Shown here: positions 1 to 64,000 of the stretch, in pieces
Layout of the letters: each line of letters starts with the position of its first letter
Numbering within the stretch: the first letter of the stretch is position 1
Source of the DNA: Candidatus Oxydemutatoraceae bacterium
Lineage (GTDB): Bacteria > Pseudomonadota > Gammaproteobacteria > Poriferisulfidales > Oxydemutatoraceae
NCBI GenBank assembly: GCA_965218975.1
Contig: OZ244717.1
Coordinates: 1,696,001-1,760,000, forward strand
Length of the DNA: 64,000 nt
Direction: 5' to 3'
The notes under the pieces: generated by a model
The model's input: only the letters and a program-made list of their open reading frames with translations
The model's database searches: none
Told to the model about the DNA's origin: nothing
Program-made: the position numbers and the translations under genes

Positions 1-928
1 CATTCCAGGTCTTCATATAGTCTCGCCCTTCCTTCGCATAACGTACTTTTTGGTCAATCGTTATTGCTCCGTAGGAAATTATGCCGTCGGCATGTTTACG
101 TTCGTTATCAATGGGATTGATCGCGGCATTCCCAGATAAAAGGAACTGCGATATGTACGGACCGACATCATCACCGGGGGTGATGCCGCGAAATGCGTTT
201 TCACGAGTTAGTTGGCTTCTTTTACGACTGCGTTCATGCGCGGTCAATTGACAGCAAGACTCATTCTTAAACCAATCCAATTCGTTAAGCAACTTGATCA
301 AATCGTCAACTTTCTCTGAATGATCGTCTGGAATACTAGCAATATTAACTTTCCGGTTCTCAATGCTTGTAAATGGAATATCCCTCAATAATGCCTGCGC
401 ATAAACTTCGCCCATTTCGGCAGTGAGCTCTTTGCTCCCTATCGCCGGGGCAGGTGGCATGGTCACAGCTTGAGCGTCAGGTCCTTCCAGATCAAATGTG
501 TTGCCGACAGCCTGACTTTCCCATCCACGAATTTTTGCCGGTCCTGAGTCCATTGCAGAGTCAACACACTTATCGCCTTTGCCGTATTCAACGTTCTGAG
601 CTGCTTCGGAGTGCCAGTTGCGCTTTTGTGCCGGTCCGAGCCTAGTGTTAATAAAATCCTGAGGATCGCTACTATCACACCCCTGAACAAACTTTTCAAA
701 GTCTTCGGAGGAAGCCACTAGCCCGGTATGGTGGTTATGCGGCATACCTTTGGTAAAGCTAGCCAAGTAGGACGGCTGATTAAACTCACCGTGCGTTCCA
801 ACCTTACAGATGATGCGAAACTTCTGTTCATCACCGTTCGCGACATGACGCGGATGCGGCCGCTCTGCAGCCAGTTCGGCAGCGGAGCACCTGACCTTGA
901 ACGCTTCTTGTAATCTGTATTTATTCAT
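1..928 (-). CDS. Vanadium-dependent haloperoxidase (bromoperoxidase-type), N-terminal ~309 aa; runs off the window edge and is absent from the ORF track
   Basis: Manual translation from ATG at 928 (RBS AAGGAG) gives MNKYRLQEAFKVRCSAAELAAERPHPRHVANGDE...SFTKGMPHN...FDLEGPDAQAVTMPPAP...ELTAEMGEVYAQALLRDIPF...FRGITPGDDVGPYISQFLL...YGAITIDQKVR...DYM. These motifs match algal/cyanobacterial V-bromoperoxidases. The vanadate-binding motifs lie outside the window. Confidence 0.9.
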   Translation of the reverse strand, partial: MNKYRLQEAFKVRCSAAELAAERPHPRHVANGDEQKFRIICKVGTHGEFNQPSYLASFTKGMPHNHHTGLVASSEDFEKFVQGCDSSDPQDFINTRLGPAQKRNWHSEAAQNVEYGKGDKCVDSAMDSGPAKIRGWESQAVGNTFDLEGPDAQAVTMPPAPAIGSKELTAEMGEVYAQALLRDIPFTSIENRKVNIASIPDDHSEKVDDLIKLLNELDWFKNESCCQLTAHERSRKRSQLTRENAFRGITPGDDVGPYISQFLLSGNAAINPIDNERKHADGIISYGAITIDQKVRYAKEGRDYMKTWN

Positions 929-1106
929 TCCGTTCTCCTTCAGGTTAACTATTTACAAAGGATAAGGCACTCCCACCTATTGCTGTTTGTTTTTATTCGC
1001 ACACTGATATTCCCCTTTTTTGTCTTTTTGTAATAGCTCGTCTCGCTCATCTTCTTGAAGAGGCACCAGTAATGCCGACCACTGATCTATGCTCAAACCC
1101 GATTTG

Positions 1107-2429
1107 TTATTTGACAACCGAAACCGTAACGGTTTTTGAATGCCCGATAGTATCGGCAATATAGAGTACGTACTCACCCGCCCCCACCTCTGCAGTGGCG
1201 TTGATAGTAATTGCATGATCGCCCGGCGGAAAAGGATCCTCAACTGTAAGACTGTCCTTCTTTGGCGGGCTTGATAGAAATCGTGCGAAATAGGGTGATT
1301 TCCCACCCTTGACAATAATCTTCGCTTCGCTTGCGGTTTTCGCCTTCATCTGAATCCGGGCGGGTGACACCGAAATATCGGTAGTCACGTTCACGTCGCA
1401 CTTCTTCAGCATTGTGATCGGCTGTTTTTTATTTACCTCATTAACAATCGCGCTTACATGCAATGCCGTCGTGTCAAGCTTTAAACTTTCACTCCTAAGT
1501 GTCCTGACCGCAACCTTAAGAGATTGATTATTTAAAACTGCGAGTGTATCATCTGCTTTATCATCTGCTTTATCATCTGTAGGTACAGCAAAAATTTTCG
1601 TGGCAGCGTATAATTGGCTGATGATGTTAGACAATGCTTCCAGCTTAGGCTGCGATTGTCGGATGGCATCATCGACAGCACTCCCGATACGATCAACGGA
1701 TACCACAAGTTTACTCCCGCTCGTTTGTATCTGTCGGTGTAAGCTTTTCCCCGCGATGTAAGCTAAGTTAGCTGTCTCGACGATTTGTTCGGCTTCGGCC
1801 ACTGCTGCGTCTGCAGCCTGTGCATCATCCGTCCCTGCCTTGCCCTTTTTTCGTAGTTCCTTTACTCTCAAAATGGCTTGCTGTACTGAGTCAATCTGAC
1901 TCTTTAAACTTTCCAAGTCATCCTCAAAACCTGATTTTCCACCTTCTTTTGTCTTGTTTGCCTTCTGTTGTTTACCTTCTGGAAAGTTCAGAGGTAAAAC
2001 CGCTTCCACCGCACAGTTCATGGCTTTCATGCCTTCAGCATAAATACGCTCCCGGATATCGTTCGAGAACCACTTGGCCAGCGTGTATCCCGTGCCGCCG
2101 GCAAGGCCGACACCCGCGAGAGCATCAGCATGTGCACCGTAGGTTGCAAGACCGAGCGCGGCAGCTCCCGAAAAAATCATGCCCACCGCTGTTCTATTAG
2201 TCATTTTGGCATGAGCTGCCAGCTTCTTACGATATGCCTTTTTGGCATCTTGGGCATATTTTATTGCTTCCGACAGCGTGGGGTTTGCTGGGTCCTGCGC
2301 ACTTAACGATCCCCACTCAACATAAGGGTTGATCATGCTGCAGCCTTGGAGCACCAGGGCACCGAAAATAACCACGGCGACAGCGAAGTGTCTGACTTTG
2401 AGCGCTTCCTGCAGTCTATATTTATTCAT
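1107..2429 (-). CDS. Lipoprotein of unknown function (440 aa): helical/coiled-coil body and beta-rich C-terminal domain
   Basis: Lipobox LVLQGC after a hydrophobic signal; glycine-rich hydrophobic hairpin; RBS AAGGAG; short DDKA repeat. Confidence 0.75.
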   Translation of the reverse strand: MNKYRLQEALKVRHFAVAVVIFGALVLQGCSMINPYVEWGSLSAQDPANPTLSEAIKYAQDAKKAYRKKLAAHAKMTNRTAVGMIFSGAAALGLATYGAHADALAGVGLAGGTGYTLAKWFSNDIRERIYAEGMKAMNCAVEAVLPLNFPEGKQQKANKTKEGGKSGFEDDLESLKSQIDSVQQAILRVKELRKKGKAGTDDAQAADAAVAEAEQIVETANLAYIAGKSLHRQIQTSGSKLVVSVDRIGSAVDDAIRQSQPKLEALSNIISQLYAATKIFAVPTDDKADDKADDTLAVLNNQSLKVAVRTLRSESLKLDTTALHVSAIVNEVNKKQPITMLKKCDVNVTTDISVSPARIQMKAKTASEAKIIVKGGKSPYFARFLSSPPKKDSLTVEDPFPPGDHAITINATAEVGAGEYVLYIADTIGHSKTVTVSVVK

Positions 2430-2519
2430 TTTGTTCTCCTTTGTCGGATGCTCCTACCACTTGCGCGCCATCCGTTATCAATAAATCCTCTGCGAGAAGT
2501 ACGGCATATCCCAACTCTT

Positions 2520-4136
2520 TTAAGATAACTTGCTTCGGGAAAGAAATGAGACAGTACGACTGCCAACAAGCAAGACAAGTCCTAACAACAATAGCAACCA
2601 TAAATCCATGGCGCCGGAGCCTCCGCCGCCTCCGCCAGAGCCTCCGCCGCTATTGCTGTAAGCAGGACGCGCCCTGTCATCGCAAACGGCAGTGTCATCA
2701 GGATAATAGCCATCGCCGTGTTCAAGAGCGCATGCGACTCTCCCGTCTTCAATGATTTTGCTCATCCTGGAAACCCGATTTCCACAAACATTACTCCTCC
2801 TACCATGAGTAAGCACGCCAACAACTTGTGTGTTTTGCCTTAGCCACATCGGACTCCCGGACGACCCTCTCGTAGACCCCCCTACTCGGTAGTGGGTGGT
2901 ATAGTGGCTACAGCCGGAAGAGTTATTACAAGAACTGAAAAGATCATTTAACTCATAATGATCAAGCGCCACAATTTCCGTTTGTAAGTAGTTTTGATCA
3001 GTGCCCCTCGCATGATGAAGCGCTTCAATTATTTCACCCCGAGACAAGGAAACGGAGCTCGAGCCTAATCGTAGAAATGTTGAAGCTGTCGTCGCTTGGA
3101 GATCTGATTCATCCACTGACAGCAGTGCATAATCTCCTCGCGCGTTAGCCGCAATAAATCTTGCGCCTGTCGCGCTAATTCTTTGATCGGCGGGAACGCA
3201 ATCCGAAACACCGATCGCAATAGAGATATTCACAAAAGTGCCTATCGGCATTTCAGGGTTAGTGCCGGCATCAATGCAGTGATACGCCGTCAAAAGATAA
3301 ACATGATCATCACTGGCACCGGTGCCGGTATTCAGCAGTCCTGCAGTGCACTGCGCCCCGCTTCCTTGACCAGGAGGGGGAGTATAATTTATACGGGCCA
3401 CGCCTCTCCACCGCTCAACTCCATCAGGAAAAACACACAAGTTGTTTCCAAAAGGGCAGTCGGAGTGACTTTGCGGAACGGCAAAGGAGTGGCTATTGAG
3501 TTGCTGAATGTTACCGGCAGCATCTCTGAAGTGATGGTCTAAATGATATATGGCAAACGGAAAAGCATCCGGGGACACAGCAGATTGAGTCCATACTTCA
3601 ACAACCACTGTGTCATCCGGAATCAATGGCGACCAGAAGCCCGCGCCATCGGCCGGCCCTTTGCCGACATACTCACCGACAAAAGATGCGGGATTATCTT
3701 TCAGTCCATATACTTTTACAGACATTTCGTCATTCAGGTCAAACCGGGAAAACCACACCTTGACACCCAGTGCTTCGGGAGAATAAATGTGCAACTGCCA
3801 GATATTGAAGCTGTCTCGTTGTCCGACCGGATGCCAGTTGCTCTGATTAACGCTTACCGCTCTGCTAATACTCGTATAGAGTTTGCGTTTATCCTGAATC
3901 AGACTGACAATTTCTCTCTCCTCTTCTTCACTGAGTAAAGGCAACTCCAGCCTGACGTCATCCGGGTATTCTGATGCCAGGTCGCGGGCATGCTCTATCT
4001 CCCTCGGTTGCACTTCCACCTCTTCCATCCTCATTTCCGACACATCGGAGTAAGCGATCTGAAAAAACGAAAGAATGAAAATCCCCGCCGGAATAAGCAA
4101 GGTTTTATATTTCATAGTATTCATCTTAGCCTCCAA
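2520..4136 (-). CDS. Secreted trypsin-like serine protease (lysyl-endopeptidase-like) with GlyGly-CTERM anchor
   Basis: Signal peptide; pro-domain; catalytic motifs TAYHC, GDYALL and GSSGSP; C-terminal GGGSGAMDLWLLLLLGLVLLVGSR. Confidence 0.88.
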   Translation of the reverse strand: MEAKMNTMKYKTLLIPAGIFILSFFQIAYSDVSEMRMEEVEVQPREIEHARDLASEYPDDVRLELPLLSEEEEREIVSLIQDKRKLYTSISRAVSVNQSNWHPVGQRDSFNIWQLHIYSPEALGVKVWFSRFDLNDEMSVKVYGLKDNPASFVGEYVGKGPADGAGFWSPLIPDDTVVVEVWTQSAVSPDAFPFAIYHLDHHFRDAAGNIQQLNSHSFAVPQSHSDCPFGNNLCVFPDGVERWRGVARINYTPPPGQGSGAQCTAGLLNTGTGASDDHVYLLTAYHCIDAGTNPEMPIGTFVNISIAIGVSDCVPADQRISATGARFIAANARGDYALLSVDESDLQATTASTFLRLGSSSVSLSRGEIIEALHHARGTDQNYLQTEIVALDHYELNDLFSSCNNSSGCSHYTTHYRVGGSTRGSSGSPMWLRQNTQVVGVLTHGRRSNVCGNRVSRMSKIIEDGRVACALEHGDGYYPDDTAVCDDRARPAYSNSGGGSGGGGGGSGAMDLWLLLLLGLVLLVGSRTVSFLSRSKLS

Positions 4137-4645
4137 AGCACGTTGCGCTTAAAAAGCGACAAAGTCGTGCGGCTGTTGAGTTTCTGGACTGCCTGCGCCG
4201 GGGCGCAGTGACTGGTTTCTTACATAAAGAGTGATCTATAGCAACATTGATCGTCTGATCGTCTATCATCTTCCGGACGTCCTCCTGTTTAATTAGCTTT
4301 TTTTAATCTTGTTGTTTGTGGGCTAATTACCTAATCTGATAAAGACTCTAAACGACTAATATTAAAATTGGAATAGTTAAAATTAACTAAATTTTCTATT
4401 TGATTATTCAATCCTCGCTCGCGCGAGATATTAGCTGTTGGGAATAAATCATCCATCGCAAACTCATCCGGTACCTGCATTACAAAGCCTGGCTGGCGGC
4501 GCGTGCATGGCGGCGAAACCCGGTATTCGGCCGTCGAGCACTAACGCTGTAGATTAGATATGTTGGATGAAGCGGTTTAGAAACCTTTATCGATTCAAAG
4601 AAACCATGATCGGGTTGAAGGTCAGGCATCAACCCTGGGGGGCGA

Positions 4646-4723
4646 TTATTCGGACACTGAAACTTCTGCTATGAGTTTCACGGGTAGCCCTTTATATTGG
4701 CGGTACTGGTTCCAGAACAGTGC
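4646..4723 (-). pseudogene. Duplicated 3' end (25 codons) of the 10347-11267 gene, copy A
   Basis: Encodes ALFWNQYRQYKGLPVKLIAEVSVSE* versus native ALLWNQYRQYKGLPVKPIAEVSVSE*. Confidence 0.9.
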
Positions 4724-4918
4724 ATAAGCTCAGAAACATTTAGCACTCAAATCGTCGCTCTGCGCGCTTCTATCACAGTCGGACTTTGTCTAGTGGCATG
4801 AAAATCTAGGAATCTAAACTTCTCAGTAGCTTCCACGCTTCCACGAGGAAACCCGGATAATTAATATTAGCCGGTACTCGTGCGGGCCCACGAAGATGAA
4901 TCGTGAAGGACCGGAGTG

Positions 4919-5191
4919 CTATTGGCCGGAGAAAAACCCGGCCGCTGTGAACATAAGTCCCATTGCAATGACGATGGTACCAGCAATGATAATGTTCCAC
5001 CGGATCATCTCAGCCTTTATTCCAGCCAGATCAGTTTTTAACTCGGTTCTTAACTCGGCCAACCCTATTTTTAAATCCGCTGTAGTTACGACATCATCTG
5101 TATGTGCAAGTGTATCTGCGACAGATTTAGCCTGTTCTTCACTAACACGGGGAATCTTTTTTAAGACTTCATATAATTCAATGGTGCTCAT
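4919..5191 (-). CDS. Small coiled-coil protein with C-terminal TM helix (DUF1640/CCDC90-like), 90 aa
   Basis: MSTIELYEVLK...VTTADLKIGLAELRTELKTDL...EMIRW followed by a hydrophobic tail; this pattern is typical of the family. Confidence 0.65.
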   Translation of the reverse strand: MSTIELYEVLKKIPRVSEEQAKSVADTLAHTDDVVTTADLKIGLAELRTELKTDLAGIKAEMIRWNIIIAGTIVIAMGLMFTAAGFFSGQ

Positions 5192-5232
5192 GGTTTCAGC
5201 ATAGCCGATTTCAGAAGATATTATGCACACGA

Positions 5233-5833
5233 TGTATACGATGCCACCCTAAATGGGATTCTTGAAGAGCTTCTGGGTGAGACGCGCCCGGAAAACCGAT
5301 CGGTTTTCAGCGGGGTTTTCAGCGGCGAACGACCCGACAAGGACGTCGGGGCTGGGGCTTATTGACAGCACGAAGTCGCGTCATGGACGACAGGCACTTG
5401 AGCTTGGCGCAGGCGTTTGATTTCACGCTGAACCGATTGCGGCCAGATCCGCCAGCGCCTCTTGCGCGGCGCTTTGCCACGGTCACGCATGGCACTGAGC
5501 TCGATGCGGCGATAGCCCCAGCACCAGCAGTACAAAGTACTGCGACCGACCTTGAATGCGCTCGGTGACACCCGATCTGTAGTTTCCCCTGTATATGGAT
5601 CCACCACATATTGCACATTAGCGTTGTTGAATGACGGTCTGATGGGTTCAATCCCAGTCCTTTGTGCGAACGTAATCTGTTGTACCGAACCAGCCGACCT
5701 GCCGGTTTTGCATTGAAACGATCAAGGTCTTGAAACGGCAGATCCTCTGATGCGGTGGCCGATGTGCTGATATTACGTGCCGATCATCTTTTTGTTGACG
5801 CCCAAAAATCCAGTATGTATCTGCACACGTACA
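5233..5833 (-). mobile_element. IS481-family remnant (mosaic of transposase N-terminus and two right-end variants)
   Basis: TGT-starting ends; HTH fragment FKVGRSTLYCW...KAPRKRRWRIWPQ; C-terminal fragments ...SHLGWHR and ...CNMWWIHI. Confidence 0.75.
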
Positions 5834-5902
5834 CCAGATCAAATTGAGAGCCAGCAGATTTTTAGAGGGGTCGGGTTGGTGTCTTTTTACGAGCTGTAAG
5901 CA

Positions 5903-7051
5903 TTAAACCCCCACTTCGTGAGCAGATCTCAATACAGGAGAAAGCTTGGAAGGAAGCGAATGACGAACTTGCCAGAAGGGAGCGTCGGGCCATCGTTGTT
6001 CCATCCTATAATATGCGATCTTGGTTTCGAGATAGGTCAAGAAGTCTCGCGCGAGAGTGTGCGAATAGTTCTGAAGGGCTTCTTTGTCTCCTTGGAGATG
6101 CGCAACAACCGCATCAGCGGCCACCGCACCGTGGCGTAGACCCTTAGAGATTCCTTCCGAGGAGAGCGGATCATAGGCTTGGGCTGCATCTCCGGTGGCG
6201 ACCCATGCATCGCCCACTATTCGGTCGGACAACTGACTGTTTGCGATTTTTACTTGGACCGGGCCAGCGAGAATACGTCCGACGCACCGAGCTGCGGTGC
6301 AGGGCGCGAGGGCCAGATGTTTATGCCACGTAGCCTCTGGCGATTGGCAACCGTGGCGTATCATATTGGCTTCTGACATCCAAGTTGCGATCATGCGACC
6401 GGAAGCCAGTTGCACGGAATACCACCATCCAGCCTCGGTAGCTTCAATGAGTAACCGGCCGTTGTCGCCTTTGTCTTCTCGCGGTGCCTCCAGAATACCA
6501 ATGATCGCGGCAAGTCGATCAAAACGGTGGATCTTCGCACCGAGACGACGAGTGAGCCAAGCAGTCCTGCCCGTAGCGTCGACAAGAAAACGTGCGTGGG
6601 CGACTAATCCTTTTGCATCACCAGCCAGCGGCACGGCCCAGCCGGAATCTATCGGCGAGGCTCCGACAGCATACGACGCGTTCAATATCCGTACACCGCG
6701 TTCTATTGCCTGAGCCCGTAATCCCGCATCAAACCTTGGGCGGTCCAAGTTGATGCCCGAGCCATGTGGGCTGGTCATGTAGTCGCGCGTCATAAGATCA
6801 GGTCCGCCCCATGCAGACTCGATGAATGGACAAGGGGCGTGCTCCGGCGAAGCGATCAGAGTGCCAAGACCCATGGCATGTAGTGCAACTACACCCTCGG
6901 GCGATAAGTGCTCGCCGACCGTTCCTTCCGTCCCGTCGGATCGTTCAATAACGACTACATCCAGACCATGGCTTTGGGAAGCGATTGCGACTGCGCATCC
7001 GGCGGGACCGGAGCCGAGAACGATCAGGTCGGTAGAAACGTCGGCGTTCAA
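5903..7051 (-). CDS. LodB/GoxB-like FAD-dependent flavoprotein (CTQ maturation)
   Basis: GSGPAG Rossmann motif, DATGR, GDAAQAYDPLSSEGI and the C-terminal YY..EQRWP..PFW typical of LodB; lies directly downstream of the lodA-like gene. Confidence 0.85.
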   Translation of the reverse strand: MNADVSTDLIVLGSGPAGCAVAIASQSHGLDVVVIERSDGTEGTVGEHLSPEGVVALHAMGLGTLIASPEHAPCPFIESAWGGPDLMTRDYMTSPHGSGINLDRPRFDAGLRAQAIERGVRILNASYAVGASPIDSGWAVPLAGDAKGLVAHARFLVDATGRTAWLTRRLGAKIHRFDRLAAIIGILEAPREDKGDNGRLLIEATEAGWWYSVQLASGRMIATWMSEANMIRHGCQSPEATWHKHLALAPCTAARCVGRILAGPVQVKIANSQLSDRIVGDAWVATGDAAQAYDPLSSEGISKGLRHGAVAADAVVAHLQGDKEALQNYSHTLARDFLTYLETKIAYYRMEQRWPDAPFWQVRHSLPSKLSPVLRSAHEVGV

Positions 7052-7084
7052 GAAGTTACCGACGGCGGATCAGAGACAAATCAA

Positions 7085-8602
7085 TCACTTCTTCTCAACG
7101 TATTGATTACCTTGCTGCAGGACGAAACGCAACGTGCTCCAATTGTCAACCATGTCTTTGGCGGTCCAACTGCTTGGCATCCAATCGCCCGGAGTGCCAT
7201 TCCTCTTAATCACCCAGTCTGGTCGTTGTGCCGGCCACCACCCTGCACCACAGTCTTTGAAATCTGCTTGCCAAGGACAGGCCAAGCCAGCAGTGATTGA
7301 GCCAGCCAAGAATTTTGAGTCATTGATACGGAATGGCAGGCGGTAAGTGTCCTTCCTCGCCATGATATATCCCGCCTCAATCCCGGGCCAAAAGGGACCG
7401 CCAATGCAGGCATCAAGAGCCGCTTTGTCCAACGCAAGCGGTTGATTTGCCATTGGGATCTGTTGAAAAGGCGGTGGAACCGGTGGTGGTGCTTGCCAGT
7501 CCGGTGTAAATTGCCCGTTCTCCCATTTGTGCATCAGTTCGAGCTGAAGGGACGTCAGCTGGGCTGGCTGGTCTTCCCGGCTGGTGAAGGGATTGTCTGG
7601 GTCGAGACCGGGGTGTAACCGGGGCATGTTGGCTATGCCGTCACCGCCCGGACGCCGAAGCCTCTTGTAAACATCCCAACGTGCCTTCTTGTTCGCACTC
7701 GTATTACTCGACAATGCTTTCAATCGGAATGGTTTAAGGAAGTTGCCGCCACCCGTCCCTGGACCATGGCCTTTATGCGCAAGCTGACTGACCCATTGTA
7801 GGAGCACTGTGCGCTCGAGAATCGGATAGATGTCGCGTGTGAACGATACCGGAGAGAGTCGCGCACGGAGCGATGGTTCCATTTGTACGGCCACATTCAA
7901 CGCTTGGTCCCACAGAGTTACTACATTGTTGATTGCCGGTGCATAGCTCGGCGGCGCAACAATAAGCCATGCGGAGTCGCAGGGGGTAGGTTCTTTACCT
8001 TCGAATTGGACGGTGGCTCGCACCGGACCGTCGGAAACATCGTCGTGCCAATCGGGGTTGTTGGCAAAATCAGGTAGCGGGGCTCCCGAGGGATAGGAGC
8101 TTGATTTACCCCTGCCGCCCAAGACGACTAATTGACCGCCTTGGTCCGTACGCAGGTGCCCTAAAATGACAGGGTTCCCCTTGAATTGACCGGACAACTT
8201 GACAGGGCCGCTGCCCGAACCTGAAATGCTCTGGGATCCGGCATCAATGTTTAGCTCATCCGCAGATGTATTTGGATTGCGAAGATTAGGATTAGGGGGA
8301 GGGTTCGGAGGAAACTCAGGGGCCGATGCCTTGGTGTTCGCCAGATGCACGGTCCACCTGATCGTCGCATCATCATCTCCGGTGATCTCTCGCACTACTT
8401 TGCCGAGGCGACCGGAATCATCGGACTCATACTCATAGACACGGAATCGGGCGCCCTGACGCTTTAGACGACCCTCGGCGTCTCGATAGAGTCCTGCAGG
8501 AACAATCCCTGGAGCCTCCGGACCAATGAAGTATTCATCAGGGCTGTTGCCTAAGCGGGCAACGCCAATTCCTGGATGGATGCGGTAGATCTTTGTCGAC
8601 AT
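7085..8602 (-). CDS. LodA/GoxA-family CTQ-dependent amino-acid oxidase (505 aa)
   Basis: YRIHPGIGVARLGNS, NNPDWHDDVSDGPV, CIGGPFWPGIE (CTQ Cys), PWQADFKDC and WWPAQRPD (CTQ Trp); RBS GGAGG. Confidence 0.93.
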   Translation of the reverse strand: MSTKIYRIHPGIGVARLGNSPDEYFIGPEAPGIVPAGLYRDAEGRLKRQGARFRVYEYESDDSGRLGKVVREITGDDDATIRWTVHLANTKASAPEFPPNPPPNPNLRNPNTSADELNIDAGSQSISGSGSGPVKLSGQFKGNPVILGHLRTDQGGQLVVLGGRGKSSSYPSGAPLPDFANNPDWHDDVSDGPVRATVQFEGKEPTPCDSAWLIVAPPSYAPAINNVVTLWDQALNVAVQMEPSLRARLSPVSFTRDIYPILERTVLLQWVSQLAHKGHGPGTGGGNFLKPFRLKALSSNTSANKKARWDVYKRLRRPGGDGIANMPRLHPGLDPDNPFTSREDQPAQLTSLQLELMHKWENGQFTPDWQAPPPVPPPFQQIPMANQPLALDKAALDACIGGPFWPGIEAGYIMARKDTYRLPFRINDSKFLAGSITAGLACPWQADFKDCGAGWWPAQRPDWVIKRNGTPGDWMPSSWTAKDMVDNWSTLRFVLQQGNQYVEKK

Positions 8603-9255
8603 GTTATGTTGCCTCCAAGAAGAGTCTGCGGCATATAGCCTCAGAGCAAAGGTTGAACTTCCTTAATGAATTGGACAACGCATAGTTGATGGGGCCCGAA
8701 CTCAAGGCAACTGTGTCGCCCGGATAGGCGGGATCGTATATCGTCAGTCTTGTCTTTTTGTCACTCACTGTTCCTGCATTCCAATATCGTTTCCTGTCGG
8801 GACATCTCAATGAGAGTTAACCAATTCAACATCAGTATTAGTTGTGCCTAACACACTGCACTGTACGTGCCAAATATTTCTGAGCTTGTATATACCTCAT
8901 TTAATTAGTTAGCATTTTTTAATCTTGTTTGCGGACTAATTATCCAATTTGATAAAGACTAGACGACTAATCCAATAATTAAAATAGTTAAAATTAACTA
9001 AATTCTTATTTGATTATTTGATCCTCGCTTGCACGAGATATTATCTATTGGGAATAAATCATCTGACGCAAACTCATCCGGTGCCTGCATTACAAAGCCT
9101 GACCGGCGGCGCGTACATGACGGCGAAAACCGGTATTCGGCCGTTGAGCGCTAACGCCGTAGATGAAATACGTTGAATGAAGCGGTTTAGAAATCTTTAT
9201 CGGTTCAAAGAAACCATGATCGGGTTGGGAGTAGACAATCAACCCTGAGGGGCGA

Positions 9256-9333
9256 TTATTCGGACACTGAAACTTCTGCTATGGGTTTCACGGGTAGTCC
9301 TTTATATTGGCGGTACTGATTCCGGAGCAGTGC
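9256..9333 (-). pseudogene. Duplicated 3' end of the 10347-11267 gene, copy B
   Basis: Encodes ALLRNQYRQYKGLPVKPIAEVSVSE*, followed by the same GGGTTG..CAACCC hairpin as the native gene. Confidence 0.9.
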
Positions 9334-9528
9334 ATAAGCTCAGAAACATTTAGCACTCAAATCGTCGCTCTGCGCGCTTCTATCACAGTCGGACTTTGTC
9401 TAGTGGCATGAAAATCTAGGAATCTAAACTTCTCAGTAGCTTCCACGCTTCCACGAGGAAACCCGGATAATTAATATTAGCCGGTACTCATGCGCGCCCA
9501 CGAAGATGAATCGTGAAGGACCGGAGTG

Positions 9529-9802
9529 CTATTGGCCGGAGAAAAACCCGGCCGCTGTGAACATAAGTCCCATTGCAGCGACGACGATACCAGCAATGAT
9601 AATGTTCCACCGGATCATCTCAGCTCTTATCTCAGCCAAATCAGTTTTTAACTCGGTTCTTAACTCGGCCAGCCCTATTTTTAAATCCGCTTTAGTTACG
9701 GACATCATCTGTATGTGCAAGTGTATCTGCGACAGATTTAGCCTGTTCTTCACTAACACGGGGAATCTTTTTTAAGACTTCATATAATTCAATGGCACTC
9801 AT
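9529..9802 (-). pseudogene. Frameshifted copy of the DUF1640-like gene
   Basis: One extra base near 9701 (gttacgGacatc versus gttacgacatc in copy A) splits it into two ORFs; span is 274 nt versus 273 nt. Confidence 0.8.
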
Positions 9803-9841
9803 GGTTTCAGTATAGCCGATTTCAGAAGATATCATGCACGA

Positions 9842-10232
9842 TGTATACGATGCCACCCTAAATGGGATTCTTGAAGAGCTTCTGGGTGAGACGCGCCCGG
9901 AAAAACGATCGGTTTTCAGCGGCGAACGACCCGACAAGGATGTCGGGGCTGGGGCTTATTGACAGCACGAAGTCACGTCATGGACGACAAGTACTTTGCT
10001 GACAAACTTGCACCAAGCACTGTGTTGATAATCTGCTACTAAACACAAAACGGGTGAAACGCGCTCGGAAAACTGAACGGTTTTCAGCGGGGTTTTCAGC
10101 GGGGTTTTCAGCGGCAAACGACCCGACAAGGACCCCGCAGGGACATCAGGGCTGGGGTTCATTGACAGAACCAAGTCTCGTCATGGACGCCAAGCACTGA
10201 CGACAGACACTTTGCCGGGTTGTGACCAGATC
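9842..10232 (-). mobile_element. IS481-family end remnant with two structured repeats
   Basis: TGTATACGATGCCACCC end; repeat copies at 9885 and 10053; the second has a triplicated 12-mer GGTTTTCAGCGG. Confidence 0.7.
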
Positions 10233-10346
10233 CGTCGAGCACTACCGCCGTAGATGAAATACGTTGAATGAAGCGGTTTAGAAATCTTTATCGGTTCAAA
10301 GAAACCATGATCGGGTTGGGAGCAGGCAATCAACCCTGAGGGGCGA

Positions 10347-11267
10347 TTATTCGGACACTGAAACTTCTGCTATGGGTTTCACGGGTAGTCCTTTATATTG
10401 GCGGTACTGATTCCAAAGCAACGCTCTTTTCCGTGGGTCCTTCTCGCTTTGAGCGGCTTGGCGAAGTTCTTTCTCAATGATGCTGTCGTTATCGGCCGCA
10501 GGGATGTCATCCGGTAGCTTGCCATTATCCAATGCATCGTTATCTTGATCCTGATCAAGCTGACGCGCCGACGGGAACACGCCATCTTCCGAGGTATCTT
10601 GGCCGTCACCCGGCAAGCCTTTGGTTGCTTCCTGTAAATCGGGTTCATCGCCGATAAGGCCGCGGCTTCTTATCGAGGTTTTCTGATGATCGTCCGGATC
10701 AATTTTTTGACCATCGGTATCAACAAGATATTCTTCTTTCGCCTCAGGTAAGCCACCCGAAAGACCGCGGCTTCTTATCGGATTTTGTTGGGAAGCTTGC
10801 TGACTACTTTGTTGATTATTTTCAACGGCGGAATCCTCATTTTGCGCTTCCGTTGACGCCGGGGGTTGACCATTTCCCTGCTGAACGTTCTCATCCTGAG
10901 AACCTTTATCCTCTGCTTCCGATAATTCCTGCTCGCTTCCCTGTCGGCCTTCGCTATCGGCGCTGCCGTCACCCGCAGCGCCATCCGAACCGCTTGCTCC
11001 GTCTGATCCTGTATTGCCGGATTGACCATCAGCGGAAGAATTTTCTTCCGTGCATTCGGTAAACCTCGTCAGGGAATCATCAAATTCCTGACTCATAATC
11101 GCGATCCGCTCCTCTTGTGTAAGCAGCTCTTCCAACTCAAAATCAAACTGGTTTTTATCGCAGTCTTGTACGTCGGATAAATCATTCGCCTGCGACAGGC
11201 TGAGAAACGCGCTCATTGCCAACCACAAAATAACCGCAAAGCCGTAACGTTTTATCAGCATGTTCAT
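10347..11267 (-). CDS. Secreted acidic low-complexity protein (306 aa) with a compact helical C-terminal motif
   Basis: Signal peptide; D/E/Q/S/G-rich linker; two IRSRGL repeats; C-terminal PDDIP..D..I...LRQAA..E.DP....LW..YR.YKG. Confidence 0.8.
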   Translation of the reverse strand: MNMLIKRYGFAVILWLAMSAFLSLSQANDLSDVQDCDKNQFDFELEELLTQEERIAIMSQEFDDSLTRFTECTEENSSADGQSGNTGSDGASGSDGAAGDGSADSEGRQGSEQELSEAEDKGSQDENVQQGNGQPPASTEAQNEDSAVENNQQSSQQASQQNPIRSRGLSGGLPEAKEEYLVDTDGQKIDPDDHQKTSIRSRGLIGDEPDLQEATKGLPGDGQDTSEDGVFPSARQLDQDQDNDALDNGKLPDDIPAADNDSIIEKELRQAAQSEKDPRKRALLWNQYRQYKGLPVKPIAEVSVSE

Positions 11268-11296
11268 GCTCCAAAATAGCCCGAATCCGATGTTTT

Positions 11297-11325
11297 AGAC
11301 TAACTCCCGGACCGGCGCCTGTCAA
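11297..11325 (-). promoter_or_regulatory. Putative sigma70 promoter for the 306-aa gene
   Basis: TTGACA-17 nt-TAGTCT on the minus strand, 30 nt before the start; the -35 sits in one arm of a CCTGTCA...TGACAGG inverted repeat. Confidence 0.55.
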
Positions 11326-11412
11326 GATTTTCCCTCAGACGACTGACAGGATTTATCGCGACCCGTCGCTCAACTCCAAACGACCGTTCAAAACGCTCGC
11401 GCATCACTTTTG

Positions 11413-12369
11413 TCATTTCAGCGCGATAAACGTCCCGCGGCTATGACGGGATACTTCGCGCATCAAAATTCCGAAGCGATCGGGATGACCGCCTCCGGCG
11501 GCGTTATAAAAACCGATACCGTGAATGCTTGCCATAGGTTCCCGGGTACGCCTATCGATATTCAATTTATAAATTGTGTTGATGACCAAATCATAAGATG
11601 AGCCGGTGTAATCATCCCCGAAGATATAAACCGCAGTTTTTTTGCCGGGCTTCACGTACTTGCGCAGCGCCACTTCCAAACCTTCTACCGGACTGCTGTC
11701 GGAAATTGCATTCCATGATCTCATCAAATCGAGAGCCCGAGACCGGCTGCTCGTTGTATCTGATATCCATTTCCCTCGATAACCGGAAATCAGATGATGC
11801 CCGTTATCGTTCAAGACCTGAAAACCTTTGACTTTGGGATGAATGTCCAAAACGTTTTCAAGCGTATTAATCACTCGGCCCCAGATTTCTTTCATTGAAC
11901 CCGAAGTATCAAGAATAAACACGACGTAATGCGCGCCCACGGGTATGCCGCCCACTGCAGGATCCGGCTCATCGGTGTCGTCTGCGGAAATAGCAGCGGA
12001 GGCGGCGAAGGCAGGGGCAAGCGCGGCGCGTAAATGAGCCGTTTGACCCTTCAAATCACCGGCTTCCGATCTGAGTTTCGCAAGCATTTGTTGATTTTTT
12101 TCAATCAGATTTTGGACCTGCCTCTCTCGTGCCAGGGATTCGGTAAGCTCGGACGACAACTGTTCCGACTTAGCTTGCAGACTGACACCGGACACTTCCG
12201 CCTGACCTAACTTTGAAAGAAGGTCGGCAATGCGTGCGACGTCTTCGGTGCCGCCGATATCGGATGTCTTGGAAAGCAATACCAACATCACAATCACGCC
12301 GAAGCCGCATGAAATAACGTCAAGGAAAGAGAGACCAAAAATCTCCATATCGCGAGAACGCTTTTTCAT
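11413..12369 (-). CDS. Membrane-anchored vWA-domain protein 2 (ExbD/TolR-like TM with Asp, coiled coil, vWA), 318 aa
   Basis: Start MKKRSR overlaps the upstream stop (ATGA); TM FGLSFLDVISCGFG; MIDAS DTSGS. Confidence 0.85.
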   Translation of the reverse strand: MKKRSRDMEIFGLSFLDVISCGFGVIVMLVLLSKTSDIGGTEDVARIADLLSKLGQAEVSGVSLQAKSEQLSSELTESLARERQVQNLIEKNQQMLAKLRSEAGDLKGQTAHLRAALAPAFAASAAISADDTDEPDPAVGGIPVGAHYVVFILDTSGSMKEIWGRVINTLENVLDIHPKVKGFQVLNDNGHHLISGYRGKWISDTTSSRSRALDLMRSWNAISDSSPVEGLEVALRKYVKPGKKTAVYIFGDDYTGSSYDLVINTIYKLNIDRRTREPMASIHGIGFYNAAGGGHPDRFGILMREVSRHSRGTFIALK

Positions 12370-13421
12370 GGCCACGACGCTTCCGGTGCAATAAGCAAGC
12401 CATCGGAGTTTGACGTCCATTGCCAGAAGACCGGAGAGGCGGATGTGTCGCCTTCCAGAGGCAGTAAAACAACGTTCACCACCGCTTTGCTGCGAAAATC
12501 GGCAATAGCCCGTTTAAGTAGTTTAACGCGGCATTCGCTGCTGATGGTCGTGGCTTTACCCAGGATTGATTTACAGCCGGAAAAAATCGAGTGAGACGTA
12601 CCACCCTTCGTCGGTAATCCGTCCGTAACGACATAAACGTTGGTAAAACCTTTGGCTTTGAGCTTCATCATACTAATGGCGGCGTCAAGGTTCGTTCCGC
12701 CGTTCGGCGCTATTTTTGAAAAAGCCAGCTTTATTTCACCGATACCCTTCAGACCGCCGCCTTTTTTCCAGCCGCCCTGGCCCACCACTTTCGCTTTATC
12801 ATTAAAGTGAATCACCATATATTCGCTTTCCGCAGGCGCTCGCGCAAGCAACCATTCCAAAATGCGTTTGGTGCGTTGCCACTTTGGCGCCCGAATCCTC
12901 TGCGCGGGCGGTGAAACCTTATGTTTGATAATATCAACAATACGTTCATCCGTCATTGAGGCGCTCGAATCAATAAGCATTACGATTTTCCTACCTTCAA
13001 CTTTAAGCCCTAAAAGATAGTTCTGTAACCGCTTACGATCCAGCGGAACCGGCACAGACGAGACTTCGGGAGATGCGGTCATCTTTTTTTCCAACTCGGT
13101 GACTTGTTGTTTGAGAGACTCGTTTGACGACTTTTGCGCGGTAACATCGTTGCGAATGCTTTTCAGACGTGCGGATAAATCCGTCACTCCCGAATTCTGC
13201 GCGGAAATTCTTGCCTGCAACGATGCGGCAGACTGATCCGTTTGCTCATTTTGCTTCTCCAACTGAATCAGCTCGATCAAAAGAGCGCCCACCTTCTCCT
13301 GCGGTAATTCGGTTTGAAACTTCACCAGCATAAAAATTAATACGACCGCGCCCAAACCGCAGGACATGATGTCCAGAAAGGCTATGTTGAATCCTTCAGT
13401 CTTTCTTCGGGAACGTATCAC
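12366..13421 (-). CDS. Membrane-anchored vWA-domain protein 1 (ExbD/TolR-like TM with Asp, coiled coil, vWA)
   Basis: TM FNIAFLDIMSCGLG; coiled coil; MIDAS DSSAS, GGTNL and VTDG. Confidence 0.87.
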   Translation of the reverse strand: MIRSRRKTEGFNIAFLDIMSCGLGAVVLIFMLVKFQTELPQEKVGALLIELIQLEKQNEQTDQSAASLQARISAQNSGVTDLSARLKSIRNDVTAQKSSNESLKQQVTELEKKMTASPEVSSVPVPLDRKRLQNYLLGLKVEGRKIVMLIDSSASMTDERIVDIIKHKVSPPAQRIRAPKWQRTKRILEWLLARAPAESEYMVIHFNDKAKVVGQGGWKKGGGLKGIGEIKLAFSKIAPNGGTNLDAAISMMKLKAKGFTNVYVVTDGLPTKGGTSHSIFSGCKSILGKATTISSECRVKLLKRAIADFRSKAVVNVVLLPLEGDTSASPVFWQWTSNSDGLLIAPEASWP

Positions 13422-13434
13422 ATACTCAATGGCT

Positions 13435-14202
13435 CTACCGGCTGATGTAGCTCACGATATATTTCACGCAGTACTCGCGGATATTGATAACCAGACCATC
13501 CTGTGCTTTTTGCAGCTGATGAAGCAGAAACATCAGAAATATACTGATGCAAAGCGCGACAAAAGTGGAGTTGAACGCAAGCCCCAGGCTGTTTGTCATG
13601 CCTGCGATGTTACCTGCAAGTGCTTGATCGGCCTGAGCAAGCGCCTGACCGATACCGCGTACGGTGCCGACAAATCCGATCGTGGGAATTGCCCAGATAA
13701 AATAGCGAATCAATGAGTTTTCCGCTTCAATGCTAATTGCAAGCGCTTCAACATTTGATTCGATTGCCTCCGATGTATTTTGGACGCTCTTGGTAACGAT
13801 AAAGCGATCGAGGGTGAATTTAATGACCTGCACCAACGGGGTTTTGGTCACCGGAGAATGGCCATCGTCAAGTTTTTTGCGCGCCGCGCTCACCTCCGCC
13901 GACTTATCATTGTCCGCGGAAAAAGACAGCAAATCGACTTCGAACAGATAACCATTGGAATAAATTTCCCAGTACCTCAACGCAATCAAATAAACTGAGA
14001 AAAACATAATGATGAAACAGATTTCCTGCTCAAAGTCTTTCAGGATGACGAACAAACTGCGCGGCACTGACTGCCCCTGGCTTTGCGCCGCCGCTATGGC
14101 ATTGTCGGCTCCCGGTAAAATAACACCGATATAAATCAGATGTACGGCGACGGTAATGATGACCAGCACATAGACATTCTTTAATGAAGGTTGCAGCGTC
14201 AT
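13435..14202 (-). CDS. MotA/TolQ/ExbB proton-channel family protein
   Basis: IPTIGFVGTVRGIGQAL and LGLAFNSTFVAL helices; probable start ATG at 14202, 1 nt after the small-ORF stop. Confidence 0.9.
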   Translation of the reverse strand: MTLQPSLKNVYVLVIITVAVHLIYIGVILPGADNAIAAAQSQGQSVPRSLFVILKDFEQEICFIIMFFSVYLIALRYWEIYSNGYLFEVDLLSFSADNDKSAEVSAARKKLDDGHSPVTKTPLVQVIKFTLDRFIVTKSVQNTSEAIESNVEALAISIEAENSLIRYFIWAIPTIGFVGTVRGIGQALAQADQALAGNIAGMTNSLGLAFNSTFVALCISIFLMFLLHQLQKAQDGLVINIREYCVKYIVSYISR

Positions 14203-14203
14203 C

Positions 14204-14347
14204 TTATATGTCAATCGGAAGTGTGGCGGGAGAGTTAAGGCTCGTGGAATATTGAACGACGCCTGCAATGGCAATGCCCGCGATGATCAAAAGTATGACC
14301 ACGATAACGGTGAGTAATTTTTTTTTATTGACTTGATTCTTTGCCAT
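14204..14347 (-). CDS. Unannotated 47-aa single-pass membrane peptide
   Basis: MAKNQVNKKKLLTVIVVILLIIAGIAIAGVVQYSTSLNSPATLPIDI*. It overlaps the upstream stop and ends 1 nt before the exbB-like ATG, exactly filling the gap. Confidence 0.8.
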   Translation of the reverse strand: MAKNQVNKKKLLTVIVVILLIIAGIAIAGVVQYSTSLNSPATLPIDI

Positions 14348-16334
14348 AGATGTACCGTGCAATCCGAACCCCTACGTCCCGGCGCTTACCGCTCAATTCC
14401 TGCCGGAAAGAAGAACGCAATGCCGAAAGGCTGCCGGACTGCCAGCTAGAACCTTTGACGACATGGGTCTTCCCTCTTTGCGGTCCCAGCGGATTTACCA
14501 AAACTTTTCTCGGTTGATCCAAAGTATAAAAATCGTGAGTCCATTCACTGATGTTTCCCGCCATATCATATAGCCCCGCCGCATCCGCAATCAAGGAACC
14601 GACCGGGGCTAACTGAGCGTAACCGTCATTATAATTCGGTATGCGGTACTCGGCGCTTTGCGGAGCATTGCGGTCCGAAAGATTGCCCGCCCCTTTGGGA
14701 ATAACGGTGGTATCCCCCCAAACGAATTTTGTACCCCTAACGCGGTTTACATAGCGGGCAAGCCACTCCCATTCCGCCTCGCTGAGCAAACGATAGCCGT
14801 CAGAGGTCGGATTAAAACCGGTCATTCTTCCACCTCGAATCGAATAAAAAAGGGTAAGATTTTCATTTTTGCTTAACCAATTGCAAAAGCCGGCCGCTTC
14901 GTTCCAGGTCACGTTCGTGACCGGGAGGTTGCTTGCCGGAACGCTGCTTTGAAACCGTTGAAATTGAGCGGATGATATTTCTTTTCTACTCACGTAAAAT
15001 GGTTTGGTCAAACGTACTTGACGTAATATTTCATTGGCGCGCTGGCCTTTTTCACTGCGGTGCGCGCCAATCGTAAAAGGCATATTCGCCTTGCGCGGGT
15101 CAAACAAAATCAGCTCTATACCGGCGGAGTTCGTCATTTTGCGCGGACTTTCATCGAGACGGGCTTGTAACTCGGTCTTCAGCGTATGAGCGATTTTGGT
15201 CGTATGCTTGCTGGTCGGTATAAACTTGCCGGTAACGCTGCGATAACCGTTTCTCACCAGCATGATTTCCTGGGAAACTGCGCGCAGATTAAAGATTTTC
15301 GGAGTAATGCCGACTTCCTCGCCGTTCAAAATGATTTGTGCGTCTGGAATTGCGTTGATTGCCACTTTGCCGTATTCCGGAGATAAACTAAAGGATACGC
15401 CGGTAGACTGACTCGGGTTGAAAGTTTGCCGTTTGGTTTGCGAAAAATAACCGACTGCCGCATAAGTCATATTGGTTTCCTGCAGCGGTTCAACTGTTAA
15501 TGGAAAACTATCCGTAACAAGTTTCCCGTTGATCGTCAACCTGCCGTTCGCCGGAGTGAGCTTGAAATTTACGCGCGCTTTTTTATATTGCAAATGATAA
15601 TCTCTGCTCACGGCAGGGTTATCCGCGGTAACTTCTATCCGTTCGTGAATCGGATCAAAATCACCGGCTTCTATCTTCACGGAATAGACGCCGCCTTCGC
15701 GGCTAAAAACCAATGGCGTGTTACCGACCAACTCATCATCTAACATCACCGGCATTCCCTGCGGCTGCGACAATATACTTATTTTCCCCTGCGCCGGTTT
15801 TAGGGTGAACGCAATTTCCCGTTCGCTGCCCCGCTTGAGGTCAAGAGCAACCTCCTGCGTTTCATAATACGGGTGTGACGCGGTCAAACGGTACTGTCCG
15901 GGAGCGAGATGAGTGACCAGAGCGGCACCTGAACCGACTAGGTCCCCGTCAATTTCCCATTGGATATCGTCATGAGCGGGAGAGGCAGCCGCTTTCACCA
16001 AAGCCTGCGCTTCCTCAAGGGTAACTTTGACGTTACGCGCCATCGTGCGTTGCAGTTCGATTGTTTGGGGAATAAATCCGGCGGCTGAAACCTCAAGTGT
16101 TGCCGTTGCTGAGATTAAATAAACCTTGTCATCGACGACGAAGCCAAACCCTGTGAGTTTGCGACTAGCGACAACAGCGGCTTCATCAGGCCCCACTTCA
16201 ACGACGGTGGCATTTGAAAAAAGGAAGAAGAAAACAAGCGACAGGAACGCTATGATAACGACGACGATAAAGAGAATAACTCTGCCAAAAAAATGCCGCC
16301 GTTTTTGCTCAAGCTGCGCTTCAGATAGACTCAT
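14325..16334 (-). CDS. Membrane-anchored PEGA-repeat + FGE-sulfatase (SUMF1/GldK-like) domain protein
   Basis: N-terminal TM; PEGA motifs (S.P.G..V.LD...VG.TP); FGE motifs PVTNVTWNEAAGFCNWL, RLLSEAEWE, GLYDMAGNISEW and GVRIAR. Confidence 0.9.
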   Translation of the reverse strand: MSLSEAQLEQKRRHFFGRVILFIVVVIIAFLSLVFFFLFSNATVVEVGPDEAAVVASRKLTGFGFVVDDKVYLISATATLEVSAAGFIPQTIELQRTMARNVKVTLEEAQALVKAAASPAHDDIQWEIDGDLVGSGAALVTHLAPGQYRLTASHPYYETQEVALDLKRGSEREIAFTLKPAQGKISILSQPQGMPVMLDDELVGNTPLVFSREGGVYSVKIEAGDFDPIHERIEVTADNPAVSRDYHLQYKKARVNFKLTPANGRLTINGKLVTDSFPLTVEPLQETNMTYAAVGYFSQTKRQTFNPSQSTGVSFSLSPEYGKVAINAIPDAQIILNGEEVGITPKIFNLRAVSQEIMLVRNGYRSVTGKFIPTSKHTTKIAHTLKTELQARLDESPRKMTNSAGIELILFDPRKANMPFTIGAHRSEKGQRANEILRQVRLTKPFYVSRKEISSAQFQRFQSSVPASNLPVTNVTWNEAAGFCNWLSKNENLTLFYSIRGGRMTGFNPTSDGYRLLSEAEWEWLARYVNRVRGTKFVWGDTTVIPKGAGNLSDRNAPQSAEYRIPNYNDGYAQLAPVGSLIADAAGLYDMAGNISEWTHDFYTLDQPRKVLVNPLGPQRGKTHVVKGSSWQSGSLSALRSSFRQELSGKRRDVGVRIARYIYGKESSQ

Positions 16335-17796
16335 CGCAAATAACCGTTACGCGGACGACCTCTCCATGTCGAACACGGATTTGAACGTGTTTGTCGCGAA
16401 ATCCTTCACGCTCACCTCTAAAAGTATAATTGCCAGGCTTCAAACCATCCTTCAAACGATATTCCTTCACTTTTCCGATAATCCCGACTCCGACAACCGA
16501 GACAAAAGTTTTATTATCGGAATACACCACCACGGGCACCGGAACGGATGCTTGCCGGATGGCATCATTTAATCGTGCGATCAGTGATTGAAGCCGGGGA
16601 CTGTGACGCGCGGCTTCACCGAGCTCTTCGATGGTTTTTCTCGCCGCGTCGGCAATTTTGACGTCTGTCAGCCGATCCGGACGCAAAAGGATTTTCTCTA
16701 TCTTCGCGATATATTGATTGATTAGGCGAGCTAGGCGGAGCCCTGATTCCGGCTCCTCCGTATTCGGGAAAATTTGCCGGGCACCAGCATAGTATTCTTC
16801 GGCGCCCGACCAGTCATCGTCGTCCCTAGAGGCACGTGCTTTTCGGATAATATTTTCATAAGCCGACTGCATTTCCATTTGCTTTATTTGATTCGCTAAA
16901 AGCTTCGCTCCTTCGCGGTCGGGATAAATCTTTGCCGCTCGGGCCAGATTGTCTCTGGCCTGTTTGACGTTACCACGCTTGATGGCATGCCAACCCTGCC
17001 ACACGAACTCATCGTAATCACGTTCTTTCATTTTTTCAGTTAGTCGGAGATGTCTCTCCGCGAGATCGGTATGTGCTGAATCCAAACTCATCGCTTTGGC
17101 AAGCGCCGTTGCCTCCTCATCCGGCTTATTCTCAACGCGGGCAACGTCGGCAATACGCACAAGGTCCGCCACCTGCTCCATCACGGAAATTCTGTCCTTT
17201 AATCGCAGCGCTGCGGAATCATCAGGCTTATAAATGAGAGTGCGCCGGATCGCGGCAAATGCTTTTTGAGAATTATTCGATTCAAACTCTCTGTGCGCAT
17301 CTTTCAGGGCGGCATGAAAATTCTCCGCGTGAACCTTATGCAATTCGTCCGCCCGGGCAAAAATATTTTCAAGCTTGCTGATTGCCGAAACAAACTTCCC
17401 CAGACCAAAATCTTGAACGGCGTCACGCTCATTGTTCTCCAGTTCCGTGTGCTTTTCCGGCGCCCACCCGGGAAGATTAAGCGCCCTAATTCCAGGTTTG
17501 GTTTCGGTTTCATAGATGTGTAGTTTTTCACGAAACTCTCGACTTAAAATTTCTCCCTGTCCATTGTTTTGAGCGGTGTCTGGGTCCGTAAAAGCGCGGT
17601 CGGATTGCATTGTCGGCGAATCTACCGGAGAATCAGGAAATAAATCAACTCGTCCGAGGTACGCGGCAAAAATGATAATCACTGCCAACACCGCCAGAAG
17701 TTTTATTTTCCTTAAATCTTGCGCCTGCTGCGCTTTTTTTATGCGCTTGAGATGATCACTGTCGATGGGAATATAGTTTTCTTTCCCCGTATTCAT
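16321..17796 (-). CDS. Membrane-anchored TPR-like helical protein with C-terminal beta (PEGA-like) domain
   Basis: One N-terminal TM; repeated A...L...P helical units; C-terminal LKPGNYTFRGEREGFRD. Confidence 0.75.
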   Translation of the reverse strand: MNTGKENYIPIDSDHLKRIKKAQQAQDLRKIKLLAVLAVIIIFAAYLGRVDLFPDSPVDSPTMQSDRAFTDPDTAQNNGQGEILSREFREKLHIYETETKPGIRALNLPGWAPEKHTELENNERDAVQDFGLGKFVSAISKLENIFARADELHKVHAENFHAALKDAHREFESNNSQKAFAAIRRTLIYKPDDSAALRLKDRISVMEQVADLVRIADVARVENKPDEEATALAKAMSLDSAHTDLAERHLRLTEKMKERDYDEFVWQGWHAIKRGNVKQARDNLARAAKIYPDREGAKLLANQIKQMEMQSAYENIIRKARASRDDDDWSGAEEYYAGARQIFPNTEEPESGLRLARLINQYIAKIEKILLRPDRLTDVKIADAARKTIEELGEAARHSPRLQSLIARLNDAIRQASVPVPVVVYSDNKTFVSVVGVGIIGKVKEYRLKDGLKPGNYTFRGEREGFRDKHVQIRVRHGEVVRVTVICDESI

Positions 17797-17799
17797 GCA

Positions 17800-19029
17800 T
17801 TAAAGTTGAATGCTGTCCGTTTTTTGTTCGGCATAAATGGTTTGCAGCAACCGTCTCCATTGGTTGTATTGTTCCGCCGCATTGCCGATTAACTCAACGC
17901 TTTCCTCCTCAAATTTTATAACTTGAGGGGTAAGTTTCAGGTCAATGGACTGACCTAATTCTATCAAAGCATCCGTATGAAATTTTGCTTCTTTACTTGT
18001 CTGGAAACTTTGTGCCAGAAGCGCCGCCCCCACCAGAACGCCACTGACGGCGCCGTATGTGGCCGGATCATTGTACCCATCGGCGCTGCCGGCGGCTACC
18101 GCCCCGGCCACAAGCGCCAAAACTCCTAGAATAGCCTGTCCTGCCGCCTTCTGTTTCGCTTCGCGTCTTGCTTTAGACTCGGTAAAAGCAGCCTTTTGCC
18201 ACTCGCTGTAAGAGGGAACAAACTTATCATCAAAAGCCAGATAATGATTCTGCATCCGATCAATAAAGAGCTGATCTTTTATCCTGATCCTCTTAATTCG
18301 CTGGAAGATCACGTCACTTTCGGCAGGCGCCGCTACCACGGAAACTTTTCTGCCCTTGAAATTTAATAAGGAGGCAAACCTTTCTGCCGAGAATGAATAA
18401 CCAAACCGCATCTCGGTCAGCAGATTCAACCTTCGCAGATATTCATCGTCATGACGACTCATCTCCAAAGCAATCTCCTCGGCGGCTTTCTCAAATGCGG
18501 GATCATACGGGTCCTTGCCTTTATTCCTGATACTGTTGAAAAAATGTTCCTTTACTTGATGCTCAAAAGTGCGATTCAGCCACTGTTTCCCATCAATGCC
18601 GATTACCTGTATATTGAACCTGACGTTCTCACCGTTCGATTCTTCAATTCTCCCTAAAATATAGACATCTCCCGTAGCCTCGCGATTCGGTGCGACCCGC
18701 ACTGCGCCGAATTGATTCGTGTCTTCCAGCGCTTCCTTCATTTTGATTGCAAAATGGTTGGCTTCGGCGCGTCTTAATTCCGGCCAGATACCTTTCTTTT
18801 CCCATGTATTCGGGTCTGCCGGTATATTCGGGTCAAATGCGGGAACAATGACTTCGATCTCTTTTTGCAGTCGTTGACGCCCGGAAGCAAGTTCTGAGTA
18901 TTCTTTCTCTGCTGCCGCCAAAATATCCGATGAACTGCCCGGTCCGACAAGAGTGCTGTTACTACCGGTAGTAGCGATGCATCCCTGCAATATGAAAGCA
19001 GTCGCAATAATGGCTATTTCTCTATTCAT
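17800..19029 (-). CDS. Lipoprotein of unknown function (409 aa), first gene of the operon
   Basis: Lipobox ILQGC; glycine-zipper-like hairpin near the C-terminus. Confidence 0.78.
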   Translation of the reverse strand: MNREIAIIATAFILQGCIATTGSNSTLVGPGSSSDILAAAEKEYSELASGRQRLQKEIEVIVPAFDPNIPADPNTWEKKGIWPELRRAEANHFAIKMKEALEDTNQFGAVRVAPNREATGDVYILGRIEESNGENVRFNIQVIGIDGKQWLNRTFEHQVKEHFFNSIRNKGKDPYDPAFEKAAEEIALEMSRHDDEYLRRLNLLTEMRFGYSFSAERFASLLNFKGRKVSVVAAPAESDVIFQRIKRIRIKDQLFIDRMQNHYLAFDDKFVPSYSEWQKAAFTESKARREAKQKAAGQAILGVLALVAGAVAAGSADGYNDPATYGAVSGVLVGAALLAQSFQTSKEAKFHTDALIELGQSIDLKLTPQVIKFEEESVELIGNAAEQYNQWRRLLQTIYAEQKTDSIQL

Positions 19030-19061
19030 CTTTTTTTACATTCTATCAACAAATATATTTA

Positions 19062-19184
19062 TGTATAGTGCCGGATACATACCGGACAAATACTTTTCAA
19101 TAAAAGGTAGCCGATGTGCTGGTATTATATGTCGGTCACCTTTTCGAGTCGTGCCGTGAGTCCCATATGTATCCGGCATATACA
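19062..19184. mobile_element. 123-bp IS481-derived MITE
   Basis: Terminal inverted repeats TGTATAGTGCCGGATACATA / TATGTATCCGGCATATACA; interior matches the IS left end at ~39290-39366. Confidence 0.75.
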
Positions 19185-19311
19185 CGCTCACTGAAGAGAA
19201 TAGGATATTGTGCTTTGATTTGGACAGTCATTGCATCCGGGTGCTGCGTATTACAAGCATGTTGAGCAGGTATCCGCTCTCGCTGCTGTTACTTTGGCAC
19301 CGGCGATGCAG

Positions 19312-20826
19312 TCATGGTTCGGGCCGGGGCCAAAGACCTTTTTTACCCTCTGTCAAGACAACGATCAGTGCCGACCAGCATAACCCGAGCGGCACGAACA
19401 TGTACCGTCCGATGAAACTAGAGTGCTGCAACGAGTGTTGGGGAAATATGGCGATGCGAACGAAAAATATTGTTATCGCAATCAGTATCACAACAACGAA
19501 TAGCGTTGCGGTATTTTCCTTTCGGCCGTATATCCGCCAAGCAGTGATTATCAGGACGACCAGAAGCGCCGCACCCGAACCGATCAGCAAAAGATAAAAC
19601 AGATCTTGATTGCCCATCACAGCGATTTCTAAGAAACTACCCTTTCGGGGCCGGGCCTTGAGTAAACTAGGCAAAACCGTCGCCTGCGCAGATATCCAGT
19701 CAATCGGGTCAATCGTCGGGAGGGCAAACGCGGCTTTTCCTTCGGAGGTAGTTACAGGAAGCATACGGACCGAGAGCCGGCCGGTGATATTGTACAGTTG
19801 TTCCCGGAATCCTAAGAAAGCAGCTTTTGCCAACTGGTTCGCTGCGTAAGAAACGACAAACCCTGATATAAACGACAACATGCAATAAGAGGATTTGGAA
19901 AACCAGCGCAGGAAACCCGTTGTCGGACTGCTGGCAAAATACAGGATTACCACCGACAACGGCAACAGTAGCAGGAGATGCCCGTCCAGTAAAAACACAT
20001 AAGCAGAGAACATGCCTGTCGCAAAAAAGAACCACTTCAGGGCATGGTCGGAAACCTCGAACCTCAGCAGCACGACCAGCATTGTCAAAGAAACCACTGC
20101 GAAAAGATGAGGGATTGAATGGGAAAATCCGCCGTAATACGGAATGCCCGAAAAGAAAAATCCCATGACGACAAGCGGGATCAACGCCATAAACATGCGC
20201 CGAGAATAGGCCAGGCTGACCAGGGCCAGAATGAGATAGGCAAACAGTGTCATGGTCTTGATCCCGACATTCACCTGAAAGTAATCCAATTGATCCCAAT
20301 ACAGCGCATTACCTATCAAAGCCCTGGTCCCTTGCCAATATCGGGTTTTCAGATTCCGTAACCCAAAATCCGATCCCTTGACGGCGATTTGATATAACTG
20401 TTCACAATGCTTTCTTTCATCGCAGTGCTTTTCTTCATTGCAGTACCTCTTCTGGCCCGGCCTGACCGTTGTCGGCTTCTTCGGGACAATCGCATCCGCA
20501 AGCTTGTTTGAAGCAGGCGCAATGAGGCTGGTCATCGTCCGGCAGTCCGAATATTGATTCTGACCGATCAAGCTCCGAATTGATTGACTGCCGTACTTAC
20601 GGAACGGATAATCGCTGCGACCGAGATTCTTTACCGCGAAAGCGTCTTTGACGACTGCCAGAGCGCGCTCCTGCGGCAAAAGGTTCGCCGTATAGTGAAG
20701 AAAGAAGAATATCGCCGGCAAAGTTACGGCAATTCCGGTGTATATACCAAGTTGGCGCCAGTATTTCCGTACGGAACTGCACGCAACTGCATTGCCGGTG
20801 GTGTGCCTGGGAAGATTTTTTTCCAT
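19312..20826 (-). CDS. Polytopic membrane protein (504 aa), possibly GT-C-like
   Basis: N-terminal TM, large loop, then about 10 further hydrophobic segments; no diagnostic motif recognised. Confidence 0.6.
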   Translation of the reverse strand: MEKNLPRHTTGNAVACSSVRKYWRQLGIYTGIAVTLPAIFFFLHYTANLLPQERALAVVKDAFAVKNLGRSDYPFRKYGSQSIRSLIGQNQYSDCRTMTSLIAPASNKLADAIVPKKPTTVRPGQKRYCNEEKHCDERKHCEQLYQIAVKGSDFGLRNLKTRYWQGTRALIGNALYWDQLDYFQVNVGIKTMTLFAYLILALVSLAYSRRMFMALIPLVVMGFFFSGIPYYGGFSHSIPHLFAVVSLTMLVVLLRFEVSDHALKWFFFATGMFSAYVFLLDGHLLLLLPLSVVILYFASSPTTGFLRWFSKSSYCMLSFISGFVVSYAANQLAKAAFLGFREQLYNITGRLSVRMLPVTTSEGKAAFALPTIDPIDWISAQATVLPSLLKARPRKGSFLEIAVMGNQDLFYLLLIGSGAALLVVLIITAWRIYGRKENTATLFVVVILIAITIFFVRIAIFPQHSLQHSSFIGRYMFVPLGLCWSALIVVLTEGKKGLWPRPEP

Positions 20827-21256
20827 GGAGCCTTAGTTAAAAATCAGGTCGTCGGGTCTCAAGGCCTAACTGTGGTGTGCAGGCTTTGCCCCCGCTATTC
20901 TCCCGATTGAAAAGCCATCCTTATAAAGGATATTCCAACGATCCGATACATTCCAGACAAACAGAGCCGGACATCATTTAATCCCCGGCAGGAACACTCA
21001 TCATTATAGCATTGTAGGCAACTGTTCATGTACCGGTTAAATGCACCGATATCTTCAAGCAATTACGCCTCCCGGGCAGTGCAGTTAAAGCACTTGTTAT
21101 AAGCATTCGTCTTGGGACACTCGGATAGGCATGGCACCGGGGCGGATATTCTGTTGCCGGAAATATTGACAGAATGCGCCCTGAAACTCACTACCGGTTA
21201 TCATTTCGGGCCTTTAACATGGGTTGCAATTGCGACCACCGTTCCGAACAACCTTT

Positions 21257-22012
21257 CTATCTGCCCCTTATCCACAGTATACTACCGGTAGCAGAAAGGA
21301 ATAATAGCAATAAGGCAGCCATATCGGCAATGATAACCCCAGCATTGCCAAATAAGCGCCCGCTATGGAAGTCAGACAACAACCGCTCCCAGGTAATTAA
21401 GTGATTGCGAGCATGTATCAGCGTGGCTGCTTGTAATTGAGCGGGTATCTGTAAAGGTTCCCCGCTTCCCGACCAAACGATTTGCGCCCGGTCATAAGGC
21501 TGCCAATCCATTGAGTCTTCGTGCGTAGTCCAGTTATTATGCAAACCACCGATTATAATATTGCCTTCCGCATTTTTTCCTAGCCGAGTCACAATACCAG
21601 GCAACCCCGCTAAGACGGAAAATTCATCTATAACCTCTCCCTGTTTTGACAACAGCAAAAGTCTATTATCGCCCGCCACCCAGATATAAGATTTACTTTC
21701 AACTGCACCCTGTAAGCTATTTAATTCAACGTCTGCAACAGGTACGGCATCCAGATAAAGGAAACTGCCGGCTTGAGAAACCCAACGGCTCTTGGTCTTA
21801 TAGTCCGTCGTCGTATCAACCGTTACATCGTAGAACATCTCGGCGACCGATGCTGTAACGTAGTTTTTCTCTAAATTGAACCAGGAAACATGCTGTAGTA
21901 GTAATCCCGTTACTATGAACAGCAATAAAAAAATAAAGATACTGATGCCTATCTTGCGATGTAGGGCGCGTAACACGGATTTAAGTGATTGCTGTGTGCA
22001 ATAATAAAGCAA
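21257..22012 (-). CDS. PepSY-associated TM helix domain protein (start uncertain)
   Basis: LHRKIG...TGLLLQH and DFHSGRLFG...TG..LW motifs. Confidence 0.85.
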   Translation of the reverse strand: MLYYCTQQSLKSVLRALHRKIGISIFIFLLLFIVTGLLLQHVSWFNLEKNYVTASVAEMFYDVTVDTTTDYKTKSRWVSQAGSFLYLDAVPVADVELNSLQGAVESKSYIWVAGDNRLLLLSKQGEVIDEFSVLAGLPGIVTRLGKNAEGNIIIGGLHNNWTTHEDSMDWQPYDRAQIVWSGSGEPLQIPAQLQAATLIHARNHLITWERLLSDFHSGRLFGNAGVIIADMAALLLLFLSATGSILWIRGR

Positions 22013-22517
22013 GCCTTGCCAGTTTAGTTACTGCGCGCACGGACAAAGTAGCACCGGTGATATTATTGATATTGTGATTCAGGGTGAGCAACTGTGTTAA
22101 TCTGGCGCCGGTGAATTGATTGGAGAATGAATCATATCTCACCTCCCAACCGCGACTCTCGCGAAAAATCAACACTTTCACCACTTCAAGGCTACCTGAA
22201 TTGACGACAAATCCGCTGGTGATGGGACGTTCTTTGCCGATTTCTTCCAGAACCCAAACGCTGCGGGTGTCTTTTAGCCAATACCGAATCCTGAACTTGC
22301 TGTACCTGTGTCCCAATATATCTTTAATCTTTTGCTTCAGTATTGCATCCGGGTACAGCATAGAGGGTTTCGGGGGTGTGCCGTTAAAGTGGCGACTGAC
22401 AAAAGCATCCGGTGTTTCATAGACGTTATTTTCCGAAAACACCGGACCGGCGGTCCAGAATATGAGCGCCATTACGAAAAAAGCTATAAGTCTGCCGAAC
22501 ACATTAAGCGCCCTCAT
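21981..22517 (-). CDS. Exported FMN-binding domain protein
   Basis: Signal/TM; flavinylation motif INNITGATLSV; IGKERPIT and FRESRGWEV. Confidence 0.85.
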   Translation of the reverse strand: MRALNVFGRLIAFFVMALIFWTAGPVFSENNVYETPDAFVSRHFNGTPPKPSMLYPDAILKQKIKDILGHRYSKFRIRYWLKDTRSVWVLEEIGKERPITSGFVVNSGSLEVVKVLIFRESRGWEVRYDSFSNQFTGARLTQLLTLNHNINNITGATLSVRAVTKLARLALLLHTAIT

Positions 22518-22585
22518 AAAATAAATCGTCTGCAGCCAGAGCTGAGGCCAGCTGCATACAAACGATATAGACATCAATTCGTTGC

Positions 22586-23896
22586 TTAGAAGCTGTATCC
22601 AAAGCCCAGGTTGAAACCGTCAAAGTCTCTGGCTTTATCTCCATCTTCGTCGTGCTCACGATCAACATAATCCGCTTTAAGCACGACGTTCTCATTCATC
22701 CAATAATTAAAACCGGCCACCCACTGATCAAATCTATCCCGGGTGCGACCGCCTTCAACATCTTCGTAGCGAGTGAATATTCCAAAGTTGTCGGTAACTT
22801 TGAAAGACGGTTCAATATACCATCCGTCCTGATCATCACTGCCTGCATCCTCTATAGCCCGACCGGTTCCCAATGCATCATTTTCGGTGTCTATGTCCCA
22901 TTCGGCATAAAGCGCGCGTAGTCCGAATGGGCCGTTGCTGTATATGGCATGCAGCTCATATAAATAAGCATCGTCAAGACCATCATTGCTTTCCTGGGTG
23001 ATGTCTGACTGGTATTGTACCGAAGCGGCCAATTCAAGCCCCGGAGTCCCCGTGTATTTCAACCTTACTGTCGCGGCGAGGTCGTCGGCCTTGGCTTCGG
23101 CAGTTTTCTGCCTGCCGCTGCGGATACGAGCATCGGTCAATTGCAAAACTCCATCTGGTAGAACGAGAAAGCCTGCTGGTACTGCCAAGCCTTCATGCAA
23201 TGCAATATCAAAACTGAAGCCGTTATCGGCTATATGGGTATATCCGATGCCGGCAGCCCACCAAGTCGACGGAACGATGATATTCTCGATGTTATTGCGC
23301 TCGACACCGTAGAAAGTCGGTGGCTCATGAGTCTCGTTCAAGATACCGATCGGAAGTAAAAATAACCCGACGCGACCAAGATTATTGTCATCAAAACTAT
23401 ACTCTACAAAAGCCTGTTCCAACTCCACTTCGCCGGGTTTATCGTCACCATCACCTGCAAGCGAATGCTCCAGCTCAAACTCTGAGAAGAATTTCAGCCG
23501 ATCGGTAAATTCATACCCGAAAAACAGCACGAAACGATGAAAGTCTATTTGCTCTTTGTCATGTGCGCTAGCCTCGGCATCAAGATTGTTATAGTGCAAT
23601 TCGCCGTAACCGCCAATAGACATTCTGTCAAAAACAGATGGTTTGGATTCGTATGACTCAACTGCTTCGGCGGTAACCTCCACAGCTTGCGCGTTCTGAT
23701 CAACATCTGCACTAATTTCTTCCAGACGCCGTTGCATCATTTCAAGCTGCTGCTTGAGTTGCTCCACAGACTGTTTGAGCGCTAACACTTCATTGTGGTT
23801 AGCTGCAACAACCGGTTGCACGAACGTCATTAACATTGCTAAAGAAAAACCGGCAATCCAGGATGCGCTTAAATTTCTATAAATAAAATGGCCCAT
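22586..23896 (-). CDS. Outer-membrane porin (OprO/P-like) with N-terminal coiled coil
   Basis: Start at 23896 with GGAG; signal peptide; coiled coil; GGYGELHYN, DFHRFVL and HEPPTFYGVERN; terminal GYSF. Confidence 0.85.
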   Translation of the reverse strand: MGHFIYRNLSASWIAGFSLAMLMTFVQPVVAANHNEVLALKQSVEQLKQQLEMMQRRLEEISADVDQNAQAVEVTAEAVESYESKPSVFDRMSIGGYGELHYNNLDAEASAHDKEQIDFHRFVLFFGYEFTDRLKFFSEFELEHSLAGDGDDKPGEVELEQAFVEYSFDDNNLGRVGLFLLPIGILNETHEPPTFYGVERNNIENIIVPSTWWAAGIGYTHIADNGFSFDIALHEGLAVPAGFLVLPDGVLQLTDARIRSGRQKTAEAKADDLAATVRLKYTGTPGLELAASVQYQSDITQESNDGLDDAYLYELHAIYSNGPFGLRALYAEWDIDTENDALGTGRAIEDAGSDDQDGWYIEPSFKVTDNFGIFTRYEDVEGGRTRDRFDQWVAGFNYWMNENVVLKADYVDREHDEDGDKARDFDGFNLGFGYSF

Positions 23897-23907
23897 TAAC
23901 AAACTCC

Positions 23908-23950
23908 AATAATTAAGAATAATTATTATTAGCATTAACATTATCATCAA
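23908..23950 (-). promoter_or_regulatory. Putative Fur-box array
   Basis: GATGATAATGTTAATGCTAATAATAATTATTC hexamer array resembling GATAATGATAATCATTATC, just upstream of the porin RBS. Confidence 0.6.
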
Positions 23951-24020
23951 AATAATTTTTGTCAAAATTGGATATAATGCCCCTGCTGATGCCGGCGCTC
24001 CGTGGTACACTATCTCTGCG

Positions 24021-24099
24021 GCATGCAGGGCAGCCGGCAATGCCGGTAATGTCCCGAGGGGCATGCAGGGCAGCCGGCAATGCCGGTAATGTCCCGAGG
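24021..24099. repeat. 40-bp tandem duplication
   Basis: GCATGCAGGGCAGCCGGCAATGCCGGTAATGTCCCGAGG occurs at 24021 and 24061. Confidence 0.95.
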
Positions 24100-24118
24100 C
24101 AGAGTTGCCTTCTTAAAA

Positions 24119-25141
24119 ATGAAACAACGGATTATAAGAACTCAAACAAAATCTGCTGCGCGCTTTGTTGTTCATAAAGCGCTTGTTTTCGTAAAGAAAA
24201 CTTTAGCCCAGCTGCGAGCGATGATTATGACAAAGGCGCGACATTTGCCGCTGCACTGGCTGTTATATCTGGAGGCAAGGCTTTTCGGCAGGATTAAGCC
24301 GCGACCCTGGCATAGAAAATTAGGGGGGATACGTCAGAGAAATGAGTTTCAAGCCTATCTGCATGAGGATTCCAAAGTGATGTATCTTGTAATTCCGAAG
24401 TCGGCGTGCACGTCGCTAAGACGCAGCTTTCTGGAGAGCGAGGCAATGCGAGAACGACTTGATCGGAAAAAGAAAAATGCGCGCAGGCATAAGGACTTTT
24501 TCAGCAGCGGCGATATATTTCATTCCCTTTTGTGCGGTGAGAGCGACAAACTTGCCAAAATAAAAGCCTTATCCGATTTTAAGGGCGGCGGCACATTGTC
24601 TGTTTTCGGTTATGACGAAGCGGGAAGAACCGTTCGTAAGGCCGACATGGCAGAGTTCAACGCTTACTTCACTTTTACTTTTGTACGCAATCCTTTCGCC
24701 AGGCTTGTTTCTTGCTTTGCAGATAAATATCTCCCCTTCCATTCTGGTTCGGGCCGATATTCCTTCCAGTACCATATCTTTCCGTACATTGATAAAGTTT
24801 GTAACTTTGAGGATTTGGCGCATAAAGTGTCCCACCTGCCCGACGATTATTTGGACCGGCATTTGTTGCCGCAATTTCGCCATATAGAGAGATTCACCCG
24901 CTACGGAGGCAAGGTCAATTTTATCGGCAAGGTAAAGACCCTTGCCGAAGATTTCGCGCCGATCCAAAAAAAATACGGCCTGTTGCCGCTAGAGAAGATC
25001 AATTCTTCCGGGAAGAAAAACTGGCGAGACTATTACACGCCTGAGACGGCGAAACTGGTTTATAACACATACCGCAAAGACTTTGAATTGTTTGGCTACG
25101 AAGAAGAGTACCCGAAGCTGCTGGCTTATCTGGGGCGGTAA
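24119..25141 (+). CDS. Sulfotransferase family 2 (carbohydrate sulfotransferase-like); start uncertain
   Basis: PAPS-binding motifs IPKSACTS and FVRNPFARLVS; H..PQ; FIGK; Y..DFELFGY. Confidence 0.88.
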   Translation: MKQRIIRTQTKSAARFVVHKALVFVKKTLAQLRAMIMTKARHLPLHWLLYLEARLFGRIKPRPWHRKLGGIRQRNEFQAYLHEDSKVMYLVIPKSACTSLRRSFLESEAMRERLDRKKKNARRHKDFFSSGDIFHSLLCGESDKLAKIKALSDFKGGGTLSVFGYDEAGRTVRKADMAEFNAYFTFTFVRNPFARLVSCFADKYLPFHSGSGRYSFQYHIFPYIDKVCNFEDLAHKVSHLPDDYLDRHLLPQFRHIERFTRYGGKVNFIGKVKTLAEDFAPIQKKYGLLPLEKINSSGKKNWRDYYTPETAKLVYNTYRKDFELFGYEEEYPKLLAYLGR

Positions 25142-25182
25142 GATGTGCTTGTCTCCCTCATATAATAACCGCCTTCCAGGAG

Positions 25183-26090
25183 TGTGCGATGCCACCCTAA
25201 ATGGGATTCTTGAAGAGCTTCCGGAGAAGTATTCGACAGTAACATTCGGGCCGGTGCTTTCTGTCCGTTGCCGGGTGAGACGCGCCCGGGAAACCGATCG
25301 GTTTTCAGCGGCGAACGACCCGACAAGGACGTCGGGGCTGGGGTTCATTGGCAGAACCAAGTCTCGTCATGGACGCCAGGCACTGACGACGGGCACTTTG
25401 CCGCGTTGCGGCCAGATCCGCCTAGCGCTGGCGGTGCGGTGCTGTCGAGCGCGGCGCTAGCGCCGCTGCGTTATATCCGGCCTCCCTCAAGGTCTGCCGC
25501 CACCGATACAAGGTACGGCAACTGACCTTGAATGCATCGCAGGCAGCGGCCATGCCATGGTTTTCCTGGAAGGTAAAATTTCGAGTCGTTGTTTTGCATC
25601 GTAAGCCATAGTGTTTCAACTATGCCCGATTTTAGCAATCCGGTAAAACCCCCGGATTCGATAGCCTATGTGAATGAGAGAACACAATTTGTGTGGTTCT
25701 TAGGTGGCGATAGCGAAGAAGTGAAAAGCAGGTTTGCAAATTTGAAGAAGGAAAAAGTTATAAAGAATACAACCTTTGATTTTAAAGGGAAGAAGATTTT
25801 CATATCAGGGTTTATTGCTTCCGTTGAGCATCCGAAAGATCTAACTGTTCGTGGGACCGAGGGTGAGTTCAAGACGAGTGCCAATCTTTTTTGTAACGGT
25901 CGCTTGAGACAGGACAATATTCTACAGGAGATACCCAGTAGACGGATTGTTGAATCATATCTGTATGGTGAAATTCATGTAAATGATTTTGATGCGGAGG
26001 GGGATGTGGACAGATTTACGAGATCAAGAGCGGATTTGCATGGCTTCTCTTCCGGTTGGCAGGAGTGCCATATGTTTCTGAGCTTATACA
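25183..26090 (-). mobile_element. IS481-family remnant carrying a structured repeat and a captured foreign fragment
   Basis: Ends TGTGCGATGCCACCC and TGTATAAGCTCAGAAAC; HTH fragment FKVSCRTLYRWR; colinear with 55560-55782. Confidence 0.75.
25673..26030 (+). pseudogene. Internal fragment of a probable GHKL/MORC-type ATPase inserted in the IS
   Basis: AT-rich open frame ...ANLFCNGRLRQDNILQEI...YLYGEIHVNDFD...D.FTRSR; absent from the paralogous IS end at ~55710. Confidence 0.5.
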
Positions 26091-26108
26091 CAAGTCCCTG
26101 GAACATAA

Positions 26109-26227
26109 AGCCCGGCGATGTCCTACTTTCACATGGGGAAACCCCACACTATCATCGGCGATGTACCGTTTCACTTCCGAGTTCGGAATGGGATCGGGTG
26201 GTACCAATACTCTAATGCCGCCGGGCA
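26109..26227 (-). rRNA. rrf: 5S rRNA
   Basis: CCCATTCCGAACTCGGAAGTGAAAC...GATGATAGTGTGGGG...GAAAGTAGG on the minus strand, with paired ends. Confidence 0.97.
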
Positions 26228-26491
26228 AACTAGTTGTGTAACTATATACGTTATTTAAGTATCTTTAAGTAAAGCACCAATCTATAATATCAAGCACTCA
26301 TCCGACAATGGCCATGCCGACAAAAATCAAACCGGACAACCCAGCGGATGTCATTATCACTAATCATCCGCTCCATCGCCATACCTAAACAACATCAATG
26401 AGCATAGACAAGCAAATCAGCTTGTCTTGCTATAACAATCCATCGAAAAAACAATGCAATAATTTTTAAGTTCAAATTACTTGAGCGTTAT

Positions 26492-29378
<2,887 letters not shown>

Positions 29379-29630
29379 ATATAACCTCAAGCAATCTGAT
29401 TACTTAGTATTGGTTTTGAATAAAAATTACGCCTTATTGCTCTTTCGATACAATTGTTAATACCTAATTTTCAAATAACATCTGTACCGTAGAGATACAG
29501 AAAAAACTATATGGTTATAAAAATTCAAACTATTGCCATCTTACCACTTTACCGATTAATTTACTCGTCAACAACTTTCCTTACCGTATGTGTCCGTACA
29601 ATTCATTACCAAACTTAATTCATACAACTA

Positions 29631-29707
<77 letters not shown>

Positions 29708-29841
29708 TTGATTAGCATGAGCAAAACAAACCTCCTGATTACATATAACACCGTTATACTCCAATGACACTGTAACCCATGCTATTTCTATACAGCATAA
29801 TAACACAATCTGGTATTATGTAACAATTTCGTTATACTGTC

Positions 29842-30628
29842 TGTTCGATGCCACCCTAAATGGGATTTTTGAAGGGCTTCGGGAGAAGCGTTCGGCAGTA
29901 ACATTCGGGTCGGTGCTTTCTGTCTGTTGTCGGCATGAGGGCGGTGCAGAGTGAAACGCGCCGCTGAAAACCGACCGGTTTTCAGCGGCGAACGACCCGA
30001 CAAGGATGTCGGGGCTGGGGTTTATTCGCAGAACCAAGTCTCGTCATGGGTGAGCCGCGCCCGAAAAACTGAACAGTTTTCAGCGGCGAACGACCCGACA
30101 AGGATGTCGGGGCTGGGGCTTATTGACAGCACGAAGTCGCGTCATGGACGACAAGTACTTTGCTGACAAACTTGCACCAAGCACTGTGTTGATAATCTGC
30201 TACTAAACACAAAACGGTTTCATCAGCTCAAAGATTTTACTGCTGCCGAGATTCGCCAAAGCTGTCAAAATTCTGCCCGGCGTAGGCGTTTGATTTCACG
30301 CTGAATCGCCTGCGGCCAGACCCGCCGACGCCTCTTGCGCGGCGCTTTGCCGCGGTCATGCAAGGCGCTGAGTCCAGTGCGGCGATAACGCTGGCGCCAG
30401 CGGTACAAAGTGCTGCAACCGACCTTGAATGCGTTCGGGAGTTACAACCTCCCAAAATAACCGGGCATCGTGTTTCTGTTGAGCCGTTGTGTTCATGAAC
30501 CTCTATTTTTGAAGCAAAATATGGCTCATATAGAAACCTTTGATGCGGTGGCCGATGTGCTGATATTGCATATCGGCCACCTTTGCGAGTCGTACCGTGA
30601 GTCCCATATGTATCTGAGCTTATGTAGG
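29842..30628 (-). mobile_element. IS481-family remnant with two tandem structured repeats
   Basis: Right end encoding ...LHRPHAD...SHLGWHRT; left end encoding MQYQHIGHRIKGFY. Confidence 0.75.
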
Positions 30629-30815
30629 TAATGAGCACGGCGTTGCGGGGGCGCTATTGCGAGTGAACTTCTAGCTATGAGCGGGGAATGTGAAATGAAG
30701 GCAGTAGGCGCAACTTGAAGGGAATATGCATGTAGTTAGTGGTCTAGGATTAAACGGATAGCTATATCTGCATTTAATTCAGTTAACAAACATCGGCATA
30801 ACTTCTTGCTTTTCT

Positions 30816-31541
30816 CTAACGATTTTTTCGCATGAACGCAGTCAATGGAGTGCTTTGACGAAATGTTACCACCACACATTCATCCGATTGAAACTTTACA
30901 TGATCATTTGGCAATAAAGTCTTGATGCTATAGATCCCGCCGGGAACGGATGCAGCAACCACAAATTCATAGCGCTTGTTCCTATAGCTTTCGGCAATTT
31001 GCTCATTTTTCTTATCGGTAAACGGATTAAAAATAATTTTGCTTGCTCTTAATCGTTGTCCTTCATATAGAACATTTATTTCCTCGCTATACGCTTGGTT
31101 GATTAGGGTTTGTCGTATCAAATGGCGGAAATAATCGGGGGTCGCTGAATCGGCTTTGGCCATTTCTTCAATATCCCACTGTAAAAAAGCAGTTACAAGC
31201 GGGTTGGAGTAAGTGCTGGAGACTACCGAAGTGAATTGGTCTTCTTCGTCCGGTAAAAAACCAATTCGGACGTTTTTACTGCCGTCTTCGAGTATTTCGG
31301 TGATTTCCACTATCGCTTGGTGATTCGCTCTACGTGTTTCAGCACAATTACCCAATGTGCGATATTGCTGTAGGTTATATTCCAGCACTGTCGGTGCCGC
31401 GATATTTTGTAAATGACGCGCGGTAAGCAATAACAACTGCTCTTTACTATATCCTGCCAAGTAACCGTCGTATGTCGCACCGACGGGTAGAACAATTAGC
31501 AGCAATACCAAGACAAACAATATTGTGACGGATAATCGCAT
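30816..31541 (-). CDS. Exported hypothetical protein (241 aa)
   Basis: Signal-like N-terminus; long ORF isolated between IS remnants. Confidence 0.7.
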   Translation of the reverse strand: MRLSVTILFVLVLLLIVLPVGATYDGYLAGYSKEQLLLLTARHLQNIAAPTVLEYNLQQYRTLGNCAETRRANHQAIVEITEILEDGSKNVRIGFLPDEEDQFTSVVSSTYSNPLVTAFLQWDIEEMAKADSATPDYFRHLIRQTLINQAYSEEINVLYEGQRLRASKIIFNPFTDKKNEQIAESYRNKRYEFVVAASVPGGIYSIKTLLPNDHVKFQSDECVVVTFRQSTPLTAFMRKNR

Positions 31542-31617
31542 TAATCTCTCAGGTTTTATTTTCGGTTGTTTTTACTATAACATTTTATAGATTTTATATT
31601 GGCATCTAATATCGAGG

Positions 31618-33285
31618 TATGCACGTGCCCGGATACATACTGGATTCTTGGGTGCCAATAAAAAGGTGACCGATATGCAATATCAGCACATCGGCCACCG
31701 CATCAAAGGTTTCTATATGAGCCTGTTTAGCCTCAAAGGTAGAGGCGCATGAGCGCTCTAAGCTTCAACAAAAATACGATGCCCTCATTTTGGGAGGGAT
31801 GTAACTCCCGAACGCATTCAAGGTCGGCCGCAGCACTTTGTACCGCTGGCGCCGACGTTATCGCCGCACTGGGCTCAGCTGTATAGGTCCATAACATTTG
31901 ACACTCCGGGTGGTGAGTCAGGAGCGATTGTATCGGGGATTGCAACCCCAGTGAATGGTGTGTACGATGCCACCCTAAATGGGATTCTTGAAGGGCTTCG
32001 GGGGAAGCGCTCGGCGGTAACATTCGAATCGGTGCTTTCTGTCCGTTGCCAGCATGAGGGCGGTGCAGGGTGGGACGCGCCGCTGAAAACCGATCGGTTA
32101 TTCAGCGGCGAACGACCCGACAAGGACGCCGGGGCTGGCGCTCATTGACAGAACCAAGTCTCGTCATAGACGACAGGCACTTTGCTGAGCATTCACCAAC
32201 AAACACAAAACGGTTTCATAACCGATCATTGAATGCTTCCGTATCGGCGAATAGCAGGTCTTCCGCATGATTGATACAATCTTCTTGGACGGTGCGGTTG
32301 AAACACTCGATGTACACGTTCATTTTTGGACACTTGGGATAGGTCAGCCACTGCTCAATCGCGGGTGATTCCCGGATGAGGCGGGCAAACTGTCCTTGAA
32401 ACTCACTACCGCCGTCCGTCAGGGTGAGACGCACCCGGAAAACCGATCGGTTTTCAACGGCAAACGACCCGACAAGGACGTCGGGCTGGCGCTCATTGAC
32501 AGAACCAAGTCTCGTCATGGACGACAAGCACTTTGCCAGGTTGCGGCAGTACCGACACTATACACCCAGGGTCAGGCGCAGGAATGCGGCAGCATTACGG
32601 CTGTTACAGCGGTTGGTTGCCACTGCTGTTGCCATACGGGTATAGACATTGATGGCCGTTAAGACGTAGCGGTAACACTCCGTGCTGATAACGCACAATC
32701 GTATCCAGGGCGATGCAATGCCCCGGATACTGTGCTTTGAAGTGTTTCGACTTGCGTGCCTTGCAACGGCGCTTGAACAGTCGTTTTGTTTATCCTTTGA
32801 CATTCAGCCGCTGCGGAATACAGCGCATTTTATCCGGCGCATCCGCAATCAGGCGCGCAATCGTGCGGACACTCGGGCAGGGTGAGACGCGCCCGGAAAA
32901 CCGATCGGTTTTCAGCGGCGAACGGCCCGACAAGGATATCGGGGCTGAGGTTCATTCGCAGAACCAAGTTTCGTCACGGACGACAGACACTTTACTGACA
33001 ACGCGGCAACAAACACAAAACGGTTTCATCAGCTTAAAGACTTTACTGCTGCCGAGTGTATAGTGTCAGATACATATGGAATAATCGTCTGAGAGGCAAT
33101 CTGCAATTTGGCTTATCATAGAAACTTTTGCATGATTCGCTCTGGCGAGTCTAACCATCAGATGATCGATTACTTACAACACTACAATGGCGAACGCCCT
33201 CACCGGAGATTAAACGACATGCTCCCTCTATCAAGCCATTTCCCGGCGACTCTCCCATTTGTCCGGAATGTATTGGACACGTACA
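31618..33285. mobile_element. Cluster of nested IS481-family remnants (fragmented DDE transposase)
   Basis: Fragments RYVLTAI.VYTR, LTDGGSEF, N..IE.FNRTVQED, HHSLGLQSP...MLWTYT and YNGERPHR; three structured repeats. Confidence 0.82.
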
Positions 33286-33418
33286 ATGAAAGAAACGGAA
33301 TATTAGACAGCGATGACAAAAAACATCGTTGGCAAGTTCTCCTTAAGACTCCGAAGAAATATCAAAAATATCTTTTAATTGATTAAAATAGTTAAGAAAT
33401 ATACCGAGAGGTAATATC

Positions 33419-34726
33419 ATGACCGCAAACTTAGCAAAAGTTGCCAAAGAAAGAGGCATTAAATATTTTCTAGTCAGCTTCGTAGACTTGTTTGGAAACC
33501 TGCGGGCAAAGCTAGTGCCTGCGCATGCCATCAAAGACATGCAAAAAAATGGCGCAGGCTTTGCAGGCTTTGCAACATGGCTAGATATGACACCTGCACA
33601 TCCGGACCTATTTGGAGTACCGGACCCCGGTAGTTTGACTCAATTACCTTGGAATTCCGAGGTGGGTTGGTTAGCGTGTGACCTGTGGATGGATGGCAGA
33701 GAAGTCGAAGCTTCTCCTCGTGTTGCATTAAAAAGGCAACTTGAGCGTGCCGCCAAAAAAGGCTATTGCGTAAAAACAGGGGTCGAGTGTGAATACTTTC
33801 TGATTAATCAAGAAGGCACTGCGGTAGCAGATACAGCTGATACGCAAAGTAAACCCTGCTATGATCAACAAGCATTGATGCGGCATTATCCATTGATTCG
33901 CAAAATATGTGATAGCATGACCGAACTCGGATGGAACCCTTATCAAAACGACCATGAAGACGCTAATGGCCAGTTTGAAATGAATTGGGATTATGACGAT
34001 GCTATGTTGACCGCTGACCGGCATGTGTTTTTCAAATATATGACAAAAACTTTAGCTGAACAGCATAACCTACGCGCTACTTTTGCTCCGAAGCCATTTC
34101 CGAATTTAACTGGGAACGGTTGTCACGCACATATTTCCCTGTGGAATAAAACCGCGCAAAAGAACTTATTCTTGGATAAGAGCGATGATTTAGGTTTATC
34201 CGAGCTGGCCTATCAATTTCTAGGCGGTATCATGCAGCATGCGCAATCTTTGTGTGCAGTGTTTAACCCCACGGTGAACAGCTACAAGCGTATTAGCGCA
34301 CCACGCACCGCTTCGGGTGCTACCTGGTCGCCAAACTCTATCACCTATTCCGGTAACAATCGCACTCATATGATCCGCGTACCGGATGGTGGAAGATTCG
34401 AACTACGATTAATGGACGGCGCTGCAAATCCTTATTTATTACAAGCCGGCGTAATCGCCGCAGGATTGGATGGCATTAAAAACAAAAGTGATCCGGGTAA
34501 ACCTCTACATATTAATATGTACGAAGAAGGGTATAAACTAAAAGCAGTTAGGCAATTGCCGGCCACTCTAATCGATGCCTTACACTTACTCGACAAAAAT
34601 AAAGCGATTCGCAAAAGTTTAGGCGAAGAACTGATTAACGCGTTTATTAAACTTAAGATGCACGAATGGAGAGAATTCACTAGCCACTTCAGTGAGTGGG
34701 AACGTACCAACGCACTAGATTGTTGA
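33419..34726 (+). CDS. gmaS: Gamma-glutamylmethylamide synthetase (type III GS / GlnT-like)
   Basis: RAKLVPA...GAGFAGFATWLDM, KPCYDQ, YQNDHEDANGQFEMN and SGATWSP; mgsABC nearby. Confidence 0.88.
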   Translation: MTANLAKVAKERGIKYFLVSFVDLFGNLRAKLVPAHAIKDMQKNGAGFAGFATWLDMTPAHPDLFGVPDPGSLTQLPWNSEVGWLACDLWMDGREVEASPRVALKRQLERAAKKGYCVKTGVECEYFLINQEGTAVADTADTQSKPCYDQQALMRHYPLIRKICDSMTELGWNPYQNDHEDANGQFEMNWDYDDAMLTADRHVFFKYMTKTLAEQHNLRATFAPKPFPNLTGNGCHAHISLWNKTAQKNLFLDKSDDLGLSELAYQFLGGIMQHAQSLCAVFNPTVNSYKRISAPRTASGATWSPNSITYSGNNRTHMIRVPDGGRFELRLMDGAANPYLLQAGVIAAGLDGIKNKSDPGKPLHINMYEEGYKLKAVRQLPATLIDALHLLDKNKAIRKSLGEELINAFIKLKMHEWREFTSHFSEWERTNALDC

Positions 34727-35449
34727 TAATGTCGTCCGTTTCCAATTCTTATATAATAAGCGGGAATAGCGGTTCATATCTACCATATACTGATTGGCAG
34801 TTACATTCATATTCTCTAAAGCGCTCTCACCTAGCTGCTTTTCCAATGCGGACTTGTACGCGGGAATCTTGCCCCACTCCGTTACTGTCGTGGGTGTAAT
34901 TTCAATATGAAATTGCACGCTTAACACATGTGTTTCTATAGACATTGCTTGAACAATACAAGCGGGTGTCGAGGCAAGTACTTTTGCGTTTCTAGGCACA
35001 CGCTTTACTGCCGCACTGTGCCATTGCAAACAATACATATGTTTAGGCAACTGGTGCAAAAACGGACTATTAACACCCTGCTCCGTGCTCGTTACGCCCA
35101 GCACACCTATCTCAGGCTGCCGAGCTAAACGCACCTCTCCGCCTAATGCATCGGCTAATAGCTGGTGCCCTAAACAGAAACCTAAATAGGGCAATTTACG
35201 CTCCGACACAGCCTCACGAATCGCTGCCTTTTCATCTAATAACCAGGGATATTTATCTTCTTCCCATACATCCATCGGTCCGCCCATTACCCATAAAGCA
35301 TCATAACTATTCAAATTAGGGATGGGTTCACCTTCATCTAATTCAACGGTATGCCATTCAATCCCATCTTCTTTTAAAAATTCACGGAAGATTCCGGGGT
35401 GCTCTGCCGCAATATGTTGAAAAACCAATATTTGTTCTAACTTTTTCAC
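34715..35449 (-). CDS. Class I glutamine amidotransferase-like protein
   Basis: MGGPM, GFCLGHQ (Cys nucleophile) and QFHIE (His-Glu). Confidence 0.9.
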   Translation of the reverse strand: MKKLEQILVFQHIAAEHPGIFREFLKEDGIEWHTVELDEGEPIPNLNSYDALWVMGGPMDVWEEDKYPWLLDEKAAIREAVSERKLPYLGFCLGHQLLADALGGEVRLARQPEIGVLGVTSTEQGVNSPFLHQLPKHMYCLQWHSAAVKRVPRNAKVLASTPACIVQAMSIETHVLSVQFHIEITPTTVTEWGKIPAYKSALEKQLGESALENMNVTANQYMVDMNRYSRLLYKNWKRTTLSTI

Positions 35450-35451
35450 GA

Positions 35452-35949
35452 TTAATCAGCGCGCTTCAAATAAACACGTTCATTTGGCCCCTGCAACTCC
35501 ACATTAAACTTTGCCGTTTCAGGAGAGAATGCATCCTCTGCGACAATGTTCTCAAACATAATCTGCTGATTGCTAAAGTCGATGTAATTCACTCGTCGAT
35601 TATTCAATGTAAAAAATATTATATTAAGTGAATTCTGACGGACTAAAGAATCACGCTCTTCCTCAGACCAATCCCAATCAAACGGACAACCAGGGATATT
35701 TCTATCCGGTTTGTAATTTGACAAAATAAATGCCTTGTCCCATGCAAAAGGCATCGCATCGGTCAAATAAATAGTGCGATTAATATTATTTCTAAGATAA
35801 GTGTACAGATGTCCACGCAGCTGAGCTTGACTAGTACAGCTCTTATATTGAGCCTGGTAATACAAAACGAATACCAACGCAACTACTGAGGGTGCTATAA
35901 AGAGAATCGGTTTAGTCGGAATTTCCTGGAGTAAAACCCTTATATTCAT
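35452..35949 (-). CDS. Membrane-anchored hypothetical protein (165 aa)
   Basis: One N-terminal TM; coupled to the GATase gene. Confidence 0.7.
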   Translation of the reverse strand: MNIRVLLQEIPTKPILFIAPSVVALVFVLYYQAQYKSCTSQAQLRGHLYTYLRNNINRTIYLTDAMPFAWDKAFILSNYKPDRNIPGCPFDWDWSEEERDSLVRQNSLNIIFFTLNNRRVNYIDFSNQQIMFENIVAEDAFSPETAKFNVELQGPNERVYLKRAD

Positions 35950-35995
35950 TTCAGCCGCCGAATAATACGACTTTTACCAGTTAAGACAGACTGCA

Positions 35996-36028
35996 TAAAA
36001 AAGTCCCGGCTTTAGAAAAGCCGGGACT
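35996..36028 (-). terminator. Rho-independent terminator
   Basis: AGTCCCGGCTTT-loop-AAAGCCGGGACT followed by T6 on the minus strand. Confidence 0.85.
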
Positions 36029-36052
36029 AACAGGAGAACGTCAGCGAAAAAA

Positions 36053-36313
36053 CTATCGTTTAAAATGTCGCGAGGAAGGGTCTTCTTCAAGCTCAAGCGC
36101 TTGCTTCAGCCCTTCTTTATCTCCCCAACGCTTCAATTCTTCTTTGTGTTCATATTTTTCTATGGCTATTTGCCATATATGCCACACTATCCAAATGACA
36201 AATCCAATGAAAAATAGAAGCCATTCGGCCCCTACCATCGGATAAATTGGCCCTAGCTGATCTAAGTTAGCAAAACTTGTAATACCGGTAGACATTTTAT
36301 TTTCTCCCGTCAT
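36053..36313 (-). CDS. Small membrane protein downstream of amt
   Basis: GPIYPMVGAEW, then a Trp-rich TM; co-oriented with amt. Confidence 0.75.
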   Translation of the reverse strand: MTGENKMSTGITSFANLDQLGPIYPMVGAEWLLFFIGFVIWIVWHIWQIAIEKYEHKEELKRWGDKEGLKQALELEEDPSSRHFKR

Positions 36314-36343
36314 TAATTATTTTAAATAGAAAGTATCGGATCA

Positions 36344-37762
36344 TTATATAAGCCCATCCTTTTTCGCATTCTCCAATAGCAATTTATCTAATTCGCTTGA
36401 CTCTAGGTCTATTTGCATTTCGCTAGAAATATCCAAACCTGCCAACTCGATTTCTTTCGGAATACGCAACAGCCCTGCAGCATCAAGTATCTTTGCTGCA
36501 ATAAGAGCTGGGAAAAATCCTAAGACAAAGAACATAATGAGTGCGCCGATAAATTGCCCCCAAGGCGAAATAGTTGCGTAGTTTTCAAACGGCGAAGCCG
36601 GATACCCCCACAACACAAAACCACAAATGACAACACCAAAAAAGCCAGCGTACCCATGCACCGCAACTGCGCCTACCGCATCGTCCACCTTGAATCTCTT
36701 CTCAACCCAGTGATGCATCCTATATGCAATAATCACGCCCACAATTGAGATAACGAATGCTTGCATTGGATGGTATAAGTCATTTCCTGCCGAGGCGGCA
36801 ATCAAACCCGCAAGCCCACCGGAAAATGTCCAGAAAGGATCACCTTTAGAAACAATATAACCGCTCATTAACCCCCCGGACAAAGCAATTAAGAAATTAA
36901 ACGTAATTGCCGAAAGTGTCGTGGGACCAAGGTAGATATTAGTCGCAGTAAACATTGTTTTGCCTTCAACGTCTAACATATCACCGCCAAAGAAATCTAT
37001 GATAGGCACATTACACGCTGCATAGAATCCCCAAAAACCCGTGTAAATGAGAAAGATACCTATACACAGCAGCCACGGATTGTGCGGATTAATATTTCGA
37101 GGCGCTCCATCTTCACGGAACTTTCCGATACGCGGACCTAAAACCAGCAGTATGCCTAAAGCGAACCCGCCCGCAATTGCATGAATAACTCCCGAAGCAT
37201 ACGCATCATGGTAGCCTAGCTTATGCACCATCCAGCCGTCCCAATGCCAGCCCCAAGCCGCATCGATAATCCAAAGGACCGAACCAATTAAAACAGCCAA
37301 GATCCAAAATCCGCCGGATTGAATGCGTTCAATCACCGCACCGGAAACAATTGATGCCGCGGTCCATGAAAAAAGTAAAAATGCGCCCCAAAATACACCG
37401 TTAATACGCGCCCAAGACGCTGTATTATCTGCAGTTAACGCTTCCTGTACAGGGACGCCACCCATATGAGGGCCCATCAGCTCACTCCAAGGTGTCGCGT
37501 GCACTGCGCTTTGTATACTGCCCATAATTCCCGGTCCGTACGGAAATGCAAAATAAATCCACCATCCGAAAAAGAAAAATGTAATGGTCACTAACGGAAT
37601 GATCATTATATTTTTCATTAGAGTATGTAAGTGGTTTTTATGTCTTGAAGCGCCTACTTCATACATGCAGAATCCCACATGGATTAGGAACATGATTACT
37701 ACAGTTACCCAATAATAAAATTCGGTAAAAACGACGGTAAGCGAGCCTAGTGCATCAGTCAT
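36344..37762 (-). CDS. amt: Amt-family ammonium/methylammonium transporter
   Basis: SIVSGAVIER, GVIHAIAG, GPRIGKF and DDAVGAVAVHG; twin His retained. Confidence 0.92.
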   Translation of the reverse strand: MTDALGSLTVVFTEFYYWVTVVIMFLIHVGFCMYEVGASRHKNHLHTLMKNIMIIPLVTITFFFFGWWIYFAFPYGPGIMGSIQSAVHATPWSELMGPHMGGVPVQEALTADNTASWARINGVFWGAFLLFSWTAASIVSGAVIERIQSGGFWILAVLIGSVLWIIDAAWGWHWDGWMVHKLGYHDAYASGVIHAIAGGFALGILLVLGPRIGKFREDGAPRNINPHNPWLLCIGIFLIYTGFWGFYAACNVPIIDFFGGDMLDVEGKTMFTATNIYLGPTTLSAITFNFLIALSGGLMSGYIVSKGDPFWTFSGGLAGLIAASAGNDLYHPMQAFVISIVGVIIAYRMHHWVEKRFKVDDAVGAVAVHGYAGFFGVVICGFVLWGYPASPFENYATISPWGQFIGALIMFFVLGFFPALIAAKILDAAGLLRIPKEIELAGLDISSEMQIDLESSELDKLLLENAKKDGLI

Positions 37763-37807
37763 ACCTATTCCTCCCTTTTGTTTTCTTTTGATCGCAACAC
37801 ATCTTAA

Positions 37808-37845
37808 ATTAAGTGTTCGTTAAACATTAAGTGTTCGTTAAACAT
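37808..37845. repeat. 18-bp tandem repeat upstream of amt
   Basis: ATTAAGTGTTCGTTAAAC occurs twice in tandem. Confidence 0.9.
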
Positions 37846-37984
37846 AGCGAATATGCGAACATTATTATTAGTTATGCCTGTATCGCAGCTAATACATTAC
37901 ACCTCATTTTTCATATAAAAAATATACCGTGAGTATTAGTCCTAATAGGTATATTTTTTCTAACTACTAATAGGCATAAATAAG

Positions 37985-39366
37985 TGTACGATGCCACCTA
38001 AATGGGATTTTTGAAGAGCTTTGAGGGAAGCGCTCGGCAGTAACATTCGGACCGGTGCTTTCTGTCCGTGTGAGACGCGCCCGGAAAACCGATCGGTTTT
38101 CAGCGGCGAACGACCCGACAAGGATGTCGGGGCTGGCACTCATTGACAGAACCAAGTCTCGTCATGGACGACAGGCACTTTGCTGAGCATTCGCCAACAA
38201 ACACAAAACGGTTCCATAACCGGTCATTGAATGCTTCCGTATCGGCGAATAGCAGGTCTTCTGCATGATCGATACAATCTTCTTGGACGGTGCGGTTGAA
38301 GCGCTTGATGTGTGCGTTCATTTTTGGACACTTGGGATAGGTCAGCCACTGCTCAATCACGGGTGATTCCCGGATGAGCCGGGCAAACTGTCCTTGAAAC
38401 TCACTCCCGCCGTCCGTCAGGGTGAAACGCGCCCGGAAAACCGATCGGTTTTCAGCGGCGAACGACCCGACAAGGACGTCGGGGCTGGCGCTCATTGACA
38501 GAACCCAGTCTCGTCATGGATGACAGGCACTTTGCCGACAATCCGGCACAATCCGCCGACAATCCGGCAGCAAACACAAAACGGTTTCATCAGCTCAAAG
38601 ACTTTACTGCTGCCGAAATTCTGCCAGGCGCAGGAATGCGGCAGCACTACGGCTGTTACAGCGGTTGGTTGCCACTGCTGTTGCCATACGGGTATAGACA
38701 TCGATGGCCGTTAAGACGTAGCGGCGCACTTCGTGCTGATCACGCACGATTGTATCCAGGGCGATGCAATGCCCCGGATACTGTGCTTTGAAGTGTTTCG
38801 GCTTGCGTGCCTTGCAACGGTGCTTGAACAGTCGTTTTGTTTGTTCTTTAGCATTCAGATGCTGCAGAATACAGCGCATTTTATCCGGCGCATCCGCGAT
38901 CAGGCCGCAATCGTGCGGACACTCGGGCAGGGTGAGATGCGCCCGGAAAACCGATCGGTTTTCAGCGGCAAGCGACCCGACAAGGACGTCGAGGCTGGGG
39001 TTCATTCGCAGAACCAAGTCTCGTCATGGATGACAGGCACTTTGCTAGGTTGCGGCCAGGTCCGCCGACGCCTCTTGCGCGGTGCTTTGCCGCGGTCATG
39101 CAAGGCGCTGAGCCCAGTGCGGCGATAACGCTTGCGCCAGGCATACAAAGTGCTACGACTGAGCTTGAATGTGTTCGGGAGTTACAATCCTCCCAAAATA
39201 ACAGGGCATCGTGTTTCTGTTGAGCCGTTGTGTTCATGAGCCTCTATTTTTGAAGCAAAATTGGCTCATATAGAAACCTTTGATGCGGTGGCCGATGTGC
39301 TGGTATTGCATATCGGTCACCTTTTCGAGTTAAGCCGTGAGTCCCATATGTATCTGGCACTATACA
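37985..39366 (-). mobile_element. Near full-length degenerate IS481-family element interrupted three times by the structured repeat
   Basis: TGT..ACA ends; colinear HTH, ALDT/AID, TDGGSEF and RFNRTVQE segments. Confidence 0.85.
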
Positions 39367-39395
39367 CTGTGGTTCCCGACTCGAAGTGGACCCGC

Positions 39396-39998
39396 TCATT
39401 GAAACAAGGACACACTACTCATTTCATTCGGCAAGGGGTCTGCGAGTACCCGCTTCCAATTAGGGTCAAAAGCAAGAATTTGAATGCTCGGCGGAAGGTG
39501 CGGATTAAATAAAGCATTGTGCCAATAAGTTGCCTGAAATTCATGTTCATTCGCAGCTAAATTCTTAACCCGGCACGGAATCGTATACTGTTGATTTTGT
39601 TGATGGAAAATTAATACAATCGTGTTCGCAGCTAGTATTCTATTTGTAATTTCGGATGCTGCGGGCAACAGTGCAGTCAATCGATCGGTGAATTGATCCG
39701 CATGTTGGTAATGACCGGCAACAAGCGTTTTCAATACCGAATCACGACGTATCGCCGGATCATGGGTTTTTTTATACATAAAACGAAATTCGGGAATCAA
39801 TCCCGTTAGGTCTCTCCGATTGATCAGTACAATAAGTCTGGTGAACACTTGATTATCTATGACGACCACCGCTCGCATTCCTGAAGACGGCCGCCCATCT
39901 TGCATACGCACTGCATGTTGACGTATCCGACATTGCCAACTTAAAAAATGATGGCGTAATAATTGTTCGGTCGATCGCGCACTTGCCACGATTATCAT
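39396..39998 (-). CDS. Hypothetical protein (200 aa)
   Basis: Co-oriented with the mgs operon; WQCRIRQ...GRPS and YWHNALFNP look like conserved motifs. Confidence 0.7.
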   Translation of the reverse strand: MIIVASARSTEQLLRHHFLSWQCRIRQHAVRMQDGRPSSGMRAVVVIDNQVFTRLIVLINRRDLTGLIPEFRFMYKKTHDPAIRRDSVLKTLVAGHYQHADQFTDRLTALLPAASEITNRILAANTIVLIFHQQNQQYTIPCRVKNLAANEHEFQATYWHNALFNPHLPPSIQILAFDPNWKRVLADPLPNEMSSVSLFQ

Positions 39999-40093
39999 CT
40001 CAGATAAGCAACATTAATAGCACATAGAAATAAACCGGAATCCGCCAATCAGACTAAAATTATTCTACATCCTATTAGTATAACGATCAGGCT

Positions 40094-40489
40094 TTAGCTA
40101 AATTTCCCATAAGCTTTGCGCAACTCAATCAGAGGATGATTCGGCGACATTTGAAATTTAACCAGCAGCTCTCTTGCAATCATGTCTCGATCCTGCTGAT
40201 TATCCGGTAGATCCATATCCTCCGGAACCGTAATCCAACCATTAATATTGCGATCAAAAACCGCAGCGCGACCTTCCTCATACCCCATATGTACATCTTC
40301 CAGCCAGTTGAGATCGCTCCAACCCATAATATCAATATATTTTTTAAGAAAAGGCGTGAGTTTGCTTAAATCGGGAACTAAATTTACATCGTAGCGATAA
40401 CCAATATGTTGCCCGATCATCCGAGCGCGCTCATCGTCGAGATCATCGGATTTTAGAAATTGATCAATGTCTTTGTTTTTTTTACTCAT
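40094..40489 (-). CDS. Hypothetical protein (131 aa) downstream of mgsC
   Basis: Tight spacing with mgsC; protein-like composition. Confidence 0.8.
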   Translation of the reverse strand: MSKKNKDIDQFLKSDDLDDERARMIGQHIGYRYDVNLVPDLSKLTPFLKKYIDIMGWSDLNWLEDVHMGYEEGRAAVFDRNINGWITVPEDMDLPDNQQDRDMIARELLVKFQMSPNHPLIELRKAYGKFS

Positions 40490-40512
40490 AATACTCTCTA
40501 AATAAAATCCTT

Positions 40513-41859
40513 TTAGAAACGTGTCATATCAGGACGCCCCACTGTGTACTGAGTCCCAGCGATCGGCACTTGCGCACATGCGGATGCTTCTAAGGTCAAT
40601 GCAGCTAAATCTTCCGGCTCTAAAGAATGAATGTTGGTCTTGCCGCATGCACGTGCAAACATTTGCGCTTCAATCGTTAAAGTATGTAAGAAGTTATAAA
40701 CGCGTATCGAGGCATCATCCGGATTCAGACGCGCGCGTAGCTGGGGGTCTTGTGTCGCCACGCCCACCGGGCAACGACCGGTATGACAATGATAACAACT
40801 ACCTGCTTCCACGCCCATTTCTTCTTCAAAATTTGCTTCCGGAATATCCTTATTACAGTTTAGCGCCATCAATGCCGCGTGTCCGATAGCGACAGCATCC
40901 GCACCTAAGGCAATCGCTTTTGCCAAATCCGCACCATTGCGAATTCCTCCCGCATAAACAAGAGATATTTGGTCTTCCATACCTACATCTTGAATTGCGC
41001 GGCGTGCTTGCCGTATTGCCGCGATCCCAGGAACACCGGTATCCTCTGTCGCAAGATGCGGACCCGCTCCCGTACCACCTTCCATGCCATCGATATAAAT
41101 TGAATCCGGATCCGTTTTTGCAGCCATACGCACGTCATCATAAACACGCGCTGCACCCAATTTTAATTGGATGGGAATTTGCCAATCTGTGGCTTCGCGT
41201 ATCTCTTGAATCTTTAAGGCAAGATCATCCGGCCCCAACCAATCAGGGTGTCTTGCAGGCGATCGTTGATCAATACCCGCAGGCAACGAACGCATTTCCG
41301 CAACTTGGTCGGTCACCTTTTGTCCCATCAAATGCCCGCCCAAACCTACTTTACAACCTTGTCCGATAAAAAACTCCACACCATCGGCAAGAAGTAAATG
41401 CTGCGGATTAAATCCGTATCGCGATTGAATACATTGGTAGAACCATTTTTCCGAGTAGCGACGTTCGTCAGGAATCATGCCGCCTTCACCTGAGCAGGTC
41501 GCAGTACCCGCCATAGTAGCGCCACGTGCCAATGCGGTTTTAGCTTCATAACTTAAAGCACCAAAACTCATACCGGTAATGTAAACAGGTATATCTAGTT
41601 TTAATGGCCGCTTTGCACGCGGACCAATAATCGTTTCGGTTGAACATTTCTCTCGATATCCTTCAATCACAAATCGAGTCAGGGTGCCCGGCATAAAAGT
41701 CAGGTCGTCCCATGTGGGAATTTTTTTAAATAGTGAAAATCCGCGCATACGATAACGGCCCAACTCAGACTTGATATGGATGTCATTAATCACCTCAGGA
41801 GGAAATATAAAGCTCTTTCCAAGTAGATATTTTTTATCTTCGTCTTTTACTGAAGGCAT
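40513..41859 (-). CDS. mgsC: N-methylglutamate synthase subunit C (FMN-binding glutamate synthase domain)
   Basis: MSFGALS, GEGG, GQGCKVGLGGHL and CYHCHTGRCPVGVATQ. Confidence 0.85.
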   Translation of the reverse strand: MPSVKDEDKKYLLGKSFIFPPEVINDIHIKSELGRYRMRGFSLFKKIPTWDDLTFMPGTLTRFVIEGYREKCSTETIIGPRAKRPLKLDIPVYITGMSFGALSYEAKTALARGATMAGTATCSGEGGMIPDERRYSEKWFYQCIQSRYGFNPQHLLLADGVEFFIGQGCKVGLGGHLMGQKVTDQVAEMRSLPAGIDQRSPARHPDWLGPDDLALKIQEIREATDWQIPIQLKLGAARVYDDVRMAAKTDPDSIYIDGMEGGTGAGPHLATEDTGVPGIAAIRQARRAIQDVGMEDQISLVYAGGIRNGADLAKAIALGADAVAIGHAALMALNCNKDIPEANFEEEMGVEAGSCYHCHTGRCPVGVATQDPQLRARLNPDDASIRVYNFLHTLTIEAQMFARACGKTNIHSLEPEDLAALTLEASACAQVPIAGTQYTVGRPDMTRF

Positions 41860-41884
41860 ATTCTTTACCTCTCATGTATCTTGA

Positions 41885-42727
41885 TTATAGTACCAGTTTC
41901 TTTTCAGTCGGTTCAAGGTTGTCATAATTCCACAATTGCTTTCCAGACTCAATCTTGGTAATGTTTTCAACACCGTTCGGCGCTTCCATTCCGTATAACT
42001 CTAATTTACTTTCCAAGTAGCGAACGTCTACATCCGTCAATTCACCTTCAACCGCATCCACTCCTAATCTCTTAGTTTTACCAGCCAGATAAATAATCCC
42101 GTCGTACATGGAATCGCCCAGGTTTTCATTTGCATTACCCAAAATAATCATGCGGCCTCTTTGCATCATGAATCCCGAGAATGCACCGGTATCTCCGCCG
42201 ATAATAATCGTTCCGCCTTTTTGATCGATACCCGTACGCGAACCTACGCTGCCTTTGCAAACCAAATCCCCGCCACGAATTGCCGCACCAAAAGTTGACC
42301 CGGCGTTTTTTTCAATTACAATGGTTCCCGCCAGCATATTCTCTCCGCACGACCAACCGACGCGGCCATTAATGCGAACGTTCGGACCGTCAATAAGGCT
42401 ACAGGCAAAATACCCCAAGCTGCCTTCGAACTTCAAATTGAGCCGGTTTAGTATTCCAACACCTAGCGAATGTTTACCCATGGGATTTCTAACCGTAATC
42501 GTGCCGTAACCTTGTTTCATAAGTTCACGAATTTTGATGTTGATATCAGTGGTTCCCATATCCGCGCAATCGAATTCCGTTGACTTTTCAAAATCCACAT
42601 CATAAGCATACACATGAATAAAATTCTCTTCCGCAGAGGACGAGAAATATATCTGTTGGGTGCGACCCGACAGTTGCTCGGCATGCATCCCCATATCATA
42701 GGACTTGCTTTCTTTTACACTTGCCAT
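41885..42727 (-). CDS. mgsB: N-methylglutamate synthase subunit B (GXGXG domain)
   Basis: GXGXG beta-helix repeats; lies between the GATase-II and FMN subunits. Confidence 0.85.
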   Translation of the reverse strand: MASVKESKSYDMGMHAEQLSGRTQQIYFSSSAEENFIHVYAYDVDFEKSTEFDCADMGTTDINIKIRELMKQGYGTITVRNPMGKHSLGVGILNRLNLKFEGSLGYFACSLIDGPNVRINGRVGWSCGENMLAGTIVIEKNAGSTFGAAIRGGDLVCKGSVGSRTGIDQKGGTIIIGGDTGAFSGFMMQRGRMIILGNANENLGDSMYDGIIYLAGKTKRLGVDAVEGELTDVDVRYLESKLELYGMEAPNGVENITKIESGKQLWNYDNLEPTEKKLVL

Positions 42728-43656
42728 ACCCGTACCTCCCCTTCATACGGATCAAAGGTGTCTATCTCACGCGGAAAAATGCTGCGAATTGAAATTTCTT
42801 CCGAAGCGAGAGCAACAAACTCATCACCTTCATAAATGACCATCGGCTTAGCAGCCATAGTATCTTTCGCCATTCCCAACTGATTGCCGGTTGCCACTAA
42901 ATAAGAAAATACACCATCCAAGTAATGTACTGAACGATTCATCGCTTCTTCCAAATCATCGCCTTGATCAATTCGGTCCGCTAAATACACGGCGATTAGT
43001 TCGGAATCACAATCCGACATGAAACGATGGCTTCGACGTTCCAATGCGCGTCGATTGGTCCAATAATTGGTCAACTGGCCATTATGCACGACAGACACAT
43101 CTGTGAACGGATATGCCCAATACGGATGCGCCGATCGTATATCAACATCTGATTCCGTCGCCATACGTGCATGACCAATGCTATGGGTGCCTTTGAAATC
43201 GCTTAACTTGTACTGCCTAGATACGGTTTCGGCATCGCCCAAATCTTTGATCAATTCCAACGCATTTCCAACCGACATTATTTCGACACCGTCCACATCT
43301 TCAACATAATCAATCAGCCGACGCAAATCCCCATCGAAAGTAAAAGTATAACGGTGAGAATATTCTGTCGGGACTTGTCGATCCGTAATATTAGCGCCTG
43401 ATTCCTTTAAACGCGCTCCAACCGCTTCTTCTCGCGCTTTTACTTCCGCATGAATACCAAAACCTATTTTCATTGCTTCTTGTTCCGCAGTAATAAAGCG
43501 CATTACATATTCATTTTTATCTTTGTTCGCATTTCCGTACAAAGCAAACCCGGTAGAGTCATACCCACGATGTCTCAAAGCTTGCAACATCAAGGTCATT
43601 TCCAAACCGATGTTCGAACTTTTACCTTTCCAGATAAGCCCCGCTATTCCACACAT
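42715..43656 (-). CDS. mgsA: N-methylglutamate synthase subunit A (class II amidotransferase)
   Basis: MCGIAG N-terminal Cys, HRG.DS, GHARMATES, HNGQL and DSE. Confidence 0.85.
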   Translation of the reverse strand: MCGIAGLIWKGKSSNIGLEMTLMLQALRHRGYDSTGFALYGNANKDKNEYVMRFITAEQEAMKIGFGIHAEVKAREEAVGARLKESGANITDRQVPTEYSHRYTFTFDGDLRRLIDYVEDVDGVEIMSVGNALELIKDLGDAETVSRQYKLSDFKGTHSIGHARMATESDVDIRSAHPYWAYPFTDVSVVHNGQLTNYWTNRRALERRSHRFMSDCDSELIAVYLADRIDQGDDLEEAMNRSVHYLDGVFSYLVATGNQLGMAKDTMAAKPMVIYEGDEFVALASEEISIRSIFPREIDTFDPYEGEVRVWQV

Positions 43657-43680
43657 CACAATTCTCCTGTTTATTATTTA

Positions 43681-45156
43681 TTAGGGTAGATAGTCCAGAT
43701 AAGTATCTACGTCCCATTCCGTCACAGTGTGATTAAAACGCTCCCATTCATCGTTTTTATAATGAGTAAATACTTTGTACATTTCATCCGGCATAGATGA
43801 TTTAATCACCTCGTCTCTATCCAAAGCTTCCAACGCTTTACCTAGCGACATCGGCAACCGCTTGATGTCTTTGCCCTCTTTAATCGCTTCGTAAATATTG
43901 CGTTCTTCCGGTTCCCCCGGATCTAAATCATTGCAAATCCCATCATCGAATGCTTTTAATAATGCCGCCCCCATTAAGTAAGGATTGACCATAGAATCTA
44001 CAGAGCGATATTCAAAGCGCCCCGGCGCAGAAACCCGTAAACCGCAGGTTCGATTTTGAAATCCCCAATCTGCAAAAACCGGCGCCCAAAAACCGGTATC
44101 CCATAAACGTCTATACGAATTCACAGTAGACGAGCCAATCGCCGTCAATGCTTGCAAGTGTGCCATGACGCCACCGATACACTGCAAACCGATGAGGCCA
44201 GGTTTGCGATCATCGATTTTAGGATCCGGCATAAAGGTGTTTTCGCCACCTTGTAGATAGCTAAACACGTCTTCCATGCCACACAGCGGGTCCTGATGCA
44301 ATGAGTTCACTACGGACTCACCGCCTTTCCACAACGAAACGTTATGATGGCAGCCCGAGGCGGATACCCCCATAAACGGTTTCGTCATAAAACAGGCAAC
44401 TAAATTTTGTTCGCGCGCAACTTGCGCGCATATTTGCCGATAGGTGGTGAGACGATCCGCATTACGCATGACGTCATCAAACATCCAGTTTAATTCGAGT
44501 TGCCCCGGAGCGTCCTCATGATCGCCCTGTATCATGTTGTAACCCATTTGCTCGGCATACTCAATCACTTTCATCGAGGCAGGCCTTAACTCTTCAAATT
44601 GATCAATATGGTAGCAATTAGGCTTCGTTACACCGCCATCAAGTTGGCCGTTTTCATCCCGCTTCAACCACATCATTTCAGGTTCAGTACCCATACGCAT
44701 GTGTAAGCCATCATGCTTGTTTATAAATTCATTATGAATGATACGCAGATTACCGCGGCAATCTGAGGTCAAATGAGTGCCCGGATTATTTCTTTCCTCT
44801 CGATTGCGAAAACACGTACAAAATACCCGCGCAATACGCTTATCCCAAGGCAATTGACAGAATGTTTCCGGATCGGAAATGCCAACAAGTTCTGAGGCTT
44901 CCGGACCGTAACCGATATAATTTCCATGCCGATCAATATAAAGGTTGGCAGTAGAGCCATAAACCAACTGAAAACCTTTTTCAGCGATGCGTTCCCAATG
45001 ATCGGCAGGTATTCCTTTACCGACAATTCGACCGGTGACGGATACGAATTGAAAATAGATATACTTGATATTTAAAGAATTTATCTTGTCACGGACTTGT
45101 TTCACCAGATCGCTTCTTCCATCAGCGTTCACGTGTTTTTCCAAATCTGTCGCCAT
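43681..45156 (-). CDS. Second glutamine-synthetase-family ligase
   Basis: GTEPE, HEDAPGQLE, KPFMG..ASGCH, NSYRRL, NRT and FEYRS; probable start MATDLEK. Confidence 0.9.
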   Translation of the reverse strand: MATDLEKHVNADGRSDLVKQVRDKINSLNIKYIYFQFVSVTGRIVGKGIPADHWERIAEKGFQLVYGSTANLYIDRHGNYIGYGPEASELVGISDPETFCQLPWDKRIARVFCTCFRNREERNNPGTHLTSDCRGNLRIIHNEFINKHDGLHMRMGTEPEMMWLKRDENGQLDGGVTKPNCYHIDQFEELRPASMKVIEYAEQMGYNMIQGDHEDAPGQLELNWMFDDVMRNADRLTTYRQICAQVAREQNLVACFMTKPFMGVSASGCHHNVSLWKGGESVVNSLHQDPLCGMEDVFSYLQGGENTFMPDPKIDDRKPGLIGLQCIGGVMAHLQALTAIGSSTVNSYRRLWDTGFWAPVFADWGFQNRTCGLRVSAPGRFEYRSVDSMVNPYLMGAALLKAFDDGICNDLDPGEPEERNIYEAIKEGKDIKRLPMSLGKALEALDRDEVIKSSMPDEMYKVFTHYKNDEWERFNHTVTEWDVDTYLDYLP

Positions 45157-45206
45157 TTTTAGCACCCCTATATTTTTATGTTTTATAAAATGAAAATCAC
45201 TCCGAC

Positions 45207-46550
45207 CTAACTCCAAGGGTACGGACTGTGAGAGACCGGATGTAATTTCCCTTCTTCATAACGCGAAAATCGAAATGGCTCAAGTAGTTTGCTTTTTTGG
45301 CTGACGATCTCTTCCGCAGCTAATTTTCCTATTCCAATCATTTTGTAGCCATGATTCGAATCCGCAATAACATAGCAGTTATCTCGAAATACATCGAATA
45401 CGGGGAAACTGTCCGGAGCAAACACTCCGATTCCCCCCGATGGTTCTTTTTTATATTTCGTGAGCGTTCCTTCAAAACGTTTTTGGCAATGCGCTAAAGC
45501 AGATACCCACATTTCCGCAAACGCGTCATCAACAACGTAATCCGGCGAATCGGGACCGTAAGGGTCCACTTTTACTTGATCCGGGTCGGTATCGATCTTA
45601 AACGGCGCGGCACCGCCTTGAACGCCGCCAAAGTTAAAGTCCGGCTTATAATAGATACCCCATAATTTATCGGTAATTAATTTACCGTTGCCATCGGCAT
45701 AGAGCGGTGCGTCCGTATCGACATGAACCACCGGCGGGAAATCTCCACCATTAGTCTTTTGTAGCTGCGGGTCAACACCTAATGTTCCTTCCTGCAAGGA
45801 CCAATAGACCCACATCGGAACATGATCGTGAATTACCCCATTCGCGTCTTTTACATCTATAAATTTAGGCAAATCCAGCATCTCCCATATACTTTTTATC
45901 CATGGTCCGACTCCAACTATTACATAATCACATGAAATGATTCCTTTATCAGTCTCTGCCGCTTTGATCGCATCGCTAATAGCGCAACTTTGAAAGCCCG
46001 TAACTTTTACGCCAGGTAAAAACCGCACCCCTTCATTCTTCGCTTTAGCCGCAAGTCCTTTCATGCTTGGTAAGTTGCTCGCGTAGCCACCGCGCTTTTC
46101 ATGCAAAATTGAAGTAATGTTTTCAGCTTGCCAATCGCTAAAAATACTTTTCATATAATCGGCGCATTCTTTTTTCCCTTCAATAAATACGGATTCGTAA
46201 CCAATATCTTTCTGTTGTCGAGCGATACTTGCAACATCCGTACGCATCACTTCAGGCGCCGCTTGTATGTAGCCCACCGGAAAGTAACGATATGCTTTAG
46301 GATCGCTTTCCCAAACTTCCACACTGTGTACCATTAATTCGCGCATTGCCGGTTGAAAATAATTATTTCTTATCACACCGCAGGCAATTCCCGACGCGCC
46401 CGCTCCCACGTCTTTTTTATCCACAATTAAGATATCGTTACCGCTGCCTGCGCCGCTTGCTTTCAATCGCAATGCAAGATGATAAGCCGTGCTCAAGCCA
46501 TGCACTCCTGCTCCGATCACCAGGTACTTGGTTTTATTTACGAAACTCAT
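45207..46550 (-). CDS. FAD-dependent oxidoreductase (DAO/sarcosine-oxidase-beta-like)
   Basis: GAGVHG, GAGASG..CG.IR and HGYKM; heads the GS-mgs operon. Confidence 0.85.
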   Translation of the reverse strand: MSFVNKTKYLVIGAGVHGLSTAYHLALRLKASGAGSGNDILIVDKKDVGAGASGIACGVIRNNYFQPAMRELMVHSVEVWESDPKAYRYFPVGYIQAAPEVMRTDVASIARQQKDIGYESVFIEGKKECADYMKSIFSDWQAENITSILHEKRGGYASNLPSMKGLAAKAKNEGVRFLPGVKVTGFQSCAISDAIKAAETDKGIISCDYVIVGVGPWIKSIWEMLDLPKFIDVKDANGVIHDHVPMWVYWSLQEGTLGVDPQLQKTNGGDFPPVVHVDTDAPLYADGNGKLITDKLWGIYYKPDFNFGGVQGGAAPFKIDTDPDQVKVDPYGPDSPDYVVDDAFAEMWVSALAHCQKRFEGTLTKYKKEPSGGIGVFAPDSFPVFDVFRDNCYVIADSNHGYKMIGIGKLAAEEIVSQKSKLLEPFRFSRYEEGKLHPVSHSPYPWS

Positions 46551-46754
46551 TATCGAAATTTTATGCAGTAGACTTGCTGCTCAACACTATGCATTGAAGG
46601 CTGATTCAATGAATTCTCCATTAAAAAATGATGACCTTTTACTTGTTTAACCGTCAATTGCACTTTGTATTTACTACCTAATGAGTAGTCGATAGTATTC
46701 AAGTAAGAGTTTAGAAATTTGCTCAAGCTAAGGCTCACAGATTGAATAACTACG

Positions 46755-47003
46755 CTAAAGCCTTGATCTTATATACCTAAAAATCCCGAAAAGACTAATC
46801 AAAACCCAAAATGCTTCGACGATAAATGCCGACATATTAAATTCGTACATCAAGGAAACTATAACAAAAAACGCACCTAAGGCATTCAGTACGGAATACG
46901 ACAAGCTAGTACTGGGCAAGCGCTCTAGTTGCAACAAAAAATAGGTAATAATAATCAGCGCCACTCCGATATTACCTAGTATGTCATGCCATTGATAGAT
47001 CAT
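46755..47003 (-). CDS. Small 3-TM membrane protein (CBU_0592-like)
   Basis: G..G......Y.LLQ, Y..LN..G and FW..ISL.G. Confidence 0.7.
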   Translation of the reverse strand: MIYQWHDILGNIGVALIIITYFLLQLERLPSTSLSYSVLNALGAFFVIVSLMYEFNMSAFIVEAFWVLISLFGIFRYIRSRL

Positions 47004-47352
47004 GCCTGATTGGCTCTCTTGTCATATTTCCGGGTTAGCGGGAAATGCGATACTCCTGCAAGCTCCGCGCCGCTTACCCAGCCTGTGTACGTTTCCGAAA
47101 ACACACAACTTATTCCGTATAAGCAACATTTAAAATAGCTTGCAGTATAAAGCCAAGCTCTTTTCCGGTTTTTAGTAACATACATTTTGCTATACGTCCG
47201 CATTAAAACCAAATTTGCCATGCGCTTTTGGCAGCTATCTTCCGCAAAATCAAGTTGATGGCGCATTTAATCTATGCTTGGTAAAGTGTTTTTACATTGA
47301 CACAGAACTCTGAACGGATTTCGCGGACGCTCTGATTTTCAATCAAATATTT

Positions 47353-47703
47353 TTACAGTGCGCCGAATTTTCTTTGACCGACATAGAAAGCTTTACCTGA
47401 AGAATCGGATGTGAATGTGACTTTCGTGCCGCTATCGAAATATACAACGTCACCGGGCTTCACCGTTATCGTTTCGCCGCCGTCCTCTGCAATCGTCATC
47501 TCACCTTCCAACATGATTTTACATTCATCATAGCTATAGGTATATTCCAACGGATTCCCTGAGCCCATCTTGAAAAATCCGCAAGTGATAGGTGCCTCCT
47601 CACTATTTGAAGATATTATGTCCTGTAAAAACGCATTAATTCCATCTATACCCAATGAAGCGATATCCTGCGATTGCGCTCCGCCAAAATATTTCACTGC
47701 CAT
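47353..47703 (-). CDS. Cupin protein (EutQ/DUF861-like)
   Basis: YTYSYDECKIMLEG...PGDVVYF..G. Confidence 0.82.
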   Translation of the reverse strand: MAVKYFGGAQSQDIASLGIDGINAFLQDIISSNSEEAPITCGFFKMGSGNPLEYTYSYDECKIMLEGEMTIAEDGGETITVKPGDVVYFDSGTKVTFTSDSSGKAFYVGQRKFGAL

Positions 47704-47821
47704 TTTAATTCTCCTTACAAAAAATTTTCATTAACCACTGATCAAAAACATCAGTATTTAAACAAATATTACTAAACTATGACTTAGATTCAAACAACTA
47801 ATTACAAACCCAATTTATCTA

Positions 47822-48111
47822 GCGTCGTCGCGCCCGAACACAGCAGACCTTGCTTGCGGCACCACGGCAAAAGCAACACATAAACCTTGGTCCCGTCCTT
47901 AGCGGGATACCTTAGGCGCAGACGACAGATTTCCCAAATCGGCATTTGTGGTCAGATACGGCGATGCCATTGTGCTCATGGGCCTCCGTTTTTGAAGCAA
48001 AACCGGCTATTCTATAGAAACCTTTGATGCGGTGGTCAATGTACTGATATTGTATATCAGTCACCTTTTCATTGACATCCAAGAACCCCGAATGTATCCG
48101 GCACATGTACA
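47822..48111 (-). mobile_element. IS481-family left-end remnant adjacent to the tRNA-Leu 3' end
   Basis: TGTACATGTGCCGGATACAT end; QYQYIDHRIKGFY; matches 55163-55280. Confidence 0.7.
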
Positions 48112-48122
48112 GAAGAGTTAAA

Positions 48123-48211
48123 TGGTGCCCGGGGCCGGACTCGAACCGGCACAGAGACTCAGCTCCGAGGGATTTTAAGTCCCTTGTGTCTACCAATTCC
48201 ACCACCCGGGC
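48123..48211 (-). tRNA. tRNA-Leu(TAA)
   Basis: GCCCGGGTGGTGGAATTGGTAGACAC...CTTAAAA...long variable arm...CCA. Confidence 0.96.
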
Positions 48212-48212
48212 T

Positions 48213-48286
48213 TGGAGGCTAGTACCGGAATCGAACCGGTGTACACGGCTTTGCAGGCCGCTGCATCACCACTCTGCCAACTAGCC
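48213..48286 (-). tRNA. tRNA-Cys(GCA)
   Basis: GGCTAGTTGGCAGAGTGG...CTGCAAA...TTCGATTCC...TCCA. Confidence 0.96.
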
Positions 48287-48326
48287 TGACGGATGTAAGT
48301 AAAGTATACACGCTTCCATTAAATTA

Positions 48327-48354
48327 TTGACGGTTATCCTCAGTCACTTATAAT
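48327..48354 (+). promoter_or_regulatory. Sigma70 stable-RNA-type promoter for tRNA-Gly
   Basis: TTGACG-16 nt-TATAAT followed by a GC-rich discriminator GGCTGCC. Confidence 0.75.
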
Positions 48355-48386
48355 GGCTGCCTTTATTTATTGAAAATTTTCTCAGT

Positions 48387-48461
48387 GCGGGAATAGCTCA
48401 GTGGTAGAGCACAACCTTGCCAAGGTTGGGGTCGCGGGTTCAAGTCCCGTTTCCCGCTCCA
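48387..48461 (+). tRNA. tRNA-Gly(GCC)
   Basis: GCGGGAATAGCTCAGTGGTAGAGC...TTGCCAA...TCCA. Confidence 0.97.
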
Positions 48462-48631
48462 TCATCCGCTTATGTGCAGCTGCTGCGCAAGCAGCACGGA
48501 ACAAAGCAAGAATTTAATCGACGATTTATATCGAAAAGGTATTCCTTAAAGAAATTTATGTAAACGTCCTGCTGAAATCATTAATAATGATCTTGCATTT
48601 CGGCTCAAACGCAAGCCTTAATTAATTTCCT

Positions 48632-49249
48632 TTATTTATTGAATACATGCCGAGCTTTTAGCAGGTACATTATCATAGACAGTAACGTCATAGCTGCCGC
48701 AAGATACAATAACAATAAACCGATATTGCCTGTCGTGCTGATTGGCATACCGGTTGCGGGCGGCACACCCCACAGCAGGAATATGATGGCAAAAACCTGA
48801 ATCACCATTTTAGTTTTGCCTAACCAATTCACTGCAACCAAATCTCCGCATCCTTCACCGGTCATCCATTCGCGTAAACCGGCAATAGCGAATTCACGGG
48901 TAATAATTACTAAGGCGGGCAAAGTAACTAACCAATCCGATACCCTTTCAACAATCAACAGTAACGCAACGGCAACAATCATCTTATCTGCAATCGGGTC
49001 TATCAATGCTCCAAATCGCGTCACCTGCTCAAACCGCCGGGCAATATAACCGTCTAAAACATCAGTGATTGCCGCCAGTGTAAATAATCCCGCGCAGACC
49101 ACGGCGCTCCAATGTACCAAGCAATACATCGTACCGCCATTCGTCGTCGTAACCCATTCCGACGAGTAAAACGCGATAATAAGCAACGGAATGATAAATA
49201 TCCGCAGTAATGTCAGTAATGTCGGTAAGTTGACAACCATCATAGTCAT
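48632..49249 (-). CDS. pgsA: CDP-diacylglycerol--glycerol-3-phosphate 3-phosphatidyltransferase
   Basis: TDVLDGYIAR...G..IDPIADK motif; downstream of uvrC. Confidence 0.95.
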   Translation of the reverse strand: MTMMVVNLPTLLTLLRIFIIPLLIIAFYSSEWVTTTNGGTMYCLVHWSAVVCAGLFTLAAITDVLDGYIARRFEQVTRFGALIDPIADKMIVAVALLLIVERVSDWLVTLPALVIITREFAIAGLREWMTGEGCGDLVAVNWLGKTKMVIQVFAIIFLLWGVPPATGMPISTTGNIGLLLLYLAAAMTLLSMIMYLLKARHVFNK

Positions 49250-49253
49250 TTAT

Positions 49254-51107
49254 TTAAGGCGCCTCATGTAATCGCCGGTGGATTAATTTTGCCAGCTGCA
49301 GACTAACCCCCGGAACTTTACTAATCTCTTCAATTCCGGCACGGGCGACACTCTGCAAACCGCCAAAATACCTCATCAAGTTATGCCGACGTTTTGGCCC
49401 CAGCCCAGGTAATTCTTCCAGTAAAGAATGTTGTTGCTTCTTGGCGCGTAAGTTACGATGTCCGGCAATCGCAAAACGATGCGCCTCATCACGAATTTGT
49501 TGGACTAAATGCAGCACCGCGCTATTCGTTTGCAAAGTCACTGTCTTCCCTTCTCGTTCCAACAGCAATGTTTCCCATCCCGGCTTACGTGAACGACATT
49601 TCGCAACCGCGATTACAATAACCTTGTGAACGACCAACTCCTTCATCACCTCTTGCGCTCGTTTCAACTGCCCCTTACCACCATCAATAAATAAAATATC
49701 CGGAATACATCCTTCGCCGGCCAGCAGCCTGCGATAATGACGTGTCAGCGCCTGACCCATTGCCGCATAATCATCACCGGCCGTGATACCGAGGATATTA
49801 AAACGACGATAATCTTTTTTCAAAGGACCTTCGCTATCGAACACGACACATGACGCGACAGTCGAGTCGCCCATCGTATGACTAACATCAAAACACTCCA
49901 TTCGCGTCGGCATCTCAGACAAGCCCAATGTTTCTTGCAAACTTATGAGGCGCCTTCGCATGCTGCTTTTTGACGCAAGCCGTAACGATAACGCACATGC
50001 TGCATTTTCCTGTGCAATTTCAAGCCACTTGCGTTTGCGTCCACGCACATTTGCGGCAATTTTAACTTTATGCCCGGCTTTGTTTTCCAGCATCATTCGC
50101 AAAGATTCGACATCAGAGGGTCTCTCGTGCAGGACAATTTCATTTGGGATTTTATGCGACAGATAATACTGTCCCAAAAATGCGGTGAGCATTTCATTAA
50201 TCGACAATTCATGATTCCCTTGAGGGAGACGCGGATAATAAGATCGGCTACCGATGTTCAGCCCTCCGCGCACATAAATAACCTGCATGCAAACCGCCCC
50301 ACCTCGATACTCACAGGCAATAATATCCAGTTCACCACGACCGGCATTCATATACTGGCGCTCCGATACCTGCCGTAGCGTTTCGACTTGATCACGATAT
50401 TGTGATGCTTTCTCATATTCCTGCAGTTCCGCCGCGCGGTCCATACGTTCAACAAGCGTACGAATCAATCGCTCGCTATTTCCCGATAAAAATTCCACCG
50501 CAAGTTTTAAACTATCATGATACGCGGCCGGATCAATATAATTCACACACGGCGCACTGCAACGTTTAATCTGGTACTGCAAACATGGGCGAGTACGATT
50601 CTTAAAAAAACTATCCCGGCATTGCCGTAGCTGAAATAACTTAAACAACAAATTTAAAGTCTCGCGCACCGCGCTCGCGCTCGGATAAGGACCAAAATAC
50701 TTTCCCGGCCGCTTACGCGAACCACGATAGAAGCTTAGACGCGGAAATTGATCATCCGAAGTCACTCGAATGTACGGGTAACTTTTATCATCACGCAACA
50801 GAATGTTATAGCGCGGACAATATCCCTTAATCAGATTGTTTTCCAACAGCAAAGCTTCCGCTTCGGTGTGAGTGACCGTTGCTTCAATGTGCGCTATTTG
50901 CTCAAGCAAAAGACGTGTTTTTGCACTATGCCCGTAATTGCGAAAATAGCTTGCGACCCGTTTCTTCAAGTTTTTTGCCTTGCCGACGTACAACACTTTC
51001 CCTTGCCCATCAAACATGGTATAAACACCACATCGTTGAGTGAGATTTTGCACAAATTCAGCGGGATCAAATATGCCGCTACCGCTATGAAATTCCCGAG
51101 TCATCAA
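49254..51107 (-). CDS. uvrC: Excinuclease ABC subunit C
   Basis: GIY-YIG (GVY...YVGKAKNL), ECFDVSH, DGGKGQ, RDEAHRFA and HhH motifs. Confidence 0.98.
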   Translation of the reverse strand: MMTREFHSGSGIFDPAEFVQNLTQRCGVYTMFDGQGKVLYVGKAKNLKKRVASYFRNYGHSAKTRLLLEQIAHIEATVTHTEAEALLLENNLIKGYCPRYNILLRDDKSYPYIRVTSDDQFPRLSFYRGSRKRPGKYFGPYPSASAVRETLNLLFKLFQLRQCRDSFFKNRTRPCLQYQIKRCSAPCVNYIDPAAYHDSLKLAVEFLSGNSERLIRTLVERMDRAAELQEYEKASQYRDQVETLRQVSERQYMNAGRGELDIIACEYRGGAVCMQVIYVRGGLNIGSRSYYPRLPQGNHELSINEMLTAFLGQYYLSHKIPNEIVLHERPSDVESLRMMLENKAGHKVKIAANVRGRKRKWLEIAQENAACALSLRLASKSSMRRRLISLQETLGLSEMPTRMECFDVSHTMGDSTVASCVVFDSEGPLKKDYRRFNILGITAGDDYAAMGQALTRHYRRLLAGEGCIPDILFIDGGKGQLKRAQEVMKELVVHKVIVIAVAKCRSRKPGWETLLLEREGKTVTLQTNSAVLHLVQQIRDEAHRFAIAGHRNLRAKKQQHSLLEELPGLGPKRRHNLMRYFGGLQSVARAGIEEISKVPGVSLQLAKLIHRRLHEAP

Positions 51108-51747
51108 TCATACGCCTCGCTGCTTGAATAACAGCATGAAACCCCCGTTCAGTCAAGCGACCGGTCTGCACGTTATAACGGCTACAATGATAAGAATCCA
51201 ATAAAAGCTCGCCCATCGGCAACACGTGTTTCACACCATGCCGAAACCGGTAATGTGCTAGCTTTAGTCCCAACGCTTTGAGCGTAGCACGGTGTGCAAT
51301 ATGTCCTAATGCAAGAATTACGGCGCAGTTATGCAAACGTTCAATCTCAGCGCGCAAAAATTGATTGCAGATACCGATTTCCTCGTTAGTCGGCATATTG
51401 TTCGGCGGAAGACATTTCACCGCGTTTACAATCCGGCAAGCTCGCAGATACATTCCGTCGGTAACGGATTCGGCGCTCGCTCGCGTAGCAAAACCGTAAC
51501 GGTGCAGGCTTTTATATAGCAGAATTCCGGCATAGTCGCCGGTAAATGGTCGCCCGGTACGGTTAGCGCCATGCTTTCCCGGCGCTAATCCGACTATTAA
51601 AAGATACGGATGACTAACGCCAAACGATGGTACCGGTGCGCAATAATAATCGGGATGTTGTTTTTTAACTTGTCGCAAATAACGGACTAGCCGATGGCAG
51701 CGAGTACAGTCGATATCGAACAGCGGTACAGTCATGCCATCGTGCAA
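51085..51747 (-). CDS. Uracil-DNA glycosylase family 5 (Fe-S)
   Basis: CTRC, GLAPGKHGANRTGRPFTGD, VKCLPP.N.P and YHCSRYN. Confidence 0.92.
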   Translation of the reverse strand: MHDGMTVPLFDIDCTRCHRLVRYLRQVKKQHPDYYCAPVPSFGVSHPYLLIVGLAPGKHGANRTGRPFTGDYAGILLYKSLHRYGFATRASAESVTDGMYLRACRIVNAVKCLPPNNMPTNEEIGICNQFLRAEIERLHNCAVILALGHIAHRATLKALGLKLAHYRFRHGVKHVLPMGELLLDSYHCSRYNVQTGRLTERGFHAVIQAARRMIDDSGIS

Positions 51748-52689
51748 CTAAAATCTAAGTAGCGCCGCCCCCCAAGTAAAGCCGCCACCGAACGCTTCAA
51801 GCATTACAGTTTGACCGCGTTGTATGCGCCCGTCGAGTACCGCCTCATTAAACGCCAACGGAACCGATGCGGCGGAAGTATTGCCATGCATATCAACCGT
51901 TTGCACTACTTGCGACATTGGCATTTCTAATTTTTTTGCGGTTGCCGCGAGAATCCGAGAGTTCGCCTGATGAGGCACCAACCAATCAATATCCGATCTT
52001 TTAAGCTGGTTGGCCGCTAATGTCTCATCAACAATTCGCCCCATAGTATTGACTGCCATCTTAAAGACTTCGCTGCCTTGCATTTGAATTGCATCTTTCC
52101 CCGCTTGATTTTTTGACACATGCAAAAGTTTCTCATAATTGCCATCGGCATGAATATGTGTCGAATAAATCCCCGGCTCCGATGCTGCTTGCAAAACAAA
52201 TGCACCGGCACCATCGCCAAACAAAACACAGGTCGCGCGATCATCCCAATCAATAATTCGCGACAATACTTCGCTACCGACGACCAACGCGCATTTGGTG
52301 CGGCTGGCACGAATAAAGCAATCGGCAATTGCAAGTGCATAAATAAAACCGGTGCAAACCGCCTGCACGTCAAATGCCGGACAATCGCGTACACCTAAAC
52401 GGCTTTGTAATAAGCATGCGGTGCCGGGGAAAACTTTATCCGGTGTTGTCGTTGCCAGAATGATGCAATCAAGGTCCTGTATCCGCACCCCAGCCATCTC
52501 TATTGCGGCATGCGCAGCATACTCGGCAAGATCGCAAGTACTTTCATCTTCAACAATATGACGCTGATGAATGCCAGTGCGCTCACGTATCCATTGATCG
52601 GAAGTGTCCACTAACTTTTCCAAATCATGATTAGTCAGTATCTTAGGCGGTAAATATCCGCCGGAGCCGGCAATGATCGAGTGCATCAT
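51748..52689 (-). CDS. fabH: 3-oxoacyl-ACP synthase III
   Basis: AVCTGF, FGDGAGA, PHQAN and GNTSAAS. Confidence 0.97.
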
Positions 52690-53720
52690 ACGTCACTACC
52701 CGCTTTCAACATCACTTCCAGTGCCTTATCCAATAACTGAGGCACTTGTTTCAAAGCTTCAGTGCGAGCGACTTTAATCGCATTTTTAAATCCGACCGAG
52801 CTTGCCCTGCCATGGCTTTTAATAACCACACCTTGCAAACCTAACAAACTGGCACCATTGTATTTTTCAAGATTAACTCTTTCACGCACTGATTTCAGAA
52901 TCGGCTTAATTCCTAAAGCTGCGATTTGATTCAAATAATTCTGTTTGCATGCTTGCTTGAACAATTGCAAGACAAATGCGTACGTTCCCTCCATTGACTT
53001 CAATGCAATATTCCCAACGAATCCGTCGGCAACCACCACGTTGACAGAACCTTCATGCAAGTGACTACTCTCAACGTAACCGATATAATTTAATGAACTT
53101 TCTCGCAGTAAAGCATTGGCCGCTTTAATTTGATCATTCCCTTTAATGGCTTCTTCACCTACATTCAGCAAAGCGACCCGCGGACTTGGTATATCATCCA
53201 CTACCGAAGCAAGCATGGACCCCATTACCGCAAACTGATACAAGTGCTCCGCTTTACAGTCGATATTGGCACCTAAATCGAGCATGTAAATATGTCCAGC
53301 CACAGTCGGAACCATCGCGGTAATTGCCGGACGCTCAATCCCGGCCAAAGTACTTAGTACATAACGTGAAATCGCCATCAATGCTCCCGTGTTACCGGCG
53401 CTAACACATGCTGCGGCAGTACCATCTTTGACCAAATTAACCGCGACCCGCATAGACGACTGACGCTTTTTACGTAGCGCACGCGTCGGTTCTTCATCCA
53501 TCGCAATAGTTTCAGGAGCGTGCACCAAACGCAGGCGTTGCTCCGGTAATGAAGAATCTTGACGTTCGTCGAGAAACGCTTGCAGCGCTTGCATATCACC
53601 TACTAATATTAATGCAATGTCTTCACATTCGGACAGTGTGGATAATGCAGCGGGAATTGTCGTGTCCAGTCCGAAATCACCGCTAGCGGCATCAATGGCG
53701 ATCGTGATCGGTACGGTCAT
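52686..53720 (-). CDS. plsX: Phosphate acyltransferase
   Basis: [21 protein letters not shown] and KSHG. Confidence 0.97.
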
Positions 53721-53777
53721 CTTGCCAACTATCCACAGCGCAAAAAACTAAACAGGACCTATATTGAAGTTTGGTAC

Positions 53778-53987
53778 TCAGACTTCGTCTTCTTCCAATC
53801 GTTCGTTTTCACTCGGCTTAGGCGGAATAATTTCTCGTCCGCGATAAAAACCGTCAGGAGCAATATGATGACGTAAATGACTACTGCCCGTAGTCGGATC
53901 TATTGAAAGCGCTGCTGCTTTCAAGTAATCATGCGACCGACGCATTGCACTCTTTGATCGTGTCTTCTTATTTTTTTGCACTGCCAT
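53778..53987 (-). CDS. rpmF: 50S ribosomal protein L32
   Basis: [17 protein letters not shown]...HLRHHI..DGFYRG. Confidence 0.97.
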
Positions 53988-54002
53988 GAAAATCTCCGCC
54001 TA

Positions 54003-54515
54003 TTAATTTGATAGCCTTTTTAAGATAGAGAATGGATTCTGTGTTTGCATTTTTTCCCGAGAATACTGAATTTCTTTTAGCATTGTCGAATCGCAGTAAG
54101 CTCGATTTTGATGCATCGGAAATTGCGGCAACTGTAAAAGTAATTCATCCTCTACCAAAACAGCCAAATCCAGCTCCTCGTTTTCACAAAGAATGAGATC
54201 TTTGTCATTGTCAATGTTCCGAGCGCTCTCTTCACTTCGTGCAATAAACAAATAGCTCCTAACATTCAATTCTTGTCGTAGGTCTTCCAAACAACGGCAA
54301 CATTGCAGAACTAATTCAACTTGCAGAATAATTCCCGCACGTACAACCCCGGCCTCATACTCCGAGAACTCAACATCAGCCCGAACCATGTCTCGCACCG
54401 GGTTACAAATCTCCAAAAACCGCGGGATGCGACTCATCGGCAATTCTCCTACGAGTCTTGTCTGCCTTCGCGCCAACAGATAAGGGCGTACCGACAAGGG
54501 TAAGATACCAGCCAT
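54003..54515 (-). CDS. yceD: YceD/DUF177 family protein
   Basis: C.RCL, EDELLL.LP..P.H and NPF..L; upstream of rpmF. The true start is MAGILP; the upstream in-frame part of the listed ORF is transposase. Confidence 0.9.
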   Translation of the reverse strand: MAGILPLSVRPYLLARRQTRLVGELPMSRIPRFLEICNPVRDMVRADVEFSEYEAGVVRAGIILQVELVLQCCRCLEDLRQELNVRSYLFIARSEESARNIDNDKDLILCENEELDLAVLVEDELLLQLPQFPMHQNRAYCDSTMLKEIQYSREKMQTQNPFSILKRLSN

Positions 54516-54560
54516 AATAGCGGTAAATTGTATCCGTTCGTACGATGGAACACAAATATT

Positions 54561-55782
54561 TGTACGTGTCCAATACATTCCGGACAAATGAGGGAGTTGC
54601 CGGGCAATGACTTGATACGGAGCCATGTAGTTCAATCCCCGGTGGGGGCACTCGCCGTTGTAGCGCTGCAAGTAATCAATCATCTACCGGTTAAACTCAC
54701 CGATATCTTCAAGCAGTAACGCTTCCCGATAGTCGATAAACTCTTCCTGGACAGTACGGTTGAAGCGCTCGTTATAAGCATTCATTTTGGGGTACCCGGG
54801 TAAGTATAGCAGTGGCGGATCTTTCGGTGCCGTCGGTCAATACTTGCTCGATTTTGCCCGGTAAGACCGTTTGCACCAAGGCGACAAACCGAGCCGCTTG
54901 GGTGCTATTGCCGCGAGGCACTGCCGACGAAGGCAAAGCGGCTTGAATGATCCGTTGCGGTCGGAATATAGCGTCGGCTGCCTTCGATAAAACAGATAAT
55001 AGTATCGAAAGCAACACAGTGTCCGACATGCTTGGCACCGGCTTTGCGATCTAGACGCGGGCGCGGCGGCTTACGTCGCAACGGTTTGGCTCAACCTTTG
55101 CGATCCAAGCGCTGCGGTGAGCAACGCATCCGATCCGAGGCATCTGAAATCAAGCGTCCGATCGTCGTCGCACTCGAACACAACAGACCTTGCTTCCGGC
55201 ACCACGGCAAGTGCAACACATAAATCTTGTCCCGTCCCTAGTGGGGTATCTTAGGCGCAGACGACGGATTTCCCGGATCAGAGTTCGCGGCCAGACTCAA
55301 CGTCGGCGTTTACGCGGCGTTCTGCTGCGGTCGTGCAAACTGCTCAACCCTCCCTTTTGTGTTTGTTGGCGGATTGTCGGCGGATTGTGCCGGATTGTGC
55401 CGGATTGTCGGCAAAGTGCCTGTCATCCATGACGCGACTGGGTTCTGTCAACAAGCCCCAGCCCCGACGTCCTTGTCGGGTCGTTCGCCGCTGAAAACCG
55501 GTCGGTTTTCCGGGCGCGTCTCACCCTGCCGATAGGCCAGGGCGCCATGCATACAGCATCAAACGACTGATCTTGAATGCATCGCAGACAGCGACCATGC
55601 CATGGTTTTCCTGGAAGGTGAGAATTTTGAGTCGTTGTTTTGCATCGTAAGCTTATAGTGTCCCAACTATGCTCGATTTTAGCGACCCGGTAAAACCCCC
55701 GGATTCGATAGCCTATATGTTGGATTTGTAAGGCTTCTCTTCCTGTCGGTAGGAGTGCCAAATGTTTCTAAGCTTATGCACA
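54561..55782 (-). mobile_element. Full-span degenerate IS481-family element (~1.2 kb) with an inverted structured repeat
   Basis: Ends TGTACGTGTCCAATACAT and TGTGCATAAGCTTAGAAAC; fragments QHIGYRIRGFY, VLTDG, ERFNRTVQEEF and PHRGL...MYWTRT; multiple frameshifts. Confidence 0.85.
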
Positions 55783-55895
55783 AGGTTCCCACTAAATATA
55801 AATCAATATACCTTATACTTCGTATTTTCTACACCGGATATATGCACGCATCAATGCCACTGAAAGATTGAGGGCATGATAAACAGGAGGACAAC

Positions 55896-57458
55896 ATGAC
55901 TATATCTATGGATATCAGGGACGAGATAGAACGCATCCGAACGCTGAAGGACATCAATCAATTGAACGAGTCTACCCTGCAAACTTCTATCGTGTTGCCT
56001 GTATTGCGTGCGTTGGGTTGGAACACATCTGACCCGGACCAAGTCAGACTAGAACATAACGTTGCCAACCATCTAAAAGGAAGGGCAGATATTGCATTGC
56101 TCGGAGACCATAAGCCTCTGGCTTTGATTGAAACGAAAGCTCCGCGTCGCCTGCTGGAAAACGTGGACAAATATCGCAACCAGCTATTTGAATACTGTCG
56201 CTTATTGCAGATAACTTCGGGAGTGTTGAGTAACGGTAAAGAATGGTATTTTTACTATCTCGGAGACTCTACTATACCGGCAGATGTTATAGACCTCCTT
56301 AAAGACGATATACCGCAAAGCGCAGCTAAACTCCGGCGATTCTTAAGTCGAGAGAAAATACTGGACGGAAGCGCTCGTTCATTTACTGAGGAAGCGCTGA
56401 CCCAACGGATCCTGAACAGAGAGTGGAAAAAATTACTTACGGAGGGCGACAGGCAATTGGTTGCCAGACTAAGGAAGGAGGTTAAAATTACTTCCAACGT
56501 GTCAGTAAGCCTCTCACAGGTAGCCGGGTTTCTCAAAGGACGCGCCGACCTGCCGTCGGCGACGCACTCAATTGAACAAAGCATGGAAGTTGCGGAGACT
56601 AACACCGCAGCTACCTCAACACAATTGACAAAGCCCGACAATGTAAGCTCTCGAGTGTCTGCACCATCGGCTGACGTCACAGCTACCTCAACGCAATCAA
56701 CGGAGCTGCCTAAGGACCAAAGCCACACTAAGCAGCGGCCCACGCATATTCAGGCATTCGGAAAACGTATAGAGTGCGCCACATGGAAAAGTGTCTTGGT
56801 AGAGTTTCTGCTTGAGCTATATGCACGCCACCCTGATTTATTCCAACGTTTAACGGACGCACCGAAAAGGTCGGTTCCGTATCAGCCGAAATTCGCACAA
56901 GATCGTGAGAAACTAAGATCGGTGGGTGTGCCGCGCAAGATAGGTGAATCGGGATATTGGGTGGAAACTTGGGGTGGCAGGAAGGGCACCGAACAGTACT
57001 GTCGTGCCGTTCAGCAGCTGCTTAACCTGCCTGAGGACACGCTGGTTATACATTCGGCTGACATTGTAGCTACCTCAACGCAACCAGCAAAACCGCCTAA
57101 GGACCAAAGTCACACTAAGCAGCAGCCCACGCATATTCAGGCATTCGGAAAACGTATAGAGTGCGCCACATGGAAAAGTGTCTTGGTAGAGTTTCTGACT
57201 GAGCTGCACGCCAGCCACCCTGATTTATTCCAACGTTTAACGGACGCACCGAAAAGGTCGGTTCCGTATCAGCCGAAACTTGCAAAAGATCGTGAGAAAC
57301 TAAGATCAATGCGTGCGCCGCGCAAAATAGGTGAATCGGGATATTGGGTAGAAACCAAAGCTAGCAGTGACGCCATCGAAAAGCACTGCCGTGCCGTTCA
57401 GCAGCTATTCAACTTGCCTGAGGACACGCTGGTTGTGCATTCATCCGATCAACACTGA
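55896..57458 (+). CDS. HSDR_N-type restriction-endonuclease domain fused to two tandem SeqA-like domains
   Basis: E......V.P.L..LGW, ADIAL..IETK, QL..Y and LSNG.EW motifs; two 129-aa repeats containing PRKIGESGYWVET. Confidence 0.75.
   Translation: MTISMDIRDEIERIRTLKDINQLNESTLQTSIVLPVLRALGWNTSDPDQVRLEHNVANHLKGRADIALLGDHKPLALIETKAPRRLLENVDKYRNQLFEYCRLLQITSGVLSNGKEWYFYYLGDSTIPADVIDLLKDDIPQSAAKLRRFLSREKILDGSARSFTEEALTQRILNREWKKLLTEGDRQLVARLRKEVKITSNVSVSLSQVAGFLKGRADLPSATHSIEQSMEVAETNTAATSTQLTKPDNVSSRVSAPSADVTATSTQSTELPKDQSHTKQRPTHIQAFGKRIECATWKSVLVEFLLELYARHPDLFQRLTDAPKRSVPYQPKFAQDREKLRSVGVPRKIGESGYWVETWGGRKGTEQYCRAVQQLLNLPEDTLVIHSADIVATSTQPAKPPKDQSHTKQQPTHIQAFGKRIECATWKSVLVEFLTELHASHPDLFQRLTDAPKRSVPYQPKLAKDREKLRSMRAPRKIGESGYWVETKASSDAIEKHCRAVQQLFNLPEDTLVVHSSDQH
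56668..57441 (+). repeat. 387-bp intragenic tandem duplication
   Basis: AAGGACCAAAG at 56712 and 57099; near-identical units. Confidence 0.93.
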
Positions 57459-57709
57459 CTTTGATGCGACGGCCTTAAGACACAGCGGTGCCGACACATT
57501 GGTTACGCATTCTTCCGATCAACCCAGGTAACGACCGCCTGTGTATTCTGTCTGCGGCATGGTTTCCGGTGTTCACAAGTCTGGCTCGCTCATTTCGGCC
57601 GGCGGCAATAAGTGATACGAATGGAACGTATCGAGAGTCCCCTTAAAAACTTAAGCAGCAACGGCTATCACCGGTCGGTTGAAGCGCACGAGCAAGGGAG
57701 GGTTTTCAA

Positions 57710-58495
57710 TTGAGTTGGTGGGGCAAAGTGATAGGGGGCACATTGGGGTTCATGCTCGGCGGCCCCCTCGGTGCCCTGCTAGGCGCTTCCCTGGGTCATT
57801 CGATAGACAGCAGCTTTTCCCGCGGAGCGCGAGGACAATATTTTCCGGGTGGTCAAGAACGTACTCAAGCCGCATTTTTTACCGCTACTTTTTCGGTAAT
57901 GGGCCATATTGCCAAAGCCGACGGCAAGGTGTCTCGCCAGGAAATCAATTTAGCGGAAACCGTCATGGATGAGATGCGCCTAAACAACCTGCAACGTAAG
58001 GCTGCAAGGAAATTATTTAATCGAGGCAAACAATCGGAATTCGATATTGAGTCCGTCCTTAATCAGTTCCGCATGGAATGCCATCGCCGGGTAACGCTGC
58101 TGCGTATATTCATGGAGATACAAGTCCAAGCTGCCTTCGCCGATGGACGTCTTGACCCGAAAGAAAATCGTATCCTCGCAAATATCGCCCGGCAACTAGG
58201 TTTCAGATCCGCCGACCTAAACAGAATCATTAATATGGTCAGGGGCACCGGAACTGATGCTGCACCGGACGGACAAACTGCTTCCGACCTCAACCCCTAC
58301 GATGTACTTGGTATAACGCCGGATACCCCACTTCCCGAAATCAAAAAGACCTATAGGAGACTGCTTAATCAGCATCATCCGGACAAACTAGTTGCCAAAG
58401 GACTTCCTGAAGAAATGATCAAATTAGCCAACCAGAGAACCCGCGAAATTAGGCAAGCTTGGAAAAACATTCAAACTCAGCATCAAACCGTCTGA
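57710..58495 (+). CDS. djlA: Co-chaperone DjlA
   Basis: WGK.IGG..G TM, KADG.VS..EI TerB-like domain, and J-domain HPDKL. Confidence 0.95.
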   Translation: MSWWGKVIGGTLGFMLGGPLGALLGASLGHSIDSSFSRGARGQYFPGGQERTQAAFFTATFSVMGHIAKADGKVSRQEINLAETVMDEMRLNNLQRKAARKLFNRGKQSEFDIESVLNQFRMECHRRVTLLRIFMEIQVQAAFADGRLDPKENRILANIARQLGFRSADLNRIINMVRGTGTDAAPDGQTASDLNPYDVLGITPDTPLPEIKKTYRRLLNQHHPDKLVAKGLPEEMIKLANQRTREIRQAWKNIQTQHQTV

Positions 58496-58809
58496 AGCCC
58501 GAAACGCTCGGGGCAGTTAGGCATACCGGCAATGACGTTCGAGGAGTTGTCCGGCTATGAAAAGTTAGCTCCAGTACGGAATTTGTTAGTTTCCCTTCAG
58601 GGGAAAATGTCCGAATCCTACGAAAAGTGTCATGCTCCGGCTATCGAGTGATTGCACACTAATAAAATGCACAATACTTAAGGGAACTTATATGAGACAT
58701 TGAAGTTCATTTAACCGGCAAACTAACTCCAAATGCATCGAATCTATCGTTTCCGAAATGAATCATTTCTTCTTTCTCACAAAATTGGTATATAACGAAA
58801 AAGATTAAC

Positions 58810-61800
58810 TTAATGATTATCCCCAATCGAAGCTTTTTTGTATGCAGATTCAAGTCGCTTTCTACTTTTTTCACCCATGCGACGCATGCCGAGCCATTTA
58901 CGCATTTCCACAACCGCACCCTCGATATCACAGCCACAGTCAATAAAATGGCGAGACATGGCAACAAGCTCAGGCATGGCAACATTTTCTGCGGTACGCT
59001 GATAAGAAAACCCATTGACTACACGAAAGCCATCCCAGTGAGCTATATCCGCATCTACAAGCCACACGAATCGTACGTTATCTTCCGTGGTAATTTGCAG
59101 CCTGTTATTTTTTTCTAAAACTTCGCTGAGTACCTGGTTGATCCTGCTGCCTGCACTCTTGAAGCCATGCGCCGTGGTAATCAATTTAAACAGGACTTCC
59201 ACACGAACTGGCTGCTCATGCTGTACGATTTGTTCCATCAAGTGCGAAAGTGTAGCTCGGTAGTCATACTCGTAAAAGCTGTCCCGCCTAAGTTTGATAT
59301 CATTCGAAGCCACACCCCAAGGGATGTACTCACGTTTACCCGGTATCTCGGGTGCATCCTCCACAACACTACCCGCAACTTTTTCCCACACCACCTCCTG
59401 GGGATCGCCCTCCGAAGTAATATCATGGCCATCCGTACTCGCAAAATCTGTATTGACACCCTCTTCTGAAGAATTCTGGGTCACTAACACCGTATCGGGA
59501 ACCTCCTCTGAAGGTGCCCCACTGTCCTCAGCGCAAGACTCAAGCAATTCATGCAACTGTTGGTCTATACGATCTATGCAATCCGCTGGGTTAACCCACC
59601 AATCTGTAGACCAAATTCTCAATATTTTCCATCCTAATCTCTTAAGAACTTGCTCGCGCAGAAAATCTCGATCACGAGCTGTGGCAGACCGGTGATAGGT
59701 AGCACCATCACATTCTATGCCGGCAAGATACTTTCCGGCTTTGTCAGGATGAACAACACCGAGATCAATCCGGAAACCAGACACACCGATTTGGCTGTGA
59801 ACCGTCCAGTCCCGCTCCTCTAGCCTTGCCGCAACTTGCTCTTCAAATTCTGAGTCGAAAGTCCCCAGAGGGCGTTCAATCGACTCTCCGATTGCCTTCC
59901 TGCCCCGTTTGGCAAAATCCATAAAACGTTTCATGTCCCTGACACCGAACGCCTTTGTGCGCGATAGATCGATATCTTCCGGCTGCATACTTGAATAGAC
60001 ATGCATTTCATTGCGGGCACGGGTGATTGCAACGTTCAAGCGTCTTGGGCCGCCCTCCTGATTCATGGGTCCGAAGTTCATCGACAAGCGACCTGAACGA
60101 TCTTTACCGTACGTCATGGAAAAGTAGATGATCGAACGTTCATCACCTTGTACGCTCTCGATGTTTTTTACAAAGATGGATTCGATAGTATCTTCAGCAA
60201 AGAAAGGTTCGATTTCAGGGTAATCCCGGCGTGCCTTTTCCAGCATGTCTTCAATGAGAATCTGTTGTTCCTGATTAAAGGTAACTACACCAATCGTCAT
60301 ACCGGTTTTTTTGAAACCCGGGTCTCGCAATTTTGTAACGATGCTATTAACCACAGCTCGGGCCTCAGGTTGGTTGATCCTCTTGCCGCCTTTTTCATAC
60401 AAGCCATTGTCGACATAGTGGAACGACACCGCTTTATCGGCAGTGGCCGGTGACGGAAAAGTTATCAACCCTCCATCATAGTACGTGTGATTACTAAAAG
60501 TGATGAGAGACTCTTGTCGTGAGCGATAATGCCATTTCAACTGGTATGTTGGCAGATTGGCTCCCATACACTCATCGAGGATTGACTCCAGGTCAGCATC
60601 GATATCACTGTCGTTGTACTCATCCTCCTGACGATTGAAGAAAGAGGTTGGAGGCAATTGCTTCGGATCTCCAACAATAATGGCTTGATTCGCCCTTGCG
60701 ATAGCACCAATGGCATCCCATGGCGTAATCTGACTGGCCTCATCGAAAACCACTACATCAAATGAAGCCCCGTCAGGAGGCAGGTATTGAGCCACCGACA
60801 TTGGACTCATCATCACGCAAGGCGTGAGCTTGAATAGGTTACTGCCGAGCTTTTCAATTAACTGCCGCACTGGCATATGGCGGCGTTGTTTTTGAATTTC
60901 CCGACTGAGAACATGCCACGTTGAGCCTTGAGGGACATGACCGCGTGAGGGAATCACTTGGCTGAGTTTGGCATACACGTACGCTTGGGTGAGTTCCATG
61001 AACTCCTTGTCCAACTTCACAAAGTCATCAATAACGCGTACATGTTCAGCAGGAACAAATTTCCTGATCACATCATCACTGTCTACGGCACGATCTAACC
61101 ACCAGCGGTGATAGTTCACCCGGAAGGCTTCCTCAGCAGTGCTGTCAACAAGAGAGCCATTCTCGACAGCATCCACGAGAGACTGCATATCTTTCTTTAA
61201 CGCTTTTTCGCGAACCCGTCGCCAGGCGGTCCAGGCTTTCAGCCTCGGAGCCTGTTCTACCCACTGTGCACAGGTATCCGCTGTCATTTTCAGAAAAGAC
61301 TTGTCGTCAGACTCGACATGCAAGTCGCCGGTCGCGGCAATAGTCTCGCGAAGCGATTGCTGTGCCGCCTTAAAAGCTTTAAGTGCACGCATAAATGCGC
61401 TTGTCGATGCCTGGATCTGACCGCTTGGACCCAACAGCTCGGAGGATTGAAGCAATGAGGTCATCGTTGATGTGGCCTTGCGATAGGTTTCAGGCGCCGT
61501 GAAGAGCGCACTCATCACGCTTCTTAGTTCGCGACCAAATCCTGCGGCTTCTGCGAAAAGTGCAGGTTCAGTATGTATACCGTCGAATTTCCTGCCGATG
61601 ACGTTATCCAGACCTTTGAGCTTTTCAAGCGCTGTCTTCGCATTACTTGCAACCGAGAGCAAGGTGAGGTCAGAGACGACATTTGAAATTTTCGATCCGC
61701 CTGAAAATGGTTTGATCTGAGCTTTTATCGCTCTGACATCCAGCCATTTTGGCATAAACCATTTCTCTTCGGCCGCAGACAGTCGAGCTAGCAAGTCTGC

Positions 61801-64000
61801 TATGTCTAAATCGATCACGGTTTCCTTATAGGTCGTAGCTGTACTCTCGAATTGTTGTCGGTAACTTTGAGCAAGTTCCGCTGCAGACTCGAGATCTTGT
61901 ACTAAATCACTGCCTACGGGACCTAGCAGAGAAGAGTACGACTTGTTGTATGCCTTAGGTAAAATACGTTCGAGTGCTGCAACCATTTGCAGGTCACCTT
62001 GACTCATCACCCGAATCGGCAATCTCAGGGTTTTGATCCAAGACTGAAGTACTGCTTCCAGTCCTAGCGCTGCACTGTGAAGGGCTGTGGACTGGTCAAT
62101 AACTTTCCTTTGCCAAGATGGAGACCAATCATCGGCTTCGACCCTGTTGAAGCAACTCTTGCTTATATCACCAATCTGATCGGCATTTACATCAATGCGA
62201 GATGCTATATTGGAAAGTGTCTCAAGGTCACCCTCCGTGTGAGCTTGATGATCAGGCCAATTGAAACTGAGTTCGCTCACAGTCGGATTGTTTATTACAA
62301 CTCCGATGGCCTGAAAAATGCTAAGACCGTTGGAATAAGTTTTGTGGAGCTGCCTAACATAGGTATTGAGGTTTTCACGCAAGCCCATCAGACGCTCAGC
62401 CTCACGATCCCAATTGGAAATCCTTGGATACCTGCTTTGCCATGCCCGATCCAGTTGGGCTATCACATCAGTCTTTCTTGCCTTGCTAGAGTGCAGTTCC
62501 AGGCAAAACTTACCCAGTCCTACTTCACGCAAACGACGATAGACGACATCTAAGGCTGCTGTTTTCTCAGATACAAACAGTACTTTTTTCCCTATGGCCA
62601 ACAGATGGCTGATTATGTTTGCAATCGTCTGGCTTTTGCCCGTCCCGGGAGGTCCTTTGATCACGAAGTCCATACCTTCTGATGCTGCAATGACTGCCGC
62701 CATTTGAGTGCTGTCACACGACATGGGCAAATAGGTGTTTTTCGGATGACATTTACTATCCATCTCCTCCGGGCGTGTAAAGTCGACACCGTCGTTGCCC
62801 ATATACGTATCCCGAGGAGTATCAATCAAATGTTTAACCAAGGGTGAATTCTTGAGATGTTCAGTCCGTGCATCCAGGTCAGCCCACATCAAGTACTTGG
62901 CGAAGCTGAACGTACTTAAAACTAGATCGTCAGAAACTTCCCAACCTTCAATGTCACGAACATGCTGTCTGACAATATTCCATATTCTATCAACATCCAA
63001 GCCGGAATCATCCGTCGGCAGTTCTTTTGAAAGTTCTTGAATTTCAAGCCCGAAGTCTTGGCGAAGCATTTGCAGTAAGGTCGGATTAAACTGCGGTTCG
63101 TCATCATGGATACGTAGCTTGAATGCAGCATTCACAGACCTCCGAGAAAGACTGACTGGAATCAGTATCAGCGGTGCTTGGTAGTTACGAGTCCGGTTGT
63201 CCGTCTGAGTCCAGTTCAAAAAACCGAGTGCCAGATATAATATGTTGGTGCCGCCTTCTTCAATCGCTGCCTTTGATGCTCGATACAATTCTATAAGTGA
63301 CCCTGTCAACTTGTTTTGATCCATTGCAGCGGTAATTTTCCCACGTTTCATAGCCTGCAATACTTGTTCTCCGTGCAAATCTTCCGAAAAACGTCTGCGG
63401 TGTTCTTCATCACTTCGAGGATCGGTGGAGCTAATCACTTTCTCCAAAGGAGCAAATGTAAAGACTTGATCCTCGGCCAGCATATCTTCCAGCTCACCAG
63501 GATTTGTGCAGATAAACGGTACTGCCCTTTTGGACTTCTTGAAGTTCAGAAGTCTGTTGCGTAATGACAGGTCAAGGAGTTTTCGTTTCCAGTTTTCAAC
63601 TCGAGCATCTGCACCCACTTTCTTGTCAGGAGTGGGTGCATCCGGATACTCAACATCCTCAGGCAGATCACTCAGATCATCTAAGCCTGCATCAATTACC
63701 TTATCTACCTGAGCTTCCTCTTTTCCTACTTCTGTGACGCGTTCAAAAAGCGGTTGAATCCTGGCAAGTCGAGATTGTTTTATATCAACCAGCAACAGAA
63801 AACCTGCTTCATCCAACAGTTTACTTTTAGCCTCCTTCCTCGCTTCGTTAAATCTTCTAGCCGGTCTATCCGTAACTAAAGTGGTCTCAAATACCAGTAT
63901 TTCCTTCAGGTTGACTCTTTTACGCAAAGCCTGCAGGTCCTCGACCACACTTGTGCCAAACTCCAGGTCTTCCAGCCAGACGCCGGCAAAAGCATGTCCT
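58810..64000 (-). CDS. DUF4011 - SF1 helicase - Vsr-like nuclease - DUF3320 protein (Hhe-like defence protein); 5' end lies outside the window
   Basis: WKRKLLDLSLRNRLLNF, GPPGTGKSQT, DEASQ, GDPKQLPPT, VQGDER, RRLNVAITRAR and RIDL...ECDG..YH. The frame stays open to the edge (GHAFAGVWL). Confidence 0.88.
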   Translation of the reverse strand, partial: GHAFAGVWLEDLEFGTSVVEDLQALRKRVNLKEILVFETTLVTDRPARRFNEARKEAKSKLLDEAGFLLLVDIKQSRLARIQPLFERVTEVGKEEAQVDKVIDAGLDDLSDLPEDVEYPDAPTPDKKVGADARVENWKRKLLDLSLRNRLLNFKKSKRAVPFICTNPGELEDMLAEDQVFTFAPLEKVISSTDPRSDEEHRRRFSEDLHGEQVLQAMKRGKITAAMDQNKLTGSLIELYRASKAAIEEGGTNILYLALGFLNWTQTDNRTRNYQAPLILIPVSLSRRSVNAAFKLRIHDDEPQFNPTLLQMLRQDFGLEIQELSKELPTDDSGLDVDRIWNIVRQHVRDIEGWEVSDDLVLSTFSFAKYLMWADLDARTEHLKNSPLVKHLIDTPRDTYMGNDGVDFTRPEEMDSKCHPKNTYLPMSCDSTQMAAVIAASEGMDFVIKGPPGTGKSQTIANIISHLLAIGKKVLFVSEKTAALDVVYRRLREVGLGKFCLELHSSKARKTDVIAQLDRAWQSRYPRISNWDREAERLMGLRENLNTYVRQLHKTYSNGLSIFQAIGVVINNPTVSELSFNWPDHQAHTEGDLETLSNIASRIDVNADQIGDISKSCFNRVEADDWSPSWQRKVIDQSTALHSAALGLEAVLQSWIKTLRLPIRVMSQGDLQMVAALERILPKAYNKSYSSLLGPVGSDLVQDLESAAELAQSYRQQFESTATTYKETVIDLDIADLLARLSAAEEKWFMPKWLDVRAIKAQIKPFSGGSKISNVVSDLTLLSVASNAKTALEKLKGLDNVIGRKFDGIHTEPALFAEAAGFGRELRSVMSALFTAPETYRKATSTMTSLLQSSELLGPSGQIQASTSAFMRALKAFKAAQQSLRETIAATGDLHVESDDKSFLKMTADTCAQWVEQAPRLKAWTAWRRVREKALKKDMQSLVDAVENGSLVDSTAEEAFRVNYHRWWLDRAVDSDDVIRKFVPAEHVRVIDDFVKLDKEFMELTQAYVYAKLSQVIPSRGHVPQGSTWHVLSREIQKQRRHMPVRQLIEKLGSNLFKLTPCVMMSPMSVAQYLPPDGASFDVVVFDEASQITPWDAIGAIARANQAIIVGDPKQLPPTSFFNRQEDEYNDSDIDADLESILDECMGANLPTYQLKWHYRSRQESLITFSNHTYYDGGLITFPSPATADKAVSFHYVDNGLYEKGGKRINQPEARAVVNSIVTKLRDPGFKKTGMTIGVVTFNQEQQILIEDMLEKARRDYPEIEPFFAEDTIESIFVKNIESVQGDERSIIYFSMTYGKDRSGRLSMNFGPMNQEGGPRRLNVAITRARNEMHVYSSMQPEDIDLSRTKAFGVRDMKRFMDFAKRGRKAIGESIERPLGTFDSEFEEQVAARLEERDWTVHSQIGVSGFRIDLGVVHPDKAGKYLAGIECDGATYHRSATARDRDFLREQVLKRLGWKILRIWSTDWWVNPADCIDRIDQQLHELLESCAEDSGAPSEEVPDTVLVTQNSSEEGVNTDFASTDGHDITSEGDPQEVVWEKVAGSVVEDAPEIPGKREYIPWGVASNDIKLRRDSFYEYDYRATLSHLMEQIVQHEQPVRVEVLFKLITTAHGFKSAGSRINQVLSEVLEKNNRLQITTEDNVRFVWLVDADIAHWDGFRVVNGFSYQRTAENVAMPELVAMSRHFIDCGCDIEGAVVEMRKWLGMRRMGEKSRKRLESAYKKASIGDNH

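What the first reader, a model, noticed from the sequence alone, without database searches (positions are those of the whole stretch)
1..8602. H2O2-producing CTQ oxidase (LodA/LodB-like) co-located with a vanadium haloperoxidase: candidate self-fuelling halogenation / HOBr system
Seen: lodA-like, lodB-like, protease, lipoprotein and a V-haloperoxidase are all on the minus strand within 8.6 kb, and both blocks sit behind copies of the same promoter-region duplication. Known: LodA/GoxA enzymes release H2O2 from amino acids, and V-haloperoxidases use H2O2 to oxidise Br-/I-. Inference: a co-regulated oxidase-peroxidase pair for antimicrobial, antifouling, quorum-quenching or halometabolite chemistry, analogous to DUOX/lactoperoxidase. 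I do not recall this pairing being described. The haloperoxidase is invisible in the ORF track.
Basis: partly seen in the sequence, partly recalled or inferred. Interest (0 to 1): 0.8.

Follow-up and report, generated by a model that had tools for sequence, protein, structure and literature searches.

The report
Quinone oxidase genes beside a bromoperoxidase
A peroxide-making oxidase operon and a vanadium bromoperoxidase gene really do lie side by side here, but the oxidase looks like a newcomer to this genome and the pairing almost never recurs elsewhere, so a built-in self-fuelling halogenation system remains an untested possibility.

Summary
On the minus strand lie a LodA-like CTQ oxidase (7085-8602), its LodB-like flavoprotein (5903-7051), a trypsin-like protease (2520-4136), a lipoprotein (1107-2429) and a vanadium haloperoxidase. 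The haloperoxidase starts at 928 and runs off the window. Completed from the genome it is 598 aa, matches the solved Acaryochloris bromoperoxidase at E 1.7e-194, and keeps all three vanadate-site motifs. A 1.1-kb direct repeat (4289-5399 and 8905-9996, 91.5% identical) lies upstream of both blocks.

The proposed coupling is poorly supported. LodA was found in 0 of 40 relatives, whereas the haloperoxidase occurs in four of them (two as fragments), next to a protease homologue in two. So lodAB is most likely an insertion bracketed by the repeat. Among 80 LodA-like loci from other species, none has a haloperoxidase of this type. Among 80 haloperoxidase loci, none has LodA.

One exception matters: a Xanthobacteraceae genome carries ferritin-like, lodA-like, lodB-like and chloroperoxidase-type haloperoxidase genes in a row.

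No RNA data were available.

My reading is a lineage-specific juxtaposition of two known enzyme systems (about 0.6). Real functional coupling gets about 0.25.

The parts
2..928 (-). First 309 codons of a vanadium-dependent bromoperoxidase-type haloperoxidase. The gene runs 866 nt beyond the left edge of the window (full gene G000:C1:1695135-1696928, 598 aa).
   Evidence: PDB 5LPC E 1.7e-194 and 1QHB E 1.2e-148 over the full length. Residues K413, R421, H472, G478, H479, R547 and H553 are invariant in 21 homologues.
877..940 (.). 64-nt direct repeat, copy 1: ribosome-binding site plus the first 13 codons of the haloperoxidase.
   Evidence: family D7, 80% identical to 2378-2441. Translations.
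1107..2429 (-). 440-aa predicted lipoprotein with no known family. Its first 13 residues are copied from the haloperoxidase start, followed by a hydrophobic stretch and an L-Q-G-C lipobox.
   Evidence: sequence; no family; Atlas: only unnamed clusters. The lipobox was read by eye.
2378..2441 (.). 64-nt direct repeat, copy 2, at the lipoprotein start.
2520..4136 (-). 538-aa secreted trypsin-like serine protease. Its C-terminal tail is Gly-rich, then hydrophobic, then basic (GlyGly-CTERM-like).
   Evidence: Trypsin_2, Trypsin; sequence. A rhombosortase gene is present in the genome at 141.8 bits, above the cut-off of 84. No GlyGly-CTERM model hit. Homologues lie near the haloperoxidase gene in G002 and G001.
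4289..5399 (.). 1.1-kb direct repeat, copy A, upstream of the protease block.
4922..5191 (-). 90-aa small membrane-tailed ORF inside repeat copy A. It belongs to a multi-copy family in this genome. The copy in repeat B (9532-9802) is frameshifted in the assembly.
   Evidence: table 4, shows a 1-nt difference at 9700 in some contigs.
5400..5783 (-). Decayed transposase remnant immediately downstream of lodB, one of at least 55 such fragments in the genome.
   Evidence: The Pfam hit to HTH_Tnp_IS630 is weak (E 0.14).
5903..7051 (-). LodB-like FAD flavoprotein, the predicted maturase that builds the CTQ cofactor of the neighbouring oxidase.
   Evidence: FAD_binding_3, Trp_halogenase. (LodB 239.9 bits, GoxB 237 bits, QhpG 186.6 bits, all below the equivalog cut-offs).
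7085..8602 (-). LodA-like CTQ quinoprotein oxidase, 505 aa, of the short uncharacterised clade.
   Evidence: C451 and W456 align with LodA C516 and W581 and are invariant in 25 homologues.
8905..9996 (.). 1.1-kb direct repeat, copy B, upstream of lodA.
10347..11267 (-). 306-aa acidic secreted protein. Its last 25 codons are duplicated inside both repeat copies (4649-4723 and 9259-9333).

Best explanation
Two separate, known kinds of enzyme system lie next to each other because of a lineage-specific insertion.

System 1 is a bromoperoxidase-type vanadium haloperoxidase. It uses H2O2 to oxidise bromide or iodide. It sits in a neighbourhood that recurs, more loosely, in related genera: a secreted trypsin-like protease upstream and a LuxR-family regulator beside it.

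System 2 is a lodA-like/lodB-like operon. LodB-like is the flavoprotein that would build the cysteine tryptophylquinone cofactor in LodA-like. LodA-like would then oxidise an amine or amino acid of unknown identity, probably releasing H2O2.

The operon was acquired by this lineage alone. It landed in the repeat-rich intergenic DNA upstream of the protease, and the event left a 1.1-kb duplication on either side of it. A Campbell-type single crossover, or a duplication followed by an insertion, would give that picture.

Shown: the gene identities, the catalytic residues, the repeat anatomy, and the distribution among relatives and unrelated genomes.

Inferred: the direction of the event (insertion rather than loss in relatives), H2O2 release by this uncharacterised LodA clade, and bromide preference.

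Any feeding of LodA-made H2O2 to the haloperoxidase would be a by-product of proximity, not a dedicated system.
For: Identity of the parts:
-.
- The haloperoxidase keeps Arg410. This aligns with the position where the 8Q21 chain differs from 5LPC. PMC11871015 (passages read) reports that the R425S change there turns the Acaryochloris bromoperoxidase into a chlorinating enzyme.

lodAB as the newcomer:
- LodA_N was found in 0 of 40 relatives (36 of the 41 genomes searched, G000 included, are at least 90% complete), including all 18 other genomes of the family.
- The haloperoxidase is intact in G002 (two copies) and G015, and present as fragments in G001 and G012.
- A protease homologue lies about 3.5 kb upstream of a haloperoxidase gene in G002 and about 2.5 kb upstream in G001.
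- A LuxR-type helix-turn-helix lies next to the haloperoxidase in G000 and in G002.
- lodAB is bracketed by the 1.1-kb repeat, and a transposase remnant follows lodB.
- lodB and lodA have GC of 0.568 and 0.553, the 95th and 93rd percentiles of 746 long ORFs. The three neighbouring genes lie at the 63rd to 72nd percentiles.
- The best LodA homologues are only 66% identical and come from metagenomes.

No conserved pairing:
- 0 of 80 LodA-like loci hold a haloperoxidase of this type, while 68 of 80 hold LodB.
- 0 of 80 haloperoxidase loci hold LodA.
- No gene family recurs next to the haloperoxidase in more than 10 of the 80 loci.
- No PAP2 or VCPO domain appears among the best 120 of 659 long LodA fusion proteins.
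- A preprint on another bacterial haloperoxidase subfamily also reports variable, non-conserved genomic contexts (PMC11312541, passages read).
Against: - One unrelated genome (L084, labelled Xanthobacteraceae) has lodA-like, lodB-like and a chloroperoxidase-type haloperoxidase in an operon-like row. From rough gene densities I expect only about 0.03-0.08 such neighbours by chance in the 1.17 Mb of flanks examined (my arithmetic; Poisson).
- In that family, LodA and this haloperoxidase type co-occur in 7 genomes against about 3 expected (odds ratio 3.8, p 0.016; 3.3 and 0.038 without the index genome). Genome size and kinship confound this.
- The same 1.1-kb sequence lies upstream of both blocks in G000, so shared regulation is possible.
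- lodAB is intact and has the same contig depth as the haloperoxidase in 4 DNA runs of one study. A roughly 7% diverged lodB variant is also present, so the operon is not a very recent or decaying passenger.
- The GC deviation is modest.
- The haloperoxidase tree does not settle whether that gene is vertically inherited.
Confidence: 0.6

Rival explanations
1. One reading: in this organism the LodA-like oxidase is the dedicated H2O2 source for the haloperoxidase. The duplicated upstream region switches both blocks on together, and the cell makes hypobromous or hypoiodous acid from an amine or amino acid, O2 and halide. The product would serve antimicrobial, antifouling or signal-quenching chemistry.
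For: - The genes lie within 7.7 kb on the same strand, and 91.5%-identical 1.1-kb sequences lie upstream of both blocks.
- Both enzymes have complete catalytic residues.
- Neither has a signal peptide by inspection.
- There is a second, independent adjacency involving a different haloperoxidase clade and a different bacterial class (L084).
- Genome-level co-occurrence is weakly enriched in that family.
- Fusions of LodA-like proteins to a catalase-like domain show that this family is sometimes physically tied to a peroxide-handling partner (PMC4417212, passages read).
Against: - 0 of 40 relatives have LodA, although four carry the haloperoxidase or its remains.
- 0 of 80 LodA-like loci and 0 of 80 haloperoxidase loci show the reciprocal neighbour for this haloperoxidase type. 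Counting any type, the figure is 1 of 80.
- Where both genes occur in one genome they lie on different contigs: 5 of 5 genomes, and 6 of 7.
- The repeat is a mosaic of a pseudogene tail, a small ORF and a dispersed repeat, not a demonstrated promoter.
- H2O2 release has never been shown for this short LodA clade. Its frequent fusion partners are heme-oxygenase-like, ferritin-like and multicopper domains, which hint at other chemistry.
Confidence: 0.25
2. The haloperoxidase mainly acts as a peroxide sink that protects the cell from H2O2, including that made by the newly acquired oxidase. This would parallel the catalase-like domains fused to other LodA-like proteins. Halogenation would be a side reaction.
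For: - Catalase-domain fusions occur in group III LodA-like proteins (PMC4417212).
- The genome has only one catalase gene and no KatG.
- Both enzymes are predicted to be cytoplasmic, where H2O2 would be harmful (inspection).
Against: - The haloperoxidase occurs in relatives that have no LodA, so the enzyme family's presence in the group does not depend on the oxidase.
- Turning H2O2 into hypohalous acid inside the cell is not obviously protective (my reasoning).
- There is no comparative link.
Confidence: 0.08
3. The LodA-like protein is not an H2O2-releasing amino-acid oxidase at all. It would be a tailoring or oxidative enzyme of an unknown pathway, so the neighbourhood has no peroxide logic.
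For: - It scores far below the equivalog cut-offs for both characterised activities: GoxA 260 against 750 bits, LodA 166 against 600 bits.
- No member of the uncharacterised groups had been assayed as of PMC4417212 (passages read).
- Long relatives are fused to PF14518, PF12902, multicopper or galactose-oxidase-like domains and PF00384.
Against: The CTQ Cys and Trp and the partner LodB are conserved exactly as in the two characterised oxidases, both of which release H2O2 (PMC4417212 abstract).
Confidence: 0.07

Closest known systems
Acaryochloris marina vanadium bromoperoxidase (PDB 5LPC; variants 8Q20-8Q22) and the Corallina bromoperoxidases (1QHB, 1UP8)
   Same: - Full-length homology: E 1.7e-194 to 5LPC, and E 1.2e-148 to 1QHB with residues 5-598 aligned.
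- Identical lysine/arginine-proline, serine-glycine-histidine and arginine/histidine motifs.
- Arg at the position equivalent to R425 of the Acaryochloris enzyme.
   Different: - About 68 residues shorter than the deposited Acaryochloris chain (598 against 666).
- Comes from a small (2.08 Mb) non-cyanobacterial genome.
- Halide preference and activity are untested.
LodA/LodB (lysine epsilon-oxidase) and GoxA/GoxB (glycine oxidase) of Marinomonas mediterranea and Pseudoalteromonas
   Same: - LodA_N and LodA_C domains.
- Cys and Trp at the CTQ positions.
- The lodA-then-lodB gene order, here with a 33-nt gap. This is the family hallmark according to PMC4417212 (abstract and passages).
   Different: - 505 aa against 726 (LodA) and 816 (GoxA chain). 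Only 4 residues separate the CTQ Cys and Trp, against 64 in LodA.
- Scores are far below both equivalog cut-offs, so the substrate is unknown.
- It belongs to a large clade of roughly 500-aa proteins found in Nitrosomonas, Nitrosospira, Streptomyces, cyanobacteria, Acidobacteria and others.
LodA-like proteins fused to a catalase-like (pfam00199) domain, group III of Campillo-Brocal et al. 2015 (PMC4417212)
   Same: A CTQ oxidase is physically tied to a second domain that could handle peroxide. This is the nearest described precedent for pairing this oxidase family with an H2O2-using partner.
   Different: - A gene fusion, not a neighbour 5-7 kb away.
- A heme catalase fold, not a vanadium PAP2 fold.
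- No haloperoxidase domain was seen among the best 120 of 659 long LodA relatives.
Locus L084 (MAG labelled Xanthobacteraceae): ferritin-like, lodA-like, lodB-like and chloroperoxidase-type haloperoxidase genes
   Same: A LodA-like protein of the same short clade (37% identical), with LodB and a vanadium haloperoxidase on the same strand.
   Different: - The genes there are directly adjacent, with about 30 nt between lodB and the haloperoxidase.
- The haloperoxidase is of the Curvularia chloroperoxidase type (E 8.7e-45), has an N-terminal signal-like sequence, and is only distantly related to the one here (24% identity over 103 residues).
- A ferritin-like gene precedes lodA.
Animal DUOX/lactoperoxidase and NADPH oxidase/myeloperoxidase couples (recalled, no call)
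   Different: The enzyme families are unrelated. Coupling is demonstrated there and undemonstrated here.

Membership tests
Vanadium-dependent haloperoxidase (bromoperoxidase type, PAP2 superfamily) | Full-length homology to solved vanadium bromoperoxidases | tested here: met
   5LPC E 1.7e-194. 1QHB, 1UP8 and 8VGX score E 1e-145 to 1e-148 with residues 5-598 aligned. Pfam gives only a sub-threshold PAP2 hit (20.9 bits against 27.2).
Vanadium-dependent haloperoxidase (bromoperoxidase type, PAP2 superfamily) | Vanadate-binding and catalytic residues. Which motifs matter is recalled: a Lys...Arg-Pro motif, a His...Ser/Gly-Gly-His motif, and an Arg...His motif. | tested here: met
   the three motif stretches are identical to those of 5LPC. 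K413, R421, P422, H472, G478, H479, R547 and H553 are invariant in 21 homologues.
Vanadium-dependent haloperoxidase (bromoperoxidase type, PAP2 superfamily) | Halide oxidation with H2O2, and halide preference | not testable with these tools
   There is only an inference. Arg410 matches wild-type R425 of the Acaryochloris enzyme, whose R425S variant gains chlorination.
LodA/GoxA CTQ-dependent oxidase family | LodA_N and LodA_C domains | tested here: met
   9e-66 and 1.8e-26.
LodA/GoxA CTQ-dependent oxidase family | Cys and Trp aligned with LodA C516 and W581 (the CTQ precursors) | tested here: met
   Searches align C451 with C516 and W456 with W581. Both are invariant in 25 sequences. PMC4417212 names this as the family-wide feature.
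LodA/GoxA CTQ-dependent oxidase family | A lodB-like flavoprotein gene next to it | tested here: met
   the gene lies 33 nt downstream and scores 240 bits on the LodB model and 237 on the GoxB model. LodB was found in 68 of 80 homologous loci.
LodA/GoxA CTQ-dependent oxidase family | Equivalog-level match to lysine epsilon-oxidase LodA or glycine oxidase GoxA (that is, a known substrate) | tested here: not met
   GoxA 260 bits against a cut-off of 750; LodA 166 bits against 600. It is a family member, but not an orthologue of either characterised enzyme.
LodA/GoxA CTQ-dependent oxidase family | Release of H2O2 on substrate oxidation | not testable with these tools
   Not assayed for this clade as far as the passages read in PMC4417212 say.
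Conserved oxidase-haloperoxidase gene pair (the proposed system) | The two genes recur within about 10 kb of each other in other genomes | tested here: not met
   - 0 of 80 LodA loci hold this haloperoxidase type; 1 of 80 hold any type (L084).
- 0 of 80 haloperoxidase loci hold LodA. Only 41 of those 80 loci are at least 10 kb long.
-.
Conserved oxidase-haloperoxidase gene pair (the proposed system) | The pair is present in relatives of this organism | tested here: not met
   LodA_N was found in 0 of 40 relatives. The haloperoxidase is intact in 2 of them and present as fragments in 2 more.
Conserved oxidase-haloperoxidase gene pair (the proposed system) | Co-expression | not testable with these tools
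   No RNA run was listed.
Conserved oxidase-haloperoxidase gene pair (the proposed system) | Same cellular compartment | tested here: inconclusive
   No signal-peptide predictor was available. By inspection both N-termini belong to the conserved folds: the LodA_N profile starts at residue 9, and haloperoxidase residue 5 aligns with residue 31 of 5LPC.
GlyGly-CTERM / rhombosortase substrates (VesB-like proteases; family recalled) | A C-terminal Gly-rich motif, then a hydrophobic helix and a basic tail, with a rhombosortase in the genome | tested here: inconclusive
   The tail is visible. A rhombosortase is found at 141.8 bits, above the cut-off of 84. No NCBIfam model matched the protease or its tail, even at E up to 10.

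The most novel reading that the evidence does not exclude
CTQ oxidases of the short LodA-like clade have been recruited at least twice, independently, as built-in H2O2 generators for vanadium haloperoxidases. One case pairs with a bromoperoxidase type (this genome). The other pairs with a secreted chloroperoxidase type (L084). In this genome, duplication of a 1.1-kb upstream region would put both blocks under one control. That would give bacteria a self-fuelling hypohalous-acid system and would answer where bacterial haloperoxidases get their peroxide.
Probability: 0.15. Interest if true: 0.7.

Novelty: new member of a known kind. Interest (0 to 1): 0.4.

Why it matters
Where bacterial vanadium haloperoxidases get their H2O2 is not settled. 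A genetic link to a peroxide-making oxidase would give a directly testable answer and a two-enzyme halogenation cassette that needs no added peroxide.

The evidence here says such a link is at best rare: this genome and one other among the loci examined. Neither case has been shown to work as a couple. I found no paper describing the pairing.

The practical value of this check is threefold:
- it turns an attractive story into a defined experiment;
- it identifies a second locus, L084, that is a cleaner test case because the genes there are contiguous;
- it records that lodAB is a likely insertion into a repeat-rich, decaying genome.

Tried and rejected
- Expression: no RNA holder was listed, so co-expression was not tested.
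- Laying the four DNA runs showed lodAB and the haloperoxidase at similar contig depth. The one joint that skips lodAB (5390 to 9884) lies inside the roughly 125-nt repeat, which has at least 217 copies. I therefore do not read it as a form without lodAB.
- The promoter and terminator pattern scan gave no more sites than shuffles.
- Rfam found nothing in 4137-5902 at E up to 1.
- The Atlas search for the lipoprotein gave only unnamed clusters.
- No GlyGly-CTERM model matched the protease.
- The transposase remnant has only a weak Pfam hint (E 0.14). I rest that call on its at least 55 fragmentary copies.
- The haloperoxidase tree (24 rows: 21 of alignment A3 plus three from relatives, none dropped) places G000 between G002 copy 2 and the cosmopolitan clade. 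It does not decide between vertical and horizontal descent.
- My first haloperoxidase searches of the LodA loci used only the bromoperoxidase type. That is why L084 was missed until the generic motif scan. The scan recovered 74 of 80 known haloperoxidase loci, so it can miss some.
- Whole-genome haloperoxidase searches covered the genomes of 50 of the 80 LodA loci (49 genomes). Of the other 30, only L084's genome was searched.
- Supplementary tables of PMC4417212, which list group membership, were closed. I therefore could not place this protein in that paper's groups I to V.
- I considered a structure prediction or a complex prediction and dropped both. The haloperoxidase is well aligned to solved structures over its whole length, and nothing suggests the two enzymes bind each other.

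Full report
WHAT IS THERE

The window is G000:C1:1696001-1760000 of a single-contig genome of 2.081 Mb. Five genes lie on the minus strand in the first 8.6 kb.

- The LodA-like gene (7085-8602, 505 aa) has Pfam LodA_N at 9e-66 and LodA_C at 1.8e-26.
- Thirty-three bases downstream lies a LodB-like flavoprotein (5903-7051, 382 aa). It scores 240 bits on the NCBIfam LodB maturase model and 237 on the GoxB model, both below the equivalog cut-off of 400.
- After 1766 bases without a long gene comes a trypsin-like protease (2520-4136, 538 aa).
- Next is a 440-aa ORF with no family (1107-2429).
- Last is an ORF that starts at 928 and leaves the window.

Read on from the genome, this last gene is 598 aa (G000:1695135-1696928).

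THE HALOPEROXIDASE IS REAL AND COMPLETE

Against all solved structures, the 598-aa protein matches the Acaryochloris marina vanadium bromoperoxidase 5LPC at E 1.7e-194. It matches the red-algal Corallina bromoperoxidases at E 1e-145 to 1e-148 over residues 5-598.

The three stretches that form the vanadate site in this superfamily are identical to those of 5LPC (the motif definition is recalled). Residues K413, R421, P422, H472, G478, H479, R547 and H553 are invariant in an alignment with 20 homologues.

Arg410 aligns with the single position at which chain 8Q21 differs from 5LPC. Passages of PMC11871015 report that this change, R425S, turns the Acaryochloris bromoperoxidase into a chlorinating enzyme. 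I therefore predict a bromide or iodide preference. That is an inference.

The family is very large and spread over many phyla: at least 7971 proteins at E 1e-10 or better, with the best at 64-66% identity and source names from Methylococcales, Chloroflexota, Planctomycetota and cyanobacteria.

THE OXIDASE IS A FAMILY MEMBER WITH UNKNOWN SUBSTRATE

A profile of 25 homologues aligned to LodA (3WEU) places C451 on LodA C516 and W456 on LodA W581. These are the two residues that form cysteine tryptophylquinone. Both are invariant in the 25 sequences.

PMC4417212 (abstract and passages) states that these two residues and a neighbouring lodB-like gene are the family hallmarks. LodB was found in 68 of 80 homologous loci.

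The protein scores far below the equivalog cut-offs for glycine oxidase (260 against 750 bits) and lysine oxidase (166 against 600 bits). It belongs to a large clade of roughly 500-aa proteins. H2O2 release is therefore inferred, not shown.

Long relatives of this clade are fused mostly to a heme-oxygenase-like domain (PF14518). Others are fused to multicopper or galactose-oxidase-like domains, PF00384, PF13519 or a ferritin-like domain. None of the best 120 of 659 carries a PAP2 or VCPO domain.

THE REPEATS

A direct repeat of 1.1 kb (4289-5399 and 8905-9996; 91.5% identical over 1113 nt) lies upstream of both blocks and brackets lodAB. Each copy contains, in transcription order:
- a roughly 125-nt element present at no fewer than 217 sites in the genome;
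- a 90-aa ORF of a multi-copy family, intact in copy A and frameshifted in copy B;
- the last 25 codons of gene 10347-11267;
- an AT-rich tail.

Directly downstream of lodB is a fragment of a transposase N-terminus, of which the genome holds at least 55 decayed copies and no full one.

This picture suggests a foreign segment integrated into a repeat-rich spacer, with duplication of the flanking sequence. It is not a tidy promoter duplication. A promoter may still lie in the AT-rich tail. The pattern scan cannot tell, with 10 sites found against 10.4 expected.

A separate 64-nt repeat gives the lipoprotein gene the same ribosome-binding site and first 13 codons as the haloperoxidase. Because that N-terminus is conserved across the haloperoxidase family, the lipoprotein is the borrower.

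WHO IS OLD AND WHO IS NEW

- Among 40 relatives, LodA_N was found in none. These include all 18 other genomes held for the family, 16 of which are at least 90% complete.
- The haloperoxidase is intact in G002 (two copies) and G015, and is present as fragments in G001 and G012.
- A homologue of the protease (38% and 33% identical) lies about 3.5 kb upstream of a haloperoxidase gene in G002 and about 2.5 kb upstream of the fragment in G001. No such homologue was seen within the 20 kb fetched for G015 and G012.
- The genes in between differ. G002 has a glucose/sorbosone dehydrogenase and a cytochrome c; G001 has a Fic protein.
- Downstream of the haloperoxidase in G000 is a 370-aa LuxR-family regulator. 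A matching helix-turn-helix lies just upstream of haloperoxidase copy 1 in G002.
- lodB and lodA have GC of 0.568 and 0.553, the 95th and 93rd percentiles of 746 long ORFs. The haloperoxidase, lipoprotein and protease lie at the 63rd to 72nd percentiles. This deviation is modest.
- In four DNA runs of one study, lodAB and the haloperoxidase have similar contig depth. A lodB variant about 7% diverged is also present.

So the operon is established in the population.

IS THE PAIR CONSERVED ELSEWHERE?

LodA-anchored test. I took the 80 best of at least 560 loci in one-genome-per-species contigs, with up to 10 kb on each side (1.29 Mb in all).
- tblastn with the five G000 proteins found LodB in 68 of 80 loci. 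It found the haloperoxidase, protease and lipoprotein in 0 of 80.
- An HMM of the haloperoxidase alignment also found 0.

Haloperoxidase-anchored test. I took the 80 best of 426 metagenome loci, of which 41 are at least 10 kb long.
- LodA was found in 0 of 80 by tblastn and by HMM. There was one weak FAD-domain hit.
- No neighbour family was shared by more than 10 loci.

Whole genomes.
- Of 49 genomes behind the first 50 LodA loci, 5 hold a haloperoxidase of this type.
- In all 5 it lies on a different contig from every LodA-like gene. Some of those contigs are short, so adjacency across a gap cannot be excluded there.

THE EXCEPTION

A scan with the generic three-motif pattern recovered 74 of the 80 known haloperoxidase loci and the G000 protein as controls. 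It hit one of the 80 LodA loci, L084, a MAG labelled Xanthobacteraceae.

There, on one strand, lie:
- a ferritin-like gene;
- a LodA-like gene (LodA_N 6e-62);
- a LodB-like gene;
- about 30 nt further on, a 602-aa protein that matches the Curvularia vanadium chloroperoxidase at E 8.7e-45 and has PAP2, VCPO_2nd and VCPO_N hits.

phmmer and jackhmmer searches with that protein found no other case among the 80 loci.

In 151 genomes of that family:
- 21 have this haloperoxidase type;
- 22 have LodA_N;
- 7 have both, against about 3 expected (odds ratio 3.8, p 0.016; 3.3 and 0.038 without the index genome);
- only the index genome has them adjacent.

Genome size and shared ancestry can produce such an excess.

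From rough gene densities I expect 0.03-0.08 chance neighbours in the flanks searched. The densities are about one haloperoxidase gene per 17-36 Mb. One observed case is therefore suggestive, no more.

READING

The best-supported account is a lineage-specific juxtaposition. A haloperoxidase already sat in a loosely conserved neighbourhood with a secreted protease and a LuxR-type regulator. The lodAB operon was then inserted upstream.

The protease has a signal-like N-terminus and a Gly-rich, hydrophobic, basic C-terminal tail, and the genome encodes a rhombosortase. It and the lipoprotein are therefore envelope or surface proteins. The two redox enzymes have no signal peptide by inspection. 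The five genes do not look like one machine.

Functional coupling between oxidase and haloperoxidase is chemically sensible and is not excluded. Three things keep it alive at roughly one chance in four: the shared upstream repeat, the intact state of all parts, and the L084 operon.

I found no paper that describes this pairing. The term sets 'LodA' with 'haloperoxidase' (one unrelated paper), 'vanadium', 'bromoperoxidase', 'amino acid oxidase' and 'gene cluster' (none), and 'haloperoxidase', 'amino acid oxidase' and 'hypobromous' (none) gave nothing relevant.

The nearest described precedent is the fusion of LodA-like proteins to a catalase-like domain (PMC4417212).

VERDICT

- Both enzymes are new members of known families.
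- The pairing is rare, and coupling is unproven.

Noticed in passing
window 5274-5399, 9884-10005, 10052-10199 and nine further sites (25300, 30076, 32096, 32449, 32907, 38095, 38447, 38957, 55414): A roughly 125-nt element occurs at no fewer than 217 sites across the 2.08-Mb genome. Median identity is 92%, both strands are hit equally, and 12 copies lie in this window. It has no Rfam match. It looks like a MITE- or REP-like dispersed repeat.
   Followed up: partly
window 5400-5783 and at least 54 other places in G000: Fragments of a transposase N-terminal helix-turn-helix occur at least 55 times. None sits in an open frame longer than 120 aa. This is a fully decayed insertion-sequence family, which together with the small genome suggests past genome erosion.
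   Followed up: partly
window 877-940 and 2378-2441: The lipoprotein gene has borrowed the ribosome-binding site and first 13 codons of the haloperoxidase gene. The borrowed basic residues now serve as the n-region of a lipoprotein signal peptide.
   Followed up: partly
G000:C1:1693948-1695060 (just left of the window; L004:314-1426, minus strand): A 370-aa LuxR-family regulator (GerE helix-turn-helix, unknown N-terminal domain) lies 71 nt downstream of the haloperoxidase. A related helix-turn-helix lies next to haloperoxidase copy 1 in relative G002. It is a candidate regulator of the haloperoxidase.
   Followed up: partly
window 26110-29378; 16S at G000:C1:1781754-1783306: The 23S and 5S rRNA genes lie in the window, but the only 16S gene is about 56 kb away. 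The rRNA operon is therefore unlinked.
   Followed up: no
window 2586-4086: The protease gene shows dense strain-level differences among contigs of the four DNA runs. The first 2577 bases (haloperoxidase and lipoprotein) are covered by a contig with no differences. This may mean diversifying selection on a surface protease.
   Followed up: no
L014 (G002:C3:1158000-1177999): Relative G002 carries two haloperoxidase paralogues 6 kb apart. Around them lie a protease, a glucose/sorbosone dehydrogenase, a cytochrome c and three proteins with PPC domains or no family. This is a larger haloperoxidase neighbourhood than in G000.
   Followed up: partly
L084:8294-14583: A Xanthobacteraceae MAG has ferritin-like, lodA-like, lodB-like and chloroperoxidase-type haloperoxidase genes in a row. 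Ferritin-like and LodA domains also occur fused in one protein (P0371). This contiguous cluster is the better place to test oxidase-haloperoxidase coupling.
   Followed up: partly
window 4922-5191; G000 about 1806-1808 kb and 1839-1842 kb: The 90-aa ORF in the repeat belongs to a family of about 20 paralogues (40-59% identical), clustered at two other places in the genome. Function is unknown, and the only Pfam hit is a faint one to DUF7508.
   Followed up: no
window 11413-13421: Two adjacent paralogous membrane proteins (27% identical, no Pfam hit) are followed by a MotA/ExbB-like gene and a protein with PEGA and FGE-sulfatase domains. This is an unexplained envelope gene cluster upstream of the finding.
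   Followed up: no
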